Shown one piece after another: positions 1 through 64,000 of a stretch of DNA of 64,000 nt (position 1 is the first letter of the stretch; each line of letters starts with the position of its first letter). The notes under the pieces were generated by a model, which was not told where the DNA came from, did not search any database, and saw only the letters and a program-made list of their open reading frames with translations. The stretch comes from an uncultured Verrucomicrobiae bacterium (GTDB taxonomy: Bacteria; Verrucomicrobiota; Verrucomicrobiia; Chthoniobacterales; Chthoniobacteraceae), in the NCBI GenBank assembly GCA_963836755.1, contig CAWIKF010000002.1:1152001-1216000 (forward strand), written 5' to 3'. Made by a program: the position numbers and the translations under genes.

Positions 1-786
1 TATCTGCGCAAAATCGAGCCGTCGCAGATCGCGAGCCTGCAGCTCATCGTGACCGGCGCGGAGAAATTGCCGGACGAACTCGCGGACGCTTTTGCCGCGC
101 GGTTCGGAAAAAAAGTCGAGCAGGGCTATGGCCTCACCGAGACGTCGCCAGTCGTCAGCGTGAACCTGCCGGAGCCAGCAATGGAGCGGGCTGGCGACGC
201 GGTGCAGCCGACGAGCCGCCTCGGTTCCGCGGGCAAACTTGCGCCAGGAATCGCCGCGGAAATCCGTGATCCGGAAACGGGCGCGCCGCTTTCGCTGCAC
301 GAAACTGGCATGCTTTGGGTGCGCGGCCCGAACATTTTCGAGGGATATCTCGACGATCCAAAACGGACTGCGGAAGTGCTCGTGGACGGCTGGTTTAAAA
401 CGGGCGATCTCGCGCGTTTCGACGAGGACGGTTTTCTTTACATCGAGGGACGGCTCTCCCGTTTTTCAAAAATCGGCGGCGAGATGGTCCCGCATGAAAC
501 GATCGAGGCGGCCGTGCGCGAAGCGCTCGCGCTCAGCTCGGATGAGCGGTCACTCGCGGTGACTGGCGTGCCGGATGAAGCGAAAGGCGAGGCGCTCGTG
601 TTGCTGGCGAACGTGGAAATCGACGCGGCTGATTTGCGCGCAAAGCTGATGGCAGCAGGGCTGGCGAACCTTTGGATCCCGCGCAAAATCCGGCGCGTGG
701 AGGCGATCCCGACGCTCGCCTCCGGCAAGCTGGACCTAAAAAAATGTCGCGAGCTCGCGATGGAATCGGCTGGAGATTCGGCGTGA
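1..786 (+). CDS. aas: AMP-binding acyl-ACP synthetase domain, Aas-like C-terminal part (5'-truncated by window edge)
   Basis: Frame open from base 1 (YLRKIEPSQ...VTGAEKL); adenylate-forming motifs QGYGLTETSP, GWFKTGD, GRLSRFSKIGGEMV, LASGKLD. Confidence 0.8.
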   Translation, partial: YLRKIEPSQIASLQLIVTGAEKLPDELADAFAARFGKKVEQGYGLTETSPVVSVNLPEPAMERAGDAVQPTSRLGSAGKLAPGIAAEIRDPETGAPLSLHETGMLWVRGPNIFEGYLDDPKRTAEVLVDGWFKTGDLARFDEDGFLYIEGRLSRFSKIGGEMVPHETIEAAVREALALSSDERSLAVTGVPDEAKGEALVLLANVEIDAADLRAKLMAAGLANLWIPRKIRRVEAIPTLASGKLDLKKCRELAMESAGDSA

Positions 787-824
787 TCTGGATAAATCTC
801 GCGGTTTTGTAAAACCCAACACCC

Positions 825-1373
825 GTGAAAACAACCCTAACTCTTTTCATTTCCGCAATCGCCGCCATGGCTCTTTGCGGATGCCAGATGTTCGAGCAAT
901 CGCGCTCCTGGAGCGTGATCATGCACTCGCGCCAATGGTTCCGCGCCAACGATCCGCAGGGGCTCAATTACGCGCATTCGCTGCAGCGCCAGCTCGCCGC
1001 GAATGGCGTCGAGGCGCATGTGGTGACTTTCCGCTACGGCGGCGGCGGCGCTTTCACACGGAGTGCGGTTGTTTATAAAAATGAAAAGACGCCGCACCTC
1101 CCGTGGTGGCTGATGGACTCGACGCTCGCGCGTCCGGTCTGGCTGCCGAATGGGACGCTCGAGCGGCAGATTCGCTTTGCCGAGGAATTGCCCGCGGTTG
1201 AGATCATCGGCGCTGAGAACACAACCCCGATCACCTCGCCGAATCGCGAATTTGCTGCATGGACGGCAACCGATTGGGATCAACTTTTCCAGCGCAGAAA
1301 CGGCACCTCCTTTGATCCACAAAGCTCGGCCGACCGCGAAAAAATGGCGGAGCTGAAACAATCGCGCCAGTGA
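825..1373 (+). CDS. hypothetical lipoprotein
   Basis: 182-aa ORF, GTG start, hydrophobic signal with lipobox-like LCGC. Confidence 0.65.
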   Translation: MKTTLTLFISAIAAMALCGCQMFEQSRSWSVIMHSRQWFRANDPQGLNYAHSLQRQLAANGVEAHVVTFRYGGGGAFTRSAVVYKNEKTPHLPWWLMDSTLARPVWLPNGTLERQIRFAEELPAVEIIGAENTTPITSPNREFAAWTATDWDQLFQRRNGTSFDPQSSADREKMAELKQSRQ

Positions 1374-1419
1374 TTTTCGCGCGCGCAGCGGATGGCGCGG
1401 CGGAAAATGGGGGGAGACG

Positions 1420-2706
1420 ATGGAGCTGCTGAAATTCCTCACGCCCGAGCAGGCCGAGGCGGCGCGCGCGGCCTTCGGCACGCCGCTTTACATTTACGAT
1501 GAGAGGACTTTGATCGCGCAGGCTCGCCGCGCGCTGAGTTTTCCGCACGCGTTCGGCCTCACGGTTCGCTACGCGATGAAAGCGGCGCCGAACGCGGCTG
1601 TTCTACAATTATTCGCCCAGTGCGGTTTGCACTTTGACGCCAGCTCCGGTCACGAATGCTGGAGGGCGTTGCGCGCGGGCATTCCTGCGGAAAAAATTTC
1701 GCTCAGCACGCAGGAACTTCCCGCAGATTTTGCCGAGCTCCATGCGCGCGGCATTCGCTTCAATGCCTGCTCGCTCAGCCAGCTCGTCGAGTTTGGCGAA
1801 AAGTTTTCCGGCAGCGACACCGGCATCCGTTTCAATCCCGGCATCGGCTCCGGCGGCACCGTTAAAACAAACGTCGGCGGGCCGGCGTCGAGCTTCGGCA
1901 TCTGGCATGAATGGCTGCCGCGCGTGCAGGCGATCGTCGCCCGCCACCACCTGCGCGTCGTCCGCATTCACACGCACATCGGCTCCGGCACCGACCCTGC
2001 GGTCTGGCAGCGCGTCGCGCACTTGAGCCTCGGCATCGTCCGTCAATTTCCGGCGGCGACGACGCTGAATCTCGGCGGCGGTTTCAAAGTCGCGCGCATG
2101 AGCTATGAGCACGCAACCGATCTGCAGGAAATCGGTGCACCGGTGCGCGCGGCGCTGGAGGCTTTGCACGCGGAGACCGGCCGCGCGATTCATCTCGAGA
2201 TTGAGCCGGGAACTTTCCTGCTCGCAAACTCCGGGGCGCTCGTGACGACGGTGCGGGATATCGTCCACACCGGCGAGGACGGCTATCATTTTTTAAAACT
2301 CGACACAGGCATGACGGAAATCCTCCGCCCGTCGCTCTACGCCTCGCAGCACCCGCTCATCGTGCTGCCGCATCGCTCTGTTGGCAAAATCGTCCCGTAT
2401 GTCGCGGTCGGACATTGCTGCGAATCGGGCGATCTGCTCACGCCCGCGCCGGAGCATCACGAGGTGCTCAGCGTGCGCGAATTGCCTGAAGCGCAGATTG
2501 GCGATCTCTGCGTCATCGAGGGAGCGGGCGCGTATTGCGCGGCGATGTCGGCGAAAAACTACAACTCGTTTCCCGAGGCGCCCGAGGTGCTTTTGCGCGA
2601 AAACGGCGAGCTTCGCCTGATCCGGCGCCGCCAGACTCTCGATCAAATTTTGCAAAACGAACTGCCGCTCGAGCCAACTTTCGAATCCGATGGGAAAATC
2701 GATTAA
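1420..2706 (+). CDS. lysA: diaminopimelate decarboxylase
   Basis: PLP Lys motif YAMKA, HTHIGS, NLGGGF, EPG, GHCCESGD, GAYC; GGAG upstream of ATG. Confidence 0.9.
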   Translation: MELLKFLTPEQAEAARAAFGTPLYIYDERTLIAQARRALSFPHAFGLTVRYAMKAAPNAAVLQLFAQCGLHFDASSGHECWRALRAGIPAEKISLSTQELPADFAELHARGIRFNACSLSQLVEFGEKFSGSDTGIRFNPGIGSGGTVKTNVGGPASSFGIWHEWLPRVQAIVARHHLRVVRIHTHIGSGTDPAVWQRVAHLSLGIVRQFPAATTLNLGGGFKVARMSYEHATDLQEIGAPVRAALEALHAETGRAIHLEIEPGTFLLANSGALVTTVRDIVHTGEDGYHFLKLDTGMTEILRPSLYASQHPLIVLPHRSVGKIVPYVAVGHCCESGDLLTPAPEHHEVLSVRELPEAQIGDLCVIEGAGAYCAAMSAKNYNSFPEAPEVLLRENGELRLIRRRQTLDQILQNELPLEPTFESDGKID

Positions 2707-3169
2707 CGTCCCGGTCTTCGCGCTCGATGAAGCATTCGGTTGGGACGATCTCGAGGATGCGATCACTGGCTCTGTCGAATACCAATCCACCCACCGCGGC
2801 ATCGTGCTGCCGGTGATGTTTTTTTGCCCAATGACCACGCCGGAAAACCTCGACGCATGGGAGCCGATGAAGGAATTTCCCGAGGACCTCTTCATCGTTT
2901 CCATCGAGCGGACGATGGATGACCGGATCCTGCGCGCGCTGCGTGCGGCGGAGCCGGTGATCGGAGTCACCGCACTCGCTGCCGAGTTTCCGGCAGTGAA
3001 GGTGAACGAAGACCTGCCGATCAGCGACGTCTATCACCAGATGCTCAAAGCAAACGTCGTGTCATTCGCAATGCCGCTGCCACACAAGGATGATCCCTCG
3101 TTCTTCTTGTTACAAGGATGGGACGCCGTGAATGCTTTCAACGAAGAGTTCAGCCGTCTGGAGAAGTAA
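2690..3169 (+). CDS. hypothetical protein
   Basis: 159-aa acidic ORF overlapping the lysA stop; C-terminal half weakly CBS-like (VKVNEDLPISDVYHQM). Confidence 0.6.
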   Translation: MGKSINVPVFALDEAFGWDDLEDAITGSVEYQSTHRGIVLPVMFFCPMTTPENLDAWEPMKEFPEDLFIVSIERTMDDRILRALRAAEPVIGVTALAAEFPAVKVNEDLPISDVYHQMLKANVVSFAMPLPHKDDPSFFLLQGWDAVNAFNEEFSRLEK

Positions 3170-3258
3170 ACGGGACAAAAGTGTTTGGAAAAATCTTCTG
3201 CTGGCAAAGGCGAGGACTTTGACGCTAAGGCAATGCGCGTGACGCATTTGTTTTTCCC

Positions 3259-4968
3259 ATGGGTATTGCGAGCCAGTCGATTTCGGTGACGTCTCCAGCG
3301 CCCGCGCGGCCGAGGTTTTACGCGCGGGAGAATGTGCAGTGGGCATTTTTTTTTACCGGCCTTTTCGTGCTGCGGGTGCTCGCGGCGCGTTCGGTGCAGC
3401 TGGATTCGGATGAGCCGCAGCATCTGCACGTGGTTTGGGCGTGGGCGAATGGCCTGCTGCAATATCGCGATGTCTTTGACAATCACGCGCCGTTTTTCCA
3501 GATGCTTTGTGCACCGCTTTTCCGGCTGTTCGGCGAGCGGGCGGATATTTATTTCCCGATGCGGCTGGCGATGCTGCCGCTTTTCGCGGTCTGTCTTTGG
3601 TGCGTCTATAAAATGGGGACGACGATTGCGACGCCGCGCATCGCGATTTGGACGGCCCTTTTTGCCGGGTTTGAGCCGACGTTCTTTTTCAAGTCGAACG
3701 AATTTCGCACGGACGATCTGTGGGCGGCGCTTTGGCTGCTCGGGCTCGTCCTGCTGGTTTGCCGGCCGCTGAACAAAGCGCGCGCCTTCTGGTTCGGCGT
3801 CGTGCTCGGAATGTGTTTTTCCACCTCGCTGAAAACAGTGCTGCTCACCGTGACGCTTCTCGGCGCTGGCTCGGTGGTCGTGGCTTTTCGCATCGCTTTT
3901 CGGCAGCCGCTCGATGTGCGAAAGCATTGCGCGCACGCCGCGCTGGCGCTGCTCGGGGCGGTCATCGTGCCCGGTGCCCTCATTCTTTTTTTCGCGTGGC
4001 ATCATGCGCTTCGGGAAATGTATTACGGCACGGTTCAGCACAATGTTGTGCCGGGCTTGAAGCGCTGGGGACATTTTCGTGCGCATTTGCTTTGGTTCCC
4101 GTGCTCGATCCCGCCGTTGCTCGCGGCGACGTATTTTCTTTTTCGCCATTCTGCCTCGGCGGCAATCGCCTCCCGTCGTGCGCTGCTTTTGATTTCGCCC
4201 ATCTTTTACATCACGGCGCTTTACAGTTACTGGCCTGATATCACCGTCGAGGATTTCATTCCGTTCGTGCCGCTCGCGGCACTGATCGTGGTGCCGACGG
4301 CCTTCGCGCTCGGACGTTGGATCGAAGTGCGCACGCGCATTTCGCTGCGGGCACTGCCGGTGATGGTGGCGGTGCTCGAGGCGGCGTGTCTTTGCAAGAT
4401 GCGCCCGTGGCACAAACGCGCGCAATACGATATGAAGTGGTTCGCCGACGTGCTCGCGCTGACGAAGCCGGGCGAATACGTGATGGATGCAAAGGCCGGC
4501 GCGATCTTCCGGCCACGGCCTTATTATTACGTCATCGAGACAATCTCGCGGATGCGCTTGAGCAAAGGATTGCTGGTGGATAATCGTGCGGAGCGGATGG
4601 CTGCGACGCGCACAGCGATCGCGAATACCAACGGGCTGACGGGATTTTCGCACGACTTCATCGACGAAAACTACATCGACATTTCCCCCGGAGAAAATCT
4701 CTGCATTGCTGGGAAAATGTTGACGCCGAAGGAGCCGGGCGGCCGTGAATACGACTTCAACGTCGCGATTCCCCAGCGTTATACAATGTGGGATGCGGCC
4801 GGATTTGTTCCTGGCACACTCGACGGCACACCGCTCGTGAAGGATCGCGATCTTGCCGTCGGGGCGCACGTGTTTATGCGCGACAGCGGGACGGGCCGCA
4901 TCGCGCTCTACTGGTCGCGCGCTGCGGAGAAAGGCTATTTGCCGCCATTCAATGCGAGCCGGAAATGA
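3259..4968 (+). CDS. GT-C-type (ArnT/PMT-like) integral membrane glycosyltransferase
   Basis: Many TM segments; first loop DSDEPQH..W....G...YRDVFDNHAP; EFRTDD motif. Confidence 0.75.
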   Translation: MGIASQSISVTSPAPARPRFYARENVQWAFFFTGLFVLRVLAARSVQLDSDEPQHLHVVWAWANGLLQYRDVFDNHAPFFQMLCAPLFRLFGERADIYFPMRLAMLPLFAVCLWCVYKMGTTIATPRIAIWTALFAGFEPTFFFKSNEFRTDDLWAALWLLGLVLLVCRPLNKARAFWFGVVLGMCFSTSLKTVLLTVTLLGAGSVVVAFRIAFRQPLDVRKHCAHAALALLGAVIVPGALILFFAWHHALREMYYGTVQHNVVPGLKRWGHFRAHLLWFPCSIPPLLAATYFLFRHSASAAIASRRALLLISPIFYITALYSYWPDITVEDFIPFVPLAALIVVPTAFALGRWIEVRTRISLRALPVMVAVLEAACLCKMRPWHKRAQYDMKWFADVLALTKPGEYVMDAKAGAIFRPRPYYYVIETISRMRLSKGLLVDNRAERMAATRTAIANTNGLTGFSHDFIDENYIDISPGENLCIAGKMLTPKEPGGREYDFNVAIPQRYTMWDAAGFVPGTLDGTPLVKDRDLAVGAHVFMRDSGTGRIALYWSRAAEKGYLPPFNASRK

Positions 4969-5024
4969 TCTGGGCTTTGCGTCGTTCTTGCAATTTCGGG
5001 GTGCAACACTTAATCGTTTGACCC

Positions 5025-5981
5025 ATGCGTTCCCCAGTTCTCCTCGCCATCGTTTCGACCTTTCTCGGACTACTTTTACCTCATGCGAATGCGGCTTCGC
5101 CGAAGAAGCTTTTGGTGGTCACGACGACCACCGGGTTCAGGCACAGCTGCATTCCACTTTCCGAAAAGATATTGACCCAACTTGCCGAAAAGAGCGGCGA
5201 GTTCACGTTGGATTTTGTCGACCAGCCGCCAGGCAAACCGAATCCGCCGAAAAAAGTCGCGCCGCTAAAATCCGACGCGACTGAGGCGGAGAAAACCGCT
5301 TACGCCGCGGCGCAAGAAAGTTTTAAGACAAAGCAGGAGAGCTACGAGACGGCTGAGAAGGCATGGGACGAAAAGCTAAAGCAGGCATTGGAGAAGCTCA
5401 GTCCCGAATCGCTGAAGAACTATGATGGGGTGGTCTTTGACAGCACCACGGGCGATTTGCCAATTCCCGACAAGCAAGGGTTCTTGGACTGGATCAAGGC
5501 GGGGCACGCTTTCATCGGTATCCATTCAGCGGGCGATACGTTCCACGGCTGGCCCGGTTACATTGAGATGTTAGGTGCCGAGTTTAACCGCCACGGAGCG
5601 CAAGTCGGCTTCGAATGCATCGTCAAAGACCGACACCATCCAGCAACCGCGAACCTTGCAGCGACATGGGTCATTCAACAGGAAGAGGCTTATACGTTTA
5701 AAAATTACGATGCGTCGAAAGTTCACGAACTGCTCGTGCTCGACCATAATGCCAATGACAAGACGCCCGGAAACTTTCCGATGAGCTGGTGCAAAGACTA
5801 CGGCAAAGGAAAAGTTTTTTATACCGCACTTGGTCACCGCGAAGACCTCTGGGACAGCGACCCATCCATCAAGGATCGCAAGAATTCAGTGGAACTCAGC
5901 AAAGCCTTTCAAGCTCACGTTCTCGGCGGCATTGAATGGGCGCTGGGATTGAAGCCAGGCGATGCAACTCCGCAGAAGTAA
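5025..5981 (+). CDS. secreted ThuA-like domain protein
   Basis: Signal peptide; TTGFRHSCIP, GFIGIHS-like segment, GKGKVFYTALGH. Confidence 0.8.
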   Translation: MRSPVLLAIVSTFLGLLLPHANAASPKKLLVVTTTTGFRHSCIPLSEKILTQLAEKSGEFTLDFVDQPPGKPNPPKKVAPLKSDATEAEKTAYAAAQESFKTKQESYETAEKAWDEKLKQALEKLSPESLKNYDGVVFDSTTGDLPIPDKQGFLDWIKAGHAFIGIHSAGDTFHGWPGYIEMLGAEFNRHGAQVGFECIVKDRHHPATANLAATWVIQQEEAYTFKNYDASKVHELLVLDHNANDKTPGNFPMSWCKDYGKGKVFYTALGHREDLWDSDPSIKDRKNSVELSKAFQAHVLGGIEWALGLKPGDATPQK

Positions 5982-5990
5982 GGAGAGACT

Positions 5991-8630
5991 TTACTGGCTG
6001 GAGTAGTCGGGTGCGGTGGTGGAAGAGACGAGCTTCGATGGCTCGAGAACTTGCACCTCGGCGATGGACCATGGCTTATCTTTAATGGAACCTGTCTGGA
6101 TGATGCGAATGAGTTTGGCCCTGGCAGGAGTGAAAGGAATCTGCGTAATCCTGCCCGCACCTTTCCCTTCTGCCACCTTCTTCCAGCTTTTCCCATCGGT
6201 CGAAAGTTCTACTCTATATCCGCGTGGGTAGTCGGTGCTGTTGGAAGCATCGAGAGTCAATCCAGCGAGCAAGGTTGGCTGAGGTATCTCGATCCGGAGC
6301 CATTGACCCGGCGTTTGCGGAACTCCCGACGAGTAGCGTGTATGACTGTTTGCATCTACCGCAAGGGGAGCTTTCTCTGGATGAAGGCTCGCAGTGACTT
6401 TCCATTCCGACTGGTTGGAGAGTGGCTGCGGAACGATGTTCATTAATTCACTCAATGTCCAAGGTTGCGTTCTGCCCTTGATCGTCTGGCGCACTTGATC
6501 AACTTGCGCCGGAGTTACTACCCCGGAACTATTGCCGAAGCTATTGCGAACCAAGGAGGCGATCGACGCGATCCATTCATCGGTGTTACCACCCATCGGC
6601 GGCATTTGCGCATCATAGGTCTTGCCATGCATAGGGCCAGCGACACCATTCAGCAGCACCGAGACCATGCCTTGATACGGACCCTGCACGGTGGAGGATC
6701 CGGCCAAAGGTGGTGCAAGAGTAGTGCCCGACGGCTGGCCATCGATCGGCGCGCCCATCCCATCGACGCCATGACAGGCAAAGCACAACTGCTGAAATAT
6801 CACCTGTCCTTTTTGAAGCAGCTTGATTTCATTCCCCGCATATACGTGGGTATCGAAAGACTTCGGAGTGTAGAGTAACAGGTTGCCGATCTCCTTGACT
6901 CCCTTGGAAGTGCTGAACGCAATCGTGGCGGGAGCGGTGCGCTGCCAATCCGGCCACTTCAATACTTTGGAAGTTCCGATTGTTTGCAGCACTACGCCAG
7001 GATCGGGATCTTTCGCGAGCGCCATGATATCCGGCTTGAGTGTTTGATCCCCGCTTTTGATCAGAGACTCGCTCACGCGGATAGCTGTCGCGCGAACTTC
7101 AGGATTTTGATCCTTGAACTTTTCGCGCACGAGCCCTGCATCCAGCGCGTCCAGACCTTCGAGCGTCCAGAGCGCATGAATGCGGGTGAGATAGTTCGGA
7201 CTCGTCCGCGCCATCTGCGCCAGCTCGGGGGCTACCGACTTATCGCGGTGTAAAACGATCAGCTTTTGAGCCTGGTCCCGCCACCAGCCATTGGGATGAT
7301 CGAGATGCTTGACGAGTTGGGCGGGAGTTTCATCCAGCATGTGTGGCTGAGGGCCTGGCGCATAGTCCTTATGCACCAACCGCCAGATGCGTCCTCGGCC
7401 GACATTCTTATCGAAGCCGTATTGTTGCACGACTTTGCGCAAGTAGGAACCTTCACGCACCCAGTTTCCTTCCTGAATGATGCCGCGATACATATCCACG
7501 ATATAGATGCAGCCGTCAGGACCGTTAGCCGCCCAGATCGGCCGAAAGTAGGGATCGGTGGATCGTATGAATTCCGTGTGATGGGCCTCGTAGGGATTGC
7601 TAATGGTCGTGATGCCGTCTTTTACTGCTACTTTCGCGCGTCGGATGAGGCGACCGACAGGTTCCGGTAACAAAACGTCACCGCGCAGATCCTCCGGCAA
7701 ACGATCCACGCGCACTACTTCCTGTCCGCCACAACCTGTGAAATGGTTCAAAGTCTTATCGGGCTGGCGAACCCTGAGAAGACCTCCTTGAAAGTCGCCC
7801 ATGCCTATCGCGGGCCAGACTTCCATGAAACCCTTCTCCATTTGTTCCGGCACGTTGATGGCACCGTAAAGAATCGGCACTTGAAAGTTATAGATGCCTT
7901 TTTCCGCACCCGCATTAGACCACCACAGCTTCCCGATATTGTCCTGCGTAAGTCCCCATTGACCGCCATTCGACGGGGTCGGCTCACGCAGTGCGGTGCC
8001 ATCGGGAGCCATGCGCAGACGATAGGCGTTGTAGGTGGTGTAGAGCCAGTTATCCAACGCCCACATTAAGCCGCTCGGTTGATGCTCCATGTTTGCATCC
8101 AAGACCGTCCCTTTGAAAAATGGCACCACCGAATCTGAGATACCATCGCCATTGGTATCATTGTAGATGTTGAGATCGGTCGTGTTGGTAAGACCTATTA
8201 TCACTCTACCTTTGTCCAGCGGCAGCACCATTCGTGGCAGGAGAAGATTGCCAGCAAAGATGATGTGCTTGTCGAAATGCCCATCACCCTTGGTGTTCTC
8301 ATGGCGCGAGACGCGACTGATCGGAGCCATCTCATTGGTGCCGTCGATATCGTGCATATAACTGCGCATCTCGGCGACATACATGCGCCCGTTCCCATCA
8401 AAGACGCATTCAACCGGCTCCTGGATTTCCGGTTCGCTCATTACCAGTTCCATTCTGTAACCTTCAGGTAATTGGAAAGTCTTGAGCTCCTCTTCCGGCG
8501 ATAGCATCGGCGGTGTCGGTTGTGGCGGGAAAGTCAACGTCGGACCGCTTTGAGAAACCTCGGGCGCCGCAGCATAAGGCTGTGCCACGATACAACCGCC
8601 TAGCAAGACGGCCAGTAAGGTATGTTTCAA
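5991..8630 (-). CDS. PVC-type heme-binding CxxCH protein (sugar-dehydrogenase-like propeller, HEAT repeats, cytochrome c, C-terminal F5/8-type C domain)
   Basis: Signal peptide; LSPEEELKTFQLPEGY, FDGNGRMYVAEM, GPDGCIYIVDMY, GRIWR; HEAT-like RIHALWTLEGL; CFACHG and MPP; YPRGYRVELSTDGKSW. Confidence 0.85.
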   Translation of the reverse strand: MKHTLLAVLLGGCIVAQPYAAAPEVSQSGPTLTFPPQPTPPMLSPEEELKTFQLPEGYRMELVMSEPEIQEPVECVFDGNGRMYVAEMRSYMHDIDGTNEMAPISRVSRHENTKGDGHFDKHIIFAGNLLLPRMVLPLDKGRVIIGLTNTTDLNIYNDTNGDGISDSVVPFFKGTVLDANMEHQPSGLMWALDNWLYTTYNAYRLRMAPDGTALREPTPSNGGQWGLTQDNIGKLWWSNAGAEKGIYNFQVPILYGAINVPEQMEKGFMEVWPAIGMGDFQGGLLRVRQPDKTLNHFTGCGGQEVVRVDRLPEDLRGDVLLPEPVGRLIRRAKVAVKDGITTISNPYEAHHTEFIRSTDPYFRPIWAANGPDGCIYIVDMYRGIIQEGNWVREGSYLRKVVQQYGFDKNVGRGRIWRLVHKDYAPGPQPHMLDETPAQLVKHLDHPNGWWRDQAQKLIVLHRDKSVAPELAQMARTSPNYLTRIHALWTLEGLDALDAGLVREKFKDQNPEVRATAIRVSESLIKSGDQTLKPDIMALAKDPDPGVVLQTIGTSKVLKWPDWQRTAPATIAFSTSKGVKEIGNLLLYTPKSFDTHVYAGNEIKLLQKGQVIFQQLCFACHGVDGMGAPIDGQPSGTTLAPPLAGSSTVQGPYQGMVSVLLNGVAGPMHGKTYDAQMPPMGGNTDEWIASIASLVRNSFGNSSGVVTPAQVDQVRQTIKGRTQPWTLSELMNIVPQPLSNQSEWKVTASLHPEKAPLAVDANSHTRYSSGVPQTPGQWLRIEIPQPTLLAGLTLDASNSTDYPRGYRVELSTDGKSWKKVAEGKGAGRITQIPFTPARAKLIRIIQTGSIKDKPWSIAEVQVLEPSKLVSSTTAPDYSSQ

Positions 8631-8648
8631 TTTTTAGAGTAGGTTTGC

Positions 8649-10004
8649 CTAAAGTTCCGCCCCAGGCTGTGCAAGGGCGTCTTCGACATCGAGCTGCGCC
8701 GGCTTGTATCCGCCACGAGACTTGTCGTAAATCCATATCGCGCCGAAGACCAGCAGCAGGATTGCAGGCAAGATGGCTACGACGCGAAAGGAACTGCGCG
8801 AAGCAATCATCAGCACGTCATTAAGCTTCTCTCCACTCAACGATTTGAAAGCCTCATCGCCACCAGCGGCCGCGAGTTTTGCGTGATCGAAGACTTCTCC
8901 CATCTTGGGCAGGACAAAGTATATGGACAAAGTGCCCGCAGTTCCCATCAACCCCATCAACAATGCCCCACCACGCGGAAATCTTTCGGACGCAGCAGCC
9001 AGCATCGTCGGCCACATGTAGCACACGCCGGTGCCCCAAACGGTAGCTGCAAGAAGGCCAGTCGTTGGAGAGTTGGCAAAGCTTAAAGCAAGGAGACCTA
9101 GTGACGCGAGCAGACTGGAGATCCAGAGCAGACCTACTGGTGAAAACTTATGCGCAATCGGTCCGGCAAAATGTCGCATCACAAACATGATTCCACTGAC
9201 ATAGATCAGTAACCAGATTCCTTGCATGCCGACGGTGCGAGTAAGAGCCACGTCCACCCATTGTCCGGGAGCGAGTTCGGATGCGGCAGTCAAGAACATC
9301 GATAAAAACCAGAGAAGAAAGAAAGGATTGGCTACTTCTTTGAACATCGATGAAGTGGAGACACCGGCTGCGACGCGCTCGGTAGGTGGAAACTTCGTTC
9401 CAATCAACATGACTCCAAAGGTGATCGCTGGAACCAGCACGACGGAGAGCTTGCCCTGCCAGCCCAAGTTCATGTGACCGATTAGAAGTCCGATGAGTCC
9501 GCCCATCATCAAGCCGGCCGGCCACCATGCATGCAGCACATTGAGTCGATGAGTCTTCTCTTCGGGGTAAAGTGTAGCCGCCAGCGGATTGATAGTAGTC
9601 TCAACCAATCCCCAACCTATGCCTTGCAAACACATTCCGAGCCAGATCACACGATATGTAGACATAGCTGCGGCCAATTGTCCCACGAACAACACCGTCA
9701 AGGTGCCAGCCAGAAAGCAGGCACAAGCGATCGCGAGAACTCGCCCCATACCGATCGCATCAAGCAACGGACTGCCGATTGCTATTGAAACGGCAAAGCC
9801 CAGGAAAGCGACCCCCAGCACCGTTCCAACCATTCCAGCGGAGTTCAATGAATCGATTGGATCAAAAAAAATCGTCTTAATATCATTGGCAATGCTTGCG
9901 CGGATACTGGCCGCGATGCCAGCAGTCACCAGCGCGATGACACTTAGGATGAAAAGCTTGCTCTTGTTATATTCGGAGTGACGGTTTGGGCTGGGGGAGC
10001 GCAT
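8649..10004 (-). CDS. MFS transporter (fucose/glucose permease-like)
   Basis: About 12 TM helices; GLVETTINPL...YPEEKT..LNVLHAWWP. Confidence 0.85.
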   Translation of the reverse strand: MRSPSPNRHSEYNKSKLFILSVIALVTAGIAASIRASIANDIKTIFFDPIDSLNSAGMVGTVLGVAFLGFAVSIAIGSPLLDAIGMGRVLAIACACFLAGTLTVLFVGQLAAAMSTYRVIWLGMCLQGIGWGLVETTINPLAATLYPEEKTHRLNVLHAWWPAGLMMGGLIGLLIGHMNLGWQGKLSVVLVPAITFGVMLIGTKFPPTERVAAGVSTSSMFKEVANPFFLLWFLSMFLTAASELAPGQWVDVALTRTVGMQGIWLLIYVSGIMFVMRHFAGPIAHKFSPVGLLWISSLLASLGLLALSFANSPTTGLLAATVWGTGVCYMWPTMLAAASERFPRGGALLMGLMGTAGTLSIYFVLPKMGEVFDHAKLAAAGGDEAFKSLSGEKLNDVLMIASRSSFRVVAILPAILLLVFGAIWIYDKSRGGYKPAQLDVEDALAQPGAEL

Positions 10005-10031
10005 GGAGGTTTTTGGTTACTGAAACTAAAG

Positions 10032-10490
10032 TTACTTCACTGTCATTACTCCATGCATGCCTACAGTCGCATGCGCCGGGAAGGTGCAAATGTAGTCATA
10101 CGCGCCTGCTGCGGGCGCGGTAAAAGTCACGGACTGCGACTCGCCCGGTCCTGCCATTTTCGTATGAGCAATGACTTTGTCCGCCATTTCCGGCGCAATG
10201 TAGTCATCGGCGGCGTGCGACATGCCAGCCATCGCGAAAGCAGCGACATCGGTGCCGGGTTTCAGCAAGACGAAGTTATGAGCCATCGCGACTTTGGGAA
10301 GCTTGCCGACATTCGTAATGGTGAGGGTCACCTTTTGCTCGGGCACCACGTCGAAAGCGGTCACGTCGTATTTCATCTGGTCGTTGCCGCTGATGGTGAT
10401 TTTCTTTTCGTCGTCTGCAAAGGTTGGGCAGATGACGGAGGCAAAACCAAAAAGGAGGAGCAAGGTTGAAACGGGTCGTGTTATTTTCAT
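10032..10490 (-). CDS. azurin/auracyanin-family blue copper protein
   Basis: Signal peptide; GNDQMKY; type-1 Cu ligands MAHN and ICTFPAH...M. Confidence 0.9.
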   Translation of the reverse strand: MKITRPVSTLLLLFGFASVICPTFADDEKKITISGNDQMKYDVTAFDVVPEQKVTLTITNVGKLPKVAMAHNFVLLKPGTDVAAFAMAGMSHAADDYIAPEMADKVIAHTKMAGPGESQSVTFTAPAAGAYDYICTFPAHATVGMHGVMTVK

Positions 10491-10547
10491 CGGTAGGAAC
10501 TGGCTTTTATTTCTATGATGTGTTGCAGCGACGCAAGTGAGGCAGAG

Positions 10548-12371
10548 TTACGTTTTCTTCGCAGTGCTTTGGATATAAAGCTCACGCAGCTGCTTGAATT
10601 CAACCTCCGCAGGCGATTGCGACATGAGATCGACCCCGCGATTGTTCTTTGGAAAAGCGATCACGTCGCGAATGCTTTCCGCGCCGCAGATCAGCATCGC
10701 CAGCCGGTCGAGCCCGAGTGCGACTCCGCCGTGCGGCGGCGCGCCGAAGCTGAAAGCTTTCAGTAAATGTCCAAACATCGACTTTTGCAGCTCCGCCGAA
10801 ACGCCCAGCACCTCAAACATTTTCGCCTGCAACTCCTGCTCGTGAATACGGATGCTGCCGCCGCCGATTTCCACTCCGTTTAACACCACATCGTAAGCCT
10901 GCGCGCGCACGTGAGCGAAGTCACCGGCCGCAAGTTTTTCCAAATCCTCTGCGTGGGGGCGAGTGAAGGGATGATGCACAGCGTTCCATTTCTGGTCTTC
11001 GGAGGAATAGGCGACCAGCGGGAAATCGACGACCCAAAGGAAGTTCAGCTTTTCCTCGAAATTGTCGTGAAGGTGCGCCGGCAAAGCTTCTCCGGGCAGC
11101 ACGCGGCCAGTCCGTTTTTGTCCGCGCTGCGTTTCCATGACGCGTAGTCGGATGCGGCCAAGGACTTCGCATGCGATTTCCCATTTGTCCGCGCCGAACA
11201 AAACCAGGTCACCTTCCTCGATCGCGAGCCGCTCGGTCAGCGCGGCTTTTTCCGCATCGGTGAAAAACTTCACGATGGGCGATTTCCATTCCCCATTCTC
11301 GACTTTGATGAATGCGAGACCTTTCGCGCCGAATGTTTTTGCCGTTTCGGTCAGCTCCTCGATTTGTCCGGTGGTGATGCTGGCAAATTGTTTCGCGTTG
11401 ATCGCCTTCACCACTCCGCCCACATCGAGTGCGCCGCGAAAAACTTTGAACCCGCTCTGCGCGAAGACGTCGCCGAGATCCGTGATTTCCATGCCGAAAC
11501 GCGTGTCGGGCTTGTCGCTGCCGTAGCGGTTCAACGCCTCCGCGTATGTGAGCCGCGGAAACGGCGTCGGAATTTCCACGTCCTTCGTCGCTTTGAAAAT
11601 GGCGCGCAGCAAACCCTCGACTAGCGCGTAAATATCCTCGGGCGTGACGAAGGAAGCCTCGATGTCGATCTGCGTAAACTCGGGCTGGCGGTCGGCGCGT
11701 AGGTCTTCGTCGCGGAAGCAGCGTGCGATTTGAAAATACTTGTCGAGGCCTGCGACCATCAACAGTTGTTTATACTGTTGCGGGGCTTGCGGCAGCGCGT
11801 AAAAACCGCCCGGCGTGAGTCGCGACGGCACGAGGAAATCGCGCGCTCCTTCCGGCGTGCTCTTGCTCAGGATCGGCGTCTCGATTTCCAGGAATCCGTG
11901 GTCGTCGAGAAAGTCGCGCGTGGTTTTCGTAAGCCGATGCCGCAGCTTCAGATTGCGCGCCATTCGCGCTCGGCGCAGGTCAAGGTAACGGTGCGTCAAA
12001 CGCAGATCTTCGTTGCCAATCTCCTCGTCGATCGGGAAGGGCGGCACGCCGGCTTTGCTCAAGACCTCGAGCGCCGTCGCCACCACTTCGATGTCGCCCG
12101 TTAAAAGCTTGGTGTTCTCGGTGCCCGGCAATCGCGACGCGACGCGACCGGTGACTTTAATCACGTCCTCGCTGCGCAAAACATGCGCCGCCGCCGCGAC
12201 GTCCGCATTTTCCTCGGGCCGAAAAACCACCTGCGTCATCCCCTCCCGATCGCGGAGGTCGATGAAAATGACGCCGCCGTGATCGCGGCGCGAATTAACC
12301 CAGCCGGCGAGAGAAACGGTGCTGCCGATGTCGGTTTGGCGAAGCTCATTGCAATGATGCGTGCGATACAT
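10548..12371 (-). CDS. aspS: aspartate--tRNA ligase (probably non-discriminating Asp/Asn)
   Basis: Starts MYRTHHC at ATG 12371; RRDHGG, PEGARDF, FRDEDLRADRQPEFTQ, GAPPHGG..GLDR. Confidence 0.97.
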   Translation of the reverse strand: MYRTHHCNELRQTDIGSTVSLAGWVNSRRDHGGVIFIDLRDREGMTQVVFRPEENADVAAAAHVLRSEDVIKVTGRVASRLPGTENTKLLTGDIEVVATALEVLSKAGVPPFPIDEEIGNEDLRLTHRYLDLRRARMARNLKLRHRLTKTTRDFLDDHGFLEIETPILSKSTPEGARDFLVPSRLTPGGFYALPQAPQQYKQLLMVAGLDKYFQIARCFRDEDLRADRQPEFTQIDIEASFVTPEDIYALVEGLLRAIFKATKDVEIPTPFPRLTYAEALNRYGSDKPDTRFGMEITDLGDVFAQSGFKVFRGALDVGGVVKAINAKQFASITTGQIEELTETAKTFGAKGLAFIKVENGEWKSPIVKFFTDAEKAALTERLAIEEGDLVLFGADKWEIACEVLGRIRLRVMETQRGQKRTGRVLPGEALPAHLHDNFEEKLNFLWVVDFPLVAYSSEDQKWNAVHHPFTRPHAEDLEKLAAGDFAHVRAQAYDVVLNGVEIGGGSIRIHEQELQAKMFEVLGVSAELQKSMFGHLLKAFSFGAPPHGGVALGLDRLAMLICGAESIRDVIAFPKNNRGVDLMSQSPAEVEFKQLRELYIQSTAKKT

Positions 12372-12451
12372 GGAGCCGAGGATGTTAGCCGCTTTTCCCT
12401 GCGGTGCGAGGGGGAAAAAGCGCCTCGTGTTGCCGGCGGTCGACCCTTTAC

Positions 12452-12495
12452 AAAAAAAATACCGCCCCCCGCGGCCGACTGGCCGCGAAGGGCGG
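12452..12495 (-). terminator. intrinsic terminator
   Basis: GC-rich hairpin CCGCCC-tt-CGCGGCC/agtc/GGCCGCG-gg-GGGCGG followed by TA and T8 on the minus strand. Confidence 0.75.
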
Positions 12496-12525
12496 ATGTT
12501 CCCCCCAGAACAATTCAAAAAGCTG
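12452..12525 (-). ncRNA. candidate small RNA (~70 nt)
   Basis: Lies between a predicted promoter and an intrinsic terminator; no ORF; contains a second hairpin UGUUC-UGGGGG-GAACA. Confidence 0.35.
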
Positions 12526-12530
12526 TGAGA

Positions 12531-12586
12531 TAGATACGTCGGCCTTGGAAAATTGGCAACAAGTATTTTTAAATTATTTTAATATT
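12531..12586 (-). promoter_or_regulatory. putative sigma70 promoter with AT-rich UP element
   Basis: -35 TTGCCA (12559-12554), 17-bp spacer, -10 TATCTA (12536-12531); A/T tract immediately upstream. Confidence 0.45.
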
Positions 12587-12687
12587 AGCGACTTACCGCG
12601 CCTGTTCGCGCGTCGGTATTAAGGATTTTAATAGATTTAAGCTTTTTGAGTTCAGCGGATTGTGCCGGGGGACGCGCTTTATGAAGT

Positions 12688-13818
12688 TCACGCTTCCGTC
12701 GCTGCAAATTTTGCGACGAGTTCCGTGAGAACGACTTTTTCATCAAGCTGCGTCGTCACTATTTGCACATTTGCGCGGAGGCAGGCGTCTAAAAGAGCCC
12801 GCAGCGTCGGCGTGGAAAACCGATGCGCCTGCATCGCCGCAAGCCCGAGCGCGTAGCTGTTCACGGTGCCGTCTTTTTTCCGCGGCAAATGCTGCACAGA
12901 GCTTTCCGGCAATTGATTGAGAGCCGCCGAAAAGTGGAATGGCGCCTGCGGCGAACGCAGTTTGTGGCGTTGCATCAAATCTTTTGCCACGAGCAAATTC
13001 CGCACAGTCGGCACGATGGCGACGAGCAGGATGCCCACGGCATTTTCGCCTTGTTTGAGAAGTTGATCCACGAGCCCGAGCCCTTGCCGCACGTCGCGCC
13101 GCGCGAGCGCGTTGCCGAGTTCAAAAATCACGCCTGCGCGCGAAAGCGGCACAAGCATGCGGACGTCGTTCACTGTCGCTTCGCGACGTGCCGCGCCGAG
13201 ATAGAGGTCGATTTTTTCTAGCTCGTTCTCGACCTGCCGCGTCTCCCCGCCAGTTAGCAGCGTGAACAACTCCAGCGCCTCGCCGCTCAGCCGCAAGCCG
13301 CGCTCCTTCGCGCGCCGCTCGCTGAACCCCGCCGCTTCGTCCTCCCACCCGCTGCGGCTTGCATCAATCTTGTCGAAAACCTGGAGGTTCGCGAGCTTGG
13401 CGAGCGTCTTGTAAAAGCTCCGGCGCTTGTCGACATCGATTGCGCTGAGCAAAAACTTCACGCCATCCGGCAAACCCGCCGCGAGGATTTTTTGTAACTG
13501 TTCCAGCGCTTGTAAAACAGTTTCCGACCGCCCCTTCACGTCATCGGCGAGAAAATTTGTGCTGCGGAGCCAGACCAATTTTTCCCCGCCAAAAAACGGA
13601 AGCGTGAGCAAAGCCTCGATCGTTTGATGGATGCGCGTCGCCGCCTGCTCCGCATTGTCGGCGCATCCGTCGATGACATCGCGGCCAAAGTCTCCGGCGG
13701 CAGACGGCGAAAGCTCTTCCGCCAGTGCCGATGCCGCGCGCTTGACCTCAGCTTCATCGGAACCCGCGATCGCGAAGAATGATCCCGCAGCGACTTTTGT
13801 TTTTTTTGCAACAGCCAT
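12688..13818 (-). CDS. holA: DNA polymerase III delta subunit
   Basis: LLTLPFFGGEKLV, ENELEKIDLY, GVIFELGNAL; typical length. Confidence 0.85.
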   Translation of the reverse strand: MAVAKKTKVAAGSFFAIAGSDEAEVKRAASALAEELSPSAAGDFGRDVIDGCADNAEQAATRIHQTIEALLTLPFFGGEKLVWLRSTNFLADDVKGRSETVLQALEQLQKILAAGLPDGVKFLLSAIDVDKRRSFYKTLAKLANLQVFDKIDASRSGWEDEAAGFSERRAKERGLRLSGEALELFTLLTGGETRQVENELEKIDLYLGAARREATVNDVRMLVPLSRAGVIFELGNALARRDVRQGLGLVDQLLKQGENAVGILLVAIVPTVRNLLVAKDLMQRHKLRSPQAPFHFSAALNQLPESSVQHLPRKKDGTVNSYALGLAAMQAHRFSTPTLRALLDACLRANVQIVTTQLDEKVVLTELVAKFAATEA

Positions 13819-14771
13819 TATTTGGAAAAGCGCTCGAATCTTTTAGTGAAGTCGTCGAAGTCCTTGACCTGGTCGCCGTAGATTTCCGTCGCCGCGTCTT
13901 GCAAACTTTTACCCGCGAGCACGGCATCGAAAAAACGGATGAACCGATCCTTCGGCAACTCCGTCATCATGAACCGCACCAGCTTTTCACCAGTCTCGTA
14001 GAGCTGCACCACCTGCAGCGTGTCCTGCGGATACTCGTCGATCTTCACGAGATCGTTTAAAGAAAGTTGCGCCATGTGCAGCGTTCGCTCGTGCCGCTTC
14101 ACCGTCTGATTTTTGCGGCCGGCGACACTCGCGCTGCCCATGTATTCCGCGAAACCTTCGCTCAGCCAAACTGGCGGCCGCTGTCGCGGATAAAGTCGAG
14201 CGACCACAGCGTGCGTCGTTTCGTGTGCCAGCAAATGCGAGTCGAATTGCCCACCGGCATCTGCCTGGCGGACGCTGAGAAAAAGTTCGTCGCCGCGCGC
14301 GAAACTTGCCGCCCATTGCGGCTCCTTGGTCTGCGAGAGAAAATCCTTCCACTCGCGCTCATCCTCGAAAATAAACACATGCGATTTCCGCTGGTAGCGG
14401 TCCTTCGTCGCGCCGAGCGTCTTCGCGACAAACCAAAGATCGTATTCGATTTCGCGAGCGACTTTTTCCGCTTCCGTCACGCGGCGATAATGCAAAATGA
14501 AATTCTCCGTCTCCGCGTGTTTCCATTTTTCCGGATTGATGCTGAGCGCGATTTTTCCCTCCGGGCTCACGTTCGTGTTTGCGAGCTGATCCCATTTTTT
14601 TTCGACGAGGGGAATGTCGCGCGCGGGCTCCTCGGACGGCGTCGCAGCGCCATACGGGAAAGGCGTTCCCTTCGGCGCCGGCGTTCCAAACGGCCACTCG
14701 GCTCTCACCGACAGGCAGAGAAAAATTGCCGTGAGCGCGACGAAAACTTTAATTTTGCAGCGTCGTCCCAT
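13818..14771 (-). CDS. secreted gluzincin-type metallopeptidase (peptidase MA/DUF1570-like)
   Basis: Signal peptide from ATG 14771; LAHETTH...PVWLSEGFAEY. Confidence 0.75.
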   Translation of the reverse strand: MGRRCKIKVFVALTAIFLCLSVRAEWPFGTPAPKGTPFPYGAATPSEEPARDIPLVEKKWDQLANTNVSPEGKIALSINPEKWKHAETENFILHYRRVTEAEKVAREIEYDLWFVAKTLGATKDRYQRKSHVFIFEDEREWKDFLSQTKEPQWAASFARGDELFLSVRQADAGGQFDSHLLAHETTHAVVARLYPRQRPPVWLSEGFAEYMGSASVAGRKNQTVKRHERTLHMAQLSLNDLVKIDEYPQDTLQVVQLYETGEKLVRFMMTELPKDRFIRFFDAVLAGKSLQDAATEIYGDQVKDFDDFTKRFERFSK

Positions 14772-15660
14772 AATCTTTTGCGGCGTAAGTTTTGAACTCC
14801 GTCTCCAGCGCATCGATGCTGGTAAACCGCGCCCCATAAGCTTTCCAGAGCGCCGACTCGAACTTATTGCCCTTCGACATCGCATCGAAAAAGACGAGAA
14901 ATTTTTCTTTGTCGGTGGCGGCGAGAAATTGCACCAACTTTTCAGACTCCATGTAAAAGGTCGCCACTTGTTTTACGTCCGTCGGATATGTCATCAAGTC
15001 CGTGAGCGTCTTCAATGGAAGAAAAGTTTCGGGCGCGATCGCCGCCGAGGCCGGCTTCGCCTCGTATCCGCGCGCCCGCTGAAAGCTCGCGTAGCCGCGG
15101 ATCGAAACGTATTCCGCGTAGCCTTCGTCGAGCCAGAGCGGAATGCCGCTGCCAAAAAAACGATGCACCACGAGATGCGCCGTTTCATGCCCGAGCGTGC
15201 GGCCTTTGAATTTATATTCCGGATCGCGCTGGATGAACAAACTCCCGCCCGCATGAATCCCGCCGGTCCACGGATCGAGCTGCGCCTTTGTCTGAAACAG
15301 GCGCCAGTCGGCGGGATTTTCAAAAATGAAAATGTGGCATTTTCGCTCCCATTGCGACGTGTCGCGCTCGAGTTCTTCCGCGATGATCCGGTAGTAAAAT
15401 TCTGCCTCGACCGAGACGGGCGTCGTGATAAATGAGTGCGTAAAGTGGTAAACGAAATTCGTCGTTTCCGCGTGTTTCCATTCGTCGGGATGAATCGACA
15501 GCGCGATCGTGCCGAGTGGCGTCAAACTTTGGTCGGAAAGTTTTTCAAACGGGACTTCCGTGAGTCCGTTGAGCCCGCGCTGATCATCGGAATTTTGCGC
15601 GGCGGCAGAAATTGCGAGCGAGACGGCGCACAAAAAGCGGGTGAAAAAGCGAGAAGACAT
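14749..15660 (-). CDS. secreted gluzincin-type metallopeptidase, paralog of the downstream gene
   Basis: Signal peptide from ATG 15660; LGHETAH...PLWLDEGYAEY. Confidence 0.75.
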   Translation of the reverse strand: MSSRFFTRFLCAVSLAISAAAQNSDDQRGLNGLTEVPFEKLSDQSLTPLGTIALSIHPDEWKHAETTNFVYHFTHSFITTPVSVEAEFYYRIIAEELERDTSQWERKCHIFIFENPADWRLFQTKAQLDPWTGGIHAGGSLFIQRDPEYKFKGRTLGHETAHLVVHRFFGSGIPLWLDEGYAEYVSIRGYASFQRARGYEAKPASAAIAPETFLPLKTLTDLMTYPTDVKQVATFYMESEKLVQFLAATDKEKFLVFFDAMSKGNKFESALWKAYGARFTSIDALETEFKTYAAKDYGTTLQN

Positions 15661-15774
15661 GAAGCGGCAGTGCGAACTCAATTTACGCGGAGCATGGAAA
15701 CGCGAAAGCGGCAGTGTCAAGAAGCACCGGCGAAGCGTTCGCTTGATTTTGTCTGCACGCGTGACACCATGACT

Positions 15775-15792
15775 TTGTGAAATTATTCACAA
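15775..15792. promoter_or_regulatory. palindromic operator, Rex-type consensus (also fits CRP-family TGTGA-N6-TCACA)
   Basis: TTGTGAA-ATTA-TTCACAA ending 10 nt before the mqnE ATG. Confidence 0.7.
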
Positions 15793-15802
15793 CTTTGCTT
15801 CC

Positions 15803-16945
15803 ATGAATCTCGCGCTCATCCCCGCTACTCTGCGCCCCATTTGTGACAAAGTCCTTGACGGCGAGCGAATCTCCGATGCGGACGCGCTCGCGCTTTATCG
15901 CTCGAACGACCTGAACGCGCTCGGCGCGATCGCGAACATCGTGCGCGAGCGGAAAAACGGAAACGTCGCGACCTACATTCTCAACCGCTACATCAACTAT
16001 TCGAACCTCTGCATTCTTTCATGCCAGTTCTGCGCATTCGGCGCGCGGAAACGCGATGAGCACGCGTTTGCGTATTCCATTGACGAAATTGTTGGTGCCG
16101 TGCGCGACGGGCTGAGAGAGGGGATTACTGAAGTGCATATGGTCGGTGGGCTGCACCCGACTTTGCCGAAAGAATGGTATCTGGATTTGCTGACGAGCCT
16201 GCGCGCGCTCGATCCGGCGTTGAAAATCAAAGCCTTCACGGCTGTCGAAATCCGGCATCTGGCGCATCGTGTGTTTAAGCTTCCGTTGCGCGAGACGCTG
16301 GGGATTTTACGCGATGCGGGGCTCGCCGCGATCACCGGCGGCGGCGCGGAAATTTTCGACCAGGGCGTGCGCGACAAAATCTGCCGCGGCAAGGAGACAG
16401 CCGAAGAGTGGGCCGAGGTGCATCGGACTTGGCATCAAATGGGCGAGCGCAGCACGTGCACGATGCTTTACGGCCACATCGAAACGCTCGAGCAGCGCGT
16501 CGCGCATCTCCGTTTCCTGCGCGAGTTGCAGGATGAAACCGGCGGATTCACCGGCTTCATTCCGTTCGCTTTTGAGCCGGAGGGAGCCCGGCCCGAGCTT
16601 CGCCACATCCCACACGCATCGGCCTTTGAGGAACTGCGCAACCTCGCGGTCAGCAGAATTTTTCTCGATAACATCGGGCACATCACCGGCTATTGGGTCA
16701 GCCTCGGGTTGCCGCTCGCCGCGCTGTCGCTGAATTACGGCGTCGATGATTTGCACGGGACGATCGTTGTGGAAAAAATCTTCCATATGGCTGGTGCGAC
16801 GACGCCGCAGCGCCAGCGCGTCTCCGCGCTCGAAAAAGCAATCCGCGAATCGGGCCGCGAACCGATGCAGCGCGATAGTTACTACCAGCGCGTCGCCGGC
16901 AGTTCCCCCAAACCCTCGCGTCAGGCCGAGCTCGCCTGCGCGTGA
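15803..16945 (+). CDS. mqnE: aminofutalosine synthase (radical SAM)
   Basis: CILSCQFCAF cluster motif; EVHMVGGLHP, KAFTAVEI, GGGAEIF, TMLYGHIET, EKIFHMAGA; adjacent mqnA. Confidence 0.88.
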   Translation: MNLALIPATLRPICDKVLDGERISDADALALYRSNDLNALGAIANIVRERKNGNVATYILNRYINYSNLCILSCQFCAFGARKRDEHAFAYSIDEIVGAVRDGLREGITEVHMVGGLHPTLPKEWYLDLLTSLRALDPALKIKAFTAVEIRHLAHRVFKLPLRETLGILRDAGLAAITGGGAEIFDQGVRDKICRGKETAEEWAEVHRTWHQMGERSTCTMLYGHIETLEQRVAHLRFLRELQDETGGFTGFIPFAFEPEGARPELRHIPHASAFEELRNLAVSRIFLDNIGHITGYWVSLGLPLAALSLNYGVDDLHGTIVVEKIFHMAGATTPQRQRVSALEKAIRESGREPMQRDSYYQRVAGSSPKPSRQAELACA

Positions 16946-17712
16946 GTTCGTATGCCTCGCTGGAAAAGTTGCGGATCGGCTGCGTTTCTTATCTCAACGC
17001 ACGGCCGCTGATTCACTGCTGTCACGGCAGCGTGGTTTTTGATCACCCGTCGCGGCTGGCGGAAATGCTTTCGCACGGCCATCTCGACGTCGCGCTCGTG
17101 CCTGTTTTTACGGCATTCAAAATTCCCGACTCGTTGATCGTGGATGGAGTCGCCATCGCGTCACTCGGTCCGGTTTTCAGCGTCTTCATGGCATACAACG
17201 GCGATTTAACGGACGTAAAATCCGTATCGCTCGATCCCGCCTCGCGCACGTCGTGTCATTTGCTGCAATGTCTGCTCGCGGAGTTCCACGACTTGCGTCC
17301 AAAATATTCCTCATCGGAGGAAGCCGATGCGCATTTGCTGATCGGCAATCAGGCGATCGAGTTTCGGCAGAAACATAGCGACGCCTTCCGCTACCTCGAT
17401 CTCGGTGAAGAATGGACGCGCTGCACGGGACTGCCGTTCGTTTTCGCCGTTTGGTTGCTGCGGCCGGGATTGGAGCAGCCGCTGGAAATTGCGGATTCGC
17501 TGCGCAGATTGAAACGCGACGGGCTCTGCCGGCTTGACGAAGTGATCGAAACGCAGCGCGATTTTCCGCCGGATTTAGCGGCGCATTATCTGCGGGAAAA
17601 TATTCGCTTTGAACTTGGCGACGCTGAAAAAGCTGGTCTCGAACGTTTTCGCGAACTGCTGGCGAAATACGGTTTCATCGGATCAGACGCCGCGACGCTT
17701 CGTTGGGTTTGA
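16942..17712 (+). CDS. mqnA: chorismate dehydratase (futalosine pathway)
   Basis: GCVSYLNARPL, SRTS, LLIGNQA, DLGEEW...TGLPFVFAVW; GTGA overlap with mqnE. Confidence 0.9.
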   Translation: MSSYASLEKLRIGCVSYLNARPLIHCCHGSVVFDHPSRLAEMLSHGHLDVALVPVFTAFKIPDSLIVDGVAIASLGPVFSVFMAYNGDLTDVKSVSLDPASRTSCHLLQCLLAEFHDLRPKYSSSEEADAHLLIGNQAIEFRQKHSDAFRYLDLGEEWTRCTGLPFVFAVWLLRPGLEQPLEIADSLRRLKRDGLCRLDEVIETQRDFPPDLAAHYLRENIRFELGDAEKAGLERFRELLAKYGFIGSDAATLRWV

Positions 17713-17715
17713 AGT

Positions 17716-19911
17716 TCAACCCGGCAGCGGATAACGCTCTGTTAACGATTTGACCTGTTGTCGAATATTTGACAACGCATTCGTATCGCCGCCGCTCTTC
17801 AAAGCCGCATCGATGTGATCCGCGATCTCCATCATCTCCTCCTCCTTCATGCCTCGCGTGGTCACGGCAGGCGTGCCGAGGCGGATGCCACCGCCTTTAA
17901 AAACGGAAACGGTGTCGAACGGAATGCTGTTTTTATTCACGGTGATGCCAGCGTGATCGAGCAGGTCCGACGCGTCCTTGCCGGTGATTCCCTGCGGGCG
18001 CAAGTCGACGAGCATGAGATGGTTTTCAGTGCCGCCGCTCACGAGACGGTAGCCGTGATGTGCGAGGCGTGCGGCGAGCGCTTTTGCATTTTGCACGATC
18101 TGCCGCTGATACGCGCCAAAGCCCGGCTGGAGGGCTTCGTGAAAGCAAACAGCCTTTGCCGCGATCACGTGCATGAGCGGTCCGCCCTGAATGCCGGGGA
18201 ATGTCTGCGAGTCGATGCCTTTCGCATATTTTTCCTGGCAGATGATGATGCCGCCGCGCGGGCCGCGCAGACTTTTGTGCGTGGTGCTAGTGACGAAATC
18301 CGCGATCGGCACGGGGCTCGGATGAACGCCCGCGGCGACGAGGCCGGCGATGTGCGCCATGTCGACAAAAAGCATCGCGCCGACGCTGTCCGCGATTTGT
18401 TTCATGCGCGCAAAATTGATGATGCGCGGATACGCCGATGCGCCGGCGGTGATCATTTTTGGGCGAAAATCTTCGGCATGTTTTGCGAGCGCGTCGTAGT
18501 CGATGCGTTCGTCGTTCGGGCTGACGCCGTAATGCGAGACCTCGAAAAAGCGGCCGCTGAAATTTGCCTTGTTGCCGTGCGTCAGGTGGCCGCCGTGCGA
18601 AAGATCCATCGTCAGAATTTTGTCGCCGATCTCGAGCACGCTGAAATAGACGGCCATGTTTGCCTGCGAGCCGCTGTGCGGCTGGACGTTCACGTGATCG
18701 CCGCCGAAAAGTTTTTTCGCACGATCGATCGCGAGTTGCTCGACGACATCCACATTTTCACAACCGCCATACCAGCGTTTGCCGGGATAACCCTCGGCGT
18801 ATTTGTTCGTCAAACATGAACCTTGCGCCTCCATAACCGCGCGACTCACAAAGTTTTCGCTCGCGATCAACTCGATGTTTTCAAATTGCCGCTTCGCCTC
18901 CGCATCAATCGCGGCGGCGATTTCCGGATCGACTTCCGCGAGCGCGGCGCGCGAGTAATTTGGCACGCCGAGATGCTCGAGTTTGTCCACGCGCTCCGCG
19001 TGGCGTCCGCCGTCAAAGCTCGTCTGTAAATACGCGTCCACGATCCGTCGCGCCTGATCCTCGCCCACCTCTTTCGCGGCGAGGCAGAGGACGTTGGAAT
19101 TATTATGCTGACGCGTCACACGCGCGTCTTCTTCGCGGCTGACGAGCGCGGCGCGGATTTGCGGATAGCGGTTCGCGGCGATGCTCATGCCGACGCCGCT
19201 TTTACAAAAAAGAATGCCGTAATCGTAGCGGTTCGCGATGATCTCGCGGCAGACGGCGTCGGCGTAATCGGGATAATCGACCGACGCTTCCGAAAAAGTT
19301 CCGAAGTCGGAAACGACGAAACCTTTGCCGCCGAGATATGCCTGGATTTTGCGTTTCAATTCCACGCCGCCATGGTCCGCGCCGAGCGCGATGCGGAGCG
19401 GTTTGGTGGCGCTGGCGAGAGGTGGAGTGTTCATGGTTTTTGGTTTGGATTGATCGATGAAGTCGAGCACGGCAGGCAGCGCTTTTCGCAGCACGTCGCG
19501 GCATTGAAAATAGGCGTCGAGGCCGAGGCCGATCGGATCGGGAATATCGAGCGAGAACCGCGCGAGCTGCTCGTCAAATTCGCACACGAGATACGTCTTT
19601 TCCGCCGCATCGGGAAAAAGCATGTGAATCGTGTCGAGATGCGCGCGCGTCATCGCGAAAAGAAAAGTCGCGCGACGAGCGATCTCGTCGGTAAGCGGCT
19701 GGCTGCGGATGCGCGAAATATCGACGCTCCACGGCCGCAGCACCTCCAGCGCATGCGTGCTCGGCGGCTGACCATAACCGGCGCCGACGCCCGCCGACGA
19801 AATTTCGAAATCGTCGCGGTCGCTCGTCAGCTTTCGGAAAAGCCCTTCCGCCATCGGGCTGCGGCAGATGTTTCCCGTGCAAACGAAGACGATGTTTTTG
19901 CGCTCGGCCAT
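17716..19911 (-). CDS. glyA: triple fusion: LMW protein phosphatase + ribose-5-phosphate isomerase B + serine hydroxymethyltransferase
   Basis: One stop-free frame of 731 aa: [15 protein letters not shown]...DIPDPIG; GADHGG...DYPD...RQHNNSN...[34 protein letters not shown]. Confidence 0.92.
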
Positions 19912-20011
19912 TTTGTGCGAGAGACCATGCACGGGAAAGCGGGCGCGGGCAAGCCAACGTGCGCCACATCCGCGCTTGAGGTGCGGCTGCCGCGCGGCTA
20001 CCTTCGGCAGC

Positions 20012-20416
20012 TTGGAACTGGCCGTTTTGATCGACAAAAAAATCGAGCCGCTCTACCGATTCGCGCTCCTCCTCACCGGCAACGCATCGGCGGCGGAACG
20101 CGCGCTGCTCGCCGTCTGCTCCGAAAGTGCGCATCACGTGGATGCCTTCCGAACCGAAGCCAGCGGTATCGCCTTTCTTGTTTCAAAACTCCGCACCCGT
20201 TGCGTGAAAAACTCCGTCAATCCGACGGACATCCCTGCGGAACAAAGTTCCGTCGCCACGAAATTTCATGCGCTGCCGGAGCCGGGTCGCAGCGCGCTGG
20301 CGCTGTTTTATCTCGGGATTTTTAGCGCGACGGAGATCGCGGCGATGCTGAATTTTACCCTCGAGGAACTTTCCGGTGCGCTTGGCGATGCGCGCGACCG
20401 ACTGCTCGCCGCATGA
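20012..20416 (+). CDS. ECF sigma-factor-like protein (divergent)
   Basis: [10 protein letters not shown] (region-2-like) and [25 protein letters not shown] (region 4 HTH); TTG start inferred. Confidence 0.6.
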
Positions 20417-21174
20417 ACGCACAGTCCGCCGAGATTTTTCTCCGCTGTCACCGCTCCGGAGCGCGCAACGAAGATTCGCGGATTCAAAAAGCTCTGAAGG
20501 TCGTGGCGCGCGACGAAACACTGAAAGCGCGACTCGCCGCACAGGCCGCACTCGACGAACATTATGAGCGCGAAATTGCCGCGCTCCATGTCCCGGGCGA
20601 TCTCGCGGAAAAACTCGATGCCTGTGTCCCTGCGGGCGAACGCGCACCCGTCGATTGGCGCGGCGCATTTCGCCAGCCGGTTTTTCTCGCGATTTTCGCG
20701 GGAATTTTGTTCGTCGTCGGCTGGGGCGCTTATTTCGGGTGGAATCGCATGCAAAGTTTTCCTGGCAAGGAAAACGTGACGCGCCTGGTCGAAATCAACG
20801 ACGCCATGAGCGGGATGGAACTCGAGCCAAAATCCGCACAGCTCGGCAGCCTCGAGGATTGGCTGTTTTCAAAATACGGATTCGAGGACTTTTACGTTCC
20901 GCCAACGCTGGGCGCGTTCAAAACGGTTGGTGCTCGTGTGTTCAAACAAGATGGGGATCCCGTCGCGCAGTTCGCGGTCGAGCAAAACAACATGATTTGC
21001 TATATGTTTCACGCCGACGATTTAGGCGTGCATCTCGATCCGCAGGACAAATGGCGGGTTTTCGTCGACGATGATTGGGTTGCCGCGTTGCAACAACATG
21101 ACGACAGTTGTTTTATGATCGCTTTCCGCGGAACGCGGGAGGAAATGGACAAATTCCTCGCGACGCTCCGCTAG
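20413..21174 (+). CDS. putative single-TM anti-sigma factor
   Basis: ATGA overlap with the sigma-like gene; N-terminal helical domain, one TM (VFLAIFAGILFVVGWGAY), extracytoplasmic C-terminus. Confidence 0.6.
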   Translation: MNAQSAEIFLRCHRSGARNEDSRIQKALKVVARDETLKARLAAQAALDEHYEREIAALHVPGDLAEKLDACVPAGERAPVDWRGAFRQPVFLAIFAGILFVVGWGAYFGWNRMQSFPGKENVTRLVEINDAMSGMELEPKSAQLGSLEDWLFSKYGFEDFYVPPTLGAFKTVGARVFKQDGDPVAQFAVEQNNMICYMFHADDLGVHLDPQDKWRVFVDDDWVAALQQHDDSCFMIAFRGTREEMDKFLATLR

Positions 21175-21204
21175 CTTCCGCGTTTCCGATTCTCCTCTGA
21201 ACAA

Positions 21205-21810
21205 TCATGGCGTGCGAGTCGGAGTCGCGATCGATGTTGAGTCTACCGCGACAGCACGCCGCACAGGCACGTTGTCGGGAATGACCGCCGCTTGTTCAGC
21301 AATCCTCGCAGGAGCAGCATCCGAGACAGGGATCGCCCGCATCACAGGAACATCTTGTTCAGCCGCGGCAGGAATCGGGTATGCGAGCACCGCAGGATTT
21401 GCGCGGGGCGATTTGCCTTTCGATGAAACCTTCGTCGCTGCGAGAACAGGCACGTCAACAACCGGTTCACGAAACCGTTGCAAGTCTGCCGCGCGGCCAC
21501 TCTCCAAGCCTCCGATGTCAAAAAGCAGTTGCGCCTTTGCATCAGCGCCGACCACTTCTGCGCGATCTTTCATTTGCTGAATCCGCTCCGCCAACGCGGC
21601 ATCTTCGCGATTCACCGCATCCTTATTTTCGCGCGATGGATTGAGCCGATACAGGTCGACCGCGTGACGCAACCTTTCGCAGCTGCAGTTTTGTGTGAAA
21701 AGCTTTTCCGATTTAGCGTCTGGCTTGTGGCAACCGGTGAACCACAATCCGTTGCACGCCGCGAAAAAAATAAGTGCAGGCATTGGTGCGCGCATCTTTT
21801 CAGGCAACAT
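21205..21810 (-). CDS. hypothetical exported protein/lipoprotein with repeated VPV-x-RA motif
   Basis: Hydrophobic N-terminus ending FTGC; low-complexity tail; start uncertain (21810, 21795 or 21783). Confidence 0.55.
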   Translation of the reverse strand: MLPEKMRAPMPALIFFAACNGLWFTGCHKPDAKSEKLFTQNCSCERLRHAVDLYRLNPSRENKDAVNREDAALAERIQQMKDRAEVVGADAKAQLLFDIGGLESGRAADLQRFREPVVDVPVLAATKVSSKGKSPRANPAVLAYPIPAAAEQDVPVMRAIPVSDAAPARIAEQAAVIPDNVPVRRAVAVDSTSIATPTRTP

Positions 21811-21917
21811 AACGCCTGTTTCACTCTTGTCGCGGTGAAAGTGCGCCGCTGACTGCGTCAGACTCAGGGCGAATCTGTTACTTTTTCGACGCGCAGGCCG
21901 CAGATTCAACAAGCGCT

Positions 21918-23261
<1,344 letters not shown>

Positions 23262-24680
23262 CTACTCGCGCTGGTATTCGAAAAATCCGTGCTCTTTGAT
23301 GACCTGCGCGACACCGCCCGGCACCATTGTCTCCCATGAATTGTCGCCGGTTTTTATTTTCTGAAGCACGTCGCGCGAAAAAATCGGCAGGGCTTGCGGG
23401 TCGTAATTATCGAGCGCGACGATGCCGTCGCGGCCGACAAGGTAATTGTAAAGCGGCCGCAGCTCATCGGACATCGGGAGATTTTCGACGGTCGTGAGCT
23501 GGCCGCTGGCTTGGTCGCGCAACGGATAGACGTAGAGCTTGAGGTCGTTTTTAAAAAGGCGCCCGAACGATTCGAGAATGCCGCCATCGAGCTGCGTGTA
23601 ATATTTTTCGTCGAACAATTCCACGAGGCTCGCCGCGCCGAGCGTGATCGCGATTTTGTTTTTCGTGTAGCGCGCGAGATAGGCGGCGAGGCGGTAATAC
23701 TGAAAATAATTCGAAATCAAAACCGTCATCCCGCACGCCGCGAGCACGTCCGCGCGCGCGAGAAAATCGCGATGGTCGAGCTTGCCGGTCGCGAGCAGAT
23801 TTTTCATCGTAATTTCCATCAACTGGACGACCTGGCCTTCCTCGACGCCGGGCATTTTCGTAAATTTTTCGTGCGCGCATCGGAGCATGTCGATGTTGAC
23901 ATTGCAGACGGGCCGGAAGCTGCCGCGCTCCACGAGGATCGGCTTTTTGTGCAGCACTTCGGACGGTTGTAAAACAGAGCCATCGGCTGCGAACATCGCC
24001 GCGTTGCTCAGGCCGAGCTGCACGAGAGTCAGGCTCATGATCCGGTTGTCGACGTGCCGGAACTCGATGCCGGAAAACTCGATCATGTCGATTTCGATGC
24101 GCGCCGTGGAGAGATTATCGAGCAGCGATTCCATCAGCTTGTCCGGCTCGTGATGATGGAAAAACGCGCCGTAAAGCAGGTTCACGCCGACGATGCCAAG
24201 AGCTTCCTGCTGCAACGCAGCCTCCGTATCGAGCATCCGCACGTGGAGCAAAATCTGGCTGTCTTCATCGCGCGGATGCGCTTGAAATTTCACGCCCATC
24301 CAGCCGTGGCATTCGTTGGTGCCCTCGTAATTTCGCGCTGAGACCGTGTCGGCAAATGCGAAAAAAGCCGTCGTGTTGCCGCGGCTGTCTCGCAGCCGAT
24401 TCATGTTCAGGCCGTGCTCGTAATCGAGCATGCTTTCGAGCCGCTCCCGGCAGACATAGCGTTTTCCTTTGCCGTAAATCGCGTCGCTTACCGTCATATC
24501 GTAAGCGGAAATACTTTTCGCGATCGTGCCCGAGCCGCCGCCGACGCGGAAAAACCAGCGCACCACTTCCTGGCCCGCACCGATCTCGGCGAACGTGCCG
24601 TAGCGGCGCTTGTCGAGGTTGACCTTCAGCGCCTTCCAATGCGTATCCAGCGTATCAGCGACCGTGTTCGTCATGACCAT
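23262..24680 (-). CDS. conserved cytoplasmic protein, probable nucleotidyltransferase-fold (NadD-like) C-terminal domain
   Basis: GTFAEIGAGQEV..WFF..GG..GTIAKS.SAYDM N-terminus; ERGSFRPVCNVN HIGH-like motif; SRDV...IK.G..SWE.MVP..V C-terminus. Confidence 0.6.
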   Translation of the reverse strand: MVMTNTVADTLDTHWKALKVNLDKRRYGTFAEIGAGQEVVRWFFRVGGGSGTIAKSISAYDMTVSDAIYGKGKRYVCRERLESMLDYEHGLNMNRLRDSRGNTTAFFAFADTVSARNYEGTNECHGWMGVKFQAHPRDEDSQILLHVRMLDTEAALQQEALGIVGVNLLYGAFFHHHEPDKLMESLLDNLSTARIEIDMIEFSGIEFRHVDNRIMSLTLVQLGLSNAAMFAADGSVLQPSEVLHKKPILVERGSFRPVCNVNIDMLRCAHEKFTKMPGVEEGQVVQLMEITMKNLLATGKLDHRDFLARADVLAACGMTVLISNYFQYYRLAAYLARYTKNKIAITLGAASLVELFDEKYYTQLDGGILESFGRLFKNDLKLYVYPLRDQASGQLTTVENLPMSDELRPLYNYLVGRDGIVALDNYDPQALPIFSRDVLQKIKTGDNSWETMVPGGVAQVIKEHGFFEYQRE

Positions 24681-24744
24681 TTGCGGAAAATGCCAAGACC
24701 GCGCCAGAAGCGCGAATGAAAATTTTTTGCGAAAAAAAGCGCGC

Positions 24745-26601
24745 TCAGCCTTCCACGCTGACGGGCTCCGGCGTGATTTGCGCCTGTTTGATCTCGAGAA
24801 TTTCCACCCGACGCGGCGTGCTGAGTTCTGTCGGCAGATCGATAATTTCGCCGACTTTGTGGCCGAGCAGCGCCTGGCCGATCGCGGTCAGATACGAGAG
24901 AATGCCGCTGTCCGGATCGCTGTCCCACGCGCCGAGCAAAGTGTAAACTTCGCTCTCGCCCGAATCGACATTCTTTAAACAGACCGTTGTCCCGATGGAA
25001 ACCTGCGTGGTGTCCGGATTTTCGAAATTCGTCCCGCGCGCGCGCGAAAGGCCCTGCTCCATTTCGGACTTCCGGCGCATCAGCACGCGCTGCATTTCCT
25101 TCGCCGCCTTGAATTCAAAATTCTCGCGCAGATCGCCGTAGCTGCGCGCGATGGAAATCTCCTTGGTGTTCTCCGGAATCTTTTTCGTGATCAACTCCTC
25201 GTATTCGTCCTTCCGCTTCTCGAGGCTCGACCACGAGACGATCAGCGCCTCCTGCTTCTCGCTCGTCTCGCCCGTGAGCAGTGATTCGAGCTCGGGATGA
25301 TTTCGAATGATTCTGCCAAAGAGCGACCGTTTATTTAACTCCTCGAAAACCGGCGTCAGCATCAGCTTTCGCATCGAATCGCGCAGCACGCTCGGCTCCG
25401 CGCCATCGAGCAAATCGGGTAAAAGTTCGCGATCTTCGACGAGCAGATCGTGCAATTTCCCGCCGCGCTTGATCTCGCTGAATTGATCGCGCTCCAGCGC
25501 TGCGAGGATGGCTCCGAAAACCTGCGGCGTGACGAGATCGCCGAACGCGCCGGTGTTGCGTTCCTTGCACAGCCAGTAAAGCACTTCTGTCGTGACCGAA
25601 TGCTCGCTGATCCAGCGGTCAAGCGCGCGACGCAGCTCCTCGTGTTTGCCCTGCTCCTGCAACAGCCGCCCGATTTCTGCGACCACGCGGACGCCGCTGC
25701 GAAGCATCAGCGCCAGCGCGCGCACGGCCCAGCCCTCGCCGAATGCCGCGGGCAAATCTCCCAGCACGCGCTTCTGTTTCGCTGCCGGGATTTCGGGTAA
25801 AATTTCGCTCAGCCGGCGATCTTCGTCCTGCATCAATTGCGCGAGCGTGATCGCATCCGCGCCACGGGAAAGGTTTGCTTTTTGGCAAATTTCATCGCGC
25901 GCAATCACGAGTTCAAATGCCTGCGCGCTGTTGAGCTTTTGGCTTTTGCGCGCGGCATTTTCGATTGTTAAAACAACTGGCTGCAAATGTGCGGCGTCGC
26001 CAAACGCGTCAAGGTTCTTGATGATCTGGTCAAGCGCCGCCAGCTGATCCTTGAGCCGGCGCGCCTCGGAGAATTTCGCGAGCAATTCATCGCCGCGCGC
26101 CACGGCTTCCTCGCGAAGCTCGATCGGCTCATTTTTTTTCGACGGCAAGCTGAAGTGGCCATCTTTTTTCAAAGTCTTCTTCGTCGCTTCCCACCAGCGT
26201 TTGAAGTCCGCCTCGTTCATCACTTCCGGCATGAGCGACTGCGCGATTTGGTCCTGCGTCGCCTTGCCGCCGTAGCTTTGCAAAATCTGCCGCACGAGCT
26301 CGACCGGCTCACTTTTCGCGGCAACTTTGACGCCGTCGAGATCGGTGACTTTGCGCGCGAGAATGTGCGAATCCGCAATCGGCTGCAGCGATTCCGCTGC
26401 ATAAGCGAGCTGCATCGTGTGGGCTTTTTTCGTTTTAAAATCGATCGTCATTTGGCTGACGAGAAAGTTGACCGATTCGACGCGGCCAAAGCCCCAGCTT
26501 TTGTGCATGCAGTAAGAGCCGGGCGTGAGTTTTTCCAGCGTCTCACCGGCTTGTTTCGTGAGTTTGCCGGCATCGACGGCTTTTTGAATTTCGGCATCCA
26601 T
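24745..26601 (-). CDS. greA: transcription elongation factor GreA with long N-terminal extension
   Basis: C-terminal ARSYGDLRENFEFKAAK, VSIGTTV, YTLLGAWD, SYLTAIGQALLG; ATG 26601. Confidence 0.88.
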   Translation of the reverse strand: MDAEIQKAVDAGKLTKQAGETLEKLTPGSYCMHKSWGFGRVESVNFLVSQMTIDFKTKKAHTMQLAYAAESLQPIADSHILARKVTDLDGVKVAAKSEPVELVRQILQSYGGKATQDQIAQSLMPEVMNEADFKRWWEATKKTLKKDGHFSLPSKKNEPIELREEAVARGDELLAKFSEARRLKDQLAALDQIIKNLDAFGDAAHLQPVVLTIENAARKSQKLNSAQAFELVIARDEICQKANLSRGADAITLAQLMQDEDRRLSEILPEIPAAKQKRVLGDLPAAFGEGWAVRALALMLRSGVRVVAEIGRLLQEQGKHEELRRALDRWISEHSVTTEVLYWLCKERNTGAFGDLVTPQVFGAILAALERDQFSEIKRGGKLHDLLVEDRELLPDLLDGAEPSVLRDSMRKLMLTPVFEELNKRSLFGRIIRNHPELESLLTGETSEKQEALIVSWSSLEKRKDEYEELITKKIPENTKEISIARSYGDLRENFEFKAAKEMQRVLMRRKSEMEQGLSRARGTNFENPDTTQVSIGTTVCLKNVDSGESEVYTLLGAWDSDPDSGILSYLTAIGQALLGHKVGEIIDLPTELSTPRRVEILEIKQAQITPEPVSVEG

Positions 26602-26712
26602 AGAAGCGGTGAAGATAGGAGAGCGGCAGCGCGCGGCCAAGGGGAATTTGTCACGGCGCCGCGCGTGATTTGCACTTTACTCGGCATGCAGCGCGCTCGA
26701 ATCTCGCTTCTC

Positions 26713-27339
26713 ATGATCAGCTCTCCAACGCTCGACGAGCTCCTCGCGCGCATCCCGGCGCTGCGCATTTGCGGGCAGGAAATCTCGGACGCATTCGAGT
26801 TGCTGCACTCGTCGCTGCTCGCCGGCGGCAAGCTGCTGTTGTGCGGAAACGGCGGCAGCGCAGCCGACGCGGAGCATTGGGCGGGCGAGCTGCTCAAGGG
26901 CTTCATGCATCCGCGGAAGCTCTCGGCGGAAGAGGCGAAAAATTTACCCGATGGCTTGCGAAAGGGCCTGCAATGGGCGCTGCCGGCCATTCCGCTCACC
27001 GGCTTTCCGTCGCTCAGCAGCGCATTTGCCAATGACGTCAAACCGGAATTCGTCTTCGCGCAGCTCGTCTGGGCATTGGGAAAAAAAGACGACGTCCTCA
27101 TTGCCATCAGCACTTCCGGCTCCTCCGCAAACGTCTGCCACGCGGCTGAGACCGCGCGCGCTCTCGGCGTGCGCGTGCTCGCGCTCACCGGCGAAACCGG
27201 GGGGAAATTGCGCGCGCTTTCCGATGTTTGCATCAGTGCTCCCAGCAGATCGACACCACTCGTGCAGGAATTTCATCTGCCCATCTATCATTGTCTTTCC
27301 ATCATGCTCGAAAATGCATGGGCGGAAATTCACGGGTGA
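26713..27339 (+). CDS. gmhA: D-sedoheptulose-7-phosphate isomerase (SIS domain)
   Basis: CGNGGSAADAEH, ANDV, AISTSGSSANV, VQEFH. Confidence 0.85.
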   Translation: MISSPTLDELLARIPALRICGQEISDAFELLHSSLLAGGKLLLCGNGGSAADAEHWAGELLKGFMHPRKLSAEEAKNLPDGLRKGLQWALPAIPLTGFPSLSSAFANDVKPEFVFAQLVWALGKKDDVLIAISTSGSSANVCHAAETARALGVRVLALTGETGGKLRALSDVCISAPSRSTPLVQEFHLPIYHCLSIMLENAWAEIHG

Positions 27340-27368
27340 CATTTTCCGCTCCGGAACTTTGGCGGCAA

Positions 27369-27449
27369 TGCTCGGGGGGGGACTCGAACCCCCATGCCTT
27401 GCGGCATGCGCCCCTCAAACGCACGTGTCTGCCATTTCACCACCCGAGC
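27369..27449 (-). tRNA. tRNA-Leu (anticodon GAG)
   Basis: Acceptor stem GCTCGGG/CCCGAGC, anticodon arm TGCGT-TTGAGGG-GCGCA, long variable arm, GGTTCGAGTCC; CCA not encoded. Confidence 0.95.
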
Positions 27450-27549
27450 AACTTTTCCGCAAAGAGAGCGTATGTTTAGCATGGCAAGGGTGACCTGCAA
27501 GCGTTCTTTTTCCTTCCAAAGAAGCCGCGCGAACCATAGTGATGCGCGC

Positions 27550-27990
27550 ATGCTTTTACGCCTGTGCCTCATTTTTTTTGTAACGCTGGCGCTCGCCTCG
27601 TGCAGCAATCCTGAACACAAAAAAAAGCCGAAAAAGCCGCCGGAGCCGTCGATGAAAGATGCCAGTAGCGACGTCTCGTTTCAGTCTTTTCTAGGACAAC
27701 TGCGCGTAGCTGTGGCCAATCACGATGTGCGAATGATCGCCTCGATGATGACTTCGAATTTCGGTTACCGACTCGATCCGCCCGGCGAAGGCGAAGGTGT
27801 GTTTCAATATTGGGACGACAAAGGAGTTTGGCCCGAGTTAAAGCTCGTGCTGCGCGATAGTTTTGTGCCGAAAGGGAATTACATGGTTTCGCCGAAACAG
27901 TTCGCCACCGATCCGAATTATCATGGCTATCGCGCGGGCATAGCTTTGGTTGGGGGGAGTTGGAAGTTTGCTTACTTTGTCACCGACTAG
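27550..27990 (+). CDS. hypothetical lipoprotein
   Basis: MLLRLCLIFFVTLALASC lipobox; C-terminal YRAG......WKFAYF. Confidence 0.7.
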   Translation: MLLRLCLIFFVTLALASCSNPEHKKKPKKPPEPSMKDASSDVSFQSFLGQLRVAVANHDVRMIASMMTSNFGYRLDPPGEGEGVFQYWDDKGVWPELKLVLRDSFVPKGNYMVSPKQFATDPNYHGYRAGIALVGGSWKFAYFVTD

Positions 27991-28407
27991 ATGGGATCGC
28001 TGGATCCGATCGCCTACGGCTTACCGCACCGCGCGCCGTTCATTTTTGTCGATGAGGTTCGCGAAATTCAACCCGGTGTCGCCGCGACCTGCGTCAAATT
28101 TTTCTCTGCCGACGAGCCTTTTTTTGCAGGTCACTTCCCGGGCCAGCCGCTTGTTCCCGGCGTGATCCTGGCCGAAGCAATGGCGCAAACGGCGGGAATT
28201 GCCGCAGGTCAGAAAGGCCGGTCGTTCCGGCTTTCCGCGATCAAGCAGATGAAATTTCTGCATCCAGTCCTTCCCGAGAGCAGCGTCATTTTTACAGCGG
28301 AAAAAATGGCCGAGTCGGGAACGCTGCAACAATTTCGCGCGAGCGCTTCCGTGGAAGAGCGATTGGTCGCGGAAGGTGTGCTCGTCCTAGCTGAAGCTAG
28401 TCTTTGA
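27991..28407 (+). CDS. fabZ: 3-hydroxyacyl-ACP dehydratase, FabZ family
   Basis: LPHRAPFIFVD; FFAGHFPGQPLVPGVILAEAMAQ. Confidence 0.8.
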   Translation: MGSLDPIAYGLPHRAPFIFVDEVREIQPGVAATCVKFFSADEPFFAGHFPGQPLVPGVILAEAMAQTAGIAAGQKGRSFRLSAIKQMKFLHPVLPESSVIFTAEKMAESGTLQQFRASASVEERLVAEGVLVLAEASL

Positions 28408-30124
28408 GCTGGTCGATGCCGGAGAAGTCGTAGATTTTTCCCCAAGAGCCGCTGGCAAAGATCGGGCACTCCTTTTGCCAAGGCTGCAAGGAATCGGGAT
28501 AATGTTCCTGCTCTCGCGAACCCCAAAAGAGATAGCGGACGTGCAACGCGCGCACCGTTGCGCGCCATGAAGTTTCACCGTCCATTAACGCCTCGAGCTC
28601 CGCAAGGCGCGGCTTGTAGTCGATGCCATGGCTGAACAAGTGGCCGTCATAGCCTTCCACCAATTTGTGGCCGCATAAAAGCAATGGATGATTGTAGGTG
28701 GGATAAGCCGCCAAGGTTTCGTCAACGTTGATTCGCTGGGTTGCGTGAATGACTCCATCCAATTCGGATCGAGTCGCCAGCACATAATCGGAGTGCGGCC
28801 GACCCATCCCGGCACATAGGGAAATAAATCCGGAGAAAAATAGAAGAAAGCAAGACAAGGCTTTGCAAGCCAACGGCAGCTTTCCAATGACGATCTCCCA
28901 AAGAAATGGGAGAAGGATAAGGTAGCACCAAATCATCACCTTGGTGTTGTCCCAATCCCAAGGCGCGAGCATCACAAAACAGGAACAAAGGAATATAGCT
29001 ACGCTTGGAATAACGAACGCCGCCGCCGCGCGAGCTTCGCAAGAAACTTGGCATTTTTTTACGATGAGGTAGACCAAAACACCTACCAGAAGCGGAAGCA
29101 CGCCAAAGTTCATGAACCAGAATGGGAGGAATGCTTCCTTTCCTTGCATCCAGCCCGCAGTGAGATGAATGACTCGACTCATACTCGTTGAGTCAGGTCG
29201 AAATAAACCTGTCACAAGACTTACAAAAAATGTAGCCGGGACAAGTGCGCTAGCTAGTAGCATTGCAGCCCCTTTTCGGCTCATTCCCGCATCTGTTACA
29301 GCCCAGACTGCCAGCAAGATACCGAGAACTAAAAACGTGTGCACGTGGAAGAGCGGAAGCGTCGAAAAAACCAGCAGCTCTATTGTAAAAGGCAGCTTGT
29401 AGTTTTGCCCGCCGGGCTTGAACCATTTCTCGCGCCAGCTGGCGAGCAGCACAAGACCCGCAGGGAGCGCGTAAAGCAAACCCCGCTGTGTCACGAACAT
29501 AGATAGCGGAATACTTTTCCAAGCCATGGCATCATCGTAGTCGGCGATGCGGAAGCGCTTGAAAAATAACCAGCCGGCAAGGCCGCCGTTGAACAAAAAT
29601 CCGGCGATCGCAAAAGACTTTCCCCAACGCCAAAGAGCCATTCCGGTGAGAAGGCCGCACACGAGGCCAGCCCAAATCAAACTGCGGTCCACACTCATGC
29701 CCATGAGGACTAACAGCGCGTTGAACAAATCCATTCCCAGCGGATAATGAAGCGGAATGCCGGCAAATATCGGATTATCAGGCCAAAACTTCGCGCCCTT
29801 CGCGAGATAGTTGATGTAGGTGATATGTAGCGATAAGTCTCCGAGGTTGTTGGAAGTAAGAAAGCGGATCTCATCGTCGCTGAAGTAGATGAGCCAGCAA
29901 AACGCTTTCAAGGTGAACAAACAAAAGACGGCGAGAACGAAGGTGTCCCAGAGCGTCAGTTTCAATTGCAAAATCTTCGGTCGCCGGACGCTTCCCATTC
30001 CGGCAAGCGCGCCAACGAGCAGCGCTGCCGCCGCGTTCGCGTGCGTCAACCGGCCTTCAATGATGGCAAGCAGCACGGAGCAAACCGTCGAGCTACAAAT
30101 CGCCACGAGTAGGGGAACCAGCAT
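28397..30124 (-). CDS. multi-TM membrane protein, GT-C-like
   Basis: Many TMs; loop NNLGDLSLH...FWPDNPIFAG.PLHYP; 11-bp convergent overlap with fabZ. Confidence 0.65.
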   Translation of the reverse strand: MLVPLLVAICSSTVCSVLLAIIEGRLTHANAAAALLVGALAGMGSVRRPKILQLKLTLWDTFVLAVFCLFTLKAFCWLIYFSDDEIRFLTSNNLGDLSLHITYINYLAKGAKFWPDNPIFAGIPLHYPLGMDLFNALLVLMGMSVDRSLIWAGLVCGLLTGMALWRWGKSFAIAGFLFNGGLAGWLFFKRFRIADYDDAMAWKSIPLSMFVTQRGLLYALPAGLVLLASWREKWFKPGGQNYKLPFTIELLVFSTLPLFHVHTFLVLGILLAVWAVTDAGMSRKGAAMLLASALVPATFFVSLVTGLFRPDSTSMSRVIHLTAGWMQGKEAFLPFWFMNFGVLPLLVGVLVYLIVKKCQVSCEARAAAAFVIPSVAIFLCSCFVMLAPWDWDNTKVMIWCYLILLPFLWEIVIGKLPLACKALSCFLLFFSGFISLCAGMGRPHSDYVLATRSELDGVIHATQRINVDETLAAYPTYNHPLLLCGHKLVEGYDGHLFSHGIDYKPRLAELEALMDGETSWRATVRALHVRYLFWGSREQEHYPDSLQPWQKECPIFASGSWGKIYDFSGIDQLKD

Positions 30125-30133
30125 CGGCAAACC

Positions 30134-31645
30134 CTAGAACAAAGCTACGTCAGGCGTAAATCCTGGCTTGCGCGTGGGAAAAAGACTGCCGAAACGCTTT
30201 ACGTTGAAGTATAACTTCGAACGCTCCTGTGAGGAGCGCAGCCTGATTGTTTCGGTGAAGTAAGTGTCGTGAAGAGACTTCTCGACTTCTTCGACGCGAG
30301 AGTCCTCCACGATCAGGCAGTCAGCATCGAAGTGATCAGGCTTGCGGTCGTCGTCATAGTATCCAACGTGCGTAAAATCTCCCAGCAGCCACGGTAGCGG
30401 GTGGTAGCTGGAGAGAATGATGTGGATATCCATGTGGTAGTTCTCCGGGTTCCGTGTGGCGAGTTGGTTCAACGGATTCACCATCTTGTAAACATCCTTT
30501 AGCGTTTGAACATAGACATACGGTTCGCGGTCGTCTGTGTAGCGAAAAAAGTTGAGCCTGATCGTCCAGACAAGACTTCCGCAAAGAAGTATTGAGACTA
30601 GTGCGATGGTGGCACGCGGAAGTCGCCTCAAAAGTTTGTCCGCGAGATGGGCGAACACAAAGAAGAACGGCCACAGCAACGAAATGATACACCACGGCGT
30701 TTTATACGGAATGATGCTGTAAGCGGTCAATGCTCCGCAGCCGTAGATCGCGATGAAGCGAAACAACCGGTCAGTGCGTGGCAGGATGAAGTAAAAGCTC
30801 CCGATTACGGCAGCGACCGTAGTCCATTCATAACGCACGATCAGCGGGTAAAACCAGTAGTAGAGAGCTTTCTCGTGGCCGTTTCCTTTTTCGCCAGTAT
30901 GAAACCACTCGACGTAGGTTTGGAAGAGTCCGCGCAATGACTTGAAATCCAAAAAAGCTCCCGAATAGAAGAATAGAATGAGCACGAGTAACGTAATGAA
31001 ACTCAGGCATAGGTCGCGGCCTGACCATCGTTGCGGCACGGCCGGTGCTGCGTTTTCGGAAGGTGAAACTTTTTCCAGCAGGCATAGGCAGATCGCGGCA
31101 AGGATGAACGACGCAAGGTGGATGATGTAGGTCTCCTTTGTGAGAATCATTCCGGCAATTCCCAACATCAGGCACCAGAGGTAAGCTTTGGTCCCAAGTC
31201 GCCACATTCCGACAACTCCGAACAAAGTAAGGATCAGAAAAAATACCAACCAGGATTCGTGAATGGCGTAGCGTCCGTAGAAGACTGCGCCGGGCGACAC
31301 GGCCATCGCGAGTGCAGCCAACTCACTCGCGCGGCGTCCTGTAAAAGGCTCGAAAAGAAGCAAGAGATAAACCGTTGCGAAACTTACCATCGCAAGCGGC
31401 AGTCTTAGTGCCCATAGGTTTCGCCCCAGCAGTGTCTGTGAAATGAAAAGAACGTAGAAGTGAAGCGGTCCGTGGTAGTTGGTTGGATCGTAATGGTAGT
31501 AGCCAGTCCTTGTCATCTGATCGACGAACCAGCCGTTGACACCTTCATCGAAGTGCGGTGGCTTGATCGCGAGAAGGAGCACGCGCAAAATCAGCGCGAG
31601 GCTGAGGATCGCGAGCGTAGTCCAACGGATTTTTGGAATGGACAT
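30134..31645 (-). CDS. GT-C membrane protein resembling the TIGR03663/Agl23 family
   Basis: PHFDEGVNGWF...YHYDPTNYHGP, YGRYAIHES, TKETY, IPYKTPW; ATG 31645. Confidence 0.75.
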   Translation of the reverse strand: MSIPKIRWTTLAILSLALILRVLLLAIKPPHFDEGVNGWFVDQMTRTGYYHYDPTNYHGPLHFYVLFISQTLLGRNLWALRLPLAMVSFATVYLLLLFEPFTGRRASELAALAMAVSPGAVFYGRYAIHESWLVFFLILTLFGVVGMWRLGTKAYLWCLMLGIAGMILTKETYIIHLASFILAAICLCLLEKVSPSENAAPAVPQRWSGRDLCLSFITLLVLILFFYSGAFLDFKSLRGLFQTYVEWFHTGEKGNGHEKALYYWFYPLIVRYEWTTVAAVIGSFYFILPRTDRLFRFIAIYGCGALTAYSIIPYKTPWCIISLLWPFFFVFAHLADKLLRRLPRATIALVSILLCGSLVWTIRLNFFRYTDDREPYVYVQTLKDVYKMVNPLNQLATRNPENYHMDIHIILSSYHPLPWLLGDFTHVGYYDDDRKPDHFDADCLIVEDSRVEEVEKSLHDTYFTETIRLRSSQERSKLYFNVKRFGSLFPTRKPGFTPDVALF

Positions 31646-31673
31646 GCGCGAATTCTTAAAGCATCCCGCCAGC

Positions 31674-32474
31674 ATGTCCGCCGCCAGTCCGCCCCGCCTC
31701 TCGATCGTGGTGCCCGCTTTCAATGAGGCGAAAAGACTGCCGCAAAGCCTCGCGCGGATGATTGACTTTTTCTCGGGCTTTGCTTTTTCGCATGAGGTTC
31801 TGGTTGTGGTCGAGCATGGCCGCGATGGGACGCTGGAATTAGCTGCGGAGTTGTTGGCGAAACAAGAGAATTTTCGCGTAATTGACAACCGAGTGCAGCG
31901 CGGAAAAGGCTTTGCGGTCCGCTCCGGAATGCTGCAGGCGCGCGGCGACTTTGTGTTTTATATGGATGCGGATTTGAGCGTGCCGCTCGAGGAAGTCGAA
32001 AGATTCATCGAGCATTTTGATGCGCATCCCGAGCACGATTTGGTGGTCGGGAATCGCCAGCATGCATTGAGTCGGATCGAGAGACGGCAAACGCCTTTGC
32101 GCGAGAAAATGGGGCAAATTTTCAATCGCGTCTTGCGCGCGGTTCTGCGGATCGAATGGCGGGACACGCAATGCGGTTTCAAAGCTTTTCGCGCAGAGGC
32201 TTCGCGTGAAATTTTCGCGCGGCAAACTCTCGACGGTTTCGCTTTTGACGTCGAGGTGCTGCTGCTCGCGCAGGCGCTCGGCTACGGCATCGCAGATCTG
32301 CCGGTGCGCTGGATCAATTCACCGGAAAGCCGCGTCAATATTTTCCGCGACAGCGCGCAGATGCTGTGGGATGTCGTGCACATCCGCTCGCGCGTGCGCC
32401 GAAGCCTGCGTGCGCTTCCGCCGCCGCGCGCGGCACGCGGGGAAATTGCTGGCGCGTCTCGCGATGCCTGCTAG
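31674..32474 (+). CDS. GT2 glycosyltransferase, dolichyl/polyprenyl-phosphate glucosyltransferase-like
   Basis: LSIVVPAFNEA, GKGFAVRSG, MDADLS, DTQCGFKAF, FAFDVEVL. Confidence 0.88.
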   Translation: MSAASPPRLSIVVPAFNEAKRLPQSLARMIDFFSGFAFSHEVLVVVEHGRDGTLELAAELLAKQENFRVIDNRVQRGKGFAVRSGMLQARGDFVFYMDADLSVPLEEVERFIEHFDAHPEHDLVVGNRQHALSRIERRQTPLREKMGQIFNRVLRAVLRIEWRDTQCGFKAFRAEASREIFARQTLDGFAFDVEVLLLAQALGYGIADLPVRWINSPESRVNIFRDSAQMLWDVVHIRSRVRRSLRALPPPRAARGEIAGASRDAC

Positions 32475-32484
32475 AACGGCGCGC

Positions 32485-33459
32485 ATGCGATTGCTTGTTA
32501 CAGGCGGCTGCGGCTTTATCGGCAGCAATTTTATCCGCTACATTTTGCAGCATTACGCTCCGGCGTTTGTCTCGAATGTGGATGCGCTGACGTATGCGGG
32601 AAATATCTCCAACGTCGCGGGGCTGAACGAAACCTACGGCGAGCGCTACGAATTTTTCCAGGCCGACATCGCGAATGCCGATCAAATCGATGCGCTGATG
32701 AGCAAGCATCAGTTTTTCGGAGTCGTAAATTTCGCCGCCGAATCGCATGTCGATCGCAGCATTAATTCCCCGCAAAATTTTGTGCACACGAATGTCGTCG
32801 GCACCAGCGTGCTGCTCGATTGCGCGCGCCGCCACAAGGTCCGTCGCTTCATGCAAATTTCCACGGATGAAGTTTACGGCTCGCTCGGGCCTGAGGGAAA
32901 ATTCACCGAGGAGTCGCCCATCGCACCGAGTTCGCCTTATTCCGCGAGCAAGGCTGGCGCGGATTTGCTGGCGCTGGCGCATCACAAAACCTACGGCCTC
33001 GAGGTTGTGATCACGCGCTGCTCGAATAATTACGGACCGTATCAATTTCCGGAAAAATTGATCCCGCTCATGATCACGAACGCGCTGCGCGACCGCCCGC
33101 TGCCGGTTTACGGCGACGGCCTCAACGTCCGCGATTGGATCCACGTTGACGACCATTGCGCGGCGATCGTCGCGGTGCTGCTCGATGGAAAACCGGGCGA
33201 GGTTTACAACGTCGGCGCTGAAGCCGAGATGCGAAACATCGATCTGGTGAACATGATCCTCGCGGATCTCGGCAAGCCAAAGGATTTGATCCGCTTCGTC
33301 GAGGATCGGCTCGGGCACGACCGGCGCTACGCGATCGACAATTCCAAAATCAACGCGGAGCTAGGCTGGAAGCCGCTTCGCAGGCCGGAGCAGGGAATCG
33401 CGGACACGATCCGCTGGTATCTCGACAATCGGGCGTGGTGGGAAAAATTGGTCAGTTGA
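32485..33459 (+). CDS. rfbB: dTDP-glucose 4,6-dehydratase
   Basis: LVTGGCGFIGSNF, DALTYAG, FAAESHVDRS, STDEVYG, YSASK, NNYGPYQFPEK. Confidence 0.95.
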   Translation: MRLLVTGGCGFIGSNFIRYILQHYAPAFVSNVDALTYAGNISNVAGLNETYGERYEFFQADIANADQIDALMSKHQFFGVVNFAAESHVDRSINSPQNFVHTNVVGTSVLLDCARRHKVRRFMQISTDEVYGSLGPEGKFTEESPIAPSSPYSASKAGADLLALAHHKTYGLEVVITRCSNNYGPYQFPEKLIPLMITNALRDRPLPVYGDGLNVRDWIHVDDHCAAIVAVLLDGKPGEVYNVGAEAEMRNIDLVNMILADLGKPKDLIRFVEDRLGHDRRYAIDNSKINAELGWKPLRRPEQGIADTIRWYLDNRAWWEKLVS

Positions 33460-34331
33460 AAATTGCCCTCATCGGCAGTCGCGGCCGGCTCGGATCGGCG
33501 CTCGCGAAAGCTTATGGCGAGGAGCACACGATCGTCGGTTTCAGCCACGCGGAACTCGATCTCGGCGCGCCCGATTTTGCCGCGAAACTCGAGCCGCTTT
33601 CATTCGATGTGCTCATCAACTGCGCGGCGCTCACGAACGTTGACCATTGTGAAAGACATCGCGAAGAGGCGCTGCGCATCAATGCCAGCGCGGTGGGCGA
33701 GCTGGCGGAAATTTGCGCGCGGAAAAAAGTTCGCTGCATTCACATCAGCACCGACTACGTGTTCGATGGCGAAAAGTCCGCGCCGTATCGCGAGGAGGAT
33801 GAGGCGCGGCCGATCAGCGTTTACGGCGAATCGAAGCGGCGGGGCGAGATCGAGCTGCTGCGCGTTTCGCCTGAAAATCTCGCGGTGCGCGTCGCATGGG
33901 TTTTCGGTCCGGATCGGCCGAGTTTTATCGACGGCGTCTTGAAACGGGCGCTCGAATCGGAAAAAGTTGACGCGATCGCCGACAAGATTTCCGCACCGAC
34001 TTTCACGCACGATTTTGCAAAATGGCTGCGACCTTTTTTGCGCGAAAATCCTTTTGCCGGTTTGCTGCACGCGTGCAACGCGGGCGAATGTTCCTGGCAG
34101 CAATACGGTCAACATGCAATTGACTGCGCCGTCGCAGCGGGCCTGCCGGTGCGCGGTCGGACCGTTGGCGCTCTCAAAATGGCGGACATGGAAAACTTTG
34201 TCGCCAAACGACCTGTTTACACGGTGCTGGACACTGGAAAACTGGCCGAGCTCGGCGGGGTCGCACCGCGGAGCTGGCGCGATGCGGTTGAAGATTACGT
34301 CGCGAATTATTTCGCGCCGTCGCAGCGCTAA
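33456..34331 (+). CDS. rfbD: dTDP-4-dehydrorhamnose reductase
   Basis: GSRGRLG, NCAALTNVD.CE, HISTDYVFDG, YGESK; TTG start overlapping the rfbB stop. Confidence 0.92.
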   Translation: MKIALIGSRGRLGSALAKAYGEEHTIVGFSHAELDLGAPDFAAKLEPLSFDVLINCAALTNVDHCERHREEALRINASAVGELAEICARKKVRCIHISTDYVFDGEKSAPYREEDEARPISVYGESKRRGEIELLRVSPENLAVRVAWVFGPDRPSFIDGVLKRALESEKVDAIADKISAPTFTHDFAKWLRPFLRENPFAGLLHACNAGECSWQQYGQHAIDCAVAAGLPVRGRTVGALKMADMENFVAKRPVYTVLDTGKLAELGGVAPRSWRDAVEDYVANYFAPSQR

Positions 34332-34375
34332 AGCGGATTGGCAAGCGGGCGCGAGTTGTTCAAATTGCTCTGCTG

Positions 34376-35545
34376 ATGCCGATCGTCGCAAGCTATTGCA
34401 CGACTTTTCTCAAGCCGGAAATGCTGCACATTTACCGGCAGGTCACCGGCTTGCAGCGCTACGAAACTTTCATCGTGGCGAAGGAGCGGACCGAGCTGGA
34501 GCGCTTTCCTTTCGACGACGTCGAGATGATGCCGCGCAAGCCGCGCAAGAATTTCATCCGCCGTTTTTGGCTGAAGCATGTGCGCAAAAAACCGGCGCTT
34601 TATTACCGCGGCGAATTCCAGGGAATGATGAAAATTTTCCGGCGGCGGCATGCGGACTTGATGCACATTTATTTCGGCCACACCGGCGTGCATTTGCTCC
34701 CATTTATCAAAGGCTGGGAAATGCCGTGCGTGGTTTCGTTTCATGGGATGGACGTGCAGACGCGCGCGGAAATTCCTGAGTATGAAGGGCAATTGCGCGA
34801 GCTGCTGCGCGTGACGCCGCTGGTGCTCGCGCGCTCATTTTCGCTGCGCGACCGGCTGCTCGCACTCGGCTGTCCGCCGGAAAAAATCCGTATCAACCGC
34901 ACTGGCATTCCGCTCGAGCAATTCCCCCCGAATGCCCGTGCGATGCCGGCTGACGGCGCATGGCATTTCGTGCAGGCGTGTCGTTTGATTCCGAAAAAAG
35001 GTTTGCGCACCGCGCTGGCGGCGTTCGCAAAATTTCGCGAAAAATATCCGCACGCGCGTTTCACGGTTGCCGGCGAAGGGCCGATGCGGCGCGAGATCGA
35101 ACAGCTCGCGGCGGAGCTCGGCGTGCGCGAAGCGGTGACGCTGCGCGGATTTTTGGCGCAGGAGGAATTGCGCGAACTTTACGCACAGTCGCACTTTTTC
35201 CTGCATCCGAGCGAGCTGACCGCCGATCAAAATCAAGAGGGAATTCCGAACTCGATGCTCGAGGCGATGTCGACGGGATTGCCGGTGCTCGCGACTTTGC
35301 ACGGAGGAATTCCGGAGGCTGTGGAAAATGGAAAAACGGGAATTCTCGTGCCGGAGCGCGACGCGGCGGGGCTGCTGCATGCGATGCTGGAGCTCGCGGA
35401 AAATCCCGTGCGCGCGCTGGCGATGGGTGCGGCTGCGAGCGCGTCCGTCGCCGCAGAATTCGCGCATCGGCGTCAGGTGGAGAAGCTGGAAAATTATTAC
35501 GACGAAGCGCGGCAAATCGGAAAACTTCCGGACGACGAAGTCTGA
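34376..35545 (+). CDS. GT4 glycosyltransferase (WcaL-like)
   Basis: SFHGMD, RLIPKKG, EGIPNSMLEAM, HGGIPE. Confidence 0.85.
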   Translation: MPIVASYCTTFLKPEMLHIYRQVTGLQRYETFIVAKERTELERFPFDDVEMMPRKPRKNFIRRFWLKHVRKKPALYYRGEFQGMMKIFRRRHADLMHIYFGHTGVHLLPFIKGWEMPCVVSFHGMDVQTRAEIPEYEGQLRELLRVTPLVLARSFSLRDRLLALGCPPEKIRINRTGIPLEQFPPNARAMPADGAWHFVQACRLIPKKGLRTALAAFAKFREKYPHARFTVAGEGPMRREIEQLAAELGVREAVTLRGFLAQEELRELYAQSHFFLHPSELTADQNQEGIPNSMLEAMSTGLPVLATLHGGIPEAVENGKTGILVPERDAAGLLHAMLELAENPVRALAMGAAASASVAAEFAHRRQVEKLENYYDEARQIGKLPDDEV

Positions 35546-35567
35546 TATTTTCAGGCGACGGAAAAGT

Positions 35568-35585
35568 TTGTGAAAAATTTCACAA
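35568..35585. promoter_or_regulatory. palindromic operator, Rex-type consensus, upstream of the atp operon
   Basis: TTGTGAA-AAAT-TTCACAA, 6 nt upstream of a TTGTCA-17bp-TTTCAT promoter-like pair (35592-35620). Confidence 0.7.
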
Positions 35586-35700
35586 AAGGACTTGTCAAAC
35601 TTTTCCTTGTGCTGTTTCATTCCGCCGCTCAGCATTTTTCGGTTCGCGCCAACCTCGGGGTTGGAGCAGATGGAAAAGCTTAGAACCCCAAACTTCGGTG

Positions 35701-36636
35701 ATGATTACTTTTACCCGATTCCGCTCTCTCGCGATGCCGCTCTTGGTCGGGGCCGCATTGCTTGCGGTGCCTGCGCTCGCTTCCGCTGCCGAGCAAGCCG
35801 CCGAAGCGGAGCATGCCATGCCGCTGAACGCCGTGCGGCTGGTGAGCTTCGGTCGTTTTGCGATCACCAATTCCATGGTCGTGACTTGGATCGTGGCGCT
35901 CGGCATCATCATTTTCGCACAGATCGCGACGCGGAATATCAAAGACGTTCCGGAAGGGATGCAAAACTTTTGGGAGTGGCTCGTGGAGAGTCTTTATAAA
36001 TTTCTCGAGGGCGTCATCGGACATCATCTGGTGCGCAAAACGTTTTGGTTTTTCGCGACGATTTTTATTTTCATCCTGTTTTCAAATTGGGTCGGCCTCA
36101 TCCCGGGTGTCGGCACAGTCGGATGGGGTGACGGTGAAGGTTTCCTCACCGTTTCGCACATCACCGAACCGCTGTTTCGCGGCGTGAATGCCGACCTGAA
36201 CATGACGTTCGCGATGTCGACCATCTTCTTCGCGTGTTGGATTGTCTGGGCGATTCAGGAAAATGGCCCCGGCGGATTCATCATGCATATTTTCGGGCCC
36301 AAAGGCGAGACTACTGGCTTGCTAAAGGTGCTCATGGTGATCGTCTTCCTGGTCGTCGGCTTGCTGGAAGTCGTCTCGATTTTATTCCGCCCCGTCTCGC
36401 TGAGTTTCCGACTTTTCGGCAACATTTACGCCGGCGAAAACATGCTCGAGGCGATGTCGACGCTGATCAAACATCCCGCGTGGCTGCGCGCGGTTGCTTC
36501 GTCGCTGATTCCGGTGCCGTTCTATTTCATGGAGCTGCTGGTCGGCATCGTGCAGGCGCTGGTTTTCATGCTTTTAACGGCGGTGTTCACGCTCCTGATT
36601 TGTCAGCACGAAGAAAAAGGACACGGACATCACTGA
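35701..36636 (+). CDS. atpB: ATP synthase F0 subunit a
   Basis: QNFWEWLVE, FILFSNWVGLIPG, RPVSLSFRLFGNI, VQALVF.LLT; start inferred at ATG 35701. Confidence 0.93.
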   Translation: MITFTRFRSLAMPLLVGAALLAVPALASAAEQAAEAEHAMPLNAVRLVSFGRFAITNSMVVTWIVALGIIIFAQIATRNIKDVPEGMQNFWEWLVESLYKFLEGVIGHHLVRKTFWFFATIFIFILFSNWVGLIPGVGTVGWGDGEGFLTVSHITEPLFRGVNADLNMTFAMSTIFFACWIVWAIQENGPGGFIMHIFGPKGETTGLLKVLMVIVFLVVGLLEVVSILFRPVSLSFRLFGNIYAGENMLEAMSTLIKHPAWLRAVASSLIPVPFYFMELLVGIVQALVFMLLTAVFTLLICQHEEKGHGHH

Positions 36637-36716
36637 GAAAAAAATTTCGTCGGCTGGATCGTGCGAAGTCAGCGACAGCCGGCGGATCAACAACAATAAC
36701 AAAACAAATATAAATT

Positions 36717-36926
36717 ATGGCACCACTACTCGCAGAAATGGGCGGTAACATTCACATCGGTCTCGCGGCGCTCGGCGCAGCACTCGGCGTGGGTCTTATC
36801 GGCATGAAGGCGTCCGAAGCGGTGGGTCGCAACCCGGGAGCGGCCACGCCGATTCTCGTGCAAGCGATTCTCTCGACGGCGTTCGCGGAAGGCATTGTCT
36901 TCTTCGCGATTTACCTCGCGAAATAA
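36717..36926 (+). CDS. atpE: ATP synthase F0 subunit c
   Basis: Two TM helices, GRNP loop, carboxylate in AFAEG. Confidence 0.93.
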   Translation: MAPLLAEMGGNIHIGLAALGAALGVGLIGMKASEAVGRNPGAATPILVQAILSTAFAEGIVFFAIYLAK

Positions 36927-36931
36927 ATTGC

Positions 36932-36968
36932 AAGCGCGGGGCTGTTTCTAAAAAGCGGCTCCGCGCTT
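36932..36968 (+). terminator. 16-bp intergenic hairpin after atpE (stabiliser or partial terminator)
   Basis: AAGCGCGGGGCTGTTT-ctaaa-AAGCGGCTCCGCGCTT, followed by only a short T run. Confidence 0.55.
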
Positions 36969-36985
36969 TCCTGCCAAACTTTGAT

Positions 36986-37537
36986 ATGAATTCGATTCTC
37001 TTTTTCGCCCAGGCCGGCGGCGGCATGCTCGATTCCGCCAAGGAAACCATGCACACGTTCGGCGTCGAATGGCCGCTGTTTCTCTCGCAGTGCATCAGCT
37101 TTGCGATCGTCGCGTTTTTGCTCCAAAAATTTGCCTACAAACCGATCGTCGACATCCTGGAGGAACGGCGCCGGCGCATAGAGGAAGGACTTGCGAATGC
37201 GGAAAAAATCAAGCGTCAGCTCGCGGAGTCCGAACAGCGCTATCGTGAAATTTTAGACAAAGCGAATGCCGATGCGCAGCGGATGATCGACGAAGCGCGT
37301 CAAAGTGCCGGCGCGGTCGCCGAGCGGCGCACGCAGCAGGCGATCGCCGAAGCGGAAGGAATCATCGCGAAGGCGCGTGAGGCGACATCGCTCGAGCACG
37401 ATCGGATGCTGGCGGAGTTGCGCCGCGAAGTCGGCAGGCTCGTGCTCGACACGACCTCAAAAGTCACCGGGAAAGTTTTAAACGAAGACGATCAGCGTCG
37501 CATTTCCGAGGAAACCGCGCGCCAGGTCGGCGCTTAA
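36986..37537 (+). CDS. atpF: ATP synthase F0 subunit b
   Basis: N-terminal TM, KFAYKPI..ILEERR..I, long charged helix. Confidence 0.93.
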   Translation: MNSILFFAQAGGGMLDSAKETMHTFGVEWPLFLSQCISFAIVAFLLQKFAYKPIVDILEERRRRIEEGLANAEKIKRQLAESEQRYREILDKANADAQRMIDEARQSAGAVAERRTQQAIAEAEGIIAKAREATSLEHDRMLAELRREVGRLVLDTTSKVTGKVLNEDDQRRISEETARQVGA

Positions 37538-37546
37538 AAAATCGCG

Positions 37547-37948
37547 ATGAAGCTGTCCAAAGAAGTTCGCAGGATGACGAAGGAGTTGCTCCAGGCGAGC
37601 TTCACGGATGGACGTCTCGATGACAACAAAGTGCGCGGCATCGCGCAACAAATCATCGCTGCAAAGCCCCGGCATTACGTCGACCTTCTTAAAAATTACC
37701 AGCGCCTCATCCGGCTCGAGACTGAGAAGCATCACGCGATCATCGAAAGCGCGACCGAGCTGAATCCGGAGACGAGCGGCCGCGTGGTCGAGGACTTGAA
37801 AGCCAAATATGGCGGCGATTTGACGACCGATTTCAAAATCAATCCAGCTTTGATCGGCGGCCTGCGTATCCGCATCGGCAGCGACGTCTGGGACGGCAGC
37901 GTCCAAGGACGTCTGCAGCGCCTCGAACAGGAATTTACCGCCGTTTAA
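37547..37948 (+). CDS. atpH: ATP synthase F1 delta subunit (short form)
   Basis: C-terminal INPALIGGLRIRIGSDVWDGSV..RL; operon position. Confidence 0.88.
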   Translation: MKLSKEVRRMTKELLQASFTDGRLDDNKVRGIAQQIIAAKPRHYVDLLKNYQRLIRLETEKHHAIIESATELNPETSGRVVEDLKAKYGGDLTTDFKINPALIGGLRIRIGSDVWDGSVQGRLQRLEQEFTAV

Positions 37949-37975
37949 TTTTTCCAAAACTTACCACCCACTGCC

Positions 37976-39502
<1,527 letters not shown>

Positions 39503-39532
39503 AGCAGCGTCGCTTTTTTAAAAGAAATTTAA

Positions 39533-41835
<2,303 letters not shown>

Positions 41836-41837
41836 CG

Positions 41838-42245
41838 ATGGCCACGCTGCGACTCGAGATTACTACGCCTGAGGCGAAAACGTTTTCGGACGATGTCGAC
41901 ATGGTCACCGTGCCGGGCGTCGAGGGCGAGCTCGGCATCTTGCCCAACCACATTCCGCTCCTCACGGCGATCAAGCCGGGCGAGTTGAAAGTGACGAAGA
42001 ACGGCCAAGACACTTATCTCGCGGTCGGCGAAGGCTTCGTTGAGGTCACGCAGGCAACGGTTTCTGTTCTGACTGACATGGCACTGGAGGAAGCGGCGAT
42101 CGATGAATCGTCCGCCCAGGAAGCTGTTCGTCGTGCCGAGGAAGCGATGAAGCATCCGAACATCGGACATGAGGAAGTCGCGGCCGTGCAGGCAACGATG
42201 CAAAAATCTTTGGCGCAGTTGCAGGTAAAGCGCCGCCGTCGTTAA
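41838..42245 (+). CDS. atpC: ATP synthase F1 epsilon subunit
   Basis: LEITTPE, GELGILPNH, EGFVEV; C-terminal helices. Confidence 0.95.
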   Translation: MATLRLEITTPEAKTFSDDVDMVTVPGVEGELGILPNHIPLLTAIKPGELKVTKNGQDTYLAVGEGFVEVTQATVSVLTDMALEEAAIDESSAQEAVRRAEEAMKHPNIGHEEVAAVQATMQKSLAQLQVKRRRR

Positions 42246-42329
42246 CAAAAGTCAATTTCGTTGCCGCGAAATTCCGCTTGTTAAAGTTGCAGAGCAGTGG
42301 CAGTTTAGTCGGCTCTTTTCGAGAAAATT

Positions 42330-42629
42330 ATGGCTTACGCAATTATCAAAACCGGCGGAAAACAATATCGCGTCAGCGAAGGAGACGTGATCGAAGTTGA
42401 AAAACTCGACCTTGAAGCAGGCAGCGAGACCAAGCTGTCCGATGTCCTCTTTTTCTCGAAAGATGGCCAGAGCAAAGACGTTGCCGGTCTGGCCGTGACG
42501 GCCGAGGTCGTCGCGCAAAAGAAGGCGCCGAAAGTCATCGCTTACAAATATCGCCGCCGCAAAGGCTATCACAGGACGGTCGGCCATCGCCGGAAACTCA
42601 CGCAACTCAAAATCAAGAGCATCGCCTAG
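42330..42629 (+). CDS. rplU: 50S ribosomal protein L21
   Basis: YAIIKTGGKQYRV; KYRRRKGY...GHR. Confidence 0.97.
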   Translation: MAYAIIKTGGKQYRVSEGDVIEVEKLDLEAGSETKLSDVLFFSKDGQSKDVAGLAVTAEVVAQKKAPKVIAYKYRRRKGYHRTVGHRRKLTQLKIKSIA

Positions 42630-42651
42630 CTCATCAAACTTCTAATTCTTT

Positions 42652-42912
42652 ATGGCTCATAAAAAAGGTCAGGGCAGCGTCAAAAACGGCCGCGACAGCG
42701 TCAGCAAACGCCTCGGCGTAAAAAAATTCGGCAGCCAATCGGTCGTCGCCGGAAACATCATCATCCGTCAGCGCGGCACGAAATTTTTGCCTGGTAAAAA
42801 CGTAGGTCTCGGTCGCGATTACACGATTTTCGCATTGGTGGACGGCCATGTTCGCTTTGATCGCGAAGGACGCCGGGTCAACGTTGATCCCGTTCTCGCT
42901 GCCGCGAGTTAG
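42652..42912 (+). CDS. rpmA: 50S ribosomal protein L27
   Basis: [28 protein letters not shown]. Confidence 0.97.
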
Positions 42913-43012
42913 CGTAAAATTCTTTTCAAATATGCGCTTCGATTCGGATGAATTGAAGCGCATTTTTTTTGGTGCGATGCGCAAAAAATGATCCGCCGCA
43001 CTCCCGCGACGA

Positions 43013-43474
43013 ATGTTTAATATTGTTCTCATCGAGCCCGAAATTCCCGCGAACACCGGCAACATCGGCCGCTCATGCCTTGCAACCGGCGCCCATCTGC
43101 ATCTCGTGAAGCCGCTCGGCTTTGTGATCGATGACCGGCAGCTCAAGCGCGCGGGGCTCGACTATTGGCAGGAAGTGCAAGTTTCCGTTTGGGAATCGAC
43201 CGATCTTTTTTTTGCGAATCCCAATTTGAAAAGGGAACGATGCTTTTTTCTCACGACCAAAAGCGATCGTCCTTATTTTGAAGCGCGCTTTGAGCGCGGC
43301 GATTGGCTGATTTTTGGGCGCGAGACCAAAGGACTGCCGGAGCCGCTGCTTGCGCGGCATCGCGAGCAAACTTTGACAATTCCGATGACGCAAAAAACCC
43401 GCAGCCTCAACCTCGCAGTCTCAGTCGGCGTGGTGCTTTTCGAGGCGATGCGTCAGGTGCGCGTCGGCGTTTAA
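43013..43474 (+). CDS. trmL: tRNA (cytidine/uridine-34-2'-O)-methyltransferase
   Basis: EPEIPANTGNIGR, KRAGLDYW, FGRETKGL, RSLNL. Confidence 0.92.
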   Translation: MFNIVLIEPEIPANTGNIGRSCLATGAHLHLVKPLGFVIDDRQLKRAGLDYWQEVQVSVWESTDLFFANPNLKRERCFFLTTKSDRPYFEARFERGDWLIFGRETKGLPEPLLARHREQTLTIPMTQKTRSLNLAVSVGVVLFEAMRQVRVGV

Positions 43475-44811
43475 AACTGCGAAAGTGCGCGATTGATTCG
43501 CGCGAGGACCCGTGCGCGGCCGAGGATTTCGAGCAGGTGATAAAGGCTCGGCCCGGCGTTGCTGCCCGTGACCGCGAGCCGCGTCGGATGAACGAGCGCG
43601 CCAACTTTGACGCCGAGCGATGCGGCAGTTTGTTTCAAAGTTGATTCCAACGAAATGGCGTCAAAGTTTTCCAAAGCCGCAAACGCATCGCGGACGGCGA
43701 CGAGCCGCGGTTTGTTTTCCGCGATGAAATGTTTCGCGATGCCTTCGGGATTAAATTCAACTTCGTCGGTGAAGTAGAATCTGCAGTAAGCGGGAAGCTC
43801 GCTGAAGATTTTGAACTTTCCTTCGCATGTTTCGAGCGCGGCACGGACGTAATCATCAGGAAAATTTGCGACGTCGATGCCGGCGCGTTCCAACGCTTCG
43901 CGCGCGAGCTTTTGAAAACGGTCGCCGTGAATTTCGCGGACATATTCGCCGTTGAGCCAGGTGCATTTATCGAGATCGAACGAAGCGTTTTTGCGATGAA
44001 TTTTCTCCAGTTCAAAAAGCCGGATCACTTCCTCGATGTCGATTTTTTCGCGATTATCCTTCGGTGACCAGCCGAGGAGACAAAGATAATTTCGCACCGC
44101 TTCCGGGAGATAGCCGCCGTCGATGTAAGTGGCGATGCTCGCGCCGCGGTCGCGCTTGCTCATTTTCGAGCCGTCGGGATTCAGGATCAGCGGGATGTGC
44201 GCGAAGTTTGGCGGCTGTTCGCCCAGCGCGCGATAAAGTTCGATGTGTCGTGCCGTATTTGAGAGGTGATCCTCGCCGCGGATGACGTGGCTGATGCGCA
44301 TCTCGATGTCATCGACGACGTTGACGAAATGGAAAATCCAGCCGCCGTCGGCTCGACGAATGGTCGGATCGGCCTCGAGATCGCCTCCGCGGTTTTGCGA
44401 TTTGCTGCGATCGACCGCGATGCGGCCGCAAACGAGATCGTCGAACTCGAGCGGCTGGCGCGGCAAACGAAAACGGAGCGAGCCGGTTTCATCCGCGTAG
44501 GCGTGATCGGCGCCGAGCAACTTTTCGGCGTAGCGTTGATAGATGGCTTCGCGCTCGCTCTGAAAATAGGGGCCGTGCTCGCCACCGAGCTGCGGACCTT
44601 CATCCCAATCGAGGCCGAGCCATTGCAGACCGTCATAAATGGCCTGTGTCGCCCCGGCGGTGTTTCGCGCGCGATCGGTATCCTCGATGCGGAGGATAAA
44701 TTTTCCGCCGGTGTGCCGCGCGTAAAGCCAGTTGAAAAGTGCGGTGCGCGCGCCGCCGATGTGAAGATAACCGGTGGGCGAGGGGGCAAAACGGACGCGG
44801 ACGCTTGGCAT
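43471..44811 (-). CDS. gltX: glutamate--tRNA ligase
   Basis: RFAPSPTGYLHIGG, LRIEDTD, HVIRGEDH, KMSKR. Confidence 0.93.
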   Translation of the reverse strand: MPSVRVRFAPSPTGYLHIGGARTALFNWLYARHTGGKFILRIEDTDRARNTAGATQAIYDGLQWLGLDWDEGPQLGGEHGPYFQSEREAIYQRYAEKLLGADHAYADETGSLRFRLPRQPLEFDDLVCGRIAVDRSKSQNRGGDLEADPTIRRADGGWIFHFVNVVDDIEMRISHVIRGEDHLSNTARHIELYRALGEQPPNFAHIPLILNPDGSKMSKRDRGASIATYIDGGYLPEAVRNYLCLLGWSPKDNREKIDIEEVIRLFELEKIHRKNASFDLDKCTWLNGEYVREIHGDRFQKLAREALERAGIDVANFPDDYVRAALETCEGKFKIFSELPAYCRFYFTDEVEFNPEGIAKHFIAENKPRLVAVRDAFAALENFDAISLESTLKQTAASLGVKVGALVHPTRLAVTGSNAGPSLYHLLEILGRARVLARINRALSQF

Positions 44812-44884
44812 GGGAGGCAAATGGATTCGCGAACGCGCAGCGCGTCAATGACGGAAACGCGGACGGAGCGCTCGTTTGGTGGCG

Positions 44885-45547
44885 TCAAAATTTTTGCAGC
44901 CAGCCGGCGCTGGCATATTTCGATTTGGCGAGAAGCTGTGCGGCGTTTTCGGTTCTAAAATTTCGGTGCGAAACTTTCGCGCCAAGAGAATCTGCGAGCT
45001 GCGCGGCAAAGTTTTTCGGGCGCTCGACGTTTTGCACGCTTCCCTGATGCAGCAAGCCGTGGCGAGTCCGGCGCTGGGCCGCACCTGCGACTTTGCGATT
45101 GTTCAACAAGATGTCGTAACAGACGGAATTTTCGAAACATGCCGACGATTTTTTTTCGTCGGCGGCGGAGGCGAGCGTTGCGGGCTGGCCGCTGTCGCGG
45201 AGCAGTTTGGCGATTTGCTGATGAATGGCGCGGTAGGTTGCGTTTGCATCGGACTTTGTGAATGCGCAGCGTGCGGGAACGATGAGCGAATAGGTGAGAT
45301 CGCTGCCGTGCGGCACGATTCCGCCGCCGGTCCATCGGCGGACGAGATCGGTGCTCGGATGATTTTTGCGCACCAGTTCCCACTTTTCGAAGTAACCGAA
45401 CGAGACTGCTGCATTTTCCCAACGGTAAACACGCAGCAACGGTTGTGTGACGTCCGACAGCAGCACTTCGTCGATGGCCATGTTCAGCGCTGCGGCATGC
45501 GGCTGCGCGTCATCAAAAAAGTCAAGCTGTGCGAAAAGCGGCTGCAC
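44885..45547 (-). CDS. lipoate-protein ligase / octanoyltransferase family protein
   Basis: NMAIDE, VRRWTGGG.V.H..DLTYS, KVAGAAQRR, LLHQGS; GTG start inferred. Confidence 0.82.
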   Translation of the reverse strand: MQPLFAQLDFFDDAQPHAAALNMAIDEVLLSDVTQPLLRVYRWENAAVSFGYFEKWELVRKNHPSTDLVRRWTGGGIVPHGSDLTYSLIVPARCAFTKSDANATYRAIHQQIAKLLRDSGQPATLASAADEKKSSACFENSVCYDILLNNRKVAGAAQRRTRHGLLHQGSVQNVERPKNFAAQLADSLGAKVSHRNFRTENAAQLLAKSKYASAGWLQKF

Positions 45548-45614
45548 GCGCGGATGCTCGCGAAGAAAAACTAAATTGGCAATGGGGCCGCGCTGTTTTA
45601 ATCTCGCCAGTCGC

Positions 45615-46505
45615 ATGGCAAAAGTCGCTCTCGGAAAAGGCCTCAGCGCGCTGATCAACACGCGCGTCGTGTCGCCAACGCCGGCCGCTGAACTCGGCGA
45701 GCGTGTGCAGCTGGTGCCGCTCACGCAAATCATTCCCACGCCGTTGCAGCCGCGCACGGAATTTCGCGGCGAGCGGCTGCAGGAGCTGATCGACTCGATC
45801 CGCGAGCACGGGATCATCCAGCCTTTGATTGTTCGGCGGACTGGCGAAAAATATGAATTGATCGCGGGAGAACGCCGCTGGCGCGCGGCGCAGCAAGTCG
45901 GGCTGGCAGAGGCGCCGATCATCATTCGTTCCGCGACCGATCAGGAAGTGCTGGAGCTGGCGCTCATCGAAAATTTGCAGCGCGAGGATCTGAATCCGAT
46001 TGAGGAAGCGCTGGCCTTTTCGCGTTTAGCAAAAGAATTTCGACTGCGTCAGGAGGACATTGCACAAAAGGTCGGCAAAAGCCGCGCGGCCGTGGCGAAT
46101 AGCATGCGCCTGCTCGAGCTGCACCCGCACATTCAGAGCTGGCTGACGCAGGGCCGCGTCTCAGTGGGTCACGCGAAGGTGCTCCTTTCGCTGAAGTCGC
46201 AGGAGGAGCAACTGCTCATCGCGGAAAATGTGCTCCGCCATCAATACACCGTGCGCGCCACCGAAAAGATGGTGACGAATCATTTCACGAAACAAGGAGT
46301 CGCCCGGCCGACGCGCTCGTCGCCCGGCGCGCCCTCGCTGTCGCCGGCGATCCAGCATTTGCAAAACCGGCTGCAGCAACATCTCGCGACGCATGTGTCG
46401 CTTCACCACGGCGAGAAACGTGGGCGGTTGGAGATCGAGTATTACGGCACCGATGATCTGCAGCGGATCATCAGCGTTCTCGGGCTGCCGGCGGAAGAAG
46501 TTTGA
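45615..46505 (+). CDS. parB: ParB/Spo0J chromosome partitioning protein
   Basis: LGKGLSALI, QPR..F, GIIQPL, IAGERRWRAA, ENLQREDL, HTH. Confidence 0.93.
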   Translation: MAKVALGKGLSALINTRVVSPTPAAELGERVQLVPLTQIIPTPLQPRTEFRGERLQELIDSIREHGIIQPLIVRRTGEKYELIAGERRWRAAQQVGLAEAPIIIRSATDQEVLELALIENLQREDLNPIEEALAFSRLAKEFRLRQEDIAQKVGKSRAAVANSMRLLELHPHIQSWLTQGRVSVGHAKVLLSLKSQEEQLLIAENVLRHQYTVRATEKMVTNHFTKQGVARPTRSSPGAPSLSPAIQHLQNRLQQHLATHVSLHHGEKRGRLEIEYYGTDDLQRIISVLGLPAEEV

Positions 46506-46531
46506 GAGTCCCGCGCGACGAATACGGAGTG

Positions 46532-47494
46532 ATGAAAGGCGGTTTGCGCCTTTTCCCGCTGCTGCTTTGTGCGTTGCTGGTCGGGTGCGGACGAAAAGCG
46601 GAAACCTCTGGCGTCAATGTTCCCGCCGAACCACCGGCATCTTCCTCGCGGGCAGACGCGACGCCGGTGCCAGAAATCTGGAACCAGTTTTCCGGCGACA
46701 AAGCGTTTACGCATGTCACATATCTGGTGAACATCGGTCCACGGCCATCCGGGTCGGCCGAGGATGGAAAAGCGCGTGCATATATCGTGGAAAATCTGCG
46801 GAAGTTTGGCTGGCAGGTGTCGGAACAAAAGTTCGACGACGCGACTCCGCGCGGGTCCGTGAGTTTCGTCAATGTGATCGCACGATACGGCGCGACTGCC
46901 ACCACGCAGCGCGCGATCGTTTGCTCGCATTTCGACACCAAAATTTTTGACACCATCCGCTTCGTCGGCGCGAGCGATGGCGGATCGAGCACTGGCGCGC
47001 TGTTAGAATTGGCCCGCGTGCTCGCGCTGGACCCGGCATTGGCGGAAAAAATCGAACTGGTTTTTTTTGACGGCGAAGAGGCCGTGTCGCAGTTCACGGA
47101 GACGGATGGGCTGTATGGCAGCCGATATTTTGCGCGACAACTTCGTGAAACAAAGCAGAACACACAGTTTCAATTTGGAATTCTCTGGGACATGATCGGC
47201 GACAAGAATCTGACGATCACGCTTTCACCGGACTCGCCGGCGAAGCTTGCGAGCGGCATCCTCGCAGCAGCCGATGCACTCCATTGCCGCGAAAATTTCT
47301 CGTATTACGATCGCGACATCTACGACGATCACGTGCCGCTGAATGTCGCGCATATCCCGTCGATCGATTTGATTGATTTCGATTATCCGCCCTGGCACAC
47401 GGCGGACGACACGCTCGATAAACTGAGCCCGGAAAGTGTGCGCAAAGTCGGCGCAGTCACCCTTTTTTACCTGCGCCAGGTTTTTCCGAAATAA
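46532..47494 (+). CDS. M28-family lipoprotein (glutaminyl cyclase/peptidase-like)
   Basis: Lipobox LVGC; HFDTK, GASDGGS, FFDGEE, DMIG, DDHVP, WHT..D. Confidence 0.82.
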   Translation: MKGGLRLFPLLLCALLVGCGRKAETSGVNVPAEPPASSSRADATPVPEIWNQFSGDKAFTHVTYLVNIGPRPSGSAEDGKARAYIVENLRKFGWQVSEQKFDDATPRGSVSFVNVIARYGATATTQRAIVCSHFDTKIFDTIRFVGASDGGSSTGALLELARVLALDPALAEKIELVFFDGEEAVSQFTETDGLYGSRYFARQLRETKQNTQFQFGILWDMIGDKNLTITLSPDSPAKLASGILAAADALHCRENFSYYDRDIYDDHVPLNVAHIPSIDLIDFDYPPWHTADDTLDKLSPESVRKVGAVTLFYLRQVFPK

Positions 47495-47518
47495 CGCCGC
47501 GAACGGATGTCGAGCGGC

Positions 47519-47546
47519 TTGACACCCGGTTCGCACCCGCTAATTT
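47519..47546 (+). promoter_or_regulatory. sigma70 promoter of tRNA-Arg
   Basis: TTGACA-16bp-TAATTT, ending 14 nt before the tRNA 5' end. Confidence 0.65.
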
Positions 47547-47560
47547 ACGCGTCTCGATTT

Positions 47561-47634
47561 GCACCCGTAGCTCAATTGGATAGAGCATCTGACTACGGAT
47601 CAGAAGGTTTGGGGTTCGAATCCCTACGGGTGCG
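47561..47634 (+). tRNA. tRNA-Arg (anticodon ACG)
   Basis: Acceptor GCACCCG/CGGGTGC, anticodon arm TCTGA-CTACGGA-TCAGA, GGTTCGAATCC; CCA not encoded. Confidence 0.96.
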
Positions 47635-47643
47635 CTCCCTGCT

Positions 47644-48666
47644 TCACTGGAGATCGACAGGCGTCGTGAGCGGCACGGGCTGATTCCATGTCTGCTTGCC
47701 GTCGAACACCGCTGTGAAGAGATAGGTGATTCTTTGGTTTTCGATCAAAAACCACGGCCGTTCGCGGCGCACAGGCTTGAATTCAGTGCCGTCGGTCCAG
47801 CGAATCGTGTCGCTGTAGGCGATCGGTTGCGGAGCGCGATGCCAGTTTGAAACGCCGTCGTCGGAAGTCAAATGACCGCCCCAGCGCTTGTCATGGCCGG
47901 TCAGTTTGCCGCCGTTATCTTCGCAAATGAGGTGATAGGCATTGGCTTTTTTGAAAACGAAAAAGTCCTCGAGCTTTCCGTCAGGCCACAGGTTGTTGTT
48001 CGCTACGGTGTAAGGTCCTTCAAACGATTTTGCGATGGATTCACAGATGCGCAAATTCGCCGTGCGCCAGATCAACTTCACGCTGCCGTCCGGCTCGAAC
48101 CATGCCGCAGGGTTGTTCGCATCGCTGGCGAGACCGAGGTCCAGCGGCTTGTCGCGGCGCGTCCAAGGGCCGGCGACGGAAGGGGCGGTGGCAAATCCGA
48201 TCTGCCGGTAGTGAGAGCCGACATCGCTGCCGATATAGAATAAAACGAACGTGTCGCCGACTTTGTAGATGGCTGGATTGTGCGCCATGGCGCTATCCCA
48301 TTTGCCGGCGGCGCGCTTCGAGATGACCACTTCCTTGAAGGTGTATGGACCTTCGGGCGTGGATGCTTCGGCGCGCACTATCTCGGAGTTTTGCCGATAA
48401 CCTTCGGGAAACGTCGTCCTGGCAGGCCAGCGCGAAGCGAACATTTCGTAGGCGTCGCCGACTTTGATGACGGAGCCGCACCAAACGAAGTAGCCATCCA
48501 TCGAAAAACCAGTTCCTTTCGCGACCGGCGCGAACGCACCTGGCTCGATGCCTGCGGCTGAATCTTTCGCAGATTTCGGGTCGGCCGCCTTGCAATTCAC
48601 CAGCGACAGAAGTGCTGCCGCGCCGATCAGCAGCTGACGATTGATTTTGCGGAGGAAAAAACTCAC
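47644..48666 (-). CDS. secreted GH43-like five-bladed beta-propeller glycoside hydrolase
   Basis: VWCGSVIK, FASRW, AHNPAIYK, NNPA, LEDFFVF, RRERP; GTG start inferred. Confidence 0.7.
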   Translation of the reverse strand: MSFFLRKINRQLLIGAAALLSLVNCKAADPKSAKDSAAGIEPGAFAPVAKGTGFSMDGYFVWCGSVIKVGDAYEMFASRWPARTTFPEGYRQNSEIVRAEASTPEGPYTFKEVVISKRAAGKWDSAMAHNPAIYKVGDTFVLFYIGSDVGSHYRQIGFATAPSVAGPWTRRDKPLDLGLASDANNPAAWFEPDGSVKLIWRTANLRICESIAKSFEGPYTVANNNLWPDGKLEDFFVFKKANAYHLICEDNGGKLTGHDKRWGGHLTSDDGVSNWHRAPQPIAYSDTIRWTDGTEFKPVRRERPWFLIENQRITYLFTAVFDGKQTWNQPVPLTTPVDLQ

Positions 48667-48704
48667 GGCTGAGATTGTAGCCTCAGCCGCAATTTTCAAA
48701 TACA

Positions 48705-50171
48705 TCATTTTGCGCTGAGAAAGTGCACGATGATGGCGGCAGTTGGCGGCACTTCGACGCTCGCGCTCTGACCAGATCCGGTTTTCGCCGCTTCCCATTT
48801 GCCATGCCAAACGCCTTTCGCTTCGATCGGCGCGCCGCCGAGTGTGATATCGGTTTGGGCGGTGATGTCATTATTTTTTTGCGCCAAAACCATCTGCTTC
48901 GCTCCAGCGCGAGTGGTGCCGGACGGCAATTGCAGCGAAACCGTAATCGGCGCTGAATTCTCGCCAAAAGTTTTGTTGATCAGCGTCACGTAAACAGACT
49001 CATCATTGGCGCGATAGGCGTAAGCGGTGAAGTGGTCGGTCGCGGTTGTCGTCATCTGCACGGTGAGTGGCCGGCCCAACGCGCTCTGCGTGAAAGCTAG
49101 GTATCCATACGACGGCGGCCTGATCTCGAAACCGTTGCCACCGCGGAGATGCAAAAAAGCCGAGTAGTTTTGCGCGACGACGTCGCCATTCTCGAGCGTG
49201 CGTTCGCCGGTGTGGTAATTCAGCCCGAGCATATGGCGCGCCGCCCACCAATGGCTCGCATCGAGCGCCCATATCGAGGCGGCATAGGTGTCGCTGATGC
49301 CTTTTGCGCCGCCGTGGAAGCAGTTATTTAGCTCATCGATTCGATAGGGAATGCCCTTTGCCGTCAGCTTGCTCCCGACCGCGGCGAACTCCTTCGCGAA
49401 TTGTGAGTCTGCAGCATTGGAAAAAAAACGGGCACGGGTTTTATCCAAAGCATTCTCAGCGTCGCGACCGTTGCCCATTACATAATAGTGGTCGCTGATC
49501 ATCGCCATGTGGCCGCCCGGAAACATCGCGTCCGCCAGCTTCTCGGGAAAAAGGTTCTTGCTCCCGGCGTAAACGCTCGGTCCGTCGAACATCGCGTGCG
49601 GCACCCCTTTCAGAATCGCATCGTAATGCGGTTTCCAATCCGCGAAATAGGCGTCGAAGGTCTTGTCGTAAGCGTTGGGCTCGTTTCCAATCGAGTAGCA
49701 GTCGAGCGCGTCGGCGTCGTGCGCGGCGATATAGCTGGCCAGACGCGCGGACACAGCCGGATCACCATTCTTCAGGCGGAAAGAGTAGATCACCTTCACT
49801 CCGGCAGCGCGGGCAAAAGCGAAAAAAGCATCGATGTCCTTTTCCTGCGGCACGGGAATTTCAGGACTATCGACCGCGTTGGCCCCGACGCGCAGGCTCT
49901 TGATTCCCAAGGTTCGGAAGGTGTTGATTAGCGCCTGATCTTTGGCGTCAAAGTAGTATTTTCCGTTCCGCGGCAGGAGGGCTGACATTTCGTAGCTCAG
50001 TCCCATGAAAAGCGGAGAAATCTTCGTGCCCTTTCCGTCGTCATCGATGACTACTTTTGCGGTGGCAGGCGAAGGTTGAGACCAACCGGAAGTCGAGCTG
50101 ATGAAACTAAAAACTAGCGCAACGAAAAGCGCTCTGCTCCATGCGATGGCTGCGGGGGAAAATGCCTTCAT
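48705..50171 (-). CDS. secreted clan GH-A glycoside hydrolase, GH79-like
   Basis: Signal peptide; FMGLSYE, LRVGAN, IGNEPN acid/base, RIDELNN nucleophile, SDTYAASIWALD. Confidence 0.75.
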   Translation of the reverse strand: MKAFSPAAIAWSRALFVALVFSFISSTSGWSQPSPATAKVVIDDDGKGTKISPLFMGLSYEMSALLPRNGKYYFDAKDQALINTFRTLGIKSLRVGANAVDSPEIPVPQEKDIDAFFAFARAAGVKVIYSFRLKNGDPAVSARLASYIAAHDADALDCYSIGNEPNAYDKTFDAYFADWKPHYDAILKGVPHAMFDGPSVYAGSKNLFPEKLADAMFPGGHMAMISDHYYVMGNGRDAENALDKTRARFFSNAADSQFAKEFAAVGSKLTAKGIPYRIDELNNCFHGGAKGISDTYAASIWALDASHWWAARHMLGLNYHTGERTLENGDVVAQNYSAFLHLRGGNGFEIRPPSYGYLAFTQSALGRPLTVQMTTTATDHFTAYAYRANDESVYVTLINKTFGENSAPITVSLQLPSGTTRAGAKQMVLAQKNNDITAQTDITLGGAPIEAKGVWHGKWEAAKTGSGQSASVEVPPTAAIIVHFLSAK

Positions 50172-50260
50172 AGCTTAGAAATAAGAGGCTGTCGTGCGAA
50201 TCAACAGCGCAAACTTTGAACACATTCAAGCCACCTGCGACCCGCGCGCGCGAGCAAAAG

Positions 50261-52504
50261 TTACATCAACTTATCCAGCGTGATCGGCAGATCGCGGACG
50301 CGGCGGCCGGTCGCATGGAACACAGCGTTCGCGATCGCGGCGGGCGAGCCAGTGATCCCGATTTCGCCCATGCCGCGCGCGCCCATCGGATTGAATGCGT
50401 AGTCAGGCTCTCCGACGAAATGCACTTCGATGTCCGGCACGTCGGCATTCACCGGCACGTGATAATCGGCAAGGTTTCGCGTCGCCGGCAGGCCAGTCGC
50501 TGGATCCAAAACCGTCTCCTCTTCCAGCGCCATCCCGATTCCCATGACCACGCCGCCAAGGATTTGGCTGCGCGCCGTTTTGGCGTTGATGACGCGCCCG
50601 CAATCCATCACGGAGACGATGCGCGAGACCTGGACGCGCGGCAGCGCGGGATCAATTACTACTTCACAAAAATGGGCGCCGAACGATTGATGCGCCATCG
50701 ACTTGCTCGATTCCGACGCTTTGAAGCTTCCTTTGCCCTCGATCGAATCCATTCCGGCGCGTTTCAAAATATTCGCAAACGTGTCGCTCTTGTCCCTCTC
50801 TTTTTCGCCGGTGAGTTGGCCGGGAATGGCCATCACCAGATGCGCCGGGTCCATCCCATGCAAAGGCGACTGCGAATCCTTCGCGGCAACGGCGGCAAGG
50901 TTTTGATGCAAAGTTTTCGCCGCGTCGTGTATCGCCGATCCGACGGTCGCGGTCGTGTTTGATCCACCGGCGACGGGGCCGAACGGCAGATCGGAATTGC
51001 CGAGTTCAAACTTCACTTTTTCCACAGGCAGCCCAATCGCTTCCGCGCTGATTTGCGTCAGCACGGTGTATGCGCCGGTGCCGAGATCTTGCGCGGCGCA
51101 TTTTACCTCGGCCGTGCCGTCGGCGCGGAGATTGATGCTCACATCGGCGGCCATCGTGTGTGCCGGATAGGTTGCGGTCGCCATTCCCCAGCCGACCAGC
51201 AATCCATTTCGCTGCATCGAGCGAGGCTCGGGCGTGCGCCTCGACCAGCCGAACTTTTCCGCGCCGACCTGATACGCCTCCTTGAGATGTTTCGTGCTCC
51301 ACGGCTTGCCGTTCGTCGGATGGACATCGGAGTGATTCACGAGCCGCAACTGCACCGGATCCATCTTCAATGCGACGGCCAATTCATCCATCGCGCTCTC
51401 GAGACCGAAAGTGCCGGGACACTCGCCGGGCGCGCGCATGAAAGTCGGCGTCGCCACATTCACCTTGAAAACTTTTTCCTCAATCCGGATCGACGGGCTC
51501 GCATAAATCACGCCCGTCGAGCGCGAGCCAACGCTTTCGACGTAGTCGCCCACGTGCGAGCTCAGCGTCTCGCTGCGATGCCGCATTCCCTGCAATTTTC
51601 CGTCATGCGTCGCCGCGAGCGCGATGTGCTGCGTGGTCGGTGTGCGATGGCCGGTGCAGGTGAACATGTCGCGCCGCGAGACCGCGAATTTTACTGGCGC
51701 GTTCGCGGACTTTGCCGCCATCGCCGCGAGGATCACATGCGGCCAGACCGCGCCTTTGCAGCCAAACGCGCCGCCGACGAATGGGCTGAGCACGCGCACA
51801 TTTTCGCGCGGCAAATCGAAAACTTTCGCGAGCACATCCTGCACGCCTTTCACATATTGCGTCGCGTCGTGCAGCGTGAGCCGATCGGCCGCAACCCACT
51901 GCGCGAGCGTCGCCGACGGCTCCATCGGATTGTGCGTCTCCTGCGGCGTCGTGTAGGTATTTTCGACGATGACAAAACTCCTGTCGGCCAGCGCTTTTTC
52001 CGCGTCGCCCTTGTCCGTTTGCACCGGCTCGCCTTTGTTCTTGTCCGGTTTTTTCTCGGGAATTCCCTCCGCGTGATGGTTCAAATCCGGCGGCGATTCT
52101 TCGTAGCGAACTTTGATGATCGAAGCCGCGAAATGCGCTTGTTCGAGCGTGTCAGCCGCGACGAATGCGATGTATTGGCCGCCGTAGTAAACCTTGTCGT
52201 CCGCGAGCGGCAGCCGCTCCTCGTTCCGAATCCCGCCGCCCTGTTGCTGGCGGTCTTTGTGTGCGCTCGGGTCATGGAGTTTTGGTGCGTTTAAATGCGT
52301 GAGCACCAGCCGCACACCGGGCGCGCCTTCCGCGGCGGAGGTATCGATGCTTGCGACGCGGCCGTTCGAAATGCTGCTCGTCAACGCGAACCCGTGCAGC
52401 ATTTTTGGCGCGTCAAATTCCGCCGCGTATTTCGCCATGCCCTCGACCTTCGGGCGGCCGTCCACGCGGTTGATCGGTTTGCCGAGAATGTTGGGATCGC
52501 TCAT
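50261..52504 (-). CDS. paoC: xanthine dehydrogenase-family molybdopterin-binding subunit (PaoC/YagR-like)
   Basis: HNPMEP, VGGAFGCKG, FMRAPGE, QDLGTG, ARGMGEIG. Confidence 0.85.
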   Translation of the reverse strand: MSDPNILGKPINRVDGRPKVEGMAKYAAEFDAPKMLHGFALTSSISNGRVASIDTSAAEGAPGVRLVLTHLNAPKLHDPSAHKDRQQQGGGIRNEERLPLADDKVYYGGQYIAFVAADTLEQAHFAASIIKVRYEESPPDLNHHAEGIPEKKPDKNKGEPVQTDKGDAEKALADRSFVIVENTYTTPQETHNPMEPSATLAQWVAADRLTLHDATQYVKGVQDVLAKVFDLPRENVRVLSPFVGGAFGCKGAVWPHVILAAMAAKSANAPVKFAVSRRDMFTCTGHRTPTTQHIALAATHDGKLQGMRHRSETLSSHVGDYVESVGSRSTGVIYASPSIRIEEKVFKVNVATPTFMRAPGECPGTFGLESAMDELAVALKMDPVQLRLVNHSDVHPTNGKPWSTKHLKEAYQVGAEKFGWSRRTPEPRSMQRNGLLVGWGMATATYPAHTMAADVSINLRADGTAEVKCAAQDLGTGAYTVLTQISAEAIGLPVEKVKFELGNSDLPFGPVAGGSNTTATVGSAIHDAAKTLHQNLAAVAAKDSQSPLHGMDPAHLVMAIPGQLTGEKERDKSDTFANILKRAGMDSIEGKGSFKASESSKSMAHQSFGAHFCEVVIDPALPRVQVSRIVSVMDCGRVINAKTARSQILGGVVMGIGMALEEETVLDPATGLPATRNLADYHVPVNADVPDIEVHFVGEPDYAFNPMGARGMGEIGITGSPAAIANAVFHATGRRVRDLPITLDKLM

Positions 52505-53493
52505 GCCTTGGCCGCGACGGTCGTGAGCGCGCGGACGATGCTGCGCTTCGCGAGTTCGATTTTAAACGAGTTGTGTTGGTAACCTTTGGCATCCGCCAAT
52601 TCGGCCTCGGCTGCCGCGCGAAACGTCTGTTCATCAGGCTTCGCGCCGATCAGCTTCTGCTCCGCCTTGCTCGCGCGCCAAGGTTTCATTGCGACGCCGC
52701 CAAGCGCGACGCGCGCGGATTTGATCGAGCCGCCGTCCAGTTCGAGAGCCGCCGCGACGCTGACCAAAGCGAACGCGTAACTCGCGCGGTCGCGCATTTT
52801 CAAATAATGCGAATTCGCCGCAAATGGCAGCGCCGGCAGATCGACCGCGGTGATGATTTCATCCGGCGCGAGCGTCGTCTCGATCTGCGGCGTGTCGCCC
52901 GGCAGCCGATGAAAATCTTGCATCGCAATCTCGCGCTCACCACGCGGTCCGCTCACGCGCACGACCGCATCGAGCGCCATGAGCGCGACGCACATATCAC
53001 TCGGGTTCGTCGCGATGCACTGGTCGCTTTGGCCGAGAATTGCGTGGATTCGATTGTAGCCGTGGAGCGCTCCGCAGCCGCTGCCGGGCGCGCGTTTGTT
53101 GCACGATGGAAATGCCGGATCGTAAAAATAATAGCAGCGCGTGCGTTGCAAAAGATTGCCGCCGACCGTCGCCATGTTTCGCAACTGCGGACTCGCGCCG
53201 GACAAAAAAGCTTCGCTCAAAACGGGATAATTTCTCGTGATGAGCGGATGCTCCGCCACGTCGGAATTGCGAGCGAGCGCGCCGATGCGCACGCCTTTGC
53301 CGTCCGGCAGTTCCTCCACTTTTGTCAGCGGCAGCCGCGTGATATCGACGAGTTGATCTGGAGCCTCGACCCCCATTTTCATCAGGTCGATCAAGTTTGT
53401 CCCGCCGCCAAGCAGCTTCGCATGCGGCTTTGCGGAAAGCGTGCCAACAGCCTGCTGAACATCCGTGGCGCGGGCGTAAGTGAATGGGTTCAC
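52501..53493 (-). CDS. paoB: FAD-binding subunit (PaoB/YagS-like)
   Basis: GGGTNLIDLMK, GASPQLRNMATVGGN, Cys-rich RC.YF...CNKR..GSGC, RDRASYAFA; GTG 53493. Confidence 0.87.
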   Translation of the reverse strand: MNPFTYARATDVQQAVGTLSAKPHAKLLGGGTNLIDLMKMGVEAPDQLVDITRLPLTKVEELPDGKGVRIGALARNSDVAEHPLITRNYPVLSEAFLSGASPQLRNMATVGGNLLQRTRCYYFYDPAFPSCNKRAPGSGCGALHGYNRIHAILGQSDQCIATNPSDMCVALMALDAVVRVSGPRGEREIAMQDFHRLPGDTPQIETTLAPDEIITAVDLPALPFAANSHYLKMRDRASYAFALVSVAAALELDGGSIKSARVALGGVAMKPWRASKAEQKLIGAKPDEQTFRAAAEAELADAKGYQHNSFKIELAKRSIVRALTTVAAKA

Positions 53494-54146
53494 GCGTTCG
53501 CTCCCATCTTCGTTTGCGCCTCTTTGATCGCCGCGACGATGTTCGTGTAAGCGCCGCAGCGGCAGATATTCCCGCTCATCCATTCGCGGATTTCCCCGTC
53601 GCTCCGCGCGTGCCCTTCTTTCAAAAGCGCGACGGCCGAGCAAATTTGCCCCGGGGTGCAATAGCCGCACTGGAAGCCGTCGTGCTCGATGAACGCCGCC
53701 TGCACGGGATGCAATTCGTCGCCGTGCGCGAGTCCCTCGATCGTCGTTATTTCATCGCCCTCGTGCGTCACGGCGAGGCTGAGACACGAGTTGATGCGCC
53801 GGCCGTTGACGAGCACCGTGCACGCGCCGCACTGGCCGTGGTCGCAACCTTTTTTGGTGCCGGTTAAATCGAGCCGCTCGCGCAGCGCATCGAGCAGACT
53901 CACTCGCGGATCAAGCTCCAGAGCGTGTTCCGAGCCATTGATTTTCAGTGTGAGCTTCACCGTCGCCGCGCCTTCGAGCGCGGGCGTTGGGGCGGCGGAC
54001 ATTTTAAAAAGTTGGCCGCCGAGCGAAATCGCCGCGCCCGCGACGCCGACTTTTTTGATGAAAGTGCGGCGCGATTCCGTGTGGCGGGGGAGGTCGGATT
54101 CGCGGCCGACGCGCGAGCCGGAAAATCTGAAACCGTCTTCAGTCAC
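53490..54146 (-). CDS. paoA: 2x[2Fe-2S] subunit with Tat signal (PaoA/YagT-like)
   Basis: SRRTFIK Tat motif; GCDHGQCGAC, QCGYC, NICRC. Confidence 0.87.
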   Translation of the reverse strand: MTEDGFRFSGSRVGRESDLPRHTESRRTFIKKVGVAGAAISLGGQLFKMSAAPTPALEGAATVKLTLKINGSEHALELDPRVSLLDALRERLDLTGTKKGCDHGQCGACTVLVNGRRINSCLSLAVTHEGDEITTIEGLAHGDELHPVQAAFIEHDGFQCGYCTPGQICSAVALLKEGHARSDGEIREWMSGNICRCGAYTNIVAAIKEAQTKMGANA

Positions 54147-54742
54147 CCCTGCATTTCGTGGCTCGCAGCGACGGTGGATTTACAAAATCTTTCGTAGTCG
54201 CGCACCTCATCGATATCGAATTCGCCGTCGGGAAAATCGAGCGCGGTCACTTCCGCCGCATGCTCCGCGAGAAGCGGCTTCGCGCCTTGATCGCCGTGCA
54301 GCTCGAGCAACTCATCAAAAAACTTCCGCTCGAAAAAAACCGGCGAGCCGATGCTGCCGCCATAAGCCGAAGCGGCAATCGGCGCGTGCGCCGTCATCAA
54401 TCGATCGAGGTGCGCGCGCGAAATCATCGGCTGGTCGCAAAGTAAGATCAGCACCGCGTCCGCCTCGTCGCGCACGCTCGCCACGCCCGCGCGAATCGAC
54501 GACGCGATTCCCTCGCTCCAATTTTTGTTTTCAATAATCCGCACCGGCGAGCCGACGACCGCCTCCGCGCATTTTTTCGAAAACGCTCCGAGCACCACGA
54601 CCACAAGATCGGCCTGCGACTCGAGCGCGATGTCAGTCACGTGCGCGAGCAGTGATTGCCCGGCGACCGGCAGTAATTGCTTGGGACTTCCGAGCCGCGA
54701 CGAGCTGCCGGCGGCTAGAATCAATGCAGCGCAACGGTGCAT
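54143..54742 (-). CDS. mocA: molybdenum cofactor cytidylyltransferase-like protein
   Basis: ILAAGSSSRLG.PKQLL, W.EGIASS, LCDQP, GDQGA, DID. Confidence 0.82.
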   Translation of the reverse strand: MHRCAALILAAGSSSRLGSPKQLLPVAGQSLLAHVTDIALESQADLVVVVLGAFSKKCAEAVVGSPVRIIENKNWSEGIASSIRAGVASVRDEADAVLILLCDQPMISRAHLDRLMTAHAPIAASAYGGSIGSPVFFERKFFDELLELHGDQGAKPLLAEHAAEVTALDFPDGEFDIDEVRDYERFCKSTVAASHEMQG

Positions 54743-55647
54743 GAATGCGCAACCTCGTGAATCGGTCGGCGGCAATCGCGCAAAAAACCGCCGCCATGAT
54801 TTGCCATCGCCGCTTGAATTTCCGCGACGATCGACAGCGCGATTTCGTCCGGTGATTCTGCGCCGACATCGAGTCCGGCTGGTCCGTAAAAATGATGCAG
54901 CGCCGAGTTCACCGGCAGCAATCCGGCCGTCATCAGCGCGTTGAGCAGCTCGCTTTTTCGCCGCCGCGAACCGAGCAGGCCGATGTATCCGAACGGCTTC
55001 GGAAGCGCGCATTGCAGCGCGGCAAAGTCGCGCCCGAAATGATGATTTTTCACGATGACGGCAGTGCGCGCATCGGGCTCAAGCGTCATCGCATCGGGGC
55101 GTTCGAGCAGCATCGCGTCCCAGCCGAGCAGTCGCGAAAAACAAAGCAGCTCGTCCGTCCCGGCGCTGTCACCGAAGATGACGAGCCGAACCGGCGGCGC
55201 GATGATTTCCTGGAATCCCTCCATTCCCGCGGGGCAAAGTTCCTGCGGATACGATGCGCGGAGCGGCGAGTTTTCAAAAACGACCGCTACTCGTGCCGGT
55301 TGTCGCTTCGCGAAACATTGTGCGACGTATTTTAAAAACGCGTTTCCCGGCTCGATGCGCTCGACGAACACCTCAATCGTCCCGTGGCAGCCGAAACGCT
55401 TCAACGTATCGATCGGAAATAACTCCGGCACGCCGGATGCGATCACGGGCAGCGCGCGTTGCGCAATTTCCTCCTCGATGCAGCCGCCGCTCAACGTGCC
55501 GACCGTTTGCCCGTCCGCAAATATCAGCATTCGCGCGCCGGGTTTGCGATAGCTCGAGCCGGTCGTCCGCACAATCGTCGCCAGCGCCATGTGCTCGCGC
55601 GCGCCGGCGAACGCTTCGAGGATTCTGCGCAGCTCTTTCATGGACAT
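54721..55647 (-). CDS. xdhC: XdhC/PaoD-family Moco insertion chaperone
   Basis: GSSYRKPGARM, GTLSGGCIE, YIGLLGSRR, GPAGLDVGAESPDEIALSI. Confidence 0.88.
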   Translation of the reverse strand: MSMKELRRILEAFAGAREHMALATIVRTTGSSYRKPGARMLIFADGQTVGTLSGGCIEEEIAQRALPVIASGVPELFPIDTLKRFGCHGTIEVFVERIEPGNAFLKYVAQCFAKRQPARVAVVFENSPLRASYPQELCPAGMEGFQEIIAPPVRLVIFGDSAGTDELLCFSRLLGWDAMLLERPDAMTLEPDARTAVIVKNHHFGRDFAALQCALPKPFGYIGLLGSRRRKSELLNALMTAGLLPVNSALHHFYGPAGLDVGAESPDEIALSIVAEIQAAMANHGGGFLRDCRRPIHEVAHSCTVALH

Positions 55648-55731
55648 TCACAAAAACGTGTCAGCGCGCGCAAAAGGCCGTCTGCACTCGCGCGGCAACG
55701 GATGGTGAAACTTTGATCGCAATTCAAACGC

Positions 55732-56502
55732 TCACGCAAAGCGCGCGCGAAACATCGCGCTGACCCAGACGGAAAAGAGCCGCGCATTTCCCAAAAGCTC
55801 ATGCGCGAATGCCCGCGCGGTGACGTGCGGCGAGGCGATGATGAGCAGCAGCGTCAGCACGAGCAGATTCATCAAGTAAATGATGACGAGCGAAAAAAAC
55901 GTCCCGTAATACGTGAGGTCGGTTTGCCCGCGCGGAATCATCCAGAGCGTGAAGGAAATGTGGAAGGCCCATGTCGCGCCGATCAAGGCGTAGAGCCAGC
56001 GGTGATACGGCTCGACGTGATAGAACAAGCCGATGCCGCCGTAAATCGCGATGACGAGGATCGAGTAAAGCGGGAAAAAGTAGGGCGCGAGCGCGATCCA
56101 GAAATTGTGTTTGTCGCTGATGATGTGGCCGCCGTCGCTGCTGACGTTAAACTCGGAAACGCGGCCGCCCATCATCCAGACCCAGAGCGCGTGCGTCGCT
56201 TCGTGGCCGAAAACGTAGATCCAAAGCGGTCGCGGCAGGCCGAAAAAAACAATCGTCCAAAGCAGTGCTCCCAGCGCGAAAAACCAAAATTCTTCCGACG
56301 CCCAAAAATGATGCTGCAGCGTGGCGCGTGAGAAGCAGGAGAAAAAAGTTTTCGTCCAGATGCCGGCGAGCGGCAGCAGAAAGACGCCGATGACGGTGTT
56401 GATCCACCAAAGCGGAATCATCAGCGGCTCACGCGCGGCGCGACCCCGCGGCGAACGCTGAGTCGCAGCGGCGGGGCGTGGCTTGCGTCGGACGTTTGGC
56501 AT
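55732..56502 (-). CDS. membrane protein with HExxH motif (M50-like metallopeptidase)
   Basis: YVFGHEATHA within a TM context; NFWIALAPYF; start uncertain. Confidence 0.65.
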   Translation of the reverse strand: MPNVRRKPRPAAATQRSPRGRAAREPLMIPLWWINTVIGVFLLPLAGIWTKTFFSCFSRATLQHHFWASEEFWFFALGALLWTIVFFGLPRPLWIYVFGHEATHALWVWMMGGRVSEFNVSSDGGHIISDKHNFWIALAPYFFPLYSILVIAIYGGIGLFYHVEPYHRWLYALIGATWAFHISFTLWMIPRGQTDLTYYGTFFSLVIIYLMNLLVLTLLLIIASPHVTARAFAHELLGNARLFSVWVSAMFRARFA

Positions 56503-56605
56503 GCGATGCAGCCATTTTTTGGCAGTCCCTCCACGCGATGTCGAAGAATCTGTTTCCGAATTTTATCCGCCGGCAAACGGACGAGCGCCAGGCTCGCGGG
56601 CAGAG

Positions 56606-57163
56606 CTACGCGCGGCCCATGTAGGCGCCGGTGCGCGTGTCGACTTTGATCAGCTCGCCTTCCTTGATGAAGAGCGGGACGGTGATGCTCTTCCCGGTTT
56701 CGAGCACGGCCGGTTTTTGCACGTTGTTCGCGCTGTCGCCGCGGACGCCTTCGGCGGACTCGATGACTTTGATGTGCACCGATGCGGGCATTTCCAGCTG
56801 GGCCGGTTTTCCCTCGATGGAAAGCACCTGCACCTTGAGATTTTCCACGAGATAATCTTTCCCGTCGCCGAGCAGAGCCTCATCGAGCGTGATCGTCTCG
56901 TAGGTGCCGGGGTCCATGAAGTGATAGCCCTGGTGATCTTTGTAGGAAAATTCCAGCTCCTGCCGTTGCACGTCCACCGTTTCGATTTTGTCCGTCGAGC
57001 CGAAGCGGACATCGGCGCTTTTGCCGGTATTAATATAGCGGATGATCGCCTGCACGAACGCGCGGAGATTGCCCGGCGTGCGGTGCTGGACTTCGAGGAC
57101 GATGGCCGGGTTGCCGTTGTAACGGATGGCCATGCCTTTGCGGAGATCGTTTGCGAGTGCCAT
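56606..57163 (-). CDS. efp: translation elongation factor P
   Basis: ANDLRKG, HRTPGNLRAFVQ, FMD..TYE, GVRGDSA...KPA.LETG..I.VPLFI..GE.I.VDTR.G.Y..RA. Confidence 0.95.
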   Translation of the reverse strand: MALANDLRKGMAIRYNGNPAIVLEVQHRTPGNLRAFVQAIIRYINTGKSADVRFGSTDKIETVDVQRQELEFSYKDHQGYHFMDPGTYETITLDEALLGDGKDYLVENLKVQVLSIEGKPAQLEMPASVHIKVIESAEGVRGDSANNVQKPAVLETGKSITVPLFIKEGELIKVDTRTGAYMGRA

Positions 57164-57196
57164 GGAGAAAGTGCGGTGGTTTGGAGGTGGGCGCGT

Positions 57197-57225
57197 AGTA
57201 TTGCCGCGCCTCCGTGTCGAGTCAA
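57197..57225 (-). promoter_or_regulatory. sigma70 promoter of efp
   Basis: TTGACT-17bp-AATACT on the minus strand, 33 nt before the ATG. Confidence 0.6.
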
Positions 57226-57250
57226 AGGGAAGATTCTCCGCTCGCGGTGA

Positions 57251-57562
57251 ATGGCGCGTGCCGCTCCTGCGGAAAAAGTTTCCGTCGCGACGGGAGGGTG
57301 CGGCTTCGCGACGGGAAGCGCTGCCGTCGCGACGGGATTCATTTCCTTCGCGACGGTTTTGATTTCCTTCGCCACGGGAAAGGCTGCCGTCCGCGCGGCG
57401 GCGATTCCCTTCGCGCCGGGCGGCGCATCCGTCGGGCGGGGAATGTTTCCCGTCGCGAAGCCGGGGATTCCCCTCGGGACGGGAAAGGCGGGCGCGGGGA
57501 CGAATTGGCTTGCCGCGGGTCGGGCGGGCGGTTTCGATGCGGAGGAAGCGGAATTTTTTTGA
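57251..57562 (+). CDS. possible 103-aa heptad-repeat peptide (xSVATGx), coding status uncertain
   Basis: ATG-initiated ORF spanning the array and ending 3 nt before the next ATG; most other frames are also open here. Confidence 0.25.
   Translation: MARAAPAEKVSVATGGCGFATGSAAVATGFISFATVLISFATGKAAVRAAAIPFAPGGASVGRGMFPVAKPGIPLGTGKAGAGTNWLAAGRAGGFDAEEAEFF
57278..57487. repeat. degenerate tandem array, ten 21-bp units with palindromic core
   Basis: Units in exact 21-bp register from 57278; consensus ATT-NCC-KTC-GCG-ACG-GGA-NNN; perfect CCGTCGCGACGG at 57282-57293 and 57324-57335. Confidence 0.85.
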
Positions 57563-57565
57563 CCC

Positions 57566-58267
57566 ATGTCCACACCTTATTACCCTGAAACCATCGAAGG
57601 CCGCGCGGATTGGTGGCAAAACAAGATCGACAAGATCGGCATCATCACCGCGCTCGATGCCGAGGCCGCGCCGGCCATCCTCGAGGATGCGAAGATGGCG
57701 GTTTACCTCTATCGGACGCTGCCGGGGCTCTACGATACGTTCGTCGTCCAGGTGCACGGCTACATCAACTCCTACCTCACCGGCGCCGTGGGAACGCCCG
57801 CGCCGAAAGTGATGCCGCTGCCTGCCTGGCCAGCGATGCCCGTGACGGGCGTGGTCTCGGGAATCGAGGGCCGACGCGTGAAATGGGTGCCCGTTTTAAA
57901 AAACAGCACCGGCTATGAGCCGACGAACCAAGGAGTCGCGTTGCTGCTCGAGTCCGTGGGCGGGGCCTTCCAGCCGGACAGTTACAAGGCGGAGATCGTC
58001 TCGGTGGAAAGCCTGGCGGTGGCGCAGGTGATGGTGAAATTCCGCAAGGCGCGCGGTGCGATCACCGGCATGGCTTTCAACGGGCGCAAGACCGGGACCG
58101 GAACTTTCCTCGACCTCGGGCGCTTCACGGTGACGCCGGCGAGCCTGCACATCCCGATCGGCACGCCGGGGCAGGCGGAGCTGTGGGAAATCCAGGGGCA
58201 GGCGTTTAAGGGCGACACACTCATCGGCACGCCAAGCAGTATCTCGGAAGTGCTGGTGCGCGGGTAG
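57566..58267 (+). CDS. hypothetical protein (helical N-terminus, Pro-rich linker, beta-rich Ig/FN3-like C-terminus)
   Basis: 233-aa ORF with strong G/C third-position bias; no signal peptide; C-terminal WEIQGQAFKGDTLIGTPSSISEVLVRG. Confidence 0.75.
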   Translation: MSTPYYPETIEGRADWWQNKIDKIGIITALDAEAAPAILEDAKMAVYLYRTLPGLYDTFVVQVHGYINSYLTGAVGTPAPKVMPLPAWPAMPVTGVVSGIEGRRVKWVPVLKNSTGYEPTNQGVALLLESVGGAFQPDSYKAEIVSVESLAVAQVMVKFRKARGAITGMAFNGRKTGTGTFLDLGRFTVTPASLHIPIGTPGQAELWEIQGQAFKGDTLIGTPSSISEVLVRG

Positions 58268-58293
58268 GGCGTGGCGACGGCGGGAACGCGCGT

Positions 58294-59409
58294 CTAGCTG
58301 TCGGTGCCCGGCGCGGTGCGGGACTCCATCGGGATGGCGTTGCGGAAATGGACGTCGCGCTGCGGAAACGGAATCTCGACGCCGGCGGCGCGAAGTTTTT
58401 TCTCAATGGCGAAGTTCAGGTCGCTGCGAAAGCGGCGCGGGCGATCGCTCATCTCGTTACTCCAGACGACGAGTTGAAAGTTGAGCGAGCTGTCGCCAAA
58501 CGCGTCGAAGAAAACCGTCGGCGCTGGATTCGCGAGCGCGGCCGGATGCTCGCGCGCGACCTCGATGAGGCAGGCGCAAACTTTTTCCACATCGGACCCG
58601 TAGGCGACGCCGATGGGGATGCGGAAGCGGACTTTGGGATCGCCGACGCTCCAGTTCGTGACGGTTTCTTTCACGAAATAGGAGTTCGGGACGATGAGGG
58701 CGATGTTGTCGTTGGTGACAATCGTCGTGCTGCGCGCGCGGATTTGGCGCACCGCGCCGGCGGCACTGCCGACCTCGACGCGGTCGCCGATGGCGATCGG
58801 GCGCTCGGCGAGAATGATGAGACCGCTGAGAAAGTTGCTCGCGATTTCCTGCAAGCCGAGGCCGACGCCGACACCGACCGCGCCTGCAAAAACCGTGAGA
58901 GCCGAGAGATCGATGCCCGCATTTTGCGCGACGACGAAACAGCCCAGGACGAGGACGACGTAGCCGGTGATCTGGCTCACCGTGTATTGCATCGCGCGGT
59001 CCATTCCGCTGCGCGAAAGGAAGCGGTTTAAAAGAAAACGCTTCGCGAGCGACGACGCCCAGAACACGAGCACGACCATCACGACGAGGCGCAAGATGCC
59101 GGTGAGGCTGAGGCCGATGCCCGGCAGCGGCGCCGCCCAATTGATCGGCAGCCCGGCGATGTTCAGCCCGATCAAGACCGCGGTCACGAAAACCGCGAGG
59201 CTCATGCAGGCGGTGACGAAGGCGACGACTCCTTTTTCCAGGCCGAACCGGGTGAGCCATCTCCGCATCCGCTCGCTTTGCAGAAAGCCGGACCCCGCAA
59301 GCCCGATGAGGAACGCAAGCCCGAAGCCAGCCATCCCCGCGATGGAAAGATGATGCCCGAAGAGCGGGAAGCGGTTTTCAAAAAGCCACGCGGAGTTCAT
59401 CCCTCCCAT
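58294..59409 (-). CDS. MscS-family mechanosensitive channel
   Basis: GAVGVGVGLGLQEIASNFLSGL, PIAIGDRV, IVPNS, IGVAYGSD, EIPFPQRDVH. Confidence 0.92.
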   Translation of the reverse strand: MGGMNSAWLFENRFPLFGHHLSIAGMAGFGLAFLIGLAGSGFLQSERMRRWLTRFGLEKGVVAFVTACMSLAVFVTAVLIGLNIAGLPINWAAPLPGIGLSLTGILRLVVMVVLVFWASSLAKRFLLNRFLSRSGMDRAMQYTVSQITGYVVLVLGCFVVAQNAGIDLSALTVFAGAVGVGVGLGLQEIASNFLSGLIILAERPIAIGDRVEVGSAAGAVRQIRARSTTIVTNDNIALIVPNSYFVKETVTNWSVGDPKVRFRIPIGVAYGSDVEKVCACLIEVAREHPAALANPAPTVFFDAFGDSSLNFQLVVWSNEMSDRPRRFRSDLNFAIEKKLRAAGVEIPFPQRDVHFRNAIPMESRTAPGTDS

Positions 59410-59494
59410 TACGAAATGCGGAGAGGGATTGCTCGCATCGTGGACTTGTCGCGCGTCAGTTCGTGAAGCCCGGATCCTGGATTGAGAACGCCGA

Positions 59495-60886
59495 TCACTT
59501 TTTCTTTTCCAGCGTGCAGTTCACCAGCTTCACGTCGGCATCGCGCACAACGTCCGGTTTTTGCACGTCCTTGAAGGTGGAATTGTAAATGCGCACGCCG
59601 CTGATGGTCGCGCCGGGGAATCCTCGCACGTTGAGCACTCGCGGTGTGTGCGCGACGGTGATGTTTTGCATGACGATGTTTTTCGCGGCCGGCATGAAAT
59701 CGCCGTTCGCGCCTTCTTCGTAAAGGAAGTCGATTTGCAGCACGGAATCTTTCACGAGGCCGACGTTGATGTTGCGCATGAAGATGTTTTGCTGCACGCC
59801 GCCGCGCATGGCGTTGGATTTCAAACGGAGCACGCACACCAGGTTCGGGCTGCTCATTTCGCAGTTTTCCACGAAGACGTTGCTGCAACCGCCGGAGATT
59901 TCGCTGCCAATCGCGACGTCCGCGTGCCCGTCGCGCATGGTGCAATTGCGGACGATGATGTTTTGCGACGGCACGCCGATGCGTCGCCCGTCGTTGTTGC
60001 GCCCGGATTTGATGGCAATGCAATCGTCGCCGGTGTCGAAGGTGCAGTTGTCGATCAGCACATCGTTGCAACTTTCGGGGTCGCATCCGTCGTTGTTGGG
60101 ACCGTGCGAGAAAATATCGACGCCGGTCACGGTGAAGTTTGTGCAAAGGAGCGGATGCAGCTCCCACATCGGCGAACGGCGGATGCGGACGCCTTGAATC
60201 AAGACATTGCGGCATCGGTTGAACTCGACAAAGCTCGGGCGCAGAAAATCGCCCTGTCCGAAACGGCGCTGATCCACCGGCACGCTGTCGTTATTCATTT
60301 CCTCGAGCCGCCGGCGCGCAGCGAGCTGGTTGTTCGTGCCGCCCTTGAGCCCCTTCCACGCGAGCCAATTCGATTCGTCCGCTTGTCCATCGAGCGTGCC
60401 GTCACCGGTCACGGCGATATTTGACGCGTCAAAGGCGCGAATCAGCGGCGAGTAGTTGAAGCACTCCATGCTTTCGAAACGCGTGAGCACCACGGGCAAA
60501 TAAGCTTTTGGATCGGTGCTAAATTTTAAAACGGCCTTGGTGTCGAGGTGGAGATCGACGTTGTTTTTCAATTCGATGGCTCCGGTAAAAAATTCGCCGA
60601 CCGGAACCACGACATGACCGCCGCCCGCCTTTTCACATGTCTCGATCGCGCGGGCAATCGCGCGGGTGCAATCTGTTTTCCCATCCGCCACCGCGCCAAA
60701 GTCGGTGATGACAAAGTTACGTTTAGGAAACTGAGGGGCAACGATTCGCTCGAGGATTTCCGGCACTTGCGACCAATCCGCGCTGGTCTGCGGCGGCGCC
60801 GCTGCATCGGCTGCCGCTGGAATGAGGCAAAAAAGCACGGCGTTCAAACCGGCGAACGGCCAGAACGAAGATTTTTTTCGGTGCAT
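59495..60886 (-). CDS. secreted GH28 polygalacturonase-family hydrolase
   Basis: DFGAVADG, NNDGCDPES, GDDCIAIKSG, GH...AIGSE, RLKS. Confidence 0.9.
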   Translation of the reverse strand: MHRKKSSFWPFAGLNAVLFCLIPAAADAAAPPQTSADWSQVPEILERIVAPQFPKRNFVITDFGAVADGKTDCTRAIARAIETCEKAGGGHVVVPVGEFFTGAIELKNNVDLHLDTKAVLKFSTDPKAYLPVVLTRFESMECFNYSPLIRAFDASNIAVTGDGTLDGQADESNWLAWKGLKGGTNNQLAARRRLEEMNNDSVPVDQRRFGQGDFLRPSFVEFNRCRNVLIQGVRIRRSPMWELHPLLCTNFTVTGVDIFSHGPNNDGCDPESCNDVLIDNCTFDTGDDCIAIKSGRNNDGRRIGVPSQNIIVRNCTMRDGHADVAIGSEISGGCSNVFVENCEMSSPNLVCVLRLKSNAMRGGVQQNIFMRNINVGLVKDSVLQIDFLYEEGANGDFMPAAKNIVMQNITVAHTPRVLNVRGFPGATISGVRIYNSTFKDVQKPDVVRDADVKLVNCTLEKKK

Positions 60887-60986
60887 GATCTAAATTAGCA
60901 CCGGGGAAGATCAATGTCGGCTCCGCCGCTTGACAGCGGCCGCGTTTCTCGCATAAGAGCGACGCCGGTTTGAAAACTTTTAGCAC

Positions 60987-62810
60987 GTGGAACTGAGTCT
61001 CGGCGAGCATCGGCCGCGCAATGTCGGCTGGACGCGGGCCGCGGCGCTGCTTTACGGCGACTGGGGCACGAGCAAGGCCTACGTGCTCGGGCTCGCATTC
61101 GCGGTCGCGGGATTTTCCTCGCTGCCGATCATCCTCGCAGTCTGCGGGCTCACCGGTCTCGTCGGCATCAACTACGCGGTGATCTGCCGCTATTTTCCCG
61201 ACGGCGGCGGCGTTTACTCCGCGGCGCGCTCGCAGGGCCGACTGCTCGCCGTGGTCGGCGCGCTGCTTTTGGTGGCGGATCTGACGGTGACGGCGGCGTT
61301 GAGCGGCTGGTCGGCGCTGAGTTATTTCAACATTCCGATTTTAAAGGAGCACATCGTTTTCTCCACGGTCGGCGTGCTGCTTTTCATGGGCTGGGTCAAT
61401 TGGTTCGGGCCAAAGCACAGCGGCAGTTTTGCCGTCGCGCTTTCGGTGCCGGTCGTGATCGTGGTGCTGGTGCTGATCGGGATCAGTATCCCGCATCTCA
61501 CGCTGCACAATATCGAACCGTTGCATGAAAATCTCGGCCACGTTTGGGTGCAATTTGTCGGCGTCATTCTCGCGCTCAGCGGCGTCGAGGCGATCGCGAA
61601 TTTGACCGGCGTGATGAAGCTCGATCCGGGCTCGACGAATGACGAGCCGAAGGTGGGACGCGAGGCTTCAAAGGCGATCTGGCCGGTCGCGGTGGAAGTC
61701 GTCTTCGGCACGGCGCTGCTCGGCTGGGCGATGCTTTCGATTCCAAAAAAGTTTGCGCCGGAGATGACGGGCCGCGCGGACGACATGCTCCGTTTCGTGG
61801 CGGAAAAGTTTGGCACGATGACGATTGCGCCGTGGTTTGGCCATGCGTTCGGCTGGGTCGTCGGCATCGTTTTTTTCCTGCTGCTGCTCAGTGCCGCGAA
61901 CACCGCGATCGTCGCGATGATCGGCCTGCTTTTCATGATGGCGCGCGATGGCGAAATGCCGCGGCAATTCAAAAAGCTCAACAGCCACGGCGTCCCGCTT
62001 GTGCCGCTTTGCATCGCCGTCGGGCTGCCGGTGATCGTGCTGCTCGCGTCCGCTGATTTTCAGGCGCTCGCCGGCCTTTACGCGATCGGCGTCGTCGGCG
62101 CGATCACGACCAATCTCGGCTCGTGCACTTTTAATCGCGGCATTCCATTCACGTGGCTCGACCGCGCGCTTTTTTGCGCGACGTTTGTGATTTTATTCTG
62201 CGTGGAAATCACGCTCGCGCGGACAAAACCGGATGCACTTTTCTTCGTCGTCTGCGTGCTGGGCCTCGGCCTCGCGTTGCGCGCCTGGTCGCAAAAGCGG
62301 GCGGGTTTGACAAGCGTCACCGTCACGCGCGAAGTGGCGCAGATAGTGAATCCGGAGACGATCGCGAAGCTGCAGCGCGAGCTGAAGGAAGGCGAAAAAA
62401 TCATGGTCGCCGTGCGCGGTATCACGCCGGTGCTGCGGTTCGCGCTCGAGGAGGCGCAGCTGCGCAAGGCGATGCTCTGCGTGCTCTACGTGAAGGAGGT
62501 CGCGGTTTATTTCCCGAGCGGTCCATCGGTCAGGGGCCGCGCGCGATGGCAGGACGATGATCACGCGTCCGCGATCATGAGTTTGGTGCTAAAAATCGGG
62601 CAGGAAAAAGGAGTCACGGTCGCGCCGATTTTCGCCGTGAGCGAGGATCCCGCGACTACGATCCTGGACCTCGCGGCGACGCTCGGCATCGATTACATGA
62701 TGCTCGGCGCGTCGCACCGCATCTCGATGACGAAGCTCCTGAAGGGCAACGTCGTCGAGCGCGTCGCCGCCGGTTTGCCGGAGGACATTCAGCTCATCAT
62801 TCACGGTTGA
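60987..62810 (+). CDS. APC-family permease with C-terminal universal stress protein domain
   Basis: GDWGTS..Y, DGGGVY, LALSGVEAIAN, MARDGEMP; C-terminal DPATTILD.A...ID.MMLGA...LKGNVVERV. Confidence 0.85.
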   Translation: MELSLGEHRPRNVGWTRAAALLYGDWGTSKAYVLGLAFAVAGFSSLPIILAVCGLTGLVGINYAVICRYFPDGGGVYSAARSQGRLLAVVGALLLVADLTVTAALSGWSALSYFNIPILKEHIVFSTVGVLLFMGWVNWFGPKHSGSFAVALSVPVVIVVLVLIGISIPHLTLHNIEPLHENLGHVWVQFVGVILALSGVEAIANLTGVMKLDPGSTNDEPKVGREASKAIWPVAVEVVFGTALLGWAMLSIPKKFAPEMTGRADDMLRFVAEKFGTMTIAPWFGHAFGWVVGIVFFLLLLSAANTAIVAMIGLLFMMARDGEMPRQFKKLNSHGVPLVPLCIAVGLPVIVLLASADFQALAGLYAIGVVGAITTNLGSCTFNRGIPFTWLDRALFCATFVILFCVEITLARTKPDALFFVVCVLGLGLALRAWSQKRAGLTSVTVTREVAQIVNPETIAKLQRELKEGEKIMVAVRGITPVLRFALEEAQLRKAMLCVLYVKEVAVYFPSGPSVRGRARWQDDDHASAIMSLVLKIGQEKGVTVAPIFAVSEDPATTILDLAATLGIDYMMLGASHRISMTKLLKGNVVERVAAGLPEDIQLIIHG

Positions 62811-62814
62811 ATTT

Positions 62815-63513
62815 ATGAAACTGACTTATCTCAGCCATTCGTGCGTGTTTATCGAAACGGCGACACATCGTTTGATCATCGATCCGTTTCTCACCGGCAA
62901 CGGGAAGGCGCCGATCAAGGCGGACGAGGTGAAGTGCGACTTTGTTCTCGTTACGCACGGCCATTACGATCATCTCGGCGACGCGGTGGAAATCGCGAAG
63001 CGCAACGACGCGACGATTATCTCGACGTATGAAGTCGCCGATTATCTCGCGCAGGAAAAAGTGAAGACGCATGGGATGGGCGTCGGCGGCGCGCACGATT
63101 TTCCGTTTGGCCGCGTGAAGCTGACGATTGCGTTTCATTCCGCTGGCTACGCGCCCGGTGGCGAGCTCAGCCACGGGCAGTTTATTTACCTCGGCAATCC
63201 GGCGGGAATGCTGATCACAGCTGAGGGAAAGACGGTTTACCACGCGGGCGACACGGCGCTCACGCTGGAGATGAAACTGCTCGGCGAGCTGAATAAGATC
63301 GACGTCGCGCTGCTGCCGATTGGCGACAATTTCACGATGGGCGCGGACGATGCCGCGATCGCCGCCGAGTTTTTACGGTGCGGTCTGGCGATTCCGATTC
63401 ACTACAACACGTTCGATCTCATCAACGCCGACGCGCACGCCTTTGTCGAAAAAGTCGAGGCTCGCGGCCAGTGCGCACAAGCCGTCGCGATCGGCGCGAC
63501 GTTGGAAATTTGA
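62815..63513 (+). CDS. metallo-beta-lactamase-fold hydrolase (UPF0173-like)
   Basis: IIDPFLTGN, THGHYDH, YHAGDT, LPIGDNFTMG, IPIHYNTF. Confidence 0.88.
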   Translation: MKLTYLSHSCVFIETATHRLIIDPFLTGNGKAPIKADEVKCDFVLVTHGHYDHLGDAVEIAKRNDATIISTYEVADYLAQEKVKTHGMGVGGAHDFPFGRVKLTIAFHSAGYAPGGELSHGQFIYLGNPAGMLITAEGKTVYHAGDTALTLEMKLLGELNKIDVALLPIGDNFTMGADDAAIAAEFLRCGLAIPIHYNTFDLINADAHAFVEKVEARGQCAQAVAIGATLEI

Positions 63514-63540
63514 CGGCGTAACTTTTTCCGAATCCGCCAC

Positions 63541-63936
63541 TCATTGGAACCAAAGCCGCCGCGCTTGGTTCGTGAGATGCTTGATGTCCGGCGAATAAGC
63601 CAGCGCGCAGACAATCGCGGCATGCCCGATCGCCGACATCGCCAGAATGAAGGCCGTGGTGTAATGCAGGTCGCCCTCCTGGATTTTCGCGGTCGCGGTG
63701 ATTGCCAAGCCGACCGAGCTCGCGCCGAGCGCGAGGATTAAAAAATAGCGCGCCCAGTTGCGCTGAAACCAAATACCGATGAGCAGCACGGTCGTCCAAA
63801 GAACCGACGCGAGCAGCAACGCCATCCATGCTGAGCGGCTCGCGGCAGTGGCGTAGTAAAGCCCGAACTCGATTGCGCGCAAAGCCACGAAAATTCCGAT
63901 CACCCAGATTCTTCCACGACGAATGCTTGCCTCCAT
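63541..63936 (-). CDS. hypothetical four-TM membrane protein
   Basis: 131-aa hydrophobic ORF with QRNWAR loop. Confidence 0.6.
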   Translation of the reverse strand: MEASIRRGRIWVIGIFVALRAIEFGLYYATAASRSAWMALLLASVLWTTVLLIGIWFQRNWARYFLILALGASSVGLAITATAKIQEGDLHYTTAFILAMSAIGHAAIVCALAYSPDIKHLTNQARRLWFQ

Positions 63937-64000
63937 TCGCTTGTAATAGTCAGCGCCACGTTTGCGCTGCGGGGAGAGTTTGCGTGAATTTGATTCCGCC

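Follow-up and report, generated by a model that had tools for sequence, protein, structure and literature searches.

Plasmid iterons and centromeres are arrays of direct repeats that are phased on the DNA helix, measure about two turns and adjoin the gene for a dimer-forming protein (Rep, or ParB/ParR). Type III toxin-antitoxin systems (ToxIN, AbiQ, CptIN and TenpIN) place a tandem array with a period of about 34–50 nt directly upstream of one small gene. The pneumococcal BOX, mycobacterial MIRU and cyanobacterial STRR/SDR elements are dispersed, are built of tandem units and lie between genes and sometimes in coding sequence; to our knowledge, each is a single sequence family without a linked gene superfamily. 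In REPIN/RAYT systems, as set out in parts of one account (PMC3337134), divergent single-copy genes each sit beside their own repeat family, gene-less repeats are dispersed, and the purpose of the gene is unclear. Passages of a second account (PMC3733652) place some REP/REPIN copies inside coding regions, those of tRNA synthetases included, and describe Rickettsia palindromic elements (RPE), repeat DNA that is translated in frame and thereby lengthens housekeeping proteins by additional segments.

We analyzed a stretch of 64,000 nucleotides (hereafter the window) from the genome of an uncultured Verrucomicrobiae bacterium (G000), in which a tandem array of 21-bp units and the gene for a 233-aa protein lie between efp and mscS (Table 1). 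The initial annotation of this DNA had proposed a repeat-plus-protein cassette and had raised the question of whether efp and mscS are adjacent in relatives. The cassette interpretation is supported: arrays also lie upstream of homologues of the gene, and in G002, a genome of the same genus, the efp promoter stands directly behind the mscS stop, with neither array nor gene in the gap. The two genes adjoin each other at one of 11 relative efp loci; since the other ten have different neighbors, the module may have been lost in G002 instead of gained here. Divergence at the empty G002 site is too great for a base-by-base comparison of the insertion ends. Five neighbor genes were scanned, namely efp, mscS, XdhC, GH28 and a membrane protein without assignment. 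The window also holds an ordinary xanthine-dehydrogenase-type cluster (50261–55647; Mo, FAD and Fe-S subunits, a nucleotidyltransferase and XdhC), of which XdhC alone was profile-scanned.

Table 1. Features of the efp–mscS gap and its flanks (positions within the window).
Feature	Position	Strand	Basis
efp (elongation factor P), left neighbor	56606..57163	-	
efp promoter-like site TTGACT-17-AATACT, sigma-70-like host flank; in G002 too, without array	57197..57225	-	
Module, about 1.06 kb, from efp -35 box to mscS stop; ends approximate; missing from G002 gap	57232..58293	.	
103-codon open frame spanning the array, stopping 3 nt short of the gene	57251..57562	+	
21-bp array, ten units, consensus GTTTCCGTCGCGACGGGAGGG, palindromic core	57278..57487	.	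repeat analysis
233-aa gene, unnamed family (here family A)	57566..58267	+	
N-terminal helical domain, residues 10–125, including a 38-residue helix	57593..57940	+	structure model
C-terminal fibronectin type III (FN3) fold, residues 134–233	57965..58264	+	structure model and fold search
Core-like GTGGCGACGG past the gene stop, no general module feature	58271..58280	+	
mscS-family channel, right neighbor, convergent on the 233-aa gene	58294..59409	-	

The ten units are gapless and in exact phase throughout the array, with positions C6, T8, C9 and G15 invariant, just as first described. Their self-match score at period 21 is 52, whereas shuffles of the region (n = 500) gave at most 12.75 and any other period from 13 to 39 within the window at most 18.25. 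The consensus core, CCGTCGCGACGG, is indeed a palindrome, although a perfect one in units 1 and 3 only, and the decay of conservation toward the gene that had been noted is present but mild (mean profile score 23.4 in units 1–5 and 18.2 in units 6–10, with unit 10 at 23.7). The distance from the efp promoter, given earlier as about 50 bp, measures 53 bp to unit 1, and the 233-aa gene starts 78 bp beyond the array end. The core-like copy after the gene's stop exists but is not a module-wide feature. When unit-like copies past the stop were considered as a possible module end, just 2 of 20 modules had one that scored above each of 25 background windows, and the copy seen here is therefore probably incidental. 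No second array of the window's unit was found in this genome (best 7-mer similarity 0.11). The initial exclusion of CRISPR stands, as the 21-bp units run head to tail without spacers, no cas gene occurs among the five neighbors scanned, and no Rfam match is near threshold.

The 233-aa frame is a real gene, with 14 close and 603 distant homologues (E ≤ 0.001); the homologous loci that bear names come from Chthoniobacterales and Spartobacteria MAGs. Its product matched no family in Pfam or NCBIfam, nucleic-acid-binding and catalytic families included. The structure model (pLDDT 84, pTM 0.53) combines a helical N-terminal domain with a beta-sandwich that matches FN3 domains. Fold searches with the whole model yielded only FN3 matches, and the helical domain modeled alone from a single sequence reached a pLDDT of 37. 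An antiparallel homodimer with its interface at residues 44–103 is predicted with a score of 0.85 (best of three controls, 0.00; 20 of 30 solved pairs attain the mark set for this score, as does 1 of 23 single chains). Runs of the dimer model share at least 77% of their contacts, with pLDDT of at least 85, and the modeling supports the view that the protein forms a homodimer. Conserved polar residues in 63 aligned homologues include R103 (76%), K112 (84%) and Y117 (94%), and no histidine is conserved in 60% or more of them. Of six paralogue pairs, five give dN/dS estimates of 0.30–0.61 and one gives 0.87. Two paralogues of family A are encoded in this genome at 53–55%, each with an unrelated array of its own.

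The initial annotation missed that gene-less arrays occur throughout the genome, some of them inside essential genes. In a first scan over periods 4–63, period 21 gave 56 loci, period 42 gave 54, period 63 gave 47 and period 41 gave 13, with no more than six at any other period. There were no loci at periods 7, 14 and 28 across the genome; unlike in STRR-type heptamers, there is no underlying 7-bp unit. A second scan at periods 20, 21, 41 and 42 detected 74 loci, compared to 0–1 at nine control periods. We analyzed 65 of these and set aside nine as coiled-coil coding (r3, r72), low-complexity coding (r20, r26, r47) or weak (r27, r60, r71), along with r17, which later proved to be a true copy of r55 at 95%. 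The analyzed arrays comprise 25 upstream of genes or gene stubs and 40 without a gene (orphans). They consist of about 5–26 tandem units over 200–400 bp, the units being 56–95% alike. In this genome an array lies upstream of 20 of 24 family ORFs, as opposed to 6 of 150 random ORFs.

The array-linked genes belong to several divergent families encoding signal-less proteins of about 200–350 aa, some helical with an FN3 domain and some apparently all helical. The FN3 domain is absent from several of the families, whose kinship to family A is putative. The array-linked proteins examined (n = 21) are neutral or acidic, with net charges from -9 to +2. At one locus (L036, C2:1045896–1046542), a gene for a 159-aa Ala-rich protein without a Pfam match has a 21-bp array downstream, as is also the case for the array of L073. 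Genes for large secreted proteins starting MKYKQSFALKLR adjoin three arrays (C1:229510, C2:1904311 and C2:709161–713279), two of which belong to the paralogues of the window's gene.

Across period-21 arrays, the step from one unit to the next is 21 bp in 574 cases, 20 bp in 32, 22 bp in four and 19 bp in three. Ten further loci have a period of 41 bp, that is 20 + 21, with 41 steps of 41 bp, and the half unit measures 10.25–10.5 bp. The power spectrum of conservation has its peaks at periods of 10.5 and 21 bp. The helical phasing proposed for the window's array is thus borne out by steps of 21 and 20 + 21 bp and by these peaks. Phased A-tracts at 10.5 bp within units were considered and rejected, with no positive autocorrelation at lags 9–10.

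The sequence of the arrays, in contrast to their period, is free, and it turns over faster than that of the proteins. Three pairs of proteins at 75, 78 and 84% identity have arrays with a 7-mer similarity of only 0.01–0.02, and the correlation between protein and array similarity is weak (Mantel rho 0.12, p = 0.066, n = 24 loci). No co-evolution of protein and array was found, and the idea of a sequence-matched pair of operator and protein is not supported, as array sequence does not track protein sequence. Stems of at least 5 bp are present in 27 of the 65 array consensuses (8.8 ± 2.9 by chance), an enrichment that falls short of making the palindrome a general key. No motif common to the 65 consensuses was obvious.

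Arrays are mobile in this genome, and their period is kept. Half of the orphans (20 of 40) resemble a gene-linked array, and the other 20 are without a recognizable parent. Among 20 tested orphan–parent pairs, the order of the single units is colinear in ten (p ≤ 0.05) and not significantly so in the other ten. The youngest copies span 270–650 bp at 87–96% identity, and two young copies extend from the DNA ahead of the array to the opening codons of the parent gene, where they end. In 14 aligned copy pairs the ends vary on both sides, and neither terminal inverted repeats nor target-site duplications were seen by eye, unlike in insertion sequences or MITEs; such ragged ends fit passive duplication equally well. 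The initial annotation had named genome-wide dispersal of the unit, as a REP-like element, as a finding that would speak against the module. Dispersal does hold for other array families but not for the window's own array, which has no daughter copy in the genome, and this extends the system rather than refuting it. At two sites (C1:698886–703538 and C1:273670–274680), an array together with its upstream region and the opening codons of one gene is fused to unrelated frames, in what looks like promoter and start-codon capture.

Arrays also lie in frame inside alaS, nrdJ (class II ribonucleotide reductase), ispG and the gene for an RND pump, where they add about 70–110 residues. Between fixed anchors, the segment measures 156 aa in alaS here (46, 46, 100, 116 and 117 in relatives), 132 aa in nrdJ (58, 59, 59 and 82), 142 aa in ispG (50, 51, 53 and 78, with one relative unanchored) and 144 aa in the RND pump (46 and 47). 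It is short in 2/5, 3/4, 3/5 and 2/2 loci of relatives, respectively. The alaS array matches a gene-linked array (76% over 207 bp), as the ispG array does another (85% over 110 bp), and no parent for the nrdJ and RND pump arrays was found among the gene-linked arrays of the genome. In-gene copies are found in both orientations relative to their parents. In G002, alaS carries a different 21-bp array in the same loop, which is single-copy there and has no parent in G002 or G001.

This loop carries an insertion in four of the six alaS alleles that were examined. The alaS gene of G000 (L019, C1:58953–62516) holds, in addition to its array, an in-frame Y1-transposase-like segment (C1:60318–60581); Y1 transposase has two matches in the genome, and no link to the module was found. 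In G006, which has no family A, C or D gene, there are 7-bp repeats, some of them in frame in nrdJ and ispG in the same loops (L038, L043, L053, L153).

A short motif, TTTACTCTG, accompanies some arrays. Of its 31 genomic copies, 19 lie within 150 bp of an array (0.35 expected), mostly pointing away from it. The motif could hold a -10 box, and in two G001 loci it stands 20–32 nt before the start of a gene of this class. The gene may lie on either side of the motif. The end motif marks about a third of arrays in the genus; in the window's module its only match is a chance one within the gene. Viewed as CAGAGTAA(A), the motif is found at array ends in this genus (19/31 in G000, 4/7 loci in G001 and 5/7 in G002; L088–L117) and in 0/16 loci of three other genera. 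In those genera, some copies abut tRNA genes or apparent partial tRNA copies, and the motif may be either a promoter box or an element-end signal.

At full-length homologue loci in other genomes (n = 21, ten partial loci having been left out), an array lies upstream in 15 cases and downstream in two, in agreement with the flanking repeats of homologues that the initial annotation had named as support for a system. Within the class, 27 of 251 genomes contain family A, frequently with many copies each. Among 41 related genomes, eight carry both families A and D (one A match being weak), three carry one of them and 30 carry neither; six of the seven genomes with family C fall among the 11 with A or D. 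In 400-kb samples, the gene-bearing genomes G002 and G024 contained 11 and 6 arrays, and the gene-free genomes G003, G006 and G022 contained 0, 0 and 5. The five arrays of G022 look by eye like protein repeats, three of them with a strong period-3 signal. The tendency is for a genome to contain either several of the gene families along with many arrays, or none of them; the five genomes sampled for arrays are few, and related genomes are not independent.

An integron integrase was considered as a required partner and rejected, as it is present in 6/11 genomes with family A or D and in 13/30 without. In G000 (C2:763489–766015), no more than about 1.3 kb separates a family gene from the 3' end of an integron integrase gene, and the same proximity was seen in 3 of 14 other integrase loci fetched (in G002, G024 and G028, all module-bearing). 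In G004, a 42-bp array lies beside an integrase with no family gene detected. The IHF consensus near arrays in other genomes was likewise dismissed (nine seen, 5.4 expected). A search of G000 (96% complete) with the PF00078 model gave no reverse transcriptase match, which sets the system apart from retroelements. In one subfamily from other genomes, a short open frame rich in W/F-D motifs was noted by eye between array and gene (L063, L070, L071, L072, L074, L075, L086); none was seen in the window.

We tentatively favor, with a confidence slightly short of even, the explanation that the module is a mobile, selfish, many-copy element in which the array is copied and a protein dimer binds it by spacing more than by sequence. 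The module is likely an undescribed kind of mobile DNA. According to this model, the array would be the cis part of which new sites receive copies, and the protein, predicted to be a dimer with two-fold symmetry, would bind it as double-stranded DNA, with one dimer per two helical turns. Recognition would rely on spacing more than on sequence, and selection on the period could come from co-operative binding on one face of the DNA. The protein coat might then promote copying, either because it makes recombination or repair by the host more likely at the array or because the R103-K112-Y117 cluster has a cryptic activity. Points against this explanation are the neutral or acidic charge of the linked proteins, the lack of a match to any known nucleic-acid-binding or catalytic family, the ragged copy ends, the 20 parentless orphans, the ten pairs without significant colinearity, the paralogue pair with a dN/dS of 0.87, the single-copy alaS array of G002 and the missing daughter of the window's own array. 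A stronger form of the proposal, which we regard as unlikely, is a new class of selfish element without a known transposase fold, whose dimers coat DNA with a two-turn ruler and drive the birth, renewal and copying of 21-bp arrays, perhaps by tyrosine-based nicking at R103-K112-Y117. If true, mobility would be programmed by length and not by sequence, and would rewrite promoters and write loops into essential proteins.

Several other explanations account for part of these observations. A nucleoid protein or an activator of the host could use the array as an upstream platform from which it controls the gene's promoter, with the job of the module's own protein being unrelated and the orphans being passive by-products of recombination-prone repeats, kept where they are harmless or carry a promoter. 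We consider this possible but doubtful. Arrays do sit about 40–320 bp upstream of gene starts, TTTACTCTG clusters near them and precedes starts in the two G001 loci, the proteins are not basic and the copy ends are ragged. A host factor would, however, be expected to show some sequence preference, and the consensuses have no obvious common motif; moreover, TTTACTCTG is missing from the window's module and has the gene on either side elsewhere. The association of arrays with divergent gene families and their co-occurrence across genomes would also be left unexplained. Growth of arrays in place by replication slippage, comparable to cyanobacterial heptamer repeats and without copying between sites, is very unlikely, and as a sole cause it is largely refuted. 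It would suit the different arrays of two genomes in the same alaS loop, the parentless nrdJ and RND pump arrays and the runs of near-identical units within young arrays. Yet it does not account for the matches of the alaS and ispG arrays to gene-linked arrays or for the ten colinear pairs, and period-7 and -14 arrays are absent from the genome. Slippage probably reshapes arrays after copying, but cannot yield families common to unrelated sites.

The two remaining explanations, a structured RNA and a repeat peptide, were both options in the initial annotation, and neither fared well. It is improbable that the array is transcribed to a repeat RNA that is bound by the protein or cut to 21-nt units, acting like an antitoxin or a guide with the anatomy of a type III toxin-antitoxin system. 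The order of array and then gene fits such a system, and fixed length with free sequence suits a programmable RNA. The window's array region folds well as RNA (z = -3.8), but tandem palindromes must fold; 52 arrays also fold better than column-permuted controls (median z -1.3, 38% below -2). There is, however, no excess of compensatory changes, as 136 of 321 double changes restore pairing (42%) compared to 122 of 282 (43%) in shuffled data, and changes that keep G-T pairs (314) are not above A-C (380). No Rfam family is near threshold for the window region, and a simple consensus scan of the plus strand (57100–58350) found no terminator between array and gene. In-gene copies in both orientations, and a step of 20.5–21 that fits B-DNA, also speak against an RNA. 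That the array instead encodes a heptad-repeat peptide, as leader or partner of the protein, is the explanation we consider most improbable. In its favor, 21 bp equal seven codons, the 103-codon frame ends just before the gene, five homologues were called with heptad-like N-terminal extensions, four host proteins tolerate in-frame inserts, and the sense frame is open in 15/19 gene-linked arrays as opposed to 9/19 for the antisense. But the period of the ten 41-bp loci is no multiple of three, 20-bp steps shift the frame in gene-linked arrays r4, r11, r24, r44, r67 and r70, and in four gene-linked arrays none of the three sense frames is free of stops. Nor is there a codon-position signal, with conservation power of 0.073 at period 3, below the flat level of 0.1. 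The frame over the window's array is probably not a conserved peptide. Taken together, a fixed period, free sequence and the lack of compensatory change speak against all three of a peptide, a hairpin RNA and a cognate operator of the classical kind.

Measured against the described systems, the module resembles REPIN/RAYT in its genome-wide pattern, in that each gene has its own repeat family and dispersed gene-less copies (20 of 40 orphans match), the window's own array excepted. It differs in having no HUH/Y1 transposase: the protein has no Y1_Tnp match at E ≤ 1 and no conserved histidine, and its model is helical plus FN3. The repeats are tandem, phase-locked 20–21-bp units on one side of the gene (upstream in 15/21) and not tagged hairpins or inverted pairs flanking it, their sequence does not track that of the protein, and under half of the units are palindromic. 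Unlike RPE, the in-frame inserts are tandem 21-bp arrays, two of four tracing to arrays that head a dedicated gene. The repeats resemble those of iteron and centromere systems in being phased on the helix, but they are chromosomal, number dozens per genome and are decoupled in sequence from the protein, which matches no winged-helix, HTH or ribbon-helix-helix family. Type III toxin-antitoxin systems are set apart by the period of 21 and degenerate units seen here, with no terminator at this locus, no RNase family match and no pairing covariation. In contrast to BOX, MIRU and STRR/SDR, the arrays here fall into many sequence families with a common period and a linked gene. No description of the array-plus-gene module was found in the literature searched, which was mostly open-access, and the module is widespread and apparently undescribed in that literature.

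The combination of a period fixed at two turns of DNA with a free sequence departs from the known logic of operators, iterons, REP elements and CRISPR. Beyond what a single locus offers, this genome adds orphans that can be traced to gene-linked parents, copies that are truncated, a site that lacks the module and arrays that have landed in frame in alaS, nrdJ and ispG. The question of function can now be tested as one of mobility, using natural parent–daughter array pairs. If the protein reads spacing, it could become a tool for phased DNA scaffolds; if it mobilizes arrays, the module would represent a new route to promoter capture and to the birth of protein loops.
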